Notes: a model not told the origin generated them from the letters alone. 64,000 bases of DNA from Macrostomum hystrix (GCA_950097015.1 CATNEN010000034.1:1-64000), one strand, 5' to 3'. Counted from the stretch's first letter, positions 1 to 64,000 are shown. A program made the numbers and translations.

Positions 1-74
1 GTGGTCTGAATTGGATCTAGTTTCCTGTTGTCTATGGTCTAAATTGGATATAGTTCCCTGTTGTCTGAAATGGG

Positions 75-470
75 TAATGAGTATCGGGTTAAGGGTAATG
101 AGCATTGGATAGGGGAATGAGCAACGGAGAAGTATGAGCATCGAGAAGTGTTGAGCATTCGGAACGGGTAAGTGAGCAACGAAGAAGGGTTATGAGCATT
201 GGATTAGGGTAATGAGCAATCGAGAGGGTAATGGGCAACGAGAAGGGGTAATGAGCAACAGAGAAGTGCAATGAGCATTAGGGAAGGGTAATGAGCAACG
301 AAGAAGGGTTATGAGCATTGGAGAGGGTAATGAGCATCGGAGAGGGTAATGAGCATCGGAGAGGACCTAATGAGCATCCGAGAGGGTTATGAGCATCGGA
401 GAGGGTTATGACCATCGGAGAGGGTAATGAGCATCAGAGAGGGTTATGAGCATCAGAGAGGGTTATGAGC
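75..470. repeat. Degenerate ~19-20 bp minisatellite (gagggtaatgagcatcgga) in a DDX27 intron
   Basis: Directly visible tandem units. Confidence 0.9.
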
Positions 471-533
471 AGTTGGTACAAAGACTGGCAGGGACGTTAA
501 AGAACTAATGTGGAATACAGAAACGAATCTCAC

Positions 534-711
534 CTGTCTGGTAGGTGAGCACAGGCGGACAATTTTCTTTAATCTGCTCAATGAAGAACTCGTCAATAAG
601 CTTGTCAGCTTCGTCTAGCACCAGGATTCAATGTTGCGCAGGTGAAAAACTTGGCGCATTGTGCGCGTGATCGATGAGTCGGCCTGGAGTGGCAACGACA
701 ATGTCCGGGCC
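534..711 (-). CDS. DDX27: DDX27 exon 2 (motifs Ib and II); the gene continues beyond the left edge of the window
   Basis: Acceptor ttttcaag, then GPDIVVATPGRLIDH..LVLDEADKL..IVRLCSPTRQ across indels. Donor GTGAG at 533-529. Confidence 0.8.
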
Positions 712-806
712 CTTGAAAAAAAGGAAATTAAAACAAGAACATTTTGGTTCAAGCCGAAAATTACTAGTTTATTAAGACCAACAACAGCCTGTAGAAGTAC
801 ACTGAC

Positions 807-1753
807 CTGCCTGAGCGCAGCCTCCTGGCCTCTCAGATCCAAAACCGCCGGCCGAGAGGCTCAGCGACACCCGCCTGCCGCAGTAGCGCAGCAGCTGCTC
901 AGCCACGCTGTGGATCTGCACCGCCAGCTCCCTGGTGGGGCTCAGCACCAGGACTCGGGTCACGGGCGGCCCGGCCGGCTTATAGAGCAGGCGCTCGATG
1001 ACAGGCAACGAAGGCGGCCGTCTTGCCGCTGCCGGTGCGGGCGCAGGCGCAAGATGTCGCGCCCGGCCAGGGCACGGGAATGCAGGCCGCCTGGATTGGC
1101 GTCGGGCGCGGCCAGGCGAGCTCGGCCAGGGGCTCGGTGCAGCGGCCGGGATAGGTTCAACGCCATGGAAGCTGGAGCACGGCCGGCAGGTCCGGCTTGT
1201 CGATCTCGTCGGCGAAGCCCGGCGTAGCGGACGCGCCGGCCCGTTTGCGAGCCTTCTTGGCCTTCAGCTTGGACTTCGTCGGCGTCGACCAAGTCAGATC
1301 GACGGCGACTGCAGCGGCAGGTTCCGTCAGGTCCTGATCCGCGTCCGGCTCGATTCTGCCGGCTTCCGAAGACTCCTGCAGTCGGCGCTGAATGAGAGCG
1401 TCGACGCTGGTCTTCTCGCCGTGGGCTCGCAGTCGAATAGGCTCGCCAGGCGGCTCTGGCTGGGGATACGGGTGGGGAGGCTTCGCTGCGGACGCCGCCG
1501 GCAGGTCGAATTTGAAGTCGGGATTCAGCGCGACTTCTTCGTCATCGTCGTCGTTATCAGCGTCGGTGTCTTGCTTATCAAGGCTTTCGTCTCGCATAGA
1601 GATATCGGCTGACTCCTGCTGCTGCTGCTGTTGCTGGCGCAGCTTCCTCTTGGCACCAGCTTTCTGCTGCTTCTTTTTCTTCTTCGCGTCACGCCGGCTG
1701 TCTAGCGGTGCCTGGCCGGCAGGCCGGGAAGGCTTTACTGGCTGCGGCTTCAT
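807..1753 (-). CDS. DDX27: DEAD-box RNA helicase DDX27/Drs1, coding exon 1 (about 6 single-base indels near 990-1180)
   Basis: K/D/E-rich N-terminus (NPDFKF). Across frameshifts it reads SFHGLNLSRPL..PTPIQAACIP..GRDICACARTGSGKTAAF, then LPVIERLLYKP..TRVLVLSPTRELAVQ (Q motif, motifs I and Ia). Donor GTCAGT at 806-801. Confidence 0.85.
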
Positions 1754-2112
1754 GCTAGATGGAAATGCTGCTTGATGCGGATTGCGGCCGCGGGCTGCGG
1801 AACGGGTGGATTTTAAATGTTGCTACTGTTGATATATGTTAATGTAATTTCAACACCATATCTATTCACCTGTTTGGTTTTCTCTCGCTTCTTTCTTTGC
1901 TATTTCTTGTTGCTGTTTTTTCCAATGCCCCCCACCAATATCCTCAGTCGACAGGCAACGCTTGGTGTCTGCTATAGAGCAGGGGCAACACTAAAAGCCG
2001 TAGCAGCTATCCTTCAGGTAGGGTTCAGGCGTTACCAAAAGGTGGTAAAAAGGAATCGTGCAAAAATGTTTGACTGTTTGATCGTTAGATTGTTATGCCT
2101 TCCTAATTCTCG

Positions 2113-2282
2113 TTTTGATTGTCCCTTAACTCTATGGCCGAATAGCTGAGCTGCGCGCGGGAGACCCATCCGATAGCATGAGACCACAGACATTATCATT
2201 TTGATTGTCCTTAACTCTATGGCCGAATAGCTGAGCTGCGCGCGGGAGACCCATCCGATAGCATGAGACCACAGACATTATC
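2113..2282. repeat. Tandem duplication of an ~86 bp unit (ttttgattgtcc...cacagacattatc)
   Basis: Two near-identical adjacent copies at about 2113-2197 and 2199-2282. Confidence 0.9.
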
Positions 2283-2329
2283 GTTTTGAATGTCCAAATT
2301 ATCATTTAGATTGACAATAGCGATACTAT

Positions 2330-3017
2330 GCCAGTGACTGCACAGTTACTAGTACACTAGGAACAGCGTACCACCATTGACATCATAGATGACAAATCGG
2401 GCATAAGTGGGTCGATGGATGGTACCTTGGCTGTTGCGTCCAGAGGACAAGGCTCAAGTGCATCGAATGCTCAGTCAAAGAAGATATATACCATCGACTT
2501 GGGACTTAACGAGATGGATATTCCGATAGCCCAAAGCCCAATTAGCAGTCCAAGCAAGTTCCGTTCTGAACGCTCTGCAGCGATGTCTCTGTGCCCTGGG
2601 ATGCTGAAGGAGTTGTAATGGCTGATGTCTTGGAAGACCAGCGGACAACCAATGCAGAATGCAGTCTATTTTGAGTCCCTGCTGCGAAAAGAACTGTGGA
2701 AAGAACTGACTAGAAAGCGGCTTAGAAATAATCTTTGTCGGCGATTCCGATTCCACCATCACAACGCAACTGCACACTGCATATTCACATCGAGATGTCT
2801 AGATGCGTGAATTTTTTAGCTGTCAAGAAGGATGCTGCACCGGGGTGTCAGCCACCAGTGTCCAAATTTCTATTCATGTCGCTATTCAGGAGCGACGGCG
2901 CCACCGCATCGAGGAAGTGTCTAATTATGGATGGGGGCTATCACGAAAAATGTCTCTTTATTAGGATTTTTCTAAGAAAAGCTATTTATCATCATTTCTA
3001 TTCTACTGACCGTCGTA
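2330..3017 (+). mobile_element. Degenerate mariner (Tc1/mariner) transposon relic: 3' part with right TIR
   Basis: Fragments in shifting frames: WMVPWLLRPEDK (WVPxxL motif), WDAEGVVMADVLEDQRTTNA, FHHHNATAH (HDNA-like) and KCLIMDGGYHEK (mariner C-terminus). Ends ttctactgaccgtcg|TA at 3001-3017, resembling mariner TIR ends. No left TIR found. Confidence 0.7.
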
Positions 3018-3274
3018 CAGCTCACACGAGCATTGAACAGCATATTCAACTAGCAGATTTTAATTTGGCAAGGATAAAATAAGATCTTTGAGGCCACAGT
3101 TTTAGGGAAGAAAAATCAATGATTTATATACGAGTGTATTTAATTAAAATAATCTAGCAAAGCAAACTCATCCAGGGGTATTATTCGCAAAACAGACTAC
3201 TCACACAAGTAGATTAACATGAATGTATATAAGGAAATGCATGGCAAAAATGGAAAAATGCTGTTAAAGCTATA

Positions 3275-3848
3275 TTAAAGAGGCCGCGATCGCAAAAGCA
3301 GCAGGGAGTGCTGCCGCGGATCCGCAAACTCCGGCAGCGGCTGAACATCCTCGCAGCGCCATTCCAGCCAATCAGAAGATGCCGCCGCCTTCACTCGATC
3401 GAAGAAGGCCACCTCGCCAGCCAATCCGCGCCGCTTGTAAACAAACGCGCAGACAAGGCCGGCGGCATACGATCGCGATTTCAAAAGCGGCAGCAGAATG
3501 ACATCAAACAGCGCCACCGAGGCGGCAACATCAAAGAACAAATCGGCGCCAATCACAAGCCAGCCAATCGCGGCCAAGAAGCAGCTCGTGATCTGGTCGG
3601 GCCCAGTCCAGGGCGGCAACTTCAATTGCGCTTAACTCCGGGATTGTGGCGGAGTTGGCGGCGAGTGAGTGGCGCAGATGCGGCAGAGCGTTGACGGCGT
3701 CGGTGGCGACCACGTTGGCACCGCGACAGGCGCAAACTAGCGAGGGCAGGGCCGCAGCCGGCGCCCAGCTCCAGGACGGGCCGGGTCTGCCGGATAGTGA
3801 ACGGAGCTCAGGCGGCAGGCAGTCGGCTGAGCGGTCAATTAGAGAGGC
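3275..3848 (-). CDS. METTL21A: METTL21-family protein-lysine methyltransferase, exon 2 (3 indels)
   Basis: VLELGAGCG(L)PSL (SAM motif I, out of frame between two compensating indels), VVATD, ALDW, LVIGADLFFD. Acceptor aatacag at 3849-3850. Confidence 0.75.
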
Positions 3849-4029
3849 CTGTATTGTTCGCGAAGTGGGAAACGTAGGATTCTCTACTCTACTCTCACCT
3901 CATTCTTGCTAATTCATTTTCCCATATTCTTTCTTCACAGTTTTCTCTATATTCATTTTGCCTTCTTAACTATCACTTTTTCTTCTCTCCTCATCTCTTT
4001 CCGGTTTTCCCGTTTATCATCTCTTACAG

Positions 4030-4350
4030 TATCTATTCTCCGCTTCTTATCTCTCCCTATTCTCCGCTTCTTATCTCTCCCTATTCTCCGCTTCTTATCT
4101 CTCCTATTCTCCGCTTCTTATCTCTCCCTATTCTCCGCTTCTTATCTCTCCTATTCTCCGCTTCTTATCTCTCCCTATTCTCTGCTTCTTATCTCTCCCT
4201 ATTCTCCGCTTCTTATCTCTCCCTATTCTCCGCTTCTTATACTCTCCCTATTCTCCGCTTCTTATCTCTCCCTATTGTCCGCTTCTTATCTCTCCCTATT
4301 GTCCGCTTCTTATCTCTCCCTATTCTCCGCTTCTTATCTCTCCCTACTCT
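4030..4350. repeat. ~24 bp minisatellite (ctattctccgcttcttatctctcc) in the METTL21A intron
   Basis: Visible tandem units; explains spurious ORF 3906-4505. Confidence 0.9.
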
Positions 4351-4437
4351 ATCCTCCTAATCTCACTCTATTCTCCCCTTACTCATATCTCCTTATTCTC
4401 CCCTTCCCATCTCTCCCTACTCTCACCCCCAGCTCAC

Positions 4438-4614
4438 CAGCAGGAAGCCGGCACTCCACAGCCGCAGTCCTGTGTTACCCTGGGCGGGTCCAATTGGGCC
4501 GCTAGTCAAGTCCTGCCGAACCGCCAGACGCCGGCCGGCCAAACAGAAGTTGCGCAGCGGACTGTCGCGCTCGTCGGCGTAGGGACTGTCGAAACGCCAG
4601 GGCACTAGCGACAT
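4438..4614 (-). CDS. METTL21A: METTL21A-like exon 1
   Basis: MSLVPW...RNFCLAGRRLAVRQDL...TGLRLWSAGFLL resembles the METTL21A N-terminus. Donor GTGAG at 4437-4433; 177 nt, phase 0. Confidence 0.75.
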
Positions 4615-5274
4615 GGTAGGCGGTCAGGTAGATTGGGGAACGGCCTGTCCTGGCTGAAAGCTGTTTGGGTTTTTAATACATTTAATTTTATAGTAGTAAG
4701 CTTTTAAATATAATATAAAATGACTTTTTTTAAACTACGAATGTTCTTGTTCTAATACTGTAGAAGAAAAAATCATTTGGATTTGTAAGTGAAGATTTTA
4801 TAGAAGTAAAATAGTGAGATAAAAATAGCGAATGTATCTTTTTAATACCGGAAAAAAGACATTAACTAGTGACAGAAATAAAAAAATTCATAAAAACTTT
4901 AAGAAAAGTGCAAAGCTAGAAGAGTACCAAAATAGAAGATAAAAAACTATAGTTACAAGAAGTCTTAAAAAATAAAAAAGTCTACGAAAGCATTTAGCTC
5001 GTGTATAAGAGTAGCAAAAATCAAATCAACATTTTTATGTGAAAAAACGCGAAAATTTCCTATCTCGCTAGTGCATTTTGCGTTAAAATCTGCCTTTTAA
5101 AATTTTTCCAAGAAACAAGTGTCCCGTAATTCTTCTAATGGTCCTTGGTGCAGCAATCATCGCAGCATTATAGCGTTCTAGCATTAGGATGCGATTCAGA
5201 ACATAATTGTTTTCCCCGAACCACAGATCTAAGAAGCTAGGGATAAGTCATATGCGATTCAAGTTATGTAGACA

Positions 5275-6490
5275 TGAGCAGCTGCTCCACCGAGGGAACG
5301 TCCTCGTCTGAACCTGTGTCTTCTGAGGCGGCTGCCAATTTGTCTGAAAAATTAAATTGTTCGAAAAGGCAGTCAGGAAAATGTATTCCACGAATTCGAA
5401 ACTTAAGAGCATTTAGCTTAGATAAACCAACTGATGATGGGTAAATTCCTTATGCCTTAAAAAACTGCAGAACTATTGAAAAAATACAATAATAGTAATA
5501 ATAATAATAATAATTGATTACATCTGCCCCAATTGGGCCAGATGTGCAGCCGACAGCACAGCCGCAGCTATTGCGCGGCGCATCTGAAGGTCGCGCACAG
5601 CTGTTAAGTCCATGGACTGGGGGGACGCCACACCTACCTACAATTACCCCAGCTGGGTGAACTGAAGCAATGCAGAGTTAAGTGCTTTGCTAAAGGACAC
5701 AAATTGTTCCAGTGGAGTCGGGAATCGAACCCCTCGGCCTTCAAGTCGTGAGTCGAACGCCCAAGTCTAACTACAAGGAACTACAAGGCTACAACCCCAT
5801 GATAGCAGAATAATAAGAGCTATATACCAATAGCAGTATAATTCTGCCATTTGAATGTATTATATCTTCGTAGATATAATATATTACTCAGCTATTGGCA
5901 GCAGTATAATTCTGCCATTTGTCCTACCATAAATACAGAAATGCGTGTACGAGTACAAATACCTACAAAAAACTACAATATTGCATATTGATAACGCTCG
6001 ATAAAATTATTATTCTTGCTGAAGAAAATAGTAATTAAAAACACAGAAAGGCGATTTAAACAAAAAAACAAAAAATTGACGTCCTCACTTTGCTATTATA
6101 TTTGAGCAGAAAAAGACAACAAGCTTAATGAAAAGGCCTGTGGTAGCCAAATAGATAGCTTAGCCATGAAAATCAAATGCTGAAGTATAAATTGCCAAGA
6201 GTAAACAATAAATCACATAGCCACTGCTGATAATTAAGAAGTAGCTGTAGCACCTAACAATGAAATGCCCTTTCTATTACATCACATTATCATACTTTTA
6301 AACAGAAAGAACGCAAAATTTATAGCTAGTCAAGCTAGAGATACTACGCTCGTAGCTAGATAGTAATAGCTAGAAATACAGATGCTAATCGAATGTTTCA
6401 GAAGTACAGGATAGCAGAAACATTCCCTGATAATTTACTTATAATTCATCAAACAAACCAAATGAGCTCCAATGCTCAATCTGTCTTTCT
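5275..6490 (-). pseudogene. Truncated third copy of the TRIM-like gene: upstream region plus first ~22 codons, interrupted by a SINE
   Basis: 5277-5420 is nearly identical to 12837-12980, and 6050-6480 is homologous to 13170-13560. The ATG reads ATTG and homology stops just before the RING domain. Confidence 0.8.
5496..5797 (-). mobile_element. tRNA-derived CORE-type SINE with (ATT)n tail
   Basis: Reverse complement of the 14338-14647 copy; A/B boxes, CORE-like block and ATT tail. Confidence 0.85.
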
Positions 6491-6672
6491 TGCGACTATA
6501 AAAACATTGATAGCATCGTCATGCACAACTTAAAGAAAAATAGTATTGATCATCACTAGAATGGTCAGTAGAAAAACCTAGAAATTTAACAACTAATAAA
6601 AATATAGCCCAAGTCTTAACACACAGACACACGGTTGCAATCGACTCCGCCAAAACCGCAAAAATCAGAAAA

Positions 6673-8508
6673 TCACATTGCTGAAGCGTCGATGGAGACA
6701 AACTCGATCGACCTGCCCGAAGCGCTGATCAGAAGCAGCAAGTCGCGGTTCCCCATCCGCACTAAAGTCGACGCTCTCGAAACTGGACTCTTCAATTCGA
6801 GAGCCTGGAGCACCTGGCTGCTACTTCTTAATGCAACAATTCGCTTGCCCTCGACTAGAACTGCTCCGCCGTTCCCAGCACTGAACAGTGCCACACCTGG
6901 ATCCACGGCAGTCCGACGGCGCCGACCCAGCAGCTTAGTGAGCTGCGGCAGCTCGGAGACCAAGCGACTGTCGATGTCTACTCTGGACAGCGTGCCATCA
7001 CCTGGATCAACCAGAATGAAGTTCGGGCAGACTGAGAACACTGACGTGAATGAAGAGGCCGAGAGGGCAACACTGCGAATCTGCTGCAGATTTTTAGAAT
7101 CGTAAACAGAAACGTAGGAAACATCATAGAGCGAGTGATACACCATAATCTGATCCGACTGGTGGCTGTAGTTCCACAGTTTGGAGTTTTCAATTTCAAC
7201 TGATTTTAACGACTGGCCACACGCACTCGCAGTAAAAAGTCCATAATGAAGCGCAACAATGAAACCTAGCGAACATCCGAAAATAGCATGAAAGTTTTCT
7301 GCATTCCTAAAAGGGAAGGGAAAACAAATACGGACTACTGCACCAAAAAGTAGCTGGCATTCTGGAAAACTAAATAGCTGAAACTCGCGAGATGAGCGAT
7401 TCGACTGGAACTGCACAAATATAATGGACTTTGGAAGCTTTACACTCTCTTTGTCATGCTGAGTTGCGAAAACTCTTAATTTCGAATCCATCCACAGACT
7501 AACATCTGACAAGCAGACAGCGTGCACTGGGACTCCAGAAAACACAACAGGCTTAGCATCCATAACCAGCAAGGGGGTCTCAGGCGAAAGTGTTCGATTA
7601 AGAATAGGCTCTAAAATGTCGCACATCTTCTCAAAATCGTCTTGAAGAACCTCAACGCTGCACTCAGCAGCTGACTTCACCTCATCAGAGACTGTTGCGA
7701 GTGACGCATCCAGGTGCTCCAGCTGCCGCAGAGCTCTCCTCGTCTCCTCAACCAGCTGCACAGCACTGCGACCATTCTCAGACTCAGACGCGTCAGAATC
7801 AAAGCTCGACTGAAACTGCTCAAGCTTCGCTCGCACCGACTCGAAACTCTCAATGCAGCTCGAGCATCTCTCAATGTCAATCCGAACTGCCTTCGTTGCC
7901 AACGTCTCTGCGTCCTCAAGCAGCTCTCTCAGTCCATCAAACTTGGACTCCACCTCTTGCAGTGTGGCCTCAACACTCTGCTTTTTGTTTGCTGCCTCTG
8001 CAAGACCTGCTGCTAAACGGCTTGCTGGCGACAGTGCATCAGCGACTGGCTCTCTCAGTGAGGCGATCTCTGCGGACAGCTTGTCCTGCTCCAACTTGAG
8101 ATGCTGCTTGCACATGGCTTGGTTAGAGTAAACGGACACGTCCTTCCACGTATTCTGACATCCCTGGGATGAGCACAGCTGTAGTGACGGTTCAGCACCT
8201 TTATCTTTCACAGACTTGTTCGAGAGCTTGGATGCAATTTTTACGGTTCTTGCAAACTGCAGCTTGGTAGCATCGCGCTTCAACTTCAAGGACTCCGAGG
8301 GAAGCTGAAGTGACACCTGGCACACACGGCAACTCCCAGAGCACCAGTCGCTGGCATTTCTGAGTGAGTCTACACAGGTGAGACAGACAGAGTGAGAGCA
8401 AGGCAGCAGTCTAGGATCAGACACCATTTGCTGGCACACTGAGCAGGTGAGCAGCTCCTCCACGGATGGCACGGAATCGGCATCTTCTTCTGACAAAGCG
8501 GTTGCCAT
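6673..8508 (-). CDS. Intronless RING / degenerate B-box / coiled-coil (TRIM-like) E3 ligase, 611 aa, with an unrecognised beta-rich C-terminal domain (copy A)
   Basis: RING CSVC-x11-C-x-H-x2-C-x2-C...CRVC; C-x4-C...C-x2-H B-box-like segment; heptad-rich helical region. The ORF is open for 1836 nt. Confidence 0.85.
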   Translation of the reverse strand: MATALSEEDADSVPSVEELLTCSVCQQMVSDPRLLPCSHSVCLTCVDSLRNASDWCSGSCRVCQVSLQLPSESLKLKRDATKLQFARTVKIASKLSNKSVKDKGAEPSLQLCSSQGCQNTWKDVSVYSNQAMCKQHLKLEQDKLSAEIASLREPVADALSPASRLAAGLAEAANKKQSVEATLQEVESKFDGLRELLEDAETLATKAVRIDIERCSSCIESFESVRAKLEQFQSSFDSDASESENGRSAVQLVEETRRALRQLEHLDASLATVSDEVKSAAECSVEVLQDDFEKMCDILEPILNRTLSPETPLLVMDAKPVVFSGVPVHAVCLSDVSLWMDSKLRVFATQHDKESVKLPKSIIFVQFQSNRSSREFQLFSFPECQLLFGAVVRICFPFPFRNAENFHAIFGCSLGFIVALHYGLFTASACGQSLKSVEIENSKLWNYSHQSDQIMVYHSLYDVSYVSVYDSKNLQQIRSVALSASSFTSVFSVCPNFILVDPGDGTLSRVDIDSRLVSELPQLTKLLGRRRRTAVDPGVALFSAGNGGAVLVEGKRIVALRSSSQVLQALELKSPVSRASTLVRMGNRDLLLLISASGRSIEFVSIDASAM

Positions 8509-8819
8509 GCAAGCCTGCTGAAATGTCGATTATTAAAAAAACTGCCCAGCAATTCGAAAAATACAAATAGCAGTATAACCCTACCATAAAACACCATGTA
8601 CGAGTACAAATACCTAACCATCTAACTGACTAACTATAGTGATGCTGTTGTGCAATTAATGAAAATGAAACACGAAAATACTAGCTAATTAGCTCCTATT
8701 GAAACTATTCAGCATTAATTTAGTAGAAGGATTGATACATACTTTGCAACTATCTTGGAAGAGAGTAGCAAAGAGAGAAAAAGTTTGAATCAGCTTCCGG
8801 CCAGAATGGAACACATGAG

Positions 8820-9239
8820 TGTAGGCGGCGCCAGCCGTCACGCGTGCGTGGGGTTGGCGGCGTTCTGCGTCTTTCTCTCTGCCACCTTTCTACCCCCCTT
8901 GGCACGCACGTTAACTGATGTACGGGGTGCGGCTTTAGCCGCCACCCCAGCACAACTCGGCTGTTATAAAATATACTGAATCGCATTGAAATCCTGCTTG
9001 CGACGCCACTGTAGGAACTGAGAAATGCGACTGTTTGTAGTCGATAGCCGAAAAGTCACAAGAGCGATTTCAATGCGATTCAGTATATTTTATAACAGCC
9101 GAGTTGTGCTGGGGTGGCGGCTAAAGCCGCACCCCGTACATCAGTTAACGTGCGTGCCAAGGGGGGTAGAAAGGTGGCAGAGAGAAAGACGCAGAACGCC
9201 GCCAACCCCACGCACGCGTGACGGCTGGCGCCGCCTACA
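8820..9239. mobile_element. Foldback MITE with 174-bp perfect TIRs, TGT...ACA ends and 5-bp TSD ATGAG (Ginger-like non-autonomous element)
   Basis: 8820-8993 is the reverse complement of 9066-9239, with a 72-bp spacer. ATGAG occurs at 8815-8819 and 9240-9244. Confidence 0.85.
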
Positions 9240-10983
9240 ATGAGATGTAGCCACTCACACCAAATGCGTTCTAGCGTAGTCTCTCCAACGCACCGCTTCC
9301 TATGTGTTGATTTGCTAAACGCAGGCTACCAATGACAGCTTAACAACACGCTATATATATATAACATACGAAAGTGCGAAGCAGTCAACCGTTTTCCCAC
9401 TACCTTAGCTTCTTCCAACTCCTAGCCTCGCTAGCAAATCAATCTAAAGTTATAATAGTCAACCAGACTACGGACTCAATCACATAGACAACAGGCCTTA
9501 GCCTTGAACTGCTGAATATTCGACGAATCTGATAAGTACCACGTTCCTGACTGCTTCTTACTTAGTATTCTGATTGCTAACCATCATTGTGCATTGCTTG
9601 AACAACACCAGTAATACTATTGGAAATATAACACCTAAGAGAAGGTTTAACACCGCTGGAAACTTGAGTTGAACTTGCCGCTCATTGACTCAACATAGGA
9701 TATACGTATTTAGAACAGAGAGTTAGAGAGCATCATAGAGAAGATAACAATAAAGTATATCACACAGATTTCAGTCAGCTCTGTGAATCGATGCTATGGA
9801 TAAGGCAGTCATGTTTAATGATCAGCTAATCCTATCAGTGGTATAATCACAATGTGGGCAGCTTTTTGATCCTGTTCTAGCAAGCATTCTAATTTTCGAT
9901 TAGCTTTCTAATTTGAATATTTGCTAGGATAGACATCTATCTAATTCTAGCCTACCAAATAAAAGCATTCAGAATTTTTAATAAAAGAACAAAAAAAATC
10001 GACACAACTGATTCAACCGGCAAAAACGTTTTGCGGTTACATTTGGATCGTATATCGGCCTATATCTGCAGCTAGGCACATGAGAATCAATGACAAAAAA
10101 ACTTGCAAGAATAAAAATATTAGGTTTGTAAAAATTTATTGGAATAAAAGGTTAGTGTTACTAAAGCGAAAGAGCAGCATAAACGTTTAAAGACTCTTGG
10201 ATAATCACATGGTGACAAAGTACTGTGTGGCACGATTAGCAAAAGTACTTCCTTTATAATCGAGTTTTTGCTAGAAAATACTCGATTCATAATAAGTGCT
10301 AGCAAGAGCATTGATAAAACAAAAAAAGCATTCAAGGATGGTGTCCTGTGCGCTTAAAAAGGCATGAAAGATAAAAGACTGACTTGTCAACTTTGCTTTT
10401 GTAGATAGCATCCTCTTTTTGGATTAAAAGGTTTAAGCTTTATTGACTCATCTAAACGACCTGTTAAAAAGCATAATTTTGTCCCGGGATTCCGTTAATT
10501 TCAATCAGATTAATAACACCAGAATCATTGACCACTAATTTTCTCTTGAGATAAGAAACAAGGACATAAGAAGTCTATAAAGCGGTAACAGTTTAGGGTT
10601 CTGTAAATTCTACCGGATTTGGTCTTCTGGCAGTGTACCTAGATTTTGAATCCAGCAGTGCGTGTACCAGAATCAATACAATGCTACTGAAAAGCAATGC
10701 AACAAGCTTACAATTAAAGTCCGGACTACTTTTTTTCATTTTACTGTGTCAAAAGTTTATGGTCATTTGATTGAGAAGCAGGAAAAATAAATTTAAAAAA
10801 TACGCTTGATATATATTTCACTAAAAAAACATGTTTCTTTTAGCCATGTACTTAAGCTTGATTAAAGAAGCAAAAATACAATAGTAAAAAAATCTAGAGC
10901 TGTACGAGCCTGAAAAAGACTGAAGAACAGTATTATCGAAAAGAAGTCCTATCGAACTACATCGCAGTAATATGCTTATACTC

Positions 10984-12898
10984 CTACATGCAGAGAAAAC
11001 AAAATGTCCAGATCTGATGTTTAGTTACTACTTTCTGAGAATTAATGGACAGCAGCTCGATTGATTTGTTTGACGTGCTGTATACCAAAATGTACTCTTT
11101 GTTCTCGATGCAAACTTTAGTGAAGGAATCTAGCAATACAGCGCGACGCAGTTTTACAATTTCCAGAACATCACCTTGACTATTGAATGTAAAAATATGC
11201 GAGCCTTCAATTAGTATGTAGGCGTTGCCACCAGCATCGGATAGCATTTGAAATCTAGAAAAAATATGATTGAATTCTTTTAACTGCGCAAGTTTTGTGA
11301 CAGCGCGAATATTGGGATCAATCAAACTGACTTCTTTATCGCCCAAATCAGCTAATATGTATCGAGTGCTAATGGCAAATATAGCAGAGCAAGCCAAGGC
11401 GGACAACGGCAAAAATCTTGTCAGTTGAAGATCATTGGTGTAGATGAAAATACCATTGCCTCGCGAATATGTGACCAGCTGTTCTGAGGCTGAACAAAAC
11501 GAACACAAATTCGACGGTTTGGTCTTGACAAACTTAACAAATTCACCACTGGCAGAAATGATCCACAGGCACGCACTATGCGCAACGATAAAATAGCAGC
11601 GAGAAGAAACACCAAAAAAACCTTTTATAACATATGGTCTACAATTAATTACCATAATATTAGAGGCGTGTGGGCCCTTCTCAACAGGAAACTGTATCTT
11701 GTACATCGCACCAAAGATTACATCGCAATAAGGAAACGAAAAAAACTGCATTTCAGCATCAGCGGTGTCGCCATTTGAAACATAAAGACAAGAATCGAAT
11801 CCGAAATCTTACTGACATTGGAGGCACTTTACCATCTGATGGCACGGGGACAGCACGTGAATTACTATCCAACATAAGGTTCGTATTAGTTAAACAAGTC
11901 ACAAATTTCGGTTCAATCAAATGAACTACAGGCCTTGTATCAACAACCGATAGCACGGAGAGACAAGAAACTGTTTTGTCGACCAGGACCTCCATTTTAC
12001 TTCCCAGTCTCTCCAACTCAGTCCGAAAGACGTCGGTACTTTTCTCAGCAGCTGACTTCACCTCATCAGAGACTGTTGCGAATGACGTATCCAGGTGCTC
12101 CAGCTGCCGCAGAGCTCTCCTCGTCTCCTCAACCAGCTGCACAGCACTGCGACCATTCTCAGACTCAGACGCGTCAGACTCAAATCTCGACTGAAACTGC
12201 TCAAGCTTCGCTCGCACCGACTCGAAACTCTCAATGCAGCTCGAGCATCTCTCAATGTCAATCCGAACTGCCTTCGTTGCCAACGTCTCTGCGTCCTCAA
12301 GCAGCTCTCTCAGCCCACCAAACTTGGACTCCACCTCTTGCAGTGTGGCCTCAACACTCTGCTTTTTGTTCGCTGCCTCTACAAGACCTGCTGCTAAACG
12401 GCTTGCTGGCGACAGTGCATCAGCGACTGGCTCTCTCAGTGAGGCGATCTCTGCGGACAGCTTGTCCTGCTCCACCCTGAGATGCTGCTCGCACATGGCT
12501 TGGTTGGAGTAAACGGACACATCCTTCCACTGATTCTGACATCCCTGGGATGAGCACAGCTGTAGTGACGGTACAGCACCTCTATCTTCCTCAGAGTCGT
12601 TTGATTTAAACAGCTTGGATGCAATTTTTACGGTTCTGGCTAACTGCAGTTTGGAAACATCTCGCTTGAGTTGAGAAGAGTCCGCTGGTAATTGCAGTTT
12701 TTGCAGACAAACACGGCAACTGCCTGAGCACTGGTCACTGGCATCTCTGAGTGAGTCCACGCATGTGAGGCAAACCGAGTGCCAGCATGGAAGGAACCTA
12801 GGATCGGATACCATGTGTTGGCACACGGAGCAGGTGAGCAGCTGCTCCACTGAGGGAACGTCCTCGTCTGAACCTGTGTCTTCTGAGGCGGCTGCCAT
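10984..12898 (-). CDS. TRIM-like paralogue copy B, intronless, with two apparent frameshifts near 11770-11830 (pseudogene or sequence error)
   Basis: The 379-aa ORF aligns to the copy A N-terminus. The 255-aa ORF (MQFFSFPYC..., ...SIELLSIN) aligns to the copy A C-terminus (FQLFSFPEC..., ...SIEFVSID). The linker is recovered through an intermediate frame (VSKISDSILVFMFQ). Confidence 0.75.
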
Positions 12899-14337
12899 TT
12901 GTCTGAAAATTAAATTTTTCGAAAGGCAGTCAGGAAAGTGTATTCACCGAAATTCGAAACTTAAGTGCATTTAGCCTAGATGGGTGAATTTATGCCCTAA
13001 AAACTGCACAACTATTTGAAAAATACTAATAATAGTATAATTTTACCATTACACATCATGTTAGAGTACAACTACCAACAAAAACCTAAAATTTCTGCAA
13101 ACTGTTAACGCTCTATTAATTATACTTCCTGTAAAAAGAGTGATAAAAGGCAAGTAAAAACTGAAATACGTTTAAACAAAAGCTTAAAAAATTGACGACC
13201 TCACTTAGCTTTTATATTTGAGCAGAAAAGGCAAATAAGCTTAACGAAAAGAACTTTGGTAGCCAAAAATAGGTACTCATAGCTTGGCCATGAAAATCAA
13301 ATGCTGAAGTATATTTTGCCAAGAGTAAACATACAATCACATGGCCACTGCTGATATATAAAGAAGTAGTGGCAGCACTAACAATGAAATGTCCTTTCTT
13401 TTACATCACATTATAATACTTTTATGAAAGAAAGAACGCATTTTAATGGCTAGTCTAGAAGTAGATGCTAATCGAATGTTTCAGAAATACGGAATAGCTG
13501 AAACATTCCCTGACTATTCACCAAACATACATCAAACAAACCCAATGAGCTCCTATGCCAGTTGTTGTTTTGTGGTGTCCTTTTTAAGTTGAGTACCTCG
13601 CTTCGAATTTCTTACTTGAACACCTTAATGAATCTACACACAATAGACAAACAGAATGTGTGCATGTAAGGAACCTTGGATCGGAAACAATGCTCTGACA
13701 CACAGACTCACAGAGAAAGTGAGCAGCGCTTCGACTGAGGATTAAAATTCGTTATCTTCGGTTCCATGGGCCGTAGCCATTGCTTATGTTAGCTGAAATT
13801 CGAAATCAGAAATGTACCAGATGTGCTTTCATTTTACAGGTGAAGTTTATCTATCAAAGTAGCTAGTGGCCAAGTGGTTCAAGCTCAGAACTTCTAAGAC
13901 GCTTTGAACTTTGAGCCAATAAATGAAACAAACCAAGTGCTACACCAAGACATGGTGACAATACTTAATATGATATAAGGGCTGTCTGATTAAAAAGCAG
14001 GTGCTTTTAAGAAAATGCCTTATGATTAGGTTTGGCCAGGACTGGCATCAAGGTTTTGTTACAGGTAGACTTGCTATTTCTAAAAGTCAAATCAATAATT
14101 GCTGGTTACAGATTTTAGACACAACTGCAAAGGTAAAGACTGTCTATGAGCTATGAGCAGGTAGAAAACATTTTCCCATTTTACCCTTTATGAAGGCTTA
14201 AAAACTCAATCTTTCTATGGACAAAGAGGGTTACTCAAATTTCTTCCTCAATTAATATTGGCATATAAAATTTAAAGCTTATTGTCAATGAAATGAATCA
14301 ATAGGGAATCCAGGTACTTTGTTGAATGACATGCAGA

Positions 14338-14647
14338 GGTTGTAGCCTAGTGGTTAGGGCGTCGGACTCACGACTTGAAGGTCGGGGGTTCGATTCCCGA
14401 CTCCACTGGAACAATTTGCATCCTTTAGCAAGACACTTAACTCTGCATTGCTTCAGTTCACCCAGCTGTTAAATGGGTACCAGCATCAGCTGGGATAATT
14501 GAAGGTGGGTGTGGCGTCCCCCCAGTCCGAGGACTGAACAGCTGTACACAGCCTTCAGATGCGCCGCGCATTAGCTGCGGCTGTGCTGTCGGCTGCACAT
14601 CTGACCCAATTGGGGCAGGTGTAATCAATTATTATTATTATTATTAT
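14338..14647 (+). mobile_element. tRNA-derived CORE-type SINE with (ATT)n tail
   Basis: A box TAGCCTAGTGG, B box GGTTCGATTCC, and CCTTTAGCAAGACACTTAACTCTGCATTGCTTCAGTTCACCCAGCTGTTAAATGGG resembling the MIR/CORE block; ATT tail. Confidence 0.85.
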
Positions 14648-16460
14648 CAATGACATGAGTTTTTTTCTTCATTATAAAATTCTAACTCCTTAGCTCTGAT
14701 TGAGAAATGTGAATTGACAACCACAAGGCCATAAGCTTTACTAAAAACTTCCCCTATCCTTTATCCACTACATAAAAATTATCTTTCTAGGATGGATTTC
14801 AGAGTAGAGAATAGCAAATATTTTTATAATTCCAATTTTCTAAAATTTGGATTCTTTAAACTTTAATTTAGATAGGTAAAATATTTAAATTAACCTTTTG
14901 GATTTCATTTTCCCAAAATTTTGTATTATCCAAGTAGTTGTAAAGCTAAGTATGTTCGATTGGATGTTGGAGTATTATTATCAGTAGGTATGAAATTTGA
15001 TTTTGTTAGAGTGTAATACACCTCATTGCATGTTAGAAGATGTTAGTGATGCAAATGAGATGTCAATGTAAATAAAATATTGCTAACAGTTGTATTTTAA
15101 AACTTATTAACCAGACAGTTTTATTTATCTGTTACTTCTTTTGGTTTTGGATTAACTTGCTATGTGAGGCTTGCCTAAACAGAACTATACCTTTCTGTGT
15201 CTCTAAAAGTTCTTGGTCTAAGCAGAATTGAATATATGGTGGTCCCATGTTGACTTAGCATATTTTTCTGTAGCAGTGCTAAAGCTATTGAATTTAAGAA
15301 CCAATAATTGAGGCAAGCTATTGATTTAAAAAGCCATATAGTATTTGCTTTCAGGCAAGTAAACTCTTGGCTCTTTATTTGTGTTGAACTCTTCATTGTT
15401 CCTCTATCTATTAGGGTAATGTATCATCAACTGAACAGTGTATCTTCAAAACCGAACAGGAATTTTGACTCTTTCCTTGGTCTTGTGCAAGACAGAAACA
15501 AGCTATTGTGTTTCACAGAACAACTAACTTGAAAGTTGAAAAAATTATCTACAAGCTGAGGCATGACATGCAATGAAGCATTTAGAGGAAGGAAAGATAT
15601 GGATGTTTCAGTAGAAATTTTTATTGCAAAAGCATACTTTTAACAACATATTTTCAGCATATACTTTAGACTAAGATTGTATGCAGTTGCTTTCCAATTA
15701 AATTACCATAAATGTAGTTATTTATAGAGTCTGAAAAATGCTTTCAAATGACACAATTTTTGATAGATCACTCTTTAAAATAAGATTGAACAACTCACTC
15801 AAATTGTAAAACGGAACATCAAATTCTCTGTTCGGTTTGAAGATACATGCAAATCATTGTTCGGTTTTAGATGAAAAACACAAATAACTTTGTTCTATCT
15901 GACAAAATTGCAAAAGCAGATACTTTTTAGAAAGATATAATTTGTAATTAAATACAATTTATCATTTATTTATAAGTAATATAGTTTATAATTCTATAAC
16001 TTGGCTTTTGATTTATCATCATATCTTAAATAGAAAATCTGTAGCTTAGGTTTGAAGTTAAAAAAATACACATTCTTGTTTGGTTGATGATACATTACCC
16101 TATAGATTCAGCAAATGACATAGAAATAAAGGTAAAATCATTGATTCACACAAATTATGCTCACAAACCAACCTAATCTTAATGTAAATTTTATAGTGTA
16201 CAACAATCCCCTCCATTCAGAGCTATAATTATTCTTCACTAGTCTTAATCATAGGCATAGGCCAACTTAAACATTTGCAAGCCTTTTGCATGTTGGCTTG
16301 GTTGTTTGGAGACTAGAAAAAAATCCTTAGCCCAAAGCTTTCTTTTTCTGATAGGGGATGAGTATGGAATACAGTTTGTAAAATCAGTTGCCAGACATTA
16401 ATGTTAAAGGGTTGCAAAAAGGCTTGGGTCAGATAGTGAGGCCTTGTGGGTCAGACTTGT

Positions 16461-17257
16461 CCCATGGGCCATAGTCAAGAAGGTGGCATGTGTATGCCGG
16501 AATGAAATTCAGGCAGGGCTACCTATGTACGCCAAATGTAACCATATGTACACCGAATATACCGTAATGCACCCATGCATGCTGATTAGTTAATTGTTTA
16601 TCAGCTTATTAGGACACTGAATGGATACCGATGAATGGACATCGCGAGTCCTAAGTGTGGCGTCGGTTGATAACTTTGCTGACGTACTTGTCAGCACCTC
16701 AACCTCTAGAGCCATTTGAATTCAGAATTTTGAGTTTGCAGCAACAGAGAAAGCCAGCAAAGCCAAAGGTGGTAATTAATACAATTTAGCAGATTCAGAC
16801 ATTCATTCTGCTTCTAACATTGTCAATGTCACGATGTGTATCCGTGTATAGTGTATTATAATAAAGTAAAAACCTTCCATTGCATCAAATATTCAACAAG
16901 TTTGGTTGTTGTACTATACCAACAAGTTTAGTCTTTTTTAATTTGTTTAACTGAAGATGTTAAAATTACCATTTTAAACTATTTTATGTCATTTTAACTT
17001 ATTTTAACTCATTCTTAGCAACTCAAACACACCCAAAGATTACTGTAAAGTTTTGGCAGAGATTGGAATAAGAATATACGGTAACCATAATAGAGAATTA
17101 GCACTGCCTCATATGCCAACCTTATATCCCATATCATGCCACATGTACGCCAACTGTTGCAAGGCAGACCAAATGTACGCCGAATATCTTTAGCTATGCC
17201 TTATGCACGCCGGAATTTTCGACGAAAAAGGCCACCTTCCTGACTATGGCCCATGGG
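16461..17257. mobile_element. Putative non-autonomous DNA transposon with 27-bp TIRs and subterminal ATGTACGCC repeats
   Basis: cccatgggccatagtcaagaaggtggc (16461-16487) versus its inverted copy at 17231-17257 with 1 mismatch. No TSD identified. Confidence 0.55.
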
Positions 17258-18537
17258 GCATGGGCTAGAGTTTGCTGGCCTCTGGTTTATAGGAATGGTT
17301 ATAAGATCTGTAAAATATATAAACTAGGCCAATCATTTAACAGTGCCTTACAATTATGAATGATAAATGCAAAAATGCTTATAATAGGCCTTCTCTACTT
17401 GTTAAAATTGGTTTAAAGTATTTTGTATGTCCATTATATATCTATGCACTATGATTTCAGTTTAATGGCACAGACCATATAGACATAAATTTGAGAAAAC
17501 TAAACTAAAAGTAATGTTTTTGCTATTTAGAAGCTAGAGTGTTTGTTAGGGTTAGAATTAATTAGATTGGCAATAAAAAAACAATTTGTTTCACAGGTTC
17601 TCATGATACAGCAAACTGGCATAAGCTTTTTGTACAGTCTAGTTCCTTTAGAAAAATTAAGTCGTTATGGGAAGCAAATCAGCAATTGCATTAACTTGCA
17701 AGAAGACAATATTTAGCTCTCTAGAAGGTCGCTTCTTGCATCTGCTCGTACCTAGATAGTTTTAAGCTAATTTAAGCTAAGTAAGTGTGCTAACTTCAAA
17801 TCGAAAACGAAAACTGTTGTATATAGATAATTTATTTTGTTTTATGCAATTATAGTTTAAAAGCAGAATAAATAATCCGTTTTATATTACTACTACATAT
17901 TTTTTTGTCTAAAAAAATTTGAAGCGTTTTTACTTTGTTTAAGTTAACATAAGATTCAAAAGTCATATTTGCTTCTCGCGATCCCAAATCTTACATGCAG
18001 AGATCTGATGAACGGCAGACTACTTTTCGGTATTTATTAGCTCATAACTGAGTAGGAGGGAACTATTTTCGAAAACATATTTGACTTTCGATGAAAAAGT
18101 TGGACAAGAATTTGTTTTTATTATAAACAGTCGATCAAATGAAATAATAAAAACAAAAATAACTCAAATTAGATGCACCTGGTCCATAAAAAAATGATTG
18201 CAAAAAATAAGTGCAATAATCTTTAACTAGAATATGTTCCTTGGTCACGTCAAAAAATCGAACGCTAATCACCAAACAAAAAAGCTATAATTCTGTATAT
18301 TATCGAATAAGTAATAAGCTGGTACAATTTTCATCGAAGCATAATAAATTATAGTTCTTAGGTAATGATAAAGACTGGGATTGCCGGTACATTTGTTATT
18401 GCACCCCATGACCGTTTCCTCTCCCTTAGATGCCGACACCATGAATTTTTTTATAAATTTCTCTTAATGAACCTCAAAAAGCGCCTAAAAACTTCGAGTT
18501 CGCATACGGGTGTGTGTGAGAACTGCTCAATGCGAAT

Positions 18538-18783
18538 TCACGCCTGGTCCAAGTCGATTCGCCGTTTCAGCACAGCCAGTGCCTCCTTTGGCGTCAGCGA
18601 GGCCACGCCCTGGTCCAGCAGCATCCGCAGCGGATCCTCGCCGTCGCGCGGCGGTCCGGCCAGCGCCTGGCGCAGCAGCGCCGCCGTACCCCGAGCCAGG
18701 CCAAGCAGGCAGCAGGCCTGGGCGCTCTCGGCCAATAGGCGATCTGGCCGGCCGCAGTACTGGGCAAATACCGGCATGAACAC
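18538..18783 (-). CDS. RINT1: RINT1/Tip20 exon 7 (last)
   Basis: VFMPVFAQYCGRPDRLLAESAQACCLLGL matches the RINT1 C-terminus (LFPLFSHYCKRPE..EACIVLNL). Acceptor ctgcag at 18784-18785. Confidence 0.85.
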   Translation of the reverse strand: MFMPVFAQYCGRPDRLLAESAQACCLLGLARGTAALLRQALAGPPRDGEDPLRMLLDQGVASLTPKEALAVLKRRIDLDQA

Positions 18784-18865
18784 CTGCAGTGATTATTTAT
18801 AAGGACTTGCTCAATGCTTTAAGAATCATTTGTACACTGAAAGATACATGTAGATGTATACATGC

Positions 18866-19016
18866 TGTGACATTCTGTCTAAGACAGATGTAAGTTATCT
18901 GAGGCTACTGAGAGCCAGAGTGCAGAAATCTGCCCGCGCGCGGTGCGCACATTGTCTATTTATAGCCATTGGCCAAAACGGGGTGGTACAAATATATTAC
19001 GTAGGAAAGCCTCACA
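18866..19016 (-). repeat. 3' LTR (151 bp) with CCAAT and TATAAATA; polypurine tract GGTGGAGGG immediately internal (19017-19025)
   Basis: Direct repeat of 23481-23631. Confidence 0.95.
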
Positions 19017-19168
19017 CCCTCCACCAAAAGTTCGAAAATCGCTCCAAATCAAACGGCATGAAAACACACAGACCAAAATTTAACTGTACGCTAGAAAAAA
19101 ACACTTCAAACAATTAACCAACATGAGCGAATTGAAAGTCATTGTCACTGTTTGTCATTCAAGATCAA

Positions 19169-22100
19169 TCACTTGGTCGGACTCCAAAGCCGACTCAGGC
19201 CATCCGCGGCGCCGTTGCTCTCGCCCGGCTGGTACTGGATCGCATAGTCGAAGCCCGACAGGTAGTGGGCCCATCGCTGCAGCCGCGGGTTGGCGTGGTC
19301 CAGTTGCAGGTACTGCAGCGGCTTGTGGTCCGACCGGATGATGAAGTGGCGCCCAAGCAGATAGTGCCGCAGTTTCTCGACCGCCCAGCGCACGGCGAGG
19401 CACTCCTTCTCGATGGTCGCGTAACCTTGCTCCGCCGCCGTCAGCCGCCGAGACACGAAGAGCACCGGGTGAATGCCGTCCTCAAACTCCTGCGTCAGCA
19501 CCGCTCCGAGGCCGGTCTCCGAGCTGTCCGTCTCCAGGATGAAAGGCCGGCCGTAGTCCGGGGCGCGCAGCACCGGCTCGCTTGTCATCAGTGCCTTGGC
19601 CACCTCGAATGCTCGCGTGTGCTTCTCGCCCCAGGCCGCCGTCAGGTCCTCGGGCGTCGTTCTCCTGGTGAGCTCCGTCAGTGCCGCCACCTGGTCCGCG
19701 TAGTTCGGGATGAACCGGCGATAGTGGTTGAGCACGCCGAGCACCGATCGCAGCTGAGTCTTGGTTCGGGGTTGCTCAAGCGCCTTGATTGCCCGTACTC
19801 GGTCCTCGCTGGTGCTGATCTCGTCGTTTCCCAGCTTAAATCCGAGGTAGTCCGTCGAGGTGCCGCCTAGAAAGCATTTGCGTGGCTGGACAGTTAGCCC
19901 AGCTGCTTTCAGCCGATTGAAAACTCGCCGTAGATCTTGCAGGTGCTGCTCGAACGTCTCGCTAAACACGGCGATGTCGTCGATGTAGGACTCCGCACTG
20001 TCGATTCCGAGAAGCACCTTGTCCATCAGCCTCTGGTAGGTGGCGCTACTGCAGTTCAGTCCCATAGGCAGCACAGTGAACTGATACAGCTTGCCATTGG
20101 CCGCGAATGCTGTCAGCCGCTTGGAGTTTTCGGCCAGCGGGATCTGCCAGTAGCCCTTGCAGCAGTCGAGCTTGGATATGAACTTAGCCTTCGCGACGCT
20201 CTCCAGCAGGTCCTCGATGTTCTTCATCGGGTAGGAGTCGAAAGCCACCAGCTCATTGAGCGCCTTGAAGTTGACGGTGAACCGAACTGAGCCGTCCTTC
20301 TTGGCTACCAGACACACCGGGGAGCAGTAGTCGCTGTCGGACGGTTCGATGACACCCAGGTCCAGCATACGCTGAACCTCGTCCTGCAGAACTTGCCGGT
20401 ATGCCTGCGGCTCCCGCCGCGGCCGGATGCGCACCACCTGGTTAGACGTTGTTCGAATTCGATGCTCCATCAGGCTCGTCCTGCCGGGGGTCTCGCTGAA
20501 GACATCTTTGAAGTCGCAAACCAGACTGTCTAGGAGCCGCTTCTGCCCGAAGTTCAGAGTGTCGGCCAGCTCCGGCAGGCCTGACTTCCTTTGTGCTGAG
20601 TCGATCTGGTCTGCCTTCCGAGTCGTTGCCAACAAGATTGACTCTCGCGAGTTATACTTCTTCAGCAGGTTGATGTGAAACACATTCGTATTCTTGCCGA
20701 TTCTAATCCGATAGTTCACGTCGTTGCACTTCTCCAGGACCTCATAGGGGCCTCGCCATTCAGCATGCAGCTTCGTGGATGACGACGGCAGCAGCAGCAG
20801 CACTTGATCACCCGGCGCCAGCTCCCTCTCGCGAGACCTCCGGTCATACCAGTGCTTCCACCGCTTTCTTTCCAGCTCCTCGTTACTTCTTGACGCCTCC
20901 AGCCCTGCCTGCAGCCGGTCTCGTTGGGCCAGGACAAAGGTGATGATGTCCTTCTTCTCCGCGGTCAGCTTCTCGTCCCACGTCTGTCGCAGCAGATCCA
21001 GGGGTCCTCGGACAGTCCGGCCGTAGAGCAGTTCGAATGGTGAAAACCCAGTAGTCTCATTCGGAACCTCCCTGATAGCAAATAACAGGTATGGCAGGTA
21101 GAGGTCCCACTTCTTTTTTTCGCGGGCTGGTAGCCTTCGGAGCATAGTCTTGAGTGTGCCGTGAAATCGTTCCACAAGCGCCTGGCTTTGCGGGTGGTAC
21201 GGCGTTGACTGAATGCCTTCAACTCCAGTGCATTGGTACAAGGCCTGCAGCAACGCTGACGAGAAGTTCGTGCCCTTGTCGCTTTGGATCTCCTTTGGGA
21301 AGCCAGTTCTTGAGAAGCAGTCGATCAGCGCCTTGGCCACCGTTTCGGCGTCGATATTCCGCAGCGGAAAGCCCTCCGGGAACCGGGTCGCTGCATCGAT
21401 CACGGATAAAATGTACTTGTGGCCGCTTGAGGACTTCGGATACGGTCCGCTGATGTCAATGATCACCTTGCTGAAGGCTTCTTCTACTCCTGGTACTTGC
21501 ACGAGCGGTACTTTTTGAGTGCAACCGATCCGAGCAGTCTTCTGACATTTGTCGCAAGTAGTCACGAAGTCCTTGACGTCTTTGGCCACGGTAGGCCACC
21601 AGAATCGTTGCAGCAACCGCTGGCTCGTCTTCTTGACACCCAAATGTCCTGCGAAGGCACTCTCGTGAGCCTGAGTCAGCGCCGTCAGCCTGAGAGACTT
21701 TGGTAGCACTAGTTGGTCTTCGCCTGCTGCTTGGGTCCGGTAAAGCCGACCGTTAACCTTTATGATGGCATCGTTGTCGCGCAACTTCTCCAGCATTTCT
21801 CCGTCCTCCTGGAGTGCCGCCTCGTAGTCCCAAGCCATTTGGCCGATATTGGGTTCCAGTTTCTCTCTGTACTCTTGCCGTTGTTTACGCGCTTGGGCTC
21901 TGGTCAGTCTAGGCCTTTGTGTACTGGGGGGCTCCGGATCGATCTGGACTAGGCCGCTAGCCATAATGCCTTCGTCCGCGAGCGCTCTGTCCCCCTCGGA
22001 CTGGCGTATGGGGCAGACAGGAGCGCCCACCACCCCTTTCTCCTGATTGGCCGGAGGGTGCGGGTCTGCAGCCTGGGTCTCGTATGCAGTCTGGGCAGCG

Positions 22101-23488
22101 CCCGCAGCGTCAGTGGGGTTTTCGACCCCTGGGGCTAGCCGGCCAATCAAGTCTAATCCAATTAACGCGCTCACCGGTAGAGAGTCAGACACGCAGACAT
22201 CGGCAATTCCCTCAAAGCCGTTTAGGTGCAAATCCACTTTAGCAATAGGTAGCCGGTGTAGATCGCCTCCAAAGCATCGCAATAGTGCATGCCGCCCTGT
22301 CCAATTGATGTCTTCGGGGAGACAATTACGTCGAATTGTCGTTCGATCCGCTCCAGTGTCTAGGAGGAATTCCAGATCCTTGCCACTTGCCTTCCCCTTA
22401 ATCATTCTGGTCCCTGTAGTGCTGGTGCCGACTTTCATGTCTTCCGAGGCCAGATGGATGCTGTTGTTCGGCTTATTCGGGCATTGGAACTTCTTGTGGG
22501 GGCCTCCGCAGTTAAAGCAGCTGATCTTCGTCTTCGACATTGGGGCTCTCTGAATTTCCCGGTGCCGGTCGGCATTGCTAGCCCTAACATGACTCACATC
22601 CTGTGTTTCCTGACTCCGTTGATCGTGAGTTCCGCCGTTTCTGTCGTTGCTGCGGGCCATATAATAGTCGTCCGCTAATTGAGCGGCCTCCTTGATGTTC
22701 TTCGGCTTCCTCTCTCGCATCCACACCTGGAGTCCTCTCCCCAGCGAGTCCGAGAATTGCTCCAGCAGCACCTTCCGTCTGATGATGGTGTCGCCTCCTC
22801 GCAGCTCCTCACGCTCATCCTCGTCCACTCCAGCGGTCATCCATCGATCGAATAGGTCCTCCAGTTTCGCGGCGAACACTTGGTACGACTCCTCCGATGC
22901 CCTCCGCAAGGATCTGAATCGCTGCCGGTACGTCTCCTCGCCAATGTTATACCGCGCCAGGATTGCCGCCTTTGCCATCTCATAGTCCGCAATCGCTGCT
23001 GTCGTCAGGCTGTGGAATGCACTTTGCGCCTTGCCCGTCAGCAGTGGTCCAAGTCGAATCGTCCAATCTTGCTTCTGCCATCCGCATGATGTTGCCGATC
23101 TCTCGAATGTCGCCAGAAATGACTCTATGTCGTCCGCGTCAGTCAGCTTGAACAGCTTTGGCTCCACGGTCTGCGGTCTCGGCTTGGACTCGGCCATGAG
23201 TCTGGCGAATTCCGCCTGCTGTCGTGCTAGCTGCTCCAGATAGAATGCCGACTGTCTCTCCTGAGCCTGTGCCATGTCCTGAAGTTGCCGACTCTGGTGC
23301 GTCAAGATCAGCTTCATCGTCTCCATGAGGTTGGCACTATCTATTCCGCTCAGTTCCTCGCTTTCAGTGGCACCAGTCTCCATCTCTGCCGAGCTCGTCC
23401 TGTTGGAGGCTGCAGATTCGCCTGTTGTATCTCTGGATCGCAGGTTGTATGGCTTAGTTGAGCCTGCACCGCTGCCACCATGTGACAT
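19169..23488 (-). CDS. Gag-Pol polyprotein, 1439 aa: SCAN-like capsid, CCHC knuckle, aspartic protease, integrase, RT, RNase H
   Basis: ETYRQRFR..LLEQF..LQVWMRERKP (SCAN-like); CFNCGGPHKKFQC; LLDTGAD; H-x6-H..CDKC with D,D,E core (IDISGP, QSDKGTNF, VERFHGTLK); GPY; YIDD; TDSSETGLGAVL..EKECLAV..SDHKPL. Confidence 0.97.
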   Translation of the reverse strand: MSHGGSGAGSTKPYNLRSRDTTGESAASNRTSSAEMETGATESEELSGIDSANLMETMKLILTHQSRQLQDMAQAQERQSAFYLEQLARQQAEFARLMAESKPRPQTVEPKLFKLTDADDIESFLATFERSATSCGWQKQDWTIRLGPLLTGKAQSAFHSLTTAAIADYEMAKAAILARYNIGEETYRQRFRSLRRASEESYQVFAAKLEDLFDRWMTAGVDEDEREELRGGDTIIRRKVLLEQFSDSLGRGLQVWMRERKPKNIKEAAQLADDYYMARSNDRNGGTHDQRSQETQDVSHVRASNADRHREIQRAPMSKTKISCFNCGGPHKKFQCPNKPNNSIHLASEDMKVGTSTTGTRMIKGKASGKDLEFLLDTGADRTTIRRNCLPEDINWTGRHALLRCFGGDLHRLPIAKVDLHLNGFEGIADVCVSDSLPVSALIGLDLIGRLAPGVENPTDAAGAAQTAYETQAADPHPPANQEKGVVGAPVCPIRQSEGDRALADEGIMASGLVQIDPEPPSTQRPRLTRAQARKQRQEYREKLEPNIGQMAWDYEAALQEDGEMLEKLRDNDAIIKVNGRLYRTQAAGEDQLVLPKSLRLTALTQAHESAFAGHLGVKKTSQRLLQRFWWPTVAKDVKDFVTTCDKCQKTARIGCTQKVPLVQVPGVEEAFSKVIIDISGPYPKSSSGHKYILSVIDAATRFPEGFPLRNIDAETVAKALIDCFSRTGFPKEIQSDKGTNFSSALLQALYQCTGVEGIQSTPYHPQSQALVERFHGTLKTMLRRLPAREKKKWDLYLPYLLFAIREVPNETTGFSPFELLYGRTVRGPLDLLRQTWDEKLTAEKKDIITFVLAQRDRLQAGLEASRSNEELERKRWKHWYDRRSRERELAPGDQVLLLLPSSSTKLHAEWRGPYEVLEKCNDVNYRIRIGKNTNVFHINLLKKYNSRESILLATTRKADQIDSAQRKSGLPELADTLNFGQKRLLDSLVCDFKDVFSETPGRTSLMEHRIRTTSNQVVRIRPRREPQAYRQVLQDEVQRMLDLGVIEPSDSDYCSPVCLVAKKDGSVRFTVNFKALNELVAFDSYPMKNIEDLLESVAKAKFISKLDCCKGYWQIPLAENSKRLTAFAANGKLYQFTVLPMGLNCSSATYQRLMDKVLLGIDSAESYIDDIAVFSETFEQHLQDLRRVFNRLKAAGLTVQPRKCFLGGTSTDYLGFKLGNDEISTSEDRVRAIKALEQPRTKTQLRSVLGVLNHYRRFIPNYADQVAALTELTRRTTPEDLTAAWGEKHTRAFEVAKALMTSEPVLRAPDYGRPFILETDSSETGLGAVLTQEFEDGIHPVLFVSRRLTAAEQGYATIEKECLAVRWAVEKLRHYLLGRHFIIRSDHKPLQYLQLDHANPRLQRWAHYLSGFDYAIQYQPGESNGAADGLSRLWSPTK
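23467..23480 (-). other. Primer-binding site TGGTGGCAGCGGTG, complementary to the tRNA-Leu (AAG/TAG type) 3' end
   Basis: Directly abuts the 5' LTR. 14-nt complement of ...CACCGCTGCCA-CCA, recalled from vertebrate tRNA-Leu. Confidence 0.8.
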
Positions 23489-23631
23489 TCTGTCTAAGAC
23501 AGATGTAAGTTATCTGAGGCTACTGAGAGCCAGAGTGCAGAAATCTGCCCGCGCGCGGTGCGCACATTGTCTATTTATAGCCATTGGCCAAAACGGGGTG
23601 GTACAAATATATTACGTAGGAAAGCCTCACA
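23481..23631 (-). repeat. 5' LTR (151 bp)
   Basis: Direct repeat of 18866-19016; followed on the minus strand by the PBS. Confidence 0.95.
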
Positions 23632-23897
23632 CATGCATACATGTTTGATGCACTAATCCATGGACTAGGGCTGTTTCATCCTGCTGGTAGCCATTATACA
23701 GCTGGGTGTACTGAATCTATGATAATCACTTTAAGTGTATCTCTCAGGGCAAAAATTGTTTACCTTGTGCTGGAATAGGACCAAGACTCCTAAGCCCCTA
23801 TCATGAATAGTTGCATACTGCACACAGGGGGGGTGAGTGGCAGAGCTGTTAACGCGTTTGCCTGTCTGCCAATGTCCCAGAATCATCGAAAGCCCAC

Positions 23898-24306
23898 CTT
23901 AGTGACGGTGTGCGCAAAGTGCAGTCCGCCAGCGTGGCTGAACCGCATGCCCAGCAGCTGCCGCATGAGCAGCCGGTTGAGTCCGGCCGCCAGGCGGCGC
24001 CAGACTGGCCGGAAAACCGCCGGCTGCAGGCGGTCCCGGCAGGTCTGCAGAGAGTCGCGAACGGCCAGGAACAGCGCGGCCAGAGCCGGAGCGTCGTCCG
24101 GCCGGCTGGACAGGAAAGCGTCCGGGGCGAGGCTCTCCAGCAGGGCGGCCAGCTGGTCTAGGATGCCGCGGACCAGGGAGTCCAGCAGCTCGGACTGGGT
24201 GGCCGCCAGCCGTTTGGCCACCGGCGCGAAGACTCCGGCGCTGGAAGTGTCATCGATGACGCCGACGACGGCGCCCACAGAGAGCTCGGCGACGGCTGTC
24301 GGTTGC
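23898..24306 (-). CDS. RINT1: RINT1 exon 6
   Basis: ...VRDSLQTCRDRLQPAVFRPVWRRLAAGLN..RFSHAGGLHF. Canonical AG/GT; phase consistent with neighbours. Confidence 0.85.
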
Positions 24307-24452
24307 CTTTTTGGGAAGAAATAAAGAAATTAAAAGTAAAACTACACACAAGTATATGGCCGTAACAGCCTATATGTATCGAACTACAATTTAACAACAC
24401 ATTCCTTACAGACTGAAAGCTTTAGCAGAGCCTTAAATCTCACTAAACTCAC

Positions 24453-24667
24453 CTGCCAGCGTCCTCATCAACTGTCGCTGTAGAAGCCGAAGACGCAGCA
24501 GCAGCGGCGGAGGCAGCCCCGTGAATCGCCCGCTCGGACTCCGGCAGCTGTGCCAGTTCGGCATAGTTGAGCTGGTCGGCCCAATCTGTGAGGGAGTCCC
24601 TGGCAAACTGCAGACTGTTCAGGGCGCCGAACCAGCGCGGATCCGAGGTCGGGTAGCGGCGGGTCAC
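24453..24667 (-). CDS. RINT1: RINT1 exon 5
   Basis: LNSLQFARDSLTDWADQLNYAEL resembles the RINT1 LNAVNYI..LADWADNVFFLQL segment. Donor GTGAGT. Confidence 0.8.
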
Positions 24668-24799
24668 CTGCAGGTTGTGGCGGCGCAGCGGAGGCGAGCT
24701 GATGAAAAGTCAGCACTCTACCCAGAAAAATATTCTCAATTCTCAGAACCTACCTAGACAAATTCTCGACTTTTAGCTCGAGTAATCCACAAGGTTGTC

Positions 24800-24945
24800 A
24801 CTCTACCAGGTTCTCTCTCTACCAGGTTCTCACTCTACCAGGTTCTCACTCTACCAGGTTCTCAATCTACCAGGTACTCACTCTACCAGGTACTCACTCT
24901 ACCAGGTTCTCTCTCTACCAGGCCTTACTCTACCAGGATCTCATT
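24800..24945. repeat. 16-bp minisatellite (ctctaccaggttctca) in RINT1 intron 4
   Basis: Visible tandem units. Confidence 0.9.
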
Positions 24946-24984
24946 ACCAATAATACACGGGGTTCCGGGTCCCAGGCCGCTCAC

Positions 24985-25408
24985 CTGTCGCAGGCGGACC
25001 CGGAAATCATCCAGCACGTCCAGTTGCACCCTGAATAGTTGGGCTCGCCGCTTCAAATCGGAGCGCAGCAGGCCGGCCCGGCCGCCCAGCGCCTGTACAA
25101 GGGCCAGCACCGCCTCGGCGCATTGCGGCACAGTCGTCGAGGACGTCGGCTGGCCAGTGACAGCTACGAAGGCGCCGCCAGCCGGACTCCAGGCTCCGCC
25201 AGCCAGCATGATTTCGTCCAGCCTGGCCTGGGCAAACTTGGTTTCGAGGCCCACCCACCAGGCCAGCCAGAGCGGCTCGCCGAGGATGCCGCCAACTGAG
25301 GCCGCGGCAGCCGACAGGCCGGCGGCGTTGAGTTCGCGGTCCAAGGCGAGCAGCTCGTTGATGAGGTGAGCCAGACGAAGATCGGCCTCCTCCTTGTCTG
25401 GCAGCTCC
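24985..25408 (-). CDS. RINT1: RINT1 exon 4
   Basis: AHLINELLALDREL..ETKFAQARLDEIM..VPQCAEAVLAL..QLDVLDDFRVRLRQ. Donor GTGAGC. Confidence 0.88.
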
Positions 25409-25604
25409 CTGACGATGGCAACATTCGCCAGGCTTTTAAACTATTTTAGCCTATTGTAGTCCAGAACACTGGTTGTACATTTTATTTATCCCAAATTTAA
25501 AAAAGTCACTTGGTGACAGTGTCAAAAATGGCGACTTTTTCGCTAATCGTCGCTCAGATTTAACGTGCTGAAGCTTCAGAATCTTCAAACTTCAGCTTCT
25601 TCTA

Positions 25605-26287
25605 GCTCGGGAATATTCTAGCTTGGGAATATCCTAGCTTGGGAATATTCTAGCTTGGGAATATTCTAGCTTAGGAATATTCTAGCTTGGGAATATTCTA
25701 GCTTGGGAATATCCTAGCTTGGGAATATTCTAGCTTGAGAATATTCTAGCTTGGGAATATTCTAGCTTGGGAATATTCTAGCTTAGGAATATTCTAGCTT
25801 GGGAATATTCTAGCTTGGGAATATTCTGGCTTGGGAATATTCTAGCTTGGGAATATTCTAGCTTAGGAATATTCTAGCTTGGGAATATTCTAGCTTGGGA
25901 ATATCCTAGCTTGGGAATATTCTAGCTTGAGAATATTCTAGCTTGGGAATATTCTAGCTTGGGAATATTCTAGCTTAGGAATATTCTAGCTTGGGAATAT
26001 TCTAGCTTGGGAATATTCTAGCTTGGGAATATTCTAGCTTGGGAATATCCTAGCTTGGGAATATTCTAGCTTGGGAATATTCTGGCTTGGGAATATTCTA
26101 GCTTGGGAATATTTTAGCTTGGGAATATCCTAGCTTGGGAATATTCTAGCTTGGGAATATTCTAGCTTGGGAATATTCTAGCTTGGGAATATTCTAGCTT
26201 GGGAATATTCTAGCTTGGGAATATTCTAGCTTGGGAATATTCTAGCTTGGGAATATTCTAGCTTGGGAATATTCTAGCTTGGGAATA
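25605..26287. repeat. 16-bp minisatellite (gggaatattctagctt) in RINT1 intron 3
   Basis: About 40 near-identical units. Confidence 0.95.
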
Positions 26288-26374
26288 TGAAGCCTATTAT
26301 TCGAAAAACTCCACCACACCTAATGTTAAGCATCGCTTAGGCTCCATAAGCTCAAGATAATAATCAATTCCAAC

Positions 26375-26535
26375 CTGTACTGTTCCAGTAGTTGGCGCAG
26401 CTTCCGTTTCACTAGCTCCATCAGGCCGGACGCAAATTCTTGTCGCACATCCCAGGCGGACATGCCCACCTGGTCCAGGCAGGGCTGCACCACCTGGACT
26501 AAGAAGGCTTCGTGCTCCTTCAGCCATTTCAGCAC
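26375..26535 (-). CDS. RINT1: RINT1 exon 3
   Basis: VLKWLKEHEAFL..VQP..RQEFASGLMELVKRKL. Phase 0 in and phase 2 out, matching exon 4. Confidence 0.82.
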
Positions 26536-26614
26536 CTGGCGTGGCATGAAATAAAAAAAATTGTGAGAACAAAGCTTATAGGCAAATGAAATTTAATTTC
26601 AAATTGGATCTTTC

Positions 26615-27445
26615 TAAGAGGATCTTTGTAGAATTTAAGAGGATCTTTGTAAAATTTAGGAGGATCTTTGTAGAATCTGGTGGGATCTTTGTAAAATTTA
26701 GGAGGATCTTTGTAGAATCTGGTGGGATCTTTGTAAAATTTAGGAGGATCTTTTTAGCATCTGGTGGGATCTTTGTAGAGTTTGGGTGATCTTTCTTGAA
26801 TCTGGTGGGATTTTTCTAGAATCCAGGGACCTTTCTAGAATCCAGGGATCTTTCTAGAATCTAGTGGGATTTTTCTAGAATCCAGGGATTTTTCTAGAAT
26901 CCAGGGATCTTTCTAGAATCCAGGGATCTTTCTAGAATCCAGGGATTTTTCTAGAATCCAGGGATCTTTCTAGAATCCAGGGATCTTTCTAGAATCCAGG
27001 AATCTTTCTAGAATCCAGGGATCTTTCTAGAATCAGGGGAATCTTTGTTGAATCTGGGGGATCTTTGTAAAATTTAGGAGGATCTTTGTAGAATCTGGTG
27101 GGATCTTTGTAAAATTTAGGAGGATCTTTTTAGCATCTGGTGGGATCTTTGTAGAGTTTGGGGGATCTTTCTTGAATCTGGTGGGATTTTTCTAGAATCC
27201 AGGGACCTTTCTAGAATCCAGGGATCTTTCTAGAATCTAGTGGGATTTTTCTAGAATCCAGGGATTTTTCTAGAATCCAGGGATCTTTCTAGAATCCAGG
27301 GATCTTTCTAGAATCCAGGGATTTTTCTAGAATCCAGGGATCTTTCTAGAATCCAGGGATCTTTCTAGAATCCAGGAATCTTTCTAGAATCCAGGGATCT
27401 TTCTAGAATCAGGGGAATCTTTGTTGAATCTGGGGGATCTTTCTT
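26615..27445. repeat. ~20-bp minisatellite (tagaatccagggatctttc) with a 376-bp higher-order duplication in RINT1 intron 2
   Basis: Block 26691-27066 is repeated at 27067-27442. Confidence 0.9.
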
Positions 27446-27525
27446 ATTGTGATTTGTGATTTCTTAAGAGTACTAATTGATTTCGCATACATCGACAAGG
27501 ATGAGCCTTTCTAGGAAATTCTCAC

Positions 27526-28047
27526 CTGGGTGAGGAAGATCTCCGGCCTGGCCGGATCGTTAGTGGGCCGGTCGCCGGAGAAGTGAAAGGCGAATCTCTT
27601 GCGAAACGGCTCCAGCATGAGTTCCAGTGGTGGCAGCGACCGCCCGGCCGCCTCCGCCGGCACCTGCAGCTGGGCGAAGCGGCGGAAACTGACGACAAAG
27701 TCTCTCTCCTTAGCGCCGGTGGTGCCCGCAACGACTGTTCCGACGGCGGAGGCGGCGGCGGGGGCGGCCAGGGCGGCATTGTCAGTCAAAGCGGCGCCGA
27801 CGGTGCCGCTGTTGAACGGCCAGCCGATGGCGCGAAGAGCGGCGGAGAATTCGGCGCAGAATTTCCTACGCAACAGGCCGGCCCAGTGGTCCACAATGGC
27901 CTCGGCATCGTTTAGAAGCTCAACAGAATCGGTCTCGGCCAGGCAGGCCGGCGGTCGGAGATCCCGGCGCAGCAGGGCCAGCCGGCGGAACTGCTCGGCG
28001 GCCCGGTCGAAGCTGCCGGCAACAAGGGCGGCCTGCACGGCGCTGGC
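27526..28047 (-). CDS. RINT1: RINT1 exon 2
   Basis: IGWPF..LELMLEPFRKRFAFHFSGDRPTNDPARPEIFLTQ, the RINT1/TIP20 signature RFxYHFxGxRxTN..KPE. Confidence 0.9.
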
Positions 28048-28194
28048 CTGCGGCAGTGGCGGGGGGAAGGCGGATACAAAAAACTGATTTGAGCCTGGTG
28101 GTGGCCCCTGGCAACCTCAATAAGTATATGTGACGCAATGCGCATATTGACCAGACACCACGTACAGACACACCCAGGAAACCATTGAGACACC

Positions 28195-29150
28195 CTGACA
28201 CACACAAAAACCACCAGACATCCACAGACACAGCTGGACACCCACAGACACGGCCGGACACCCACAGACACAGCCGGACATCCACAGACACAGCCGGACA
28301 CCCACAGACACAGCCGGACACCCATAGACACAGCCGGACACCCATAGACACAGCCGGACATCCACAGACACAGCTGGACACCCACAGACACGGCCGGACA
28401 CCCACAGACACAGCCGGACATCCACAGACACAGCCGGACACCCACAGACACAGCCGGACACCCATAGACACAGCCGGACACCCATAGACACAGTAACACA
28501 CCCACAGACACAGCCGGACATCCACAGACACAGCCGGACACCCACAGACACAGCCGGACACCCACAGACACAGCCGGACACCCATAGACACAGCCGGACA
28601 CCCACAGACACAGCCGGACACCCACAGACACAGCCGGACACCCACAGACACAGTAACACACCCACAGACACAGCCGGACACCCACAGACACAGCCGGACA
28701 CCCACAGACACAGTAACACACCCACAGACACAGTAACACACCCACAGACACAGCCGGACACCCATAGACACAGCCGGACACCCACAGACACAGCCGGACA
28801 CGCACAGACACAGTAACACACCCACAGACACAGCCGGACACCCACAGACACAGCCGGACACCCACAGACACAGCCGGACACCCATAGACACAGCCGGACA
28901 CCCATAGACACAGCCGGACATCCACAGACACAGCTGGACACCCACAGACACGGCTGGGCACCCACAGACACAGCCGGACATCCACAGACACAGCCGGACA
29001 CCCACAGACACAGCCGGACACCCACAGACACAGCCGGACACCCATAGACACAGCCGGACACCCACAGACACAGTCAGACACCCACAGACACAGTTGGACA
29101 CCCACAGACACGGCTGGGCACCCACAGACACAGCTGGACACCCACAGACA
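28195..29150. repeat. 20-bp minisatellite (cccacagacacagccggaca) in RINT1 intron 1
   Basis: Visible tandem units; source of the spurious Cys/Val-rich ORFs. Confidence 0.95.
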
Positions 29151-29151
29151 C

Positions 29152-29562
29152 CAGAGACCGCTGCAATCTAACCTGACACTCGAGCTGTTCCCGAAGTCGC
29201 AGCGCTTCCAGTCGCGCCTCCGCGACGTCCAGCTCGGCAGCCCGCTCGGCCAGGCCGCCATCAAGCAGCAGCGGCCGGCACTCGACCAGCTGTCGCTGAC
29301 AGTCGCCGGTCAGCTTGGCGTGCAAAGCCAACAGCTCACAGACTTCGGCCTGCAACTGTCTACAGGCCAGACGGGCCTGGCCGAAGGTCGTGCACTCGTG
29401 CAGGCCGGCCTGCTTGCGCAACAGTTCGAGTCGCTCTGCCGACTCGCGGAGCAGGCTGGGCGCGAACTCGCGCACCGATTCCACAGTTGGCAGCCGCTCG
29501 TTCAGCTGCTTGGTCAGCTCCGCCGACAGAGCAGCTGAGATTGGCGATGTCAACGGATGCGA
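29152..29562 (-). CDS. RINT1: RINT1 exon 1 (coiled-coil N-terminus); starts after a 3' splice acceptor and contains no ATG
   Basis: Acceptor ttccgtctcccccgcAG (29564-29563), then TCG CAT CCG TTG... open for 137 codons. The seven exons sum to about 795 codons, close to full-length RINT1. The donor position is less certain. Confidence 0.7.
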
Positions 29563-29579
29563 CTGCGGGGGAGACGGAA

Positions 29580-31398
29580 CTGGCTGTAGGATTGATGGGA
29601 CTGGCTGTAGGATTGATGGGACTGCCTGTAGGATTGATGGGACTGGCTGTAGGATTGATGGTACTGGCTGTAGGATTGATGGGACTGCCTGGAGGATTGA
29701 TGGGACTGGCTGTAGGATTGATGGGACTGTAGGATTGATGGGACTGGCTGTAGGATTGATGGGACTGTAGGATTGATGGGACTGTGGGATTGATGGGACT
29801 GTAGGATTGATGGGACTGTAGGATTGATGGGACTGTAGGATTGATGGGACTGTAGGATTGATGGGACTGTAGGATTGATGGGACTGTAGGATTGATGGGA
29901 CTGTAGGATTGATGGGACTGTAGGATTGATGGGACTGTATAGGATTGATGGGACTGTAGGATTGATGGGACTGTAGGATTGATGGGACTGTAGGATTGAT
30001 GGGACTGTAGGATTGATGGGACTGTAGGATTGATGGGACTGTAGGATTGATGGGACTGTAGGATTGATGGGACTGTAGGATTGATGGGACTGTAGGATTG
30101 ATGGGACTGTAGGATTGATGGGACTGTAGGATTGATCGGACTGGCTGTAGGATTGATGGGACTGGCTTTACGATTGATGGGACTGGCTGTAGGATTGATG
30201 GGACTGCCTGGAGGATTGATGGGACTGGCTGTACGATTGATGGGACTGGCTGTAGGATTGATGGGACTGCCTGGAGGATTGATGGGACTGGCTGTACGAT
30301 TGATGGGACTGTAGGATTGATGGGACTGTACGATTGATGGGACTGTAGGATTGATGGGACTGGCTGTACGATTGATGGGACTGTAGGATTGATGGGACTT
30401 GCTGTAGGATTGATGGGACTGGCTATAGGATTGATGGGACTGTAGGATTGATGGGACTGGCTGTAGGATTGATGGGACTGGCTGTAGGATTGATGGGACT
30501 GGCTGTAGGATTGATGGGACTGTAGGATTGATGGGACTGTAGGATTGATGGGACTGTAGGATTGATGGGACTGGCTGTAGGATTGATGGGACCGTCTGGA
30601 GGATTGATGGGACTGGCTGTACGATTGATGGGACTGTAGGATTGATGGGACTGTAGGATTGATCGGACTGGCTGTAGGATTGATGGGACTGCCTGGAGGA
30701 TTGATGGGACTGGCTGTACGATTGATGGGACTGGCTGTAGGATTGATGGGACTGCCTGGAGGATTGATGGGACTGGCTGTACGATTGATGGGACTGTAGG
30801 ATTGATGGGACTGTACGATTGATGGGACTGTAGGATTGATGGGACTGGCTGTACGATTGATGGGACTGTAGGATTGATGGGACTTGCTGTAGGATTGATG
30901 GGACTGTACGATTGATGGGACTGTAGGATTGATGGGACTGGCTATAGGATTGATGGGACTGTAGGATTGATGGGACTGGCTGTAGGATTGATGGGACTGG
31001 CTGTAGGATTGATGGGACTGGCTGTAGGATTGATGGGACTGTAGGATTGATGGGACTGTAGGATTGATGGGACTGTAGGATTGATGGGACTGTAGGATTG
31101 ATGGGACTGGCTGTAGGATTGATGGGACCGTCTGGAGGATTGATGGGACTGGCTGTACGATTGATGGGACTGTAGGATTGATGGGACTGTACGATTGATG
31201 GGACTGTAGGATTTATGGGACTGGCTGTACGATTGATGGGACTGTAGGATTGATGGGACTGGCTGTAGGATTGATGGGACTGGCTATAGGATTGATGGGA
31301 CTGTAGGATTGATGGGACTGGCTGTAGGATTGATGGGACTGCCTGGAGGATTGATGGGACTGTAGGATTGATGGGACTGGCTGTACGATTGATGGGAC
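29580..31398. repeat. 17/21-bp mixed minisatellite (ggattgatgggactgta / ggattgatgggactggctgta) between ALDH2 and RINT1
   Basis: About 1.8 kb array ending within ~20 bp of the RINT1 acceptor. Confidence 0.95.
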
Positions 31399-31888
31399 TA
31401 TAATTTTTTCTAGGCAATTCTTATCGAATGAAGGCATGGTAAGCTCTTGCGTACAGGTCTGCATTCATGCATTTGCGGGTAACAAAAATTAAAGCAAAGG
31501 TAAATTAGAATACAGGCAGCAGAGAAAAGCACAAACGAGGCCCAGTTACTGTTTTATTTAAAGCCGTGATTTTAAATTGTTTCAACAACTGCTTACTGCA
31601 CTAAAACTAGCTTCACAAAACGGAAATAGATAACAACAGACATAATGAATGATAATGGCCCAGAAGACTGAACAGGTGCCAAGAGAGTGGCAAAAGATAT
31701 ATAGAGTATGTTTATCTATTTAGCCGAAAGAGGGACGCAAGGCAAGGAATAACCGCTCATTCCTCGCAATTGTAATGATTTTCAAGTCGAAATAAAACTT
31801 TCTCCTAATTTAAAAAGTAGCCTCTTGTCACAGATGCCAGTCTGTTTTATGGAGCAGTCAGGCCAGGTGAGCCGCAGTTTTAGGTGCT

Positions 31889-32221
31889 TCAGCTGTTCTT
31901 CTGGTCCAGCCGGATCATGACGCACTTCACCTCGGTGTAGGCCTCCAGGCCGTACTCGCCCAGCTCGCGTCCGCTGCCGGACATCTTGAAGCCGCCGAAC
32001 GGCGCCGCGGCGTCGAAGTGGTCGTACTCGTTGATCCAGACGGTGCCAGCCCGGAGGCCCTGCATGACGTGCATGGCCTTGTCCAGGTCCTTGGTGAAGA
32101 TGCCGGCCGCCAGGCCGTAGACGGTCTTGTTGCCGCGCTCGATCAACTCGTCGACGGATTTGAACTTCATGATCTGCATCACCGGGCCGAAGATCTCCTC
32201 CTGGGCGATGCGCATCTCGTC
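31889..32221 (-). CDS. ALDH2: Mitochondrial aldehyde dehydrogenase, exon 5 (last)
   Basis: [45 protein letters not shown]. Confidence 0.93.
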
Positions 32222-32349
32222 CTGGTGGGATTTGGGATAAATTGGGATTTGGGGAATTGTCATTACGAGCGTAGTAGCTAAATAAACATTAACACAATAT
32301 GAGCAAGAATTAAGGAATTCCAGTTCATAGATTTGAGCATAGAACTCTC

Positions 32350-32665
32350 AAGCAGTCTTAACTCCGAAGTCCGAATCCCAGCCAATGGGAAACAGCTTGA
32401 GTTCGATTCCGCGGCGAGGCCGCATTCATTTGGGGCGCAGCCGTGGAGAGAAGACTTGGGGGCTTGTCGTGCAATTTGAGTCCCTGAGGATGAGAAAGAG
32501 CCTTGTGAGCGTGTGCCTGTGCACGGTATCTGTGTGCGTGTGTGCTCAGGAGCCAGCGATATGGACAGAATTGCCTCCTTGCTGGCTGCGGGTCTAGTGT
32601 CACGACTAGAAGTGCCATTGCACGCAGCCCTTCTGCAATTATTATTATTATTATTATTATTATAG
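32350..32665 (+). mobile_element. Putative second SINE family copy in ALDH2 intron 4
   Basis: B-box-like GAGTTCGATTCC near 32398 and an (ATT)n tail at 32637-32662. Confidence 0.45.
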
Positions 32666-32814
32666 GTGGGGTAGAAAATTTTGGGTGCGTGTCGTGGGCC
32701 CCAGTCCATGGACTGAACAGCTGTACTGTGCCTTTTTAATCTCGACTTGCCAATCGAAATTTGCAGTTGCTATTTAATTAGATGACTATAGTTTCCATTG
32801 TTAAATGAAGTCAC

Positions 32815-33264
32815 CTTGACATCGGAGAAAATGGTGGGCTGCACATAGTAGCCCTTGTCGCCTAGCCGGGCGCCTCCCGTCAGCAGCTTGGCACCCTGAC
32901 TCTTGCCGCTCTTGATAAGGTCCAGAATCTTGCCCATCTGCTCCTGGTCAATCTGCGGTCCCTGCTCGGTGCTGAGGTTGAACGGGTCGCCAACCAGGCG
33001 CTTCTTGGCCCGCTCCACGCTCAGTTCAACAAATTTGTCGTAGACGGATTCCTCGACGAAGGTGCGACTGCCGGCGCAGCAGCACTGGCCCTGGTTGAAG
33101 AACAGGGCAAAGTGCGACTTCTCGACGGCGTATTCGAGATCGGCGTCTGAGAAGATCACGTTGGGACTCTTGCCGCCGAGCTCCAGGCTGACTCGCTTCA
33201 GGTTGCTTTGCCCGGCATACTGGGGGATCAGGCGGCCGACCTCCGTGCTGCCCGTGAAGGCCAG
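32815..33264 (-). CDS. ALDH2: ALDH2 exon 4
   Basis: AFTGSTEVG, catalytic LELGGK and [13 protein letters not shown]; 450 nt, phase 0. Confidence 0.95.
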
Positions 33265-33319
33265 CTGTGGAATGAGGATTGGGATTCATGATGTCTGGGA
33301 TCTTACAGTGACGAGGCAT

Positions 33320-33540
33320 TCTTAAACTTTATTTAAGCACAGCTCACTAGACAAAACAGGTAGAACCCACAAGCTTCAGCTAAAATGCAGAGAATTTATT
33401 CAGCTCTCAAATGAAACAAACATTTTGAAAATACATTGCATGATGCAGATGTTATCTGTGTTCTTCTCCAAGTGGTGCATCAGAATTTCCTATCTTTCCA
33501 GTGTTAGAACATGAGTCATAGAACATTCAGAGCTCTATGA
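33320..33540. mobile_element. Single arm (internally deleted) of the same foldback family in ALDH2 intron 3
   Basis: 33320-33505 matches 36775-36958 closely and ends attcagagctctatg. Confidence 0.75.
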
Positions 33541-33565
33541 CTCATGATATAATAGGCCATCTCAC

Positions 33566-33896
33566 CTTGTCAACCTTGTTATGCAAGGCCAGAGCGGCTC
33601 CAGCAGTGGGCCCATAGCCGGGCACAATGTTGAGCACTCCGGGTGGAAAGCCCGCCTCCTTGGCCAGCTGAGCAACATAATTGGCGGTGAGAGGAGTCTG
33701 CTCGGCTGTCTTCATCACCACCGTGTTGCCCATGCTGAGTGCCGGGCCCAGCTTCCAGGCCTGCATTAGCAGTGGGAAATTCCAGGGGATAATCTGGCCG
33801 CAGACGCCGACGGGCTCGTGCCGGGTGAAGCAGAACACGTTGCCATCGACGGGAATAGTCTTGCCGTGGTTCTTGTTGGCCCAGCCAGCGTAGTAG
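33566..33896 (-). CDS. ALDH2: ALDH2 exon 3
   Basis: [40 protein letters not shown]. Confidence 0.95.
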
Positions 33897-34269
33897 CTGG
33901 GCAAAATTTGTTGAGCCAATAATGAATTTCAGACATTGTGAGACTTCCAGCGTTTGAGTTTTCCAGCAAGTTTAGAGTACGGAAAGTTGCTGAGTCAACG
34001 TTATTTTTGTTAAGTAACACCTATTACAACTTTAAAAATTTTGAAGACTTATAATTTATTTTAACTTTCTTTAATTTATGGTCTTATGGCAAAGCGACTA
34101 AACTAATTAACATTTAAAGCAATTAAACCAGCGAACTAACAAAAATTGCATTTTAAGGACGAAATACATTTTTCTTTTACAAAAGCAATGACAACAGTAC
34201 AATGCTCTGTTTCATTTTAAGAGAATAATGGCTGTGAGAGTTGGTCAGTGCGAGAACGAACTCACTCAC

Positions 34270-34349
34270 CGGTAGCATCGAATGCTGAGCTCAACATCGG
34301 CCAAGTAGGAGAATAGGTAGGGCTTGCCATTGTCAAGAGATTCCAGAGA
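34270..34349 (-). CDS. ALDH2: ALDH2 exon 2 (80 nt; not in the ORF track)
   Basis: SLESLDNGKPYLFSYLADVELSIRCYR. Acceptor ttgccag, donor GTGAGT; phases fit. Confidence 0.9.
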
Positions 34350-34606
34350 CTGGCAATAAAATGGAGGTTGGTGAGCACAATGGATGCATCGAAAGAAGTT
34401 TAGAAAACTCTTTGAATAGCATAGATGGGCATCAAATTTGAGTTTCTAATCTTTCACTATTCTATTAATATTTCGCTTTGTTTTCGAACATTTTCTTTAG
34501 AGCAATAGCAATTGCGCCTAAACAACTCGCAACAATTGCTTTGTAACATTGGCAAAAGAAAACACACAGTAGATTAGAAGCTGGCAACATGAATATTTAT
34601 ACTTCA

Positions 34607-35520
34607 GCCTCGACTGACACCCAACAGATGCCTCGACTGACACCCAACAGATGCCTCGACTGACACCCAACAGATGCCTCGACTGGCACCCAACAGATGC
34701 CTCGACTGGCACCCAACAGATGCCTCGACTGACACCCAACAGATGCCTCGACTGACACCCAACAGATGCCTCGACTGACACCCAACAGATGCCTCGACTG
34801 GCACCCAACAGATGCCTCGACTGGCACCCAACAGATGCCTCGACTGGCGACTGACACCCAACAGATGCCTCGACTGACACCCAACAAATGCCTCGACTGA
34901 CACCCAACAGATGCCTCGACTGACACCCACCCTGTAGATGCCTCGACTGACACCCAACAAATGCCTCGACTGACACCCAACAGATGCCTCGACTGACACC
35001 CAACAGATGCCTCGACTGACACCCAACAGATGCCTCGACTGGCACCCACCCTGCAGATACATATACTGACACCCACCCAACAGATGCCTCGACTGGCACC
35101 CAACAGATGCCTCGACTGGCACCCAACAGATGCCTCGACTGGCACCCACCCTGCAGATACATAAACTGACACCCACCCAACAGATGCCTCGACTGGCACC
35201 CAACAGATGCCTCGACTGGCACCCAACAGATGCCTCGACTGGCACCCACCCTGCAGATACATAAACTGACACCCACCCTGCAGATACATCGACTGACACC
35301 CAATAGATGCCTCTACTGACACCCACCCTGCACATGCATCTACTGACACCCTGCAGATACATCGACTGACACCCAACAGATGCCTCTACTGACACCCACC
35401 CTGCACATGCATCTACTGACACCCTGCAGATACATCTACTGACACCCTGCAGATACATCTACTGACACCCTGCAGATACATCTACTGACACCCTGCAGAT
35501 ACATCTACTGACACCCTGCA
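34607..35520. repeat. 23-bp minisatellite (cccaacagatgcctcgactgaca) in ALDH2 intron 1
   Basis: Visible tandem units grading into a related shorter variant. Confidence 0.95.
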
Positions 35521-35588
35521 GATGTCTCTAATGTCCTTTAATCTTACAGAAACCTCTAATGACGCACAAGTTACACAAGGAGACTCAC

Positions 35589-35966
35589 CGCTAGGTAGAC
35601 CTTGTCCCGCTCCATGAGATCGGCCAGTTTATTCATGAGATTGCCACGCTGAGAGGCGTCCATACGGCGCCACTCTGAGCCGTAGCGGAAGGCCTGATTT
35701 GCCGCCTGAACGGCACGATCAATGTCGGCCTTGTCGCCTTCGGCCACCTCCGTAATGACTTCGCCAGTGGCCGGATTGACTGTTGGAAAAGTCTTGCCAG
35801 AAACGGCGTCCACCCATTCGTTGTTGATGAATAGTTTGTTGAATTTCACTTCCGGTTTGCGGATGGGCTCCGGAATAGCCGGGGCACCAGATAGTGAGCG
35901 AACAGCTGCGACAGTGGCCCTAGGCAAGAGCAGGCGAGCGGATTGGCTAAGCTTGGCGGCTAGCAT
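35589..35966 (-). CDS. ALDH2: ALDH2 exon 1 with mitochondrial targeting peptide
   Basis: [26 protein letters not shown] (Arg/Ser/Leu-rich, no acidic residues), then [17 protein letters not shown]. Total protein about 523 aa. Confidence 0.93.
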
Positions 35967-36303
35967 GTTTATTTGTTTGTTTAATTTCTGCCTGCTTTGG
36001 AATAAACTAAACAGAAAGCGGGACTTCTTCTGGGAACCCAGAGATTTACATGAAATAACAGATATTGTACACTGGCGCACCCACCCCCTAACTAAACAAC
36101 TTGGGGCACCAATGAACGCTTTGGATAGAGTCACGTGATATATTTACGACCGCTTTTTCTCTCTGTTCCTTACCCAACAATTAGGCGAAGGTACGCTGAC
36201 TTTATGGAAGCAAATTGCAACATCTGCAACACACTATGCAATTTTAGTGTGTTATGAGGGTCAGAGAAATTGGCCCGGAATGGGGTGGTGGGGCGCGATC
36301 AGG

Positions 36304-37037
36304 CATAGAGCTCTGAATCATTTTTGACATTTTCCATACCAGTGTAGGCTGACTGGCTGTCCCGAAAATACACTGAGCAGATAGGAAATTCTGATGCACC
36401 ACTTGGAGAAAAACACAGATAAATTCCGTATCATGCAATATATTTTCAAAATGTTTGTTTTATTAGAAAGCTGAATAAATTCTCTGCATTGTAGTTGAAG
36501 CTTGTGCGTCAACCTATTTCGTCTAGTGAGCTGTGCTTAAATAAAGTTTAAGGACGACAGAAATTGTCACTTAGCAGTGCGCGACATTAGAAAGTTTCAA
36601 TGCAGAAAACTTTTTTATTAATTGCCTGATATTAGCGAAATGTAGTTTAATTTGTACAAAACATCAATACCCATCGAATGAACTAATAAACTATTCGAAA
36701 TGTCGGAAAAGAAGAACATTTTCTGCAGTACAACTTAGCGAATTTTTCTCTCAGACATGATAATTTCCTTATTACTTAAACTTTATTTAAGCACAGCTCA
36801 GTAGCTAAAACAGGTAGAACCCACAAGCTTCAGCTAAAATGCAGAGAAGTTATTCAGCTTTCTAATGAAACAAACATTTTGAAAATACATTGCATGATGC
36901 AGATGTTATCTGTGTTCTTCTCCAAGTGGTGCATCAGAATTTCCTATCTTTCCAGTGTATTTTCGGGACAACCAGTCAGCCCACACTGGTACGGAAAATG
37001 GGCTTGTCTCTCCAGTCTCTACATTCAGAGCTCCATG
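36304..37037. mobile_element. Foldback/MITE-like element with ~250-bp imperfect inverted arms (CATAGAGCTCTGAAT...ATTCAGAGCTCCATG)
   Basis: 36304-36552 is the inverted homologue of 36775-37037. One arm also occurs at 33320-33540. Confidence 0.7.
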
Positions 37038-38439
37038 GACCAGGCTCTGAATCAGAATTCAACAGACGCGAAATGGAAAGGAAAGAAAGGGCTGGAATTT
37101 CATAAGGCAACTAACTTACAAGAGCCTCATTAGGGTTAGGGGATACAGTGTAGAAAAACAGATGCACAAAAAACTGTACATAAACAAACGTGCGCAAAGT
37201 GATTTCTCTAGACTAGTCCAGTTAAGTATGTTACATTTTTTCTATCCTATATTCAAAGCATACACCGCCAACCTGTGTTTACGTACACAACTGAATATCA
37301 AGACCAACTAGGCTTTGCAGTTTTGCTATTTTTTATCCAGTCAGTTCAACTTAATATATTTGTAAAAGCAGAAATTAGAAGAACGTGATGATCTAAGCGG
37401 TCAATGCTAAATCTGATATATTATTCTAGATTGTGTGTACTTTTAAAAGAATTCAAACGAAGCGGCTACAGTCTGAGCAAATAATTTGCAAGGTGAAAAT
37501 GCAAGTCAAGCGAATATTTATGTACTTTTAAATAGCCGATTGGTGAATGCCGACAAGCGGTTACAGCAAGCTATATGTAATTTTGTGATAATCTATGGTC
37601 AAAATCAACCCATTACTAACAGTATTTTCAAAGTCAACATACATGTAGTCAGAGCGAAGCGAAAATTTTTTTTATAATTTGACAAGAGAAAGAATATTAA
37701 ATATTTAAATGGCACGAAAGCTACTGCAAGTAGTACCTAAAATGAATATTAATCGAATAGCTTTAATCGAAAATGCCACGGCAAAAAAGCATATATTTTT
37801 TTTGACACGACACGCTTGGAAGCCCAGACTCATTGCGCTTGGATACAGGAAAACAAACTCTGGATAAATAGAACCGAACAAATACAGGGGCATTCGGTTG
37901 AAAAAAAACGATTCCATGGCGGAAGATGAGACAGAACTAGGGAGATGAACAGGCTGCAATCCGATCGGCCAAACAATTCCATTTAATTCATCGGAACACA
38001 ATGCTAAATAGTAAATAAGCAGCATCCATTATCTGACACCTGCTGATGCTGCCAATGCTGATGCTATTGGCGAAAGGCAAACAGAAAAGAGACAGAACAA
38101 AGGAAGTCTAAATTTACCATCGCAAACGCTGACAGTCCAGGGTGGCGTTCTTTAGCATAGAGAAACAGAGTGAACTCATTTGATCTCCAAATTAAAGTGA
38201 GGCGGCTCGTGATTGACAGTTGCTAAGGCATGAAACACTGCTGAGCACACTGCAGACAAGTTTATAAATGCGAGTCCGGTACATTGTTCGGCAAGTCATT
38301 TAGCAAGCTGAGATTTTAGAAAGTACTCATCTAATTTTAGCGAACTTGGGGTTAGAGCAGCTTGGGATATCGAGAGTTGAGAACTTTGTAAATTGACGCC
38401 AGCATATTTAGGGACTTAAGGCACTTAAGAAATCAAGTA

Positions 38440-38860
38440 CCCGCTAAAAAATAGGGATGTTTCTTTGGGTGATTCCAGTTGGAATCTGCGGTGTTTCCAG
38501 AAAAAAGAAACAGCCGACCGCTGGACACATACCAATCGGATGATTCCATGCTTAGAATCTACCCAACTGGGCGTTTTCTCGGTGCTTCTTGGTGGCGAAA
38601 TGGAATCACCCAAAGAATCCTCCAGTTCGGAAGATTCCATGCTCAGAAACCGCCGAGGAATCGCCCGTAAACAATTCTCTGGTTGTCCCATGGGCCACTG
38701 GTTCGGGTGATTCTTCGGCGGTTTCCGCACAATTTACGGTTACATCGGCTGCTTCCTGGGTGGTTTCTTTAACTCTTGCGAGATAGGGGGGATTTTGGTA
38801 GATTCCACTCCTATTTTGCACAAAAAGCCCGCCGAAGAAGCAGCCGAATTTTTTACAGGG
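38440..38860 (+). mobile_element. 421-bp MITE with CCC...GGG termini and 2-bp TSD (TA); CMC/EnSpm-like
   Basis: Imperfect TIRs CCCGCTAAAAAAT / ATTTTTTACAGGG, flanked by TA..TA. A second copy lies at 44357-44776. Confidence 0.8.
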
Positions 38861-38994
38861 TAATCAGGAATTAAAGAAATTGAGAACATGTGAAATTAGG
38901 GACTAGAGAATTTGCGAATTCCTAAAATATGGAAATTAAGGAATTCGTTTCTTTAGAACTTCAGGACTCAGAGAACAGGAATTTGAGTATTTTA

Positions 38995-39480
38995 AGATTT
39001 GAGGATTGCGGATTTGAGGATTGAGGATTTGAGGATTGAGGATTTGAGGATTGAGGATTTGAGGATTGAGGATTTGAGGATTGAGGATTTGAGGAATGAG
39101 GAATTTAGGATTTAAGAATTTGAGGATTTGAGGATTGAGGATTTGAGGATTGAGGATTGAGGATTTGAGGAATTGAGAATTTGAGGATATTGAAAATTTG
39201 AGGATTGAGGATTTGAGGATTGAGGATTTTAGAATTTGAGGATTTGAGGATTTGAGAATTTAAGGATTTGAGAATTTGAGGATTGAGGATTTGAGGAATA
39301 AGGATTTAAGGATTTAAGAATTTGAGGATTTGAGGATTGAGGATTTGAGGATTGAATATTGAGGATTTGAGAATTTGAGAATTTGAGGATTTGAGGATTT
39401 GATGACTTGAGGAATTCGGATTTGAGGATTTGATGACTTGAGGAATTCGGATTTGAGGATTTGATGATTTGAGGATTCGA
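38995..39480. repeat. (GAGGATT/GAGGATTT)n simple repeat
   Basis: Visible. Confidence 0.9.
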
Positions 39481-39968
39481 GGATTAGAGGAACTGCGTAA
39501 TCGTTGGTTTTCAGGAATCGGAAACTAGAGACATCGAGGGATTGGGGATTTGAGGAATCAAGGAACAATCGAGGAATATCATGGAATTTGTGGGATCGAG
39601 AAATTGGGGTTTAAGAAAATATGAATTTGAGGATTGGAGGAACTACGAATTTTGAGAAATCTGAGATTCTGGAATTGAGAACTGCAAGAACAGCGGATTT
39701 GAAGAATTAGGGCTTAAGAAAGCTTTATAGCAAGTGGGAGATTCGGTGCAATAAAAATCGATAAAGATGACAAAGCAATTTCTCAACTGAAATAAATGAT
39801 TTTACAAACGAAAGATTTTTTAATCAGAAAACAGCCGGCTGAAGCCTTAAAAAAATTTTTTAGCACTTAAATTGAGCAAATTTAGATGTAAATATAGATG
39901 TAAAACTTGACTCTGGGATAAACAGCGCTAGCCCCGAACAGAGAGATTCGCAATCACACCAGAAAAGG

Positions 39969-40424
39969 TCATTGAGCCGCTCCGTTTTTAAGCGCCGTCT
40001 CGTCAGCAAGCTGGCGAAGCTGTCTCAGAAAATTGGCATTCGGACAGGCGGCCGGCCGGACGGCCTTGACCTGCGCCAGGGCCGCCTCGAAGGCGAGGCC
40101 GCGTCGCAGGATCAGGTAGGCGACGGCGAACGCCGGCGCGCGCGAGACTCCGGCGTTGCAGTGCAGCAGGCAGACGCCGCCAGCCGACCGGCAGGCGTCG
40201 ATAAAGTCAGCGGCGCTGTCAAGGTGGGGCCGCAGCTGCTGCCGGTCGGTATCGAGGACGGCCAGCTGGAGCCGGTCGGTCAGCCGCAGCCCGGGCGGGG
40301 GGCTCGGCTGCACCGCCGGGTAGGCCACGTTGATCACGTGACTGATGCGATAGCGGCGCAGCGTCGGCCCGTCGGCTGCGGCATCCTGCGAGCCAACCAG
40401 AAGGTGGGGAAGGACGCAGCCCAC
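39969..40424 (-). CDS. DUSP19: Atypical dual-specificity phosphatase DUSP19, exon 2
   Basis: VGCVLPHLLVGSQDAA..HVINVAY..HCNAGVSRA..VKAVRPAACPNANFLRQL; active-site HCxAGxSR. Confidence 0.92.
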   Translation of the reverse strand: MGCVLPHLLVGSQDAAADGPTLRRYRISHVINVAYPAVQPSPPPGLRLTDRLQLAVLDTDRQQLRPHLDSAADFIDACRSAGGVCLLHCNAGVSRAPAFAVAYLILRRGLAFEAALAQVKAVRPAACPNANFLRQLRQLADETALKNGAAQ

Positions 40425-40474
40425 CTGCCGCAAAATGAGTGTCAGGAGGAGGATATTCAGAGCTCCACTCCACT

Positions 40475-41190
40475 CCACTCCACTCCACCCATTCGACTCC
40501 TCTCATCTGCTCTCTTGTCCACTCAAGTCTACCCTAGTCTAGTCCACCCCACTCCACTCCAATGCACCCCACTTCACTCCAATGCACCCCACTCCACTCC
40601 AATGCACCCCACTTCACTCCAATGCACCCCACTCCACTCCAATGCACCCCACTCCACTCCAATGCACCCCACTCCAATACAACCCACTCCACTCCACTCC
40701 AATACAACCCACTCCACTCCAATACAACCCACTCCACTCCAATACAACCCACTCCACTCCACTCCAATGCACCTCACTCCACTCCAATACAACCCACTCC
40801 ACTCCACTCCCATAAAACCCACTCCAATACAACCCACTCCACTCCACTCCAATACAATCCACTCCACTCCACTCCACTCCGATGCACCCACTCCACTCCA
40901 ATGCACCTCACTCCACTCCAATGCACCCCAATCCGCTCCAATGCACCCACTCCACTCCAATGCACCTCACTCCACTCCAATGCACCCCACTCCACTCCAA
41001 TGCAACCCACTCCACTCCACTCCAATACACCGCACTCCACTCCAATGCAACCCACTCCACTCCACTCCAATACACCGCACTCCACTCCAATGCAACCCAC
41101 TCCACTTAACTCCTCTTATCTCATCTCATCTAATCTCATCTCATTTCATTTCATTTCATCCTATCTCCTCTCCTCTCTTCTCCTCTCCGC
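40475..41190. repeat. (CACTC)n-based pentamer repeat grading into ATCTC/TTTCA, in the DUSP19 intron
   Basis: Visible. Confidence 0.9.
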
Positions 41191-41772
41191 GATACAAGCT
41201 GAAAGGATCCTACAGAAAGCCGCTACGAGCTACAATCCTAGATTAAGACACGCAAATATAATACAAATAAAAGCAACAAAAAAGGAAAGGGAAGATTTTG
41301 CAGCCGCGGATTGAGCAAGCCTTGCTCAGCGAGAGACTGCTCACCGCCACCTAATTGTGCTCAAGGCGAATTGTGCTCAAGCTCACACGGCAAAAACATT
41401 ACCGGGCTCAGCTGCCACGTGGAGAAGAGAATGGGATCCTTCGAGAGGGGCAATGCTCCTCAACTCCCACTCCGCACAAGGCCACTAGACTGTTAATGAA
41501 CAGCTGGCCACTTTTCAAATTTTAAGGCTTGAGGGGTGCTAGGTAGCCAAAAGGAACAAGACGGGAGATAAACAAAAAGCACCTTCATTGCTCACCATCC
41601 TTGCTCGTGTAGATTAAAGAGATAAAAGTACACACAACAGAGCAGCAAATACATTCGAATTTAACCTTGCATAGTTACAAGACCAGCTTCTAATTTGAAG
41701 TGAGACTCAAGAAACTGAAAAGCTGGATGAATGGTTCTACATAACATTAGGAATCTGGAGAAACCGAGCCTC

Positions 41773-42505
41773 CACGACAATGTCACTCCGAACCTGAGCA
41801 TCCAGGACAATGTCACTCCAAACCTGAGCATCCAGGACAATGTCACTCTGAACCTGAGCATCCAGGACAATGTCACTCCAAGCCTGAGCATCCAGGACAA
41901 TGTCACTCCAAACCTGAGCACCCAGGACAATGTCAATCCAAGCCTGAGCATCCAGGACAATGTCACTCCAAACCTGAGCATCCAGGACAATGTCACTCCA
42001 AGCCTGAGCATCCAGGACAATGTCAATCCAAGCCTGAGCATCCAGGACAATGTCACTCCAAACCTGAGCATCCAGGACAATGTCACTCTGAACCTGAGCA
42101 TCCAGGACAATGTCACTCCAAGCCTGAGCATCCAGGACAATGTCACTCTGAACCTGAGCATCCAGGACAATGTCACTCCAAGCCTGAGCATCCAGGACAA
42201 TGTCACTCCAAACCTGAGCACCCAGGACAATGTCAATCCAAGCCTGAGCATCCAGGACAATGTCACTCCAAACCTGAGCATCCAGGACAATGTCACTCCA
42301 AGCCTGAGCATCCAGGACAATGTCAATCCAAGCCTGAGCATCCAGGACAATGTCACTCCAAACCTGAGCATCCAGGACAATGTCACTCCGAACCTGAGCA
42401 TCCAGGACAATGTCACTCCAAACCTTAAAGGATGTGGCACAATGTCACTCCGAAACTTAAGGATGCGGAACAATGTCACTCCGAACCTTAAGGATGTGGA
42501 ACAAT
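41773..42505. repeat. 30-bp minisatellite (aacctgagcatccaggacaatgtcactcca) in the DUSP19 intron
   Basis: About 23 units; explains the NVTPNLSIQD ORF. Confidence 0.95.
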
Positions 42506-42558
42506 GTCAATCCAAACCAGAAGATCCGGGAGCTCAAAACCCACGCCCCTCAGCTCAC

Positions 42559-42756
42559 CTGCAAATCCGGCTTAGTCAGTGGAATAAATCCGTGACGAGC
42601 AAACACAGAGTCCCTGTCAGTCTGCTGAGCTGTCAGTTCCTCATCGGGCATCTGACAGCCGTCGCGTCGCTCCAAAGTAACCCGACCGGTCTGCGTGGTG
42701 ACTCGCGTGGTCACCGGCCGCAGGCTCGATTTCACTGAGGACAGGGCGGACTCCAT
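42559..42756 (-). CDS. DUSP19: DUSP19 exon 1
   Basis: TRVTTQTGRVTLE and GFIPLTKPDLQ resemble the DUSP19 N-terminus (TRVTTLTGK..GYVQDLSSDLQ). Donor GTGAGC; total 217 aa. Confidence 0.88.
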
Positions 42757-43059
42757 GCGATGAGCAATGAGCAGGTTGCTAGAATGATTGATAGCGAAAT
42801 GAGCGCAGTGATTTGAGCTGCAAATTACGAGAAAAAATCTATGATCATAACAGTAAAACTACAGTTATTTTCTGTGTATAAGTTTTAATTATCTAAACAA
42901 AAAGAAGCATTCAGAAAGCCCAGCTAATACCCCAGAAACAGCCCATCCATCACAGGATCTTTGCCATCCAGGTTTCTTAGAAATTAGTGCATTAACTGAA
43001 GCCCTATAACAAGAATTGAATATCCGACAACAGATATCACGACATCCCGACATTGAATA

Positions 43060-43180
43060 TCCAGATGATGAATATCCCGACATCCTGACATTGAACATCT
43101 CAACTTTGAATATACTGACGTTGAATATCCCGACATTGAATATCCCGATATTGAATATCCCGACATTGAATATCCCAACA
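43060..43180. repeat. 15-bp repeat (ttgaatatcccgaca)
   Basis: Visible. Confidence 0.8.
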
Positions 43181-43299
43181 TCGGATAATTAATACAGTGC
43201 GTTGCGGCCATCCCACAGCGGTTTCACCACGCATGGCTGTCGAACTCTTACAAATTAATCAGTTGAAAAGTCCACAAAAACTAATAAAAATCTTAGTAG

Positions 43300-43879
43300 T
43301 GTAACAAAAGAGTGTCACATCAGGAAGTTTGGGATAAAACAGGGACAGCAAGGCTAGGAACGGAAGAATGCGGGAGCAGGAAAGTGAAAGGCAAGTTGCC
43401 GACGCGGCTATCCCATTCCTGCTGCTAATTAATTAGTCGTCGGCGAGGCCTCAGGAAGCTGCGGAGCTACGAGTTATAAAGGCGCACATAGACCCCTCGC
43501 TTGCATCTACTCTTTCTCATCTTCTAAGCAGCAGCAGCAAGTGCGAGGCATCGCGATCTCCGCATTGTCGCCTGCTATATCTCTCCGCTCAGCGCCAACA
43601 GCGTGTGGGATTAGAAATCGAGAAGGCGCTAATCCGTCCTACCGAAACCCGCCTCCCCTAAGCCGATACCCGATAGCAGCCTAGCAGCCAGGAGAACTGC
43701 AAATAATTTGCCGGATATCCGATAGGAAAGCTAGTTGCCGCATTGCCATTGTCGGCTCAAATACCTTCGAAATGGAAATCTCTGTGAACAATATTCCATA
43801 GCTGGCTCCTCAGAGTTAGATCAGCAGCTCCTCCAGCTCCCCCCCAGATCTTCAAGATCACCTAAAGAATCCCTCAACA
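43300..43879 (+). mobile_element. Possible solo LTR (580 bp)
   Basis: TGTAAC...TCAACA ends with GTAG on both flanks (43296-43299, 43880-43883); internal TATAAA near 43475. Confidence 0.4.
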
Positions 43880-44356
43880 GTAGAAAGACCACAACAGTAA
43901 AAAATACCCATATTTTTTATGTATCTCCAAAAATGTTCAACCAATCCCAATGAAAATGCAGAACACGGGCTAAAATCTTCCGCTCTATCCGATGAAACAA
44001 CGCCCAGAATCACAAAACAACGGCATAGTCAAGATTTTCAACGATTCTCGTCGTGGTATCAGGAACCATATCGGCTCCACAAACTATGTCAATCAGTCGC
44101 AGGGACCTTTGTTCTCAGCATCCCAGTCACCAGTCACCAGACTCTCAAAGAGAGTCCATGGACTTGTGAAGCCTGTACACAGACACATATTTCTACCCCA
44201 GCTAATGCTCAGCACACATTTAGGGAAGTAAGCATCTTGCTCTAGAAGATAATCATGGATTCGAACCCCCGACCTCTCATTCAGAAGTCCAAAGTTCTAA
44301 TTATAATCTCTGAAGTTCTAGAAGCTTCAGAATGAATTTTCGCGAGTCTCTCACAA

Positions 44357-44776
44357 CCCTGTAAAAAATTCGGCTGCTTCTTCGGCGGGCTTTTTGTGCA
44401 AAATAGGAGAGGAATCTACCAAAATCCCCCCTATCTCGCAAGAGTTAAAGAAACCACCCAGGAAGCAGCCGATGTAACCGTAAATTGTGCGGAAACCGCT
44501 GAAGAATCACCCGAACCAGTGGCCCATGGGACAACCAGAGAATTATTTACGGGCGATTCCTCGGCGGTTTCTGAGCATGGAATCTTCCGAACTGGAGGAT
44601 TCTTTGGGTGATTCCATTTCGCCACCAAGAAGCACCGAGAAAACGCCCAGTTGGGTAGATTCTAAGCATGGAATCATCCGATTGGTATGTTTCCAGCCTT
44701 CGGCTGTTTCTTTTTCTGGAAACACCGCAGATTCCAACTGGAATCACCCAAAGAAACATCCCTATTTTTTAGCGGG
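44357..44776 (-). mobile_element. Second copy of the same MITE, inverted, 2-bp TSD (AA)
   Basis: Near-identical reverse complement of 38440-38860, flanked by AA..AA. Confidence 0.8.
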
Positions 44777-45737
44777 AAAATGCAGGTCGGAGAGCAAAAA
44801 AGACCCTATGATAATGTAAATTTTCAACTCTAAAATTCACGAATTTCATATTTTCAAGTCTGAGATATTGCCAAAAAAATCAAGCCAAAACGTTGAAAAA
44901 CAAGACAGATAACAGAAGTTGAAAGATTAGACATCGGATAATGGAGACTATCAGAACCTTTTCTCCTTAAAAAAATCGAATCAAAAAGTTCAAAGTCAGA
45001 TCCGCCGACAATCTGTAATTGTGAGCAATTTATAGCATAGAATAGACAAGACCTTCTACATTGATTTTGAATTTGTAACGAGAAGCAAAATGGCTAACAA
45101 TGACAATTTAGCCGAGAGCAGGGCATGCCCCGGTGAGCACGCAGGCCATTGCAGTGAAGGACAATAAGAGAATGACGATGAGTAGGAGCGAGACGGGCAC
45201 AACTGAAACAACTGGCGGTTGCAATTTTTTAATGCGAATTGCATTTTCAATAATAACACACAGAAAACTAAAAAATTCTAATATCTCCCACATCACCCAG
45301 TGCTGGATACAGGAATGGAATAATGGGATTTGGCCCAGAACAAAGGATGACAATGGGGACTAGCAGTTCGCGCAACACTGATCACAGCAACGGTAGGGCA
45401 ACAGAATAGTCAGTCGGTCGGCTGAGCAGTGCTCAATAAAAAATGTTATTTGGGATAGTTAGATCGGAACAGATGCTTTGCATTCTGTGTTCTCCGAAAC
45501 TGGAGAAATAAAAATTGCTTTATTCCTAAGGTTGCATGGAGATGGGCATCGGATAAGCTAGACTAAATTCGATAAGCTTACTCTCATCTGTTGTGCAAAA
45601 CATTCAATTTTGCTTCGCCTCTCACTATAACGGTCTTTCATTTCCTGCCAAAATTCAAATCCAACAAGCCATGCATCACTCCTGCCTGGATTTATTTATA
45701 ATTTACACCACAATCTAAATTCCACGAACTTCGACAC

Positions 45738-46188
45738 CTATCACTGTCTACCAGAACCATCACTGTCTACCAGAACCATCACTGTCTACCAGAACCATCA
45801 CTGTCTACCAGAATCATCACCGTCTACCAGAACATCACTGTCTACCAGAATCATCACTGTCTACCAGAATCATCACTGTCTACCAGTATCATCACTGTCT
45901 ACCAGAATCATCACTGTCTACCAGAATCACCACTGTCTACCAGAACCATCACTGTCTACCAGAACCATCACTGTCTACCAGAACATCACTGTCTACCAGA
46001 ACCATCACTGTCTACCAGAATCATCACTGTCTACCAGAATCATCACTGTCTACCAGAATCATCACTGTCTACCAGAACATCACTGTCTACCAGAACCATC
46101 ACTGTCTACCAGAACATCACTGTCTACCAGAACCATCACTGTCTACCAGAACATCACTGTCTACCAGAATCATCACTGTCTACCAGTA
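45738..46188. repeat. 19-bp minisatellite (catcactgtctaccagaac)
   Basis: Visible. Confidence 0.95.
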
Positions 46189-46729
46189 CCAAATATCAGG
46201 AAATTCACACTTAAAATAATTAGTAAAATTATTAACTATTAATAATTAATTAAAATAAATAGTTACTAATAAACTTAGACTTTAGACAATAAAATGCAAG
46301 GCAATAGTCGACAATGTTCTCAGAAAAAAAAGTTTGACACCCAGGCCAACGGAGACACGGCCGTGGAGTGATTATCAGCTCTTTATTTGCGCATCTAAAT
46401 AAATAAACACGAGCTAAATGATCAACAATGTAACTCCTTCATCTGGTAAACAACAGCTAAAAAAAGATACTAGCGGGCCCTCTGCGCAGGGCAGCGCACG
46501 TACGTGTATAACTCTGATTCAAATTGCACACGAAATAAATCGAATGGCGCGAGTGACATTGGCTAGTGAGCAGGCGGAGAGAGACAGACAGAGGCCAGGT
46601 TGGGATCAGCTGCTTAGCAACGGGTTCAGACATTGGGATCGCGAGAGTTCTTATCTAGGAGGAATCTAAAATAGCTTGCCTCAGAACCCGGGAACCAAAA
46701 CTTCCCGGGGATCTTTCGGAATCTTAGAT

Positions 46730-47000
46730 TATCCCATCTTTGGATTTATGATAATCCCAATTTCGGGATCTCAGATAATCCCAATCTCGGGATCTTAGAA
46801 AATCCCAATCTCGGGATCTCAGATAATCCAATCTCGGGATCTTAGAAAATCCTAATTTCGAGATCTCATATAATCCCAATTTCGGGATCTCAGCTAATCC
46901 TAATTTCGGGATCTTAGAAAATCCGAATTTCGGGATCTTATAAAATCCCAATTTCGGGATCTTATAAAATCCCGATTTCGGGATCTCAGAGAATCCCAAT
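46730..47000. repeat. ~24-bp degenerate repeat (atcccaatttcgggatcttagaaa)
   Basis: Visible. Confidence 0.85.
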
Positions 47001-47984
47001 GCTAGGATTGCAGATCTTTATATCTTGGGATTGGCGCTAATAAAATCTGCTGCAACATTTTAACTTTTTTAAAGAATATCATAATGATTCAAAATTTGGG
47101 ATCTGGAGTAACAAATAGAAAACAAAGGAAAGTAACAATACGTGGGTTAAAGTGAGACATACATGGCAATAGGGTCAACGTTTTGATTCTTCAAGACAAA
47201 AATCCAGTTAGCTACAAAAAACGATGGGAGAAAACTGACATAGGGATAAATAGTTAGGTACAATGAGATGGAATTGTCATGCCTGGCTGTACAAAAACTG
47301 ATTTCTTTAATATACAACGCCAACAATAGGCAACTTTTTACAGACTAAATTAGACAATTGACCAACATTGAAGACACAAACACAAGCAAACAAACAAACA
47401 AACAAACAAACAAACAAACAGGAAACAGCGGAGACACTGAAAGCAATATCATAGCACAACTGCCGACAACGACTGCACGATAGGAAAATATAATAAAACG
47501 CGGTGAACAGCAAGAAGCTAGACAAAAGCACGCGGAACACTGCGGAACATAGGAATATATTAGTTAGATAGCTACATAAGGAAACACAAATAATAAGAAC
47601 ATCTAGCTCAGATTAGTAATTAGTCTTGCAGTTCTCATACGCAAAATAAGTTCTTCTTTACTCAGACTCAGATGCATTTTTGTGCAGGCCAAACATAGGA
47701 AATCTAAATATAGAATGGGAAACATCGACAGGCAAATTAAATCACTCAATTTAATATAAATTGCTCAGCTCATCTCATTTGCACACATAATCAAACTAAA
47801 TAAATCATTTTCAGTGTAAAGGCTGACAGTGTGAGTACTACGCATTGCGATTCAATAAACAAATATTTCAGACGGATTGCACTGCGGAAATAGAAGCCAA
47901 CCACTAGGCTAGACTTTTGATACACCAGTACGTTTCTGGGCCTTGTTATTTGGCCGCTACGCATGATGATTATCCGCTTCAGGC

Positions 47985-49012
47985 CGCTTCAGTGCCTCAG
48001 CTGACACTCCCCCTGGAACTTCAGTGCCTCAGGAGACAATCCCACCTGGAACTTCAGTGCCTCAGCCCTCACTCCCCCTGGAACTTCAGTGCCTCAGCCC
48101 TTACTCCCCCTGGAACTTCAGTGCCTCAGCCCTTACTCCCCCTGGAACTTCAGTGCCTCAGCCCTTACTCCCCCTGGAACTTCAGTGCCTCAGCCCTCAC
48201 TCCCCCTGGAACTTCAGTGCCTCAGCCCTCACTCCCCCTAGAACTTCAGTGCCTCAGCCCTTACTCCCCCTGGAACTTCAGTGCCTCAGCCCTCACTCCC
48301 CCTGGAACTTCAGTGCCTCAGCCCTCTCTCCCCCTGGAACTTCAGTGCCTCAGCCCTCACTCCCCCTGGAACTTCAGTGCCTCAGCCCTCACTCCCCCTG
48401 GAACTTCAGTGCCTCAGCCCTCACTCCCCCTGGAACTTCAGTGCCTCAGCCCTTACTCCCCCTGGAACTTCAGTGCCTCAGCCCTCACTCCCCCTGGAAC
48501 TTCAGTGCCTCAGCCCTCTCTCCCCCTGGAACTTCAGTGCCTCAGCCCTTACTCCCCCTGGAACTTCAGTGCCTCAGCCCTTACTCCCCCTGGAACTTCA
48601 GTGCCTCAGCCTTTACTCCCCCTGGAACTTCAGTGCCTCAGCCCTTACTCCCCCTGGAACTTCAGTGCCTCAGCCCTCACTACCCCTGGAACTTCAGTGC
48701 CTCAGTCCTCACTACCCCTGGAACTTCAGTGCCTCAGCCCTCACTCCCCCTGGAACTTCAGTGCCTCAGCCCTTACTCCCCCTGGAACTTCAGTGCCTCA
48801 GCCCTCACTCCCCCTGGAACTTCAGTGCCTCAGCCCTCTCTCCCCCTGGAACTTCAGTGCCTCAGCCCTCACTCCCCCTGGAACTTCAGTGCCTCAGCCC
48901 TCACTCCCCCTGGAACTTCAGTGCCTCAGCCCTCACTCCCCCGGGAACTTCAGTGCCTCAGCCCTCTCTCCCCCGGGAACTTCAGTGCCTCAGCCCTCTC
49001 TCCCCCGGGAAC
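47985..49012. repeat. 32-bp minisatellite (ctcagccctcactccccctggaacttcagtgc)
   Basis: About 30 units; explains the spurious 368/331/288-aa ORFs. Confidence 0.95.
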
Positions 49013-49390
49013 TGGCTGAATAGAAGCAAGCAGATAAGCAATCCGCACTACTATTGCACAGCAAAACAAACAAATACCAAGAAGAATGACATCTGTAAAA
49101 AAGAAAATACAAACAAAAAAGTATTTATAAAAGTCCTGTGTACATAAATGACTACTGTTGCACAATAGAAATAAAAAACAAAATCGGGGAATCTATTCTC
49201 AGAAAAACTTAATTAAAGTTTTGAAGAAACAGTGACACTCAACGGAGAAATGTGAAGTACAAGACACGTAGGGGAAGGCAAAAACAAGGGAGCAAGGACA
49301 AAAAAGAAAGGAATTATCTAAGCTGCAACACGGATTCCTAGTGTAAATCAGGTGACTCGGTTCTTATTCAGATGTGCCTTGGATGCCAGT

Positions 49391-50341
49391 TCAGGCTAAG
49401 CGCTGGCGCTTCACGCTAACATCTCGATGGTCGACTCCGCCAGCCGCCATCATCGAATGGCTTGAAAGGTGGCCGCCGCCGCCTCCGCCTCCGCCACCGA
49501 TGCCTCCGTTGATTCCGTTGTTGTGGCCGATTCCAAAATTATTGTGTCCGACTGACTGATAAAAGCCGCCAGCGGCGCCGCCGCCGCCTACCGGGCCGCC
49601 GAAATGCGAAGCGGCCGACGTGAACGGATGATGATAAGGAGCCAGAGCCGCCGCTGCCGCCGCAGCCGCCGCAGCCGCTGTAGCAGTTTCAGATTTAACG
49701 GCAGCCGGCCAGAACGGCAGGCCGCCGGCGCAGCTGCCAGGCGCCGACGTGGTCGGAGTTGCCGCTGACGATGGATTCGTTGTTGAAGTCGGCGACAATT
49801 GCTGCGGCGTCTGTGGCGTCGGCGGCGGCGGAGGCAACGGCGGAGCAGGGTGCTGATGCTGCTGCTGTTGCTGGGATCCGGCGTAGCGGCCACCGATGGG
49901 ACTTCTGGCTGGGCTGGGGGCGCCGCTGTGCGAGTGCTGCATGGGGAAGCCGATGTGAGGCGACAGTCGGTTGGGGCTGGCCTGCTGATACGGTGACATG
50001 GCCGGCGGGCCGAGGCTGGCGGGCCGCATTAGGCCGCCGGCGTAGCCGCCGCCATGCTGATGATTGTGCTGCTGCTGCTGCTGATGCTGCTGATGATGAG
50101 GGTGCAGCAGATTGTGATTCTGGTGATGATGCTCGAGGCCGAAGGTCGAGGAGCCAAGCTGCTGATGATGCTGCTGATGCTGATGCTGCGGGTGCGGCGG
50201 CGGCGGCGGAGGCGGCGGCAGCGGCGTCGGCTGTTGGCAGGAGATGAAAGGAGCGGCTGAACCGCCGGGACCATCGCAGGTGTCCTCCTCTTCGGCCTCA
50301 TCCTCGTGGCAAGAGGCTTTGGGATCCTTCTTTTGCAGAAA
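49391..50341 (-). CDS. MEF2: MEF2 exon 3 (low-complexity transactivation region)
   Basis: Acceptor ttttcccacag, then FLQKKDPKASCHEDEAEEED (cf. TLRKKG..DADD), poly-P/Q/H/A/G tracts, and C-terminal SVKRQRL (cf. MEF2 SVKRMRL). Open for 317 codons including the stop. Confidence 0.8.
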   Translation of the reverse strand, partial: FLQKKDPKASCHEDEAEEEDTCDGPGGSAAPFISCQQPTPLPPPPPPPPHPQHQHQQHHQQLGSSTFGLEHHHQNHNLLHPHHQQHQQQQQHNHQHGGGYAGGLMRPASLGPPAMSPYQQASPNRLSPHIGFPMQHSHSGAPSPARSPIGGRYAGSQQQQQHQHPAPPLPPPPPTPQTPQQLSPTSTTNPSSAATPTTSAPGSCAGGLPFWPAAVKSETATAAAAAAAAAAALAPYHHPFTSAASHFGGPVGGGGAAGGFYQSVGHNNFGIGHNNGINGGIGGGGGGGGGHLSSHSMMAAGGVDHRDVSVKRQRLA

Positions 50342-50429
50342 CTGTGGGAAAATGGAGACAATCAGGAAGGAATGAGCTTGCGAGACTGGATTGGAAAAGT
50401 AAAAAATGACAGTACTTTTCTGGGTAAGT

Positions 50430-50740
50430 CACGCAGATTTTACTTTAGGATTAGGAAATTCAACATTAGAAGCCGGATTTGAAGTTAAAATTAAACTTGG
50501 GATTAGGAAGCGGAAGTGGAAATTGGATTTGGGATTAGGAAGCGGAATTGGAAATTGGATTTAGGATTAGGAAGCTGAATTTGAAATTGGATTTAGGATT
50601 AGAAAAAAAAGTGGAAATTGGATTTAGGATTAGAAAATAGAAGTGGAAATTGGATTTAGGATTTGGAAACGGAAGCGGAAATTTGATTTGGGATTAAGAA
50701 ATGCAAAAGGTGATTGTATTTGGGATTAGGAAAAGGAAAT
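50430..50740. repeat. Degenerate ~30-bp repeat (ttggatttaggattaggaagcggaagtggaaa) in MEF2 intron 2
   Basis: Visible. Confidence 0.75.
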
Positions 50741-53142
50741 GTGAATTGGAAAGGATAACATGAACTTGTGTTGGAATCGCTGATAATAGCTTAGAAGACA
50801 GGATTTAGGATAAAGGATGTGGATTTCTTTGAAGTCTGAAATCGGTTCGCTCGCCGGCCCCATCCAAACCGATCAATAGAAGCTGGAAAATCAATTATAT
50901 CATCAGGTGAGAATGCGGATGTACTTATCGGGGCGTTGGGCGTTTTCGGTTAGCGCCAGGGAGGCGTGAAAATTGAGGGGATAACTGTTCTCATGTGATT
51001 GACGCAGAGCCCGGAATTGCTTGACCGAAAAATCCCAGCTGGGCGATTTGGTACTTGCTATAGCTTTGACTGGCTGCCTGTGCAAAATTTACAGGGTCGA
51101 ACTGTACTGAGGTCGTGAAATAAATATCTTTAAAATGTCTCATTGCATCACGGTTATATTAGAATTAATACTCGGGCATGGAAATTGCGACAGATAACAA
51201 GATAAGAGCGGGCATTTTATTTGAGTTAAACGGGCCCAACATTAAATTTGCACAGCGGAGGTCGTTCTAGGCTAAATGAGCAGGCATCTAATAGACAAGT
51301 TGTCGCTAGCTCGGCGGCGGTCCCCACAGGCTATCAGGGGCTGAGCCGCAGTGACGCACAAGGATGTGCGCACTGAAAACTTTGAGATAACGGCAGTCTG
51401 AGCTCCTGCACACTGAGCAATAGGGTGGGGGGGCATGGGAGCTGAGGGGACAGCAATTTGATAACCTGTCCAAACTAGCAGTGTATTAGGCGAGCTTCAT
51501 CTTGCGTCTTCTGCTCCTTAACCGAGAGAAGCCTCACTAAAGGTGCAACAAACGCACGCGCAAGGAGTGGTGAACGACAGTTCCCGGGGTTTTAGAGGAT
51601 TTGGGATTTAAAGCTCCTATAGTAGGCCAGGAGAGTCATGGAAGAGGCCTCTTTTTTCCTGAATAAAAGTGCAAACCGCCCGGGCCGGCCAGCTTCCTAG
51701 GGCGCCGGGGGGGATTTCGGGATAGGGAAGTGCACTGTACGAAACTGGAGAGAACTACTGCGGGAGAATAGAAGAGCATAGATTATGCAAGGTGAGGGGA
51801 AGGATGAATAGGTGGGGACTGTGGCAACTGGAAAGGTAACATGCTTAGGTGAGTTGGGCCATAGCGCATACGCACACTGCACGCACTTAGCGAAGTTGAA
51901 CAATCATGCTCAAAGGCCTCTCAACACACCTAGAGGCCTTCCTTCTCCCACTGTGTGGCACGCGCCTACTCAAATCTCTTCCCCTTTCTGTCTGTCTGTG
52001 TATCTCACTTGGCAATGTACGATTAGGATTAGGGCGAGAAAAGAAAGTAAGAAAGGGAGAGAGAAAGCAGAGAGAAAGAGAGGGGAAGGAGAAAGAAACT
52101 GTATGTCAGGCTGTCGTGTGTATTGAAATTGAACTGTGTACAAGAAGAGAAACTGAGAGAGGGAGAGAAGAGAGATGGAGAGCGGAGGCTGCCCCCCTCA
52201 CCCCAGAGTCCCAAGCGAGTATATTGATTGCACATGCCCTATTGGGCATGGCGAGAGGGCGAGGGCGAGAGGAAGAGAAACAGCACTCTTCGACATTCAC
52301 CCTTTCGCTAGAAGGACAAAATCTACCCGTATTAGACAAAGTGGGGCACACAGTCCCATGGCTTGCCCAGCATCATCCACCTAAGTGCTGCCCCGACCAC
52401 CCAGTCCATTCTAGAGAGTCTGCCAGCACACACCCAGAGCGAGGCGCAGAGGGGAAGAGGGGATGCTTAGGGTTCGGGCCTGTGTGCGCATTGGGCTGGG
52501 GTTGGTAGCAGTTTCTAATAATGGCCCGCAATGAAGCATTTTTAGACACCGCTGAGCTAAAAACAGGCCGGCTGGGGCTAAATTTAGCCGCAATTGGATC
52601 ACAGAGAGAAATACAGAAGGCAAGGGCCAAGGACTAGGGGAAATATACAAGGGGACAGAAGAACTAACGGGCCTAGCACTTTGCTATAGAGCCAGATAAA
52701 GTAGAAACTAGGCAGAGGGCTCATAGGAAACAAAATACAAGTTCGAGCTAGGGAAATAACCATGCAGAGCCTTCTTATTTTCATTTTCAGTCCACTTACC
52801 TAGCAACAATTATAGGTAGCTAAGAAATATGCTGAAGCTATTTGGCTGTGAGCACGAACAACTCACACACAAAGAGCTCAAACTGCAAGCAGAATTTGCC
52901 GAATCTGAGCCTCCGCTGCTCCTAATAATACTCTGGGATGCCGTGTGATTAGCAAGAACTGACGACTGCTCAGCACTGCTCAGATACAGCGAGACGATAG
53001 CGAAGGGACAAGGGGAGACTGCAAAAATTCGGCCTAAGTTAGACAAAGAAGTTTTTCGCGAATGGGACTGTAAGCAGAATATGCCACAATGGATGCTGCA
53101 GTGATACTGCAGATTTTCAAGTAGAAGACTGCGCTTTCGTGC

Positions 53143-56100
53143 TATTCTCATGCGGTTCACTGCATTCTCATGCGGTTCACTGCATTCTCATGCGGTTCAC
53201 TGCATTCTCATGCGGTTCACTGCATTCTCATGCGGTTCACTGCATTCTCATGCTGGTTCACTGCATTCTCATGCGGTTCACTGCATTCTCATGCGGTTCA
53301 CTGCATTCTCATGCGGTTCACTGCATTCTCATGCGGTTCACTGCATTCTCATGCGGTTCACTGCATTCTCATGCGGTTCACTGCATTCTCATGCGGTTCA
53401 CTGCATTCTCATGCGGTTCACTGCATTCTCATGCGGTTCACTGCATTCTCATGCGGTTCACTGCATTCTCATGCGGTTCACTGCATTCTCATGCGGTTCA
53501 CTGCATTCTCATGCGGTTCACTGCATTCTCATGCGGTTCACTGCATTCTCATGCGGTTCACTGCATTCTCATGCGGTTCACTGCATTCTCATGCGGTTCA
53601 CTGCATTCTCATGCGGTTCACTGCATTCTCATGCGGTTCACTGCATTCTCATGCGGTTCACTGCATTCTCATGCGGTTCACTGCATTCTCATGCGGTTCA
53701 CTGCATTCTCATGCGGTTCACTGCATTCTCATGCGGTTCACTGCATTCTCATGTGGAACACTGCATTCTCATGCGGTACACTGCATTCTCATGCTGTTCA
53801 CTGCATTCTCATGCGGTTCACTGCATTCTCATGCGGTTCAACTGCATTCTCATGCGGTTCACTGCATTCTCATGCGGTTCACTGCATTCTCATGCGGTTC
53901 ACTGCATTCTCATGCGGTTCACATGCATTCTCATGCGGTTCACTGCATTCTCATGCGGTTCACTGCATTCTCATGCGGTTCACTGCATTCTCATGCGGTT
54001 CACTGCATTCTCATGCGGTTCACTGCATTCTCATGCCGGTTCACTGCATTCTCATGCGGTTTCACTGCATTCACATGCGGTTCACTGCATTCTCATGCGG
54101 TTCACTGCATTCCTCATGCGGTTCACTGCATTCTCATGCGCGTTCACTGCATTCTCATGCGGTTCACCTGCATTCTCATGCGGTTCACTGCATTCTCATG
54201 CGGTTCACTGCATTCTCATGCGGTTCACTGCATTCTCATGCGGTTCACTGCATTCTCATGCGGTTCACTGCATTCTCATGCGGTTCACTGCATTCTCATG
54301 CGGTTCACTGCATTCTCATGCGGTTCACTGCATTTCTCATGCGGTTCACTGCATTCTCATGCGGTTCACTGCATTCTCATGCGGTTCACTGCATTCTCAT
54401 GCGGTTCACTGCATTCTCATGCGGTTCACTGCATTCTCATTGCGGTTCACTGCATTCTCATGCGGTTCACTGCATTCTCATGCGGTTCACTGCATTCTCA
54501 TGCGGTTCACTGCATTCTCATGCGGTTCACTGCATTCTCATGCGGTTCACTGCATTCTCATGCGGTTCACTGCATTCTCATGCGGTTCACTGCATTCTCA
54601 TGCGGTTCACTGCATTCTCATGCGGTTCACTGCATTCTCATGCGGTTCACTGCATTCTCATGCGGTTCACTGCATTCTCATGCGGTTCACTGCATTCTCA
54701 TGCGGTTCACTGCATTCTCATGCGGTTCACTGCATTCTCATGCGGTTCACTGCATTCTCATGCGGTTCACTGCATTCTCATGCGGTTCACTGCATTCTCA
54801 TGCGGTTCACTGCATTCTCATGCGGTTCACTGCATTCTCATGCGGTTCACTGCATTCTCATGCGGTTCACTGCATTCTCATGCGGTTCACTGCATTCTCA
54901 TGCGGTTCACTGCATTCTCATGCGGTTCACTGCATTCTCATGCGGTTCACTGCATTCTCATGCGGTTCACTGCATTCTCATGCGGTTCACTGCATTCTCA
55001 TGCGGTTCACTGCATTCTCATGCGGTTCACTGCATTCTCATGCGGTTCACTGCATTCTCATGCGGTTCACTGCATTCTCATGCGGTTCACTGCATTCTCA
55101 TGCGGTTCACTGCATTCTCATGCGGTTCACTGCATTCTCATGCGGTTCACTGCATTCTCATGCGGTTCACTGCATTCTCATGCGGTTCACTGCATTCTCA
55201 TGCGGTTCACTGCATTCTCATGCGGTTCACTGCATTCTCATGCGGTTCACTGCATTCTCATGCGGTTCACTGCATTCTCATGCGGTTCACTGCATTCTCA
55301 TGCGGTTCACTGCATTCTCATGCGGTTCACTGCATTCTCATGCGGTTCACTGCATTCTCATGCGGTTCACTGCATTCTCATGCGGTTCACTGCATTCACA
55401 TGCGGTTCACTGCATTCTCATGCGGTTCACTGCATTCTACATGCGGTTCACTGCATTCTCATGCGGTTCACTGCATTCTCATGCGGTTCACTGCATTCTC
55501 ATGCGGTTCACTGCATTCTCATGCGGTTCACTGCATTCTCATGCGGTTCACTGCATTCTCATGCGGTTCACTGCATTCTCATGCGGTTCACTGCATTCCA
55601 TGCGGTTCACTGCATTCACATGCGGTTCACTGCATTCTCATGCGGTTCACTGCATTCTCATGCGGTTCACTGCATTCTCATGCGGTTCACTGCATTCTCA
55701 TGCGGTTCACTGCATTCTCATGCGGTTCACTGCATTCTCATGCGGTTCACTGCATTCTCATGCGGTTCACTGCATTCTCATGCGGTTCACTGCATTCTCA
55801 TGCGGTTCACTGCATTCTCATGCGGTTCACTGCATTCTCATGCGGTTCACTGTATTCTCATGCGGTTCACTGCATTCTCATGCGGTTCACTGCATTCTCA
55901 TGCGGTTCACTGTATTCTCATGCGGTTCACTGCATTCACATGCGGTTCACTGCATTCTCATGCGGTTCACTGCATTCTCATGTGGAACACTGCATTCTCA
56001 TGCGGTTCACTGCATTCTCATGCGGTTCAGTGTATTCTCATGCGGTTCACTGCATTCTCATGCGGTTCACTGCATTCTCATGCGGTTCACTGCATTCTCA

Positions 56101-56340
56101 TGTGGAACACTGCATTCTCATGTGGAACACTGCATTCTCATGTGGAACACTGCATTCTCACGTGGAACACTGCATTCTCATGTGAAGCAATGCACATACA
56201 TGTGTAAAACTGCATTCTCATGCGAAGCAATGCACATACATGTGTAAAACTGCATTCTCATGCGAAGCAATGCACATACATGTGTAAAACTGCATTCTCA
56301 TGCGAAGCAATGCACATACATGTGTAAAACTGCATTCTCA
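53143..56340. repeat. 3.2-kb 20-bp satellite (tgcattctcatgcggttcac) in MEF2 intron 2
   Basis: About 150 units; the three >1000-aa ORFs are artefacts of a stop-free unit. Confidence 0.98.
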
Positions 56341-56998
56341 TATGAAAGACTGGCTATAGAAGCCAAGCGTCATTAGAAGTAAGCTGTTTAGAATTCGCAG
56401 CACTGTGGCAGCACTAAAGCTGCTACAAAAGCATCGTGTGTATACACACGCCTAATATAAATTAGCTTCTACTAGTTGAAGAAGATTACTAATGCGGCGG
56501 AAGTCCGCAGCAAAGCAAACTCCCTCTGTGAGTGAGCGGCACTGCAATAACAATGCCCGGCTACCATGCTACTGAGGACGCAGTGCCCACCGCTATAGCT
56601 ATGTATACAACAGGCCGCACTGCAGCTAAGGGACAATTGCCAATGCCCCGTATTGATTTGCCTGCATAAACCTGGGGTTAGTCTTAGCGTGTTGCAGAAA
56701 ACAACAAGACGTCACCCTGTTGCTTCCTTGCATTCCTTCGTCAAGCAACAGCGATAATTATAGACCCCAGATGAGGCTATTAATAGAAAGAGCGGGTTAA
56801 AAATAAACTCGAACTGCCGACAAGTGGCTACCATCAGCGAATTCCTCATCCTCAGTTCAAACAGCACGCGCACAGAAGCACTCTAGTTTCTATGAAATCA
56901 CTGAGAATGCTTACAGGTTTCATATTACAAGTCATAGTATGCCTTAGTTTCTCTCGCAGATTTGCACTGCTAAAAGTACAGCTGCTTTTAAGATTCTA

Positions 56999-57277
<279 letters not shown>

Positions 57278-57371
57278 TCAGTAAACATTTTAGGGGCAAA
57301 TTAAAATAGGAATAGACTTTATTTGGAAAATCGGGAGAATGATATGAAATAATTGATGGCGCTTATGGCGT

Positions 57372-59080
57372 AATACTGATTTGGGGATAATACCTATTTT
57401 GGGGATAATACCTTTTTTGGGGATAATACAGGTTTAGGGATAATACTGATTCGGGGATAATACAGATTTGGGATAATACTGAATTTGAGAAATACAGATT
57501 TGGGGATAATACAGATTTGGGGATAATACTGATTTGTGGATAATACTGATTTGTGGATAATACTGATTTGTGGATAATACTGATTTGTGGATAATACTGA
57601 TTTGTGGATAATACTGATTTGTGGATAATACTGATTTGGGGATAATACTGATTTGTGGATAATACTGATTTGGGGATAATACTGATTTGTGGATAATACT
57701 GATTTGTGGATAATACTGATTTGGGGATAATACTGATTTGTGGATAATACTGATTTGTGGATAATACTGATTTGTGGATAATACTGATTTGGGGATAATA
57801 CTGATTTGTGGATAATACTGATTTGGGGATAATACTGATTTGTGGATAATACTGATTTGTGGATAATACTGATTTGTGGATAATACTGATTTGTGGATAA
57901 TACTGATTTGGGGATAATACTGATTTGTGGATAATACTGATTTGTGGATAATACTGATTTGTGGATAATACTGATTTGTGGATAATACTGATTTGGGGAT
58001 AATACTGATTTGTGGATAATACTGATTTGTGGATAATACTGATTTGTGGATAATACTGATTTGGGGATAATACTGATTTGTGGATAATACTGATTTGTGG
58101 ATAATACTGATTTGGGGATAATACTGATTTGTGGATAATACAGATTTGGGGATAATACTGATTTGTGGATAATACTGTTTTGTGGATAATACTGATTTGG
58201 GGATAATACAGATTTGGGAATAATACTCATTTGGGGACAAACAGATTTTGGGATAATACTGATTTGGGGATAATACAGATTTGGGAATAATACAGATTTG
58301 GGGATAATACTGATTTGGGGATAATACTGATTTGTGGATAATACTGATTTGGGGATAATACTGATTTGTGGATAATACTGATTTGTGGATAATACTGATT
58401 TGTGGATAATACTGTTTTGTGGATAATACTGATTTGTGGATAATACTGATTTGGGGATAATACAGATTTGGGAATAATACTCATTTGGGGACAAACAGAT
58501 TTGGTGATAATACAGATTTGGGGATAATACTGATTTGGGTATAATACTGATTTGTGGATAATACAGATTTGGGGATAATACACATTTGGGGATAATACTC
58601 ATTTGGGGACAAACAGATTTGGTGATAATACAGATTTGGGGATAATACTGATTTGGGTATAATACTGATTTGTGGATAATACAGATTTGGGGATAATACA
58701 GATTTGGGGATAATACAGATTTGGGGATAATACTCATTTGGGGACAAACAGATTTGGGGATAATACAGATTTGGGGATAATACAGATTTGGGGATAATAC
58801 AGATTTGGGGATAATACTCATTTGGGGACAAACAGATTTGGGGATAATACTGATTTGGGGATAATACTGATTTGGGTATAATACTGATTTGGGGATAATA
58901 CAGATGTGGGGATAATACAGATTTGGGTATAATACTGATTTGGGGATAATACAGATTTGGGGATAATACAGGTTTAGGGATAATACAGATTTGGGGATAA
59001 TACAGGTTTAGGGATAATACTGAATTGGGGAAATAAGATGTGGGCATAATACAGATTTGGGTATAATACAGATTTGGGAA
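57372..59080. repeat. 17-bp minisatellite (taatactgatttgtgga) in MEF2 intron 1
   Basis: About 1.7 kb array. Confidence 0.95.
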
Positions 59081-59670
59081 TAATACTAATTGGGGAAAAC
59101 AACAAATTCAGGAAAAATTCAATTGAAGCCGAAACTGTTTGATGAGTAGGACGATTAGGGATGAAAATTAACAATACTTAGGATAAAGGTGACCATTTCA
59201 GGGATATTAATTGTTTCTTAAGATCAAAGTTAGCCTTCATAAAACAGCCCCACTGCACTAATAAACAACAAGACTACGGTGAGAGTGAAGGAAATAAGAA
59301 GAAGCAGAGGGGTAGGCATCGGGCAGAAAAAGCACTCGGCAAGAGAACGTGAGCGAATGAGCACTGAAGGCAAGCCCAAGAAAATCTATAAAAACATCCC
59401 GGCAACTAGAAGCCAAACTGAGGCCTAGCATCCAGGGTCTATTCTAGACCTGGAATTTCCTGTCTAATCATTTATCTAATTTATCAAGTCCGCCTATTAG
59501 ACAGATATGTAATGGTTTGGACTAATAAGAAGTTCTCTTTAATACAGAAAGTCCATCTAACACTAATATCTATAGGCCGTCTATAGGCCGTTTTACTAAA
59601 AATATCGGATCTATCAAGTCTCGAATGCGGAGAGGTCACCATTTTCCCACCTTTTGCCATCGCTGCTCAC

Positions 59671-59724
59671 CTGTCTATTCCTTTCGTCCTCAATCCTGGA
59701 AATGGCAATTTTCTTTCTGCCCAT
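59671..59724 (-). CDS. MEF2: MEF2 coding exon 1 (54 nt; not in the ORF track)
   Basis: ATG GGC AGA AAG AAA ATT...AAT AGA CAG|GTGAGC = MGRKKIAISRIEDERNRQ. Confidence 0.95.
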
Positions 59725-60789
59725 AGCTGCTGCTGCCGATAAGCCGTTTTATAATATCCGCCTCGCTTCCGGTAGAGATAGTTCAGAATTGCGCAAACTC
59801 CGCTTTATCCAATAGCTGCAATGAGAATTCTGTTATTTGTAAGATAACAAATCGATTGCCTCAGTAAAAAACAGCCGTTGATTATATATTATTAATCAGC
59901 TACTTACAACTGAAATAATTAGCGTCTGGCTTGCGCTGCAGCAATCTTATTTTTGCTACCGCGGTCAGAGACGGCCGCTTTTATAGTCGAGAGCCACTGT
60001 CTAATAGAGAAGATGAAGGAAGGGGTTCAGGGTACCCTATCCTCCTATTGCTACAGTTCAGAATGGCCCGCTAAACTAAGCTTAGAGGGAGGGGCCAAAG
60101 CCAGTTTCAGCCAATGAGAGGCCCATGGAGACCGCAGGCTCTCAGCCCGTTGGTCGGCGCAGGAGAGCAGACAGGAGCAGCAGGACGGAGGGTAGTGTGT
60201 CTCTAGGCGGAGCTTGAAAGGCCCCCTAACATACACACAAGGATGTGTAAGTGAGCGAGTGTGTGCGTGTGCGTGTGTGTGTCTAGGCAAGTTCTAGGCT
60301 AGTATGAGTGGTAGGGGGGATAATAAGGCAAGCAGTGCTAAAAAACCAAAGTGCTTTTGGCCACAGAGAGATCGGAAAGAGCCGAGGCGAGGGTATGGGA
60401 GGAGAGAGTGAGTACAGGCAGTGCGCAGGAGCACCCGAGCGTGTTGCGAAAGGCAGCCTGCGATGGGGTAGGCGGCAGCTGCGGAGATGGGAGAAGGAAG
60501 AGAAAGCATTGATGGCTGCCACACAGATGCAGTCCGTGCGACACGGAATAATAAAACTGAGGAAACAGAGCGAGATAGGGAGGGAGATGAAGGGGATAAA
60601 AGAACATATTCGAATCCCAATCTGACTGCACAAAGATATTCATTCACTTACTTTTTTATCAAAGCAACTTTTCATTTCATAATTTTTACCTTTATATAAC
60701 GACAAAACAGAAAAAACCATGACTTCCGCTTTCATTTCTATTCTAGAGTGCAAATTAGGAAAATAAATTAAGTACACTGTCATATGCCC

Positions 60790-61440
60790 TCTGAGCTGAC
60801 TTAATACAAATCACAGCTTACTGACACCTGTCATCTGAGCTGACTCAATACAATTCACAGCTTACTGACACCTGTCATCTGAGCTGACTCAATACAAATC
60901 ACAGCTTACTGACACCTGTCATCTGAGCTGACTCAATACAAATCACAGCTTACTGACACCTGTCATCTGAGCTGACTCAATACAAATCACAGCTTACTGA
61001 CACCTGTCATCTGAGCTGACTCAATACAAATCACAGCTTACTGACACCTGTCATCTGAGCTGACTCAATACAAATGACAGCTTACTGACACCTGTCATCT
61101 GAGCTGACTCAATACAAATGACAGCTTACTGACACCTGTCATCTGAGCTGACTCAATACAATTCACAGCTTACTGACACCTGTCCTCTGAGCTGACTCAA
61201 TACAAATGACAACTGTCCTCTGAGCTGACTCAATACAAATGACACCTGTCCTCTGAGCTGACTCAATACAAATGACACCTGTCCTCTGAGCTGACTCAAT
61301 ACAAATGACAACTGTCCTCTGAGCTGACTCAATACAGATGACAACCTACTGTCACCTGTCCTCTGAGCTGACTCAATACAGATGACAACCTACTGTCACC
61401 TGTCCTCTGAGCTGACGCAAATGACAAATACAAATGACAG
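60790..61440. repeat. 44-bp minisatellite (tgactcaatacaaatcacagcttactgacacctgtcatctgagc)
   Basis: Visible; shortens toward the right end. Confidence 0.92.
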
Positions 61441-61782
61441 CCTCTACTGATACCTGTGATCTCATTTTCAAAAATTATATATTTAGCTTCGGTAAATGTA
61501 CTAATAACACTCACTTTATGACGATGTGATAATAATTAATTTTTCGAGAAATAAGTCTAATCACAGGAAATAGGAACAGGAACTATTGCGTCAGAGCAAT
61601 CAATTATCCCATTCACAGTTGACAGACAGCCAATTCCCATGAGTGCGCCCAAGCTCTAAAAAGTCTCAGAAGCATCATTCACTTACTGAACAGAACCAGT
61701 CAAATCAAATCAAGCAAGTCAAAAACTGAATAATTGGTACCTTCAACGCGCCATTGAACACACCCATGTTTAGCGAAAGCAT

Positions 61783-62100
61783 ATTCTCATGCGCTGTACC
61801 TATTCTCATGCGCTGTACCTATTCTCATGCGCTGTACCTATTCTCATGCGCTGTACCTATTCTCATGCGCTGTACCTATTCTCATGCGCTGTACCTATTC
61901 TCATGCGCTGTACCTATTCTCATGCGCTGTACCTATTCTCATGCGCTGTACCTATTCTCATGCGCTGTACCTATTCTCATGCGCTGTACCTATTCTCATG
62001 CGCTGTACCTATTCTCATGCGCTGTACCTATTCTCATGCGCTGTACCTATTCTCATGCGCTGTACCTATTCTCATGCGCTGTACCTATTCTCATGCGCTG
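61783..62100. repeat. 19-bp minisatellite (tattctcatgcgctgtacc)
   Basis: About 16 identical units. Confidence 0.95.
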
Positions 62101-62869
62101 TGCATTGTTTTAGCGTGAAAATGAATATTTATGGTCAATTAAAGATGATTCAATTAATGAAATCAATATTTTTGTTGAAAAAATCCTATGTCTATCGTTC
62201 TACGTTTAACTTCGTTCTACGAAAGCTTCGAAATTGAAATCGCGGACTGCAGGCGATTTCACGAAGGCCAAAAAAACAACGCGTCGTCTCCTAGGAGCAA
62301 AAATCGGATGCGGAAAGTCGGCAGCCAAATAATGGGATCAATTGAACAACGAAAGGTAGAAGATTAGAAGGACAAAGAGTAATGGAATGGAAACCTGACT
62401 CTGCCCCCCTGCTCATTAGGATAAGTACAGATCAAAATACAGCATAGTAGTCTCTATTCCATCCACTTCTGCATTCTAATTTCACCGCGTTGCCTCCTTT
62501 ACAGCCCCGCTCCCCGCAGCTCCTCCTTAACTCCCCCAAGCACCCGGAATTGTCTCCAATATCCCAGGCTAAATACCCTCAGTAGACTGATCACCCTTTG
62601 TTGCAGCTGGCAATCTGTTAGAAGGATGAGAAATAGGACGCGTGTGGGAACCCCACCTGCTATAGCTGCTGCTGCTGCTGCTGCTGCCGCTAATGAGGAA
62701 AAGACCTGCAGCCTTTAGACTTACTAATTTACGCCTACCTTCCCTGGCATTTAAACCTCGCTTTACTCTTAATGCTTAAATCTGTTTTGTTTCTCACTAT
62801 GTACTCATTCTCGCGCTGCTTTTTTCCGCCTTGACTCTATTCTCCTATTTGTGTCCTCCTTTATTAAAT

Positions 62870-63030
62870 TATATTGGGACCGAGAGGTCGGAAGTTCGAG
62901 TCTTAGCCCAAGGTGTGAAATCATATCACCGAGTATGAGTCATGACACTCACTTCTCCATTTCTTCAGTTCATCCAGTATGTAAAATGAGTACAAGCATC
63001 CCCTGGGGTAGAAATTAGGGTGTCCATGTA
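62870..63030 (+). mobile_element. Old, degenerate CORE-type SINE fragment
   Basis: B-box-like gaagttcgagtc and cactcacttctccatttcttcagttcatccagtatgtaaaatgagtac, similar to the 14440-14480 CORE block. Confidence 0.55.
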
Positions 63031-64000
63031 CTTAACCCTTTCTATTTATCCCAGGGTTGCAAAACGTCGCCAGTTTTGCGCCAAAAAAATTTATCCGCCG
63101 AATTAGCGATCGAACAAATATTTTTTATCATACATAAGCAACATGTTTTCAGACATTAAATGCACTTATCTACCTGTGCGAGTATTGCCGAAGTCACAAC
63201 AGAATACACAGTTGTACCCAGACAGGCAAGGTGAATGAGTGCTCAGATAACACAGGCTGTCAAGTAGACAGACAACATCCATGCCTCACTCAGAGCCCAC
63301 TACCATTTATCCTGCACCGGCGAGTCCTATCGAGCACCGCCCCCCCCTCCCCCAGCTAAGCCCTTCAGCGCCCGCCCACGCAAGAGTCTGCATCTTCCAG
63401 CAGAAGAGAGCGAAGCTAGAGTGTGCCCACCTAAACTGAGCCCGAGAGACAGAGACAGGTGGGAAGCCGCGAGAGACTAAGGGGGAAAAAGGAAAAATTG
63501 GGAAATGGATACGAGCTTGGCTGTATTATTCGCACAGCCAAAAAAGTGAGGGAATAAGAGAGAAAATAGGTGCGCTAAGACATAAAGAGTTGCATCAAAG
63601 TGTACCAATATTTTTGGCGTTGTGGTACACTACATTTTCTTTAGGGCTAGAAAAAATGTGCTTGATCTAGGTCCCAGCTTTAACTAAATTGTTTGGTAGA
63701 ATAATCACACGATTATAATTTCATAGCGGTTAGTGTGAATCTTTATGCTATTATAAGTAGTATAAGTTGCACATAAATACAAGTTATATGCAAAACGCAT
63801 GAAATACAAAGAGAGTTTGTATTTGCAAGTAATACAAAAATCTCTTGTACAGATTTCTTATCCTGGTATCCAATATTCGCCCAGGTACTGAAGCAATAGG
63901 TCATTTATAGCTATATAATAATAGCTATATTATTATATAGTTAGGGGACAGAAACAGCACATAGACAGCGCACAGATGGCGCACAGACAGTGCACAGACG

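What the first reader, a model, noticed from the sequence alone, without database searches (positions are those of the whole stretch)
29152..31890. RINT1 has no cis start codon: possible ALDH2-RINT1 operon with the initiator AUG supplied by a spliced leader
Seen: RINT1 exon 1 begins right after a clean acceptor (ttccgtctcccccgcAG|TCG CAT CCG TTG) in phase 0. The first in-frame ATG is about 280 codons downstream, yet the seven exons already total about 795 codons. Upstream there is only a 1.8-kb minisatellite, a U-rich tract and the ALDH2 3' end (AATAAA near 31555) on the same strand. Established: flatworm spliced leaders end in AUG, and in Schistosoma that AUG can act as the initiator; RINT1 is about 790 aa. 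Inference: SL-AUG joined to TCG gives M-S-H-P-L-T..., so RINT1 would be a downstream cistron whose translation depends on trans-splicing, with a satellite as the outron.
Basis: partly seen in the sequence, partly recalled or inferred. Interest (0 to 1): 0.78.

Follow-up and report, generated by a model that had tools for sequence, protein, structure and literature searches.

The report
RINT1 start codon donated by spliced leader
In the flatworm Macrostomum hystrix the membrane-traffic gene RINT1 has no start codon of its own, and transcripts show that the AUG ending the trans-spliced leader supplies it; this mechanism has been known in flatworms since 2006, so the case is well documented but ordinary.

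Summary

- **Genome:** the window is from Macrostomum hystrix. Assembly size and contig number match the published assembly exactly.
- **Gene:** RINT1 lies on the minus strand in seven exons (788 codons). Exon 1 (29562-29173) has no in-frame ATG. The first in-frame ATG is codon 274.
- **Transcripts:** cDNA contigs from three public runs of one study match exon 1 without a mismatch. At the predicted acceptor they carry the spliced-leader tail ...TTATTGCATG, which reads AUG-UCG-CAU-CCG (M-S-H-P). They also join exon 1 to exon 2.
- **Leader source:** the leader is not in the window. Its genes lie elsewhere, with ATG|GTAAG.
- **Sister species:** M. lignano RINT1 starts at the same acceptor, also without ATG. 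Codons 1-36 have dN/dS 0.24.
- **Operon (plausible, unproven):**
  - ALDH2 lies upstream on the same strand.
  - The 1.8-kb satellite is private to this locus and is present in the RNA runs.
  - The repeat-adjusted spacer is about 174 nt, inside the published M. lignano operon criterion.
  - ALDH2->RINT1 adjacency is conserved in M. lignano.
  - No read bridging the two genes was seen.

The scan has already confirmed leader-donated start codons at other loci of this genome (POP5 and others). This is a new member of a known kind.

The parts
31889..32263 (-). ALDH2 (mitochondrial-type aldehyde dehydrogenase) last coding segment, stop TGA at 31891-31889
   Evidence: Pfam Aldedh, E 8.5e-40, profile positions 359-461 of 461; sequence
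31535..31888 (-). ALDH2 3' UTR with the only AATAAA of the spacer at 31558-31553; the cleavage site is inferred about 15-25 nt downstream
   Evidence: the poly(A) site itself was not observed
31400..31534 (-). Unique T-rich spacer between the ALDH2 poly(A) signal and the satellite.
29584..31399 (-). Locus-private minisatellite (17-20-nt units, TCCCATCAATCCTACAG on the sense strand), part of the RINT1 outron or intercistronic region
   Evidence: TRF. The unit is found only here and in an identical assembly duplicate on C40. Satellite contigs are present in RNA runs X2 and X3.
29563..29583 (-). Trans-splice acceptor: pyrimidine tract ccagttccgtctcccccgcAG
   Evidence: The SL-exon 1 junction lies here in contigs of X2, X3 and X4. 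The acceptor position is conserved in M. lignano.
29173..29562 (-). RINT1 exon 1, 130 codons, no in-frame ATG; the first codon TCG follows the leader's AUG
28048..29172 (-). RINT1 intron 1, with a 20-mer satellite at 28217-29151
   Evidence: TRF; exon 1-exon 2 joint read from the contigs' loose end
27526..28047 (-). RINT1 exon 2 (174 codons); holds the first in-frame ATG, codon 274 of the gene
26375..26535 (-). RINT1 exon 3
   Evidence: Pfam; tblastn with the M. lignano orthologue and splice sites
24985..25408 (-). RINT1 exon 4
24453..24667 (-). RINT1 exon 5
23898..24306 (-). RINT1 exon 6
18538..18783 (-). RINT1 exon 7, with stop TGA at 18540-18538. Intron 6 (18784-23897) holds an intact gypsy-type retroelement ORF (19169-23488).

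Best explanation
RINT1 of Macrostomum hystrix is a spliced-leader (SL) trans-spliced gene whose start codon comes from the leader.

Shown:
- The pre-mRNA carries an outron that includes at least part of the private 1.8-kb minisatellite.
- The SL RNA is encoded elsewhere, in about 11.6-kb tandem arrays and dispersed genes, and reads ...TTATTGCATG|GTAAG. It gives its 5' exon to the acceptor at 29563|29562.
- The leader's last three bases, AUG, then lie in frame before TCG CAT CCG.

Inferred:
- Translation yields a 789-residue RINT1 (M-S-H-P-L...).
- Without trans-splicing, no full-length RINT1 can be made. The next AUG is out of frame, and the next in-frame AUG is codon 274, after the N-terminal coiled-coil region.
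- The pre-mRNA most likely arises by transcription running on from ALDH2, a two-gene SL-resolved operon whose spacer was inflated by a satellite. I put this at about 55%. The main alternative is a promoter of RINT1's own.
For: -: contigs of 1680-1769 nt from runs X2, X3 and X4 match 29172-29563 with 0 mismatches. Beyond 29563 they continue with 24 letters that are the reverse complement of CTGCGAAGACTCAATTTATTGCAT. The G at 29563 is shared with the leader's final G. At the other end they continue into exon 2, so they are spliced cDNA.
- this 25-mer occurs 28 times in the genome and never in the window. L001 and L006 show it preceded by cggtctctta and followed by gtaagac, which is an SL RNA gene.
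- the sequence is identical to the 35-nt M. lignano SL printed in PMC8629364.
- PMC10468722 gives the same assembly size and contig number. It states that the Macrostomum SL ends in an ATG start codon.
- there is no in-frame ATG before codon 274.
- the M. lignano orthologue starts at the homologous acceptor (ccccag|TCGCAG), also without ATG, and is filed as 'partial'.
- codons 1-36 have dN 0.14, dS 0.60 and dN/dS 0.24, like the rest of exon 1. Similarity is lost just upstream of the acceptor (24 of 60 bases).
- Cheng et al. 2006, as summarised in PMC9851317, found more than 40 Schistosoma cDNAs that need the SL AUG.
- Operon part:
  - the repeat-adjusted spacer is 174 nt, against the 1-kb repeat-adjusted rule and the roughly 100-bp mode in M. 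lignano;
  - the satellite is private and transcribed;
  - ALDH2->RINT1 is kept at two M. lignano loci.
Against: - The runs' library type is not on record. That they are RNA is deduced from the spliced, SL-bearing contigs.
- All three runs come from one study.
- Contigs cannot exclude minor isoforms.
- Translation from the SL AUG was not measured. Its context (U at -3, U at +4) is weak by vertebrate rules.
- For the operon:
  - no bridging transcript was seen;
  - the raw spacer is about 2 kb, above the 300-bp rule of PMC12582326;
  - the strand of the satellite RNA is unknown;
  - X4 showed no satellite contig;
  - a DSPc gene upstream of ALDH2 is conserved too, so the conserved adjacency may only reflect general microsynteny;
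  - whether ALDH2 is itself trans-spliced is unknown.
Confidence: 0.88

Rival explanations
1. The same SL-donated AUG, but RINT1 is monocistronic. Its own promoter lies in the roughly 150-nt unique spacer, in the ALDH2 3' UTR or inside the satellite, and the satellite is simply its outron.
For: - Most SL trans-spliced genes in M. lignano (about 60%) are not in operons.
- M. lignano has about 1.1 kb of unique AT-rich sequence upstream of the RINT1 acceptor that could hold a promoter.
- For pairs of a non-trans-spliced gene followed by a trans-spliced one, the distance distribution is unimodal, with no operon peak.
Against: - In M. hystrix only about 174 nt of non-repeat sequence separates the ALDH2 poly(A) signal from the acceptor.
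- The pair meets the published operon criterion.
Confidence: 0.4
2. RINT1 has an unrecognised upstream cis exon that carries an ATG, for example 31472-31455 spliced to 29562.
For: The 18-nt candidate ATG...CCT|GT would be in frame with exon 1.
Against: - All three assembled transcripts carry the SL at the acceptor, not this exon.
- The spacer shows no similarity to the M. lignano spacer.
- The M. lignano annotation also starts at the acceptor.
Confidence: 0.04
3. The leader's AUG is not used. Translation starts at the first in-frame cis AUG (codon 274) or at a non-AUG codon, giving a truncated RINT1.
For: - The SL AUG has a weak context.
- GenBank PAA84081.1 was modelled from an internal Met.
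Against: - Codons 1-36 and 37-130 are under purifying selection in frame from the first codon (dN/dS 0.24 and 0.19).
- A scanning ribosome that skipped the SL AUG would first meet an out-of-frame AUG at 29261.
- Starting at codon 274 would delete the whole region upstream of the RINT1_TIP1 domain.
Confidence: 0.05

Closest known systems
[quoted passage not shown]
   Same: The leader ends in AUG. It is joined in frame to an ORF that lacks its own start, so the gene depends on trans-splicing for translation.
   Different: The species is different (a free-living macrostomid) and so is the gene (RINT1). Translation was tested experimentally in Schistosoma; here it is only inferred from codon conservation.
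Macrostomum lignano SL trans-splicing and repeat-inflated operons (Ustyantsev & Berezikov 2021, PMC8629364)
   Same: The 35-nt leader is identical. The downstream gene is trans-spliced. The spacer consists mostly of a tandem repeat, and the repeat-adjusted distance of about 174 nt is near the roughly 100-bp mode.
   Different: That paper defines operons by distance alone. The acceptor here is CCGCAG rather than the enriched [T/C]TNCAG. No polycistronic RNA was seen here.
Caenorhabditis elegans SL2 operons
   Same: An upstream poly(A) signal, then a U-rich spacer, then a trans-splice acceptor of the downstream gene on the same strand.
   Different: Macrostomum has a single SL, with no SL2-type specialisation. 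Nematode leaders do not end in AUG. The C. elegans spacer is about 100 nt, against 2 kb raw here (for the comparison figures).
Parasitic-flatworm candidate operons, e.g. cytochrome b-c1 subunit 7 - enolase (PMC12582326)
   Same: Same-strand gene pairs resolved by an AUG-ending SL, with some pairs conserved across species.
   Different: The threshold used there is 300 bp or less, and this pair fails it in raw distance. The authors themselves call that threshold conservative and report spacers of several kb.

Membership tests
SL trans-spliced mRNA (Macrostomum SL) | The leader sequence is at the 5' end of the mature transcript, joined at an AG acceptor | tested here: met
   24 loose letters plus the shared G equal the SL 3' end, at 29563|29562, in contigs of three runs
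SL trans-spliced mRNA (Macrostomum SL) | The leader is not encoded in cis. It comes from an SL RNA gene with a GT donor directly after the leader. | tested here: met
   0 matches in the window even with 3 mismatches. 28 genomic copies; L001 and L006 read ...GCATG|gtaagac... and match the M. lignano SL.
SL trans-spliced mRNA (Macrostomum SL) | Acceptor motif [T/C]TNCAG, enriched at M. lignano trans-splice sites | tested here: inconclusive
   The site reads CCGCAG in M. hystrix and CCCCAG in M. lignano. CAG is kept but the T is absent. The motif was found at only 9551 of 21754 sites in the source paper.
SL-AUG-initiated ORF (slORF) | The leader ends in AUG, and that AUG is in frame with the conserved ORF at the junction | tested here: met
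   ...GCAUG|UCG CAU CCG UUG; exon 1 is in phase 0
SL-AUG-initiated ORF (slORF) | No cis AUG is available to start the conserved N-terminal coding region | tested here: met
   No in-frame ATG in exon 1, nor in 551 open codons upstream. The first in-frame ATG is codon 274.
SL-AUG-initiated ORF (slORF) | The coding constraint begins at the first codon after the junction | tested here: met
   dN/dS 0.24 for codons 1-36 against M. lignano. Similarity is lost immediately upstream.
SL-AUG-initiated ORF (slORF) | Initiation at the SL AUG is shown by ribosome footprints, a reporter or an N-terminal peptide | not testable with these tools
   No ribosome-profiling or proteomic data were available
SL-resolved operon (ALDH2-RINT1) | Adjacent genes on the same strand, with the downstream gene trans-spliced | tested here: met
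SL-resolved operon (ALDH2-RINT1) | Short intercistronic distance | tested here: inconclusive
   174 nt after repeat removal, which meets the repeat-adjusted rule of under 1 kb in PMC8629364. About 1990 nt raw, which fails the 300-bp rule of PMC12582326.
SL-resolved operon (ALDH2-RINT1) | A polycistronic precursor RNA spans both genes | not tested
Only satellite contigs of unknown strand were seen.
SL-resolved operon (ALDH2-RINT1) | Gene adjacency is conserved in a related species | tested here: met
   Aldedh->RINT1 is on the same strand at two M. lignano loci, L009 and L010. A DSPc gene further upstream is also kept, so this is weak evidence.
RINT1/TIP20 family | RINT1_TIP1 domain (PF04437) covering the C-terminal two thirds of a protein of about 790 residues | tested here: met
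   Exons 2, 3, 4, 6 and 7 hit profile positions 2-37, 36-89, 128-223, 312-433 and 439-514 of 514. The model has 788 codons.

The most novel reading that the evidence does not exclude
The private satellite is more than filler. 71 of its units end in an acceptor-like YYTAYAG, and 22 of these lie in frame with RINT1 and downstream of the last in-frame stop. The array could therefore act as a bank of alternative or decoy trans-splice acceptors. These would either titrate the leader or give N-terminally extended RINT1 isoforms. M. lignano independently carries an unrelated CAG-rich satellite just upstream of the same acceptor.
Probability: 0.07. Interest if true: 0.55.

Novelty: new member of a known kind. 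Interest (0 to 1): 0.27.

Why it matters
- RINT1 is a conserved subunit of the ER tethering complex (established knowledge). Here its translation hangs entirely on trans-splicing.
- That state is shared by two Macrostomum species separated by dS of about 0.7, so it is a stable arrangement and not a recent accident.
- Practically, such genes are mis-annotated. The M. lignano entries are marked 'partial' or cut back to an internal Met (626 instead of about 781 residues). Annotation pipelines for flatworms should add the leader's ATG.
- The locus also illustrates how a kb-sized private satellite can sit between a poly(A) signal and a trans-splice acceptor without disturbing expression.

Tried and rejected
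- **Word search with exon 1**: no hit. This was expected, because the length filter excludes full-length RINT1.
- **Rfam on the window**: only a tRNA at 14336-14405, and no SL RNA gene.
- **The look-up of encoding contigs for P0001**: not on record. P0004 and P0002 worked.
- **Supplements of PMC8629364** and a paper search for RINT1 in M. lignano: nothing held.
- **blastn of the M. hystrix spacer against the M. lignano spacer**: no similarity, so the two satellites are independent.
- **Run X1** (organism A): a 247-nt contig at 97.6% identity stops 7 nt short of the acceptor and says nothing about the leader.
- **Upstream cis exon:** rejected as the main form.
- **Genomic-DNA contamination as the source of the satellite contigs:** rejected. 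Runs of 42-47 million letters cannot give 0.4-1x per copy on a 220-Mb genome.
- **Second biological RINT1 copy on C40:** rejected. It is 100% identical including the satellite and looks like a contig-end overlap.
- Exons were handled one by one by reference.

Full report
**Organism and locus**

The assembly that holds the window has 220,453,370 bases in 42 contigs. These are exactly the figures given for Macrostomum hystrix in Table 1 of Wiberg et al. 2023 (PMC10468722). Earlier notes of this scan say the same.

Both genes of the finding lie on the minus strand. Pfam places the end of an aldehyde dehydrogenase (Aldedh, E 8.5e-40) at 31889-32263. It places RINT1_TIP1 on five downstream ORF segments.

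**Checking the observation**

- The acceptor ...ttccgtctcccccgcag|TCGCATCCGTTG is at 29563|29562.
- Exon 1 (29562-29173) translates to 130 residues without a methionine.
- The only ATG in exon 1, in any frame, is out of frame at 29261. The RINT1 frame stays open for 551 codons upstream without an ATG, because the satellite unit contains neither stops nor ATG.
- I fixed the other exons with tblastn of the M. lignano orthologue and inspection of splice sites: 28047-27526, 26535-26375, 25408-24985, 24667-24453, 24306-23898 and 18783-18538. Together with exon 1 they give 2367 nt, or 788 codons plus the stop.
- The first in-frame ATG is codon 274.
- The tandem array spans 29584-31399.
- The only AATAAA of the spacer is at 31558-31553, and it is followed by a T-rich stretch.

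**Transcript evidence**

One search for sequencing runs found four small runs of one study (organism B) that hold about 80% of the words of exon 1 plus 78 upstream bases. Laying three of them, plus a run of a related organism, gave these results:

- Contigs of 1680-1769 nt cover 29172-29563 with no mismatch.
- Beyond 29563 they continue with 24 letters whose reverse complement is CTGCGAAGACTCAATTTATTGCAT. The G at 29563 is shared with the leader's final G.
- Beyond 29172 they continue with the start of exon 2. I confirmed the acceptor ...ccgcag|GCCAGCGCCGTG at 28047.

The contigs are therefore spliced cDNA. A de Bruijn contig can only contain this junction if reads span it, and three runs show it.

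**Where the leader comes from**

- The 25-mer is absent from the window, even allowing 3 mismatches.
- It occurs 28 times in the genome, partly in tandem arrays with a period of about 11.6 kb on C15, C17 and C42.
- Two fetched copies read cggtctcttaCTGCGAAGACTCAATTTATTGCATG|gtaagac..., which is a leader exon followed by a donor. Four others lack the donor and look like retro-copied leader relics.
- The 35 nt are identical to the M. lignano SL printed by Ustyantsev & Berezikov 2021 (PMC8629364).

**Is the leader's AUG the initiator?**

This step is inferred, from three arguments.

1. There is no alternative that makes a full-length protein. The next AUG is out of frame. The next in-frame AUG would delete everything before the RINT1_TIP1 domain.
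2. The same arrangement is found in M. lignano.
   - A search of 1.8 billion representatives with exon 1 found a single relative. Its cluster consists of M. lignano proteins.
   - PAA86945.1 (780 residues, filed as 'partial') begins SQSLTAPIPAALAAEL..., with no Met.
   - Its gene starts at ...gtgtccccag|TCGCAGTCG, the homologous acceptor, at two paralogous loci.
   - Another entry, PAA84081.1, was cut back to an internal Met (626 residues).
3. Between the two species, codons 1-36 show dN 0.143, dS 0.604 and dN/dS 0.24. This is indistinguishable from codons 37-130 (0.19). Similarity vanishes directly upstream of the acceptor, at 24 of 60 bases.

In Schistosoma the leader's AUG was shown to serve as initiator, and more than 40 cDNAs need it (Cheng et al. 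2006, as summarised in PMC9851317).

**The operon question**

Points in favour:

- ALDH2 and RINT1 are adjacent on the same strand.
- From the end of the poly(A) signal to exon 1 is 1990 nt, of which 1816 are the tandem array. That leaves 174 nt.
- In M. lignano, repeats were shown to inflate operon spacers. Operons were defined there by a repeat-adjusted distance under 1 kb, with a mode near 100 bp, and a non-trans-spliced first gene was accepted.
- The satellite unit occurs 144 times in the genome: 72 in the window and 72 in an identical duplicate on C40, and nowhere else. So the short satellite contigs in runs X2 and X3 (depth 3-16) must come from this locus.
- The 31-mer multiplicity there is 5-16. 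That implies roughly 0.4-1x per copy, a few per cent of the mRNA depth. Genomic contamination in runs of 42-47 million letters could not supply that much. The satellite is therefore transcribed, as expected for an outron or intercistronic RNA.
- DSPc -> Aldedh -> RINT1 is kept in M. lignano at two loci.

Points against, or still missing:

- No contig bridges ALDH2 and RINT1.
- The strand of the satellite RNA is unknown.
- X4 shows no satellite contig.
- The raw distance fails the 300-bp rule used for parasitic flatworms.
- The conserved DSPc neighbour suggests general microsynteny rather than an operon-specific constraint.
- M. lignano has over 1 kb of unique AT-rich spacer that could hold a promoter.
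- ALDH2 has its own ATG at 35966-35964, behind an AT-rich upstream region. Whether it is trans-spliced is unknown.

I put the operon at about 55% and an own promoter at about 40%.

**Comparison with what is known**

The mechanism is that of Cheng et al. 2006. The genomic setting is the one described for M. lignano in 2021. This scan has already followed up leader-donated start codons at other loci of the same genome: POP5, a mitochondrial TyrRS and a thimet-type peptidase. No paper in the library mentions RINT1 in Macrostomum. This is therefore a new, well-supported member of a known kind.

Its value is threefold: it shows conservation of an obligate SL-dependent start across two species, it exposes an annotation pitfall, and it is an example of a satellite-inflated spacer.

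**Limits**

Read-through from ALDH2 could therefore not be tested.
- Exons were searched one by one by reference.

Noticed in passing
L006:1500-2000 (G000:C15, tandem array of about 11.6-kb period; also C17 and C42): The SL RNA gene lies about 310 nt from a U1 snRNA gene (Rfam RF00003, 151.7 bits) on the same strand, inside a long tandem repeat. The single SL RNA gene copy on C1 (L001) has no U1 within 1.5 kb.
   Followed up: partly
window 67-31062 versus G000:C40:304651-335215: The start of contig C34 is duplicated near C40. Window 27673-31062 is 100% identical, satellite included, and window 67-1500 is 94% identical. Window 62500-64000 has no C40 copy. This looks like a contig-end overlap or residual haplotig, not a second RINT1 gene.
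   Followed up: partly
window 29584-31399 (-): 71 satellite units end in an acceptor-like YYTAYAG. 22 of these are in frame with RINT1 and lie downstream of the last in-frame stop (31215), so trans-splicing there would give N-terminally extended proteins. No leader junction was seen in the three units covered by the laid stretch.
   Followed up: partly
L009:9412-9890 and L010 (M. lignano NIVC01000257.1 and NIVC01000390.1): M. lignano carries an unrelated 28-mer satellite (CTCCCAGATCCTCAGTTGCTGAGCCAGC) ending about 110 nt upstream of the same RINT1 acceptor. Nearly every intron of ALDH2 and RINT1 in both species holds its own minisatellite.
   Followed up: partly
L002-L005 (G000:C3 and C7): These copies of the leader sequence are followed by non-donor sequence, and two of them share flanks.
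   Followed up: no
window 19169-23488 (-): An intact 1439-residue gag-pol ORF of a gypsy-type retroelement, with integrase before reverse transcriptase, sits in RINT1 intron 6 in the same orientation as the gene.
   Followed up: no
window 39969-40478 (-): A dual-specificity phosphatase-like ORF (HCNAGVSRAP motif) lies about 4 kb upstream of ALDH2 on the same strand. The same DSPc->Aldedh->RINT1 order is found in M. lignano.
   Followed up: partly
window 14336-14405 (+): A tRNA gene matched by Rfam at 31.8 bits, just above the gathering score.
   Followed up: no
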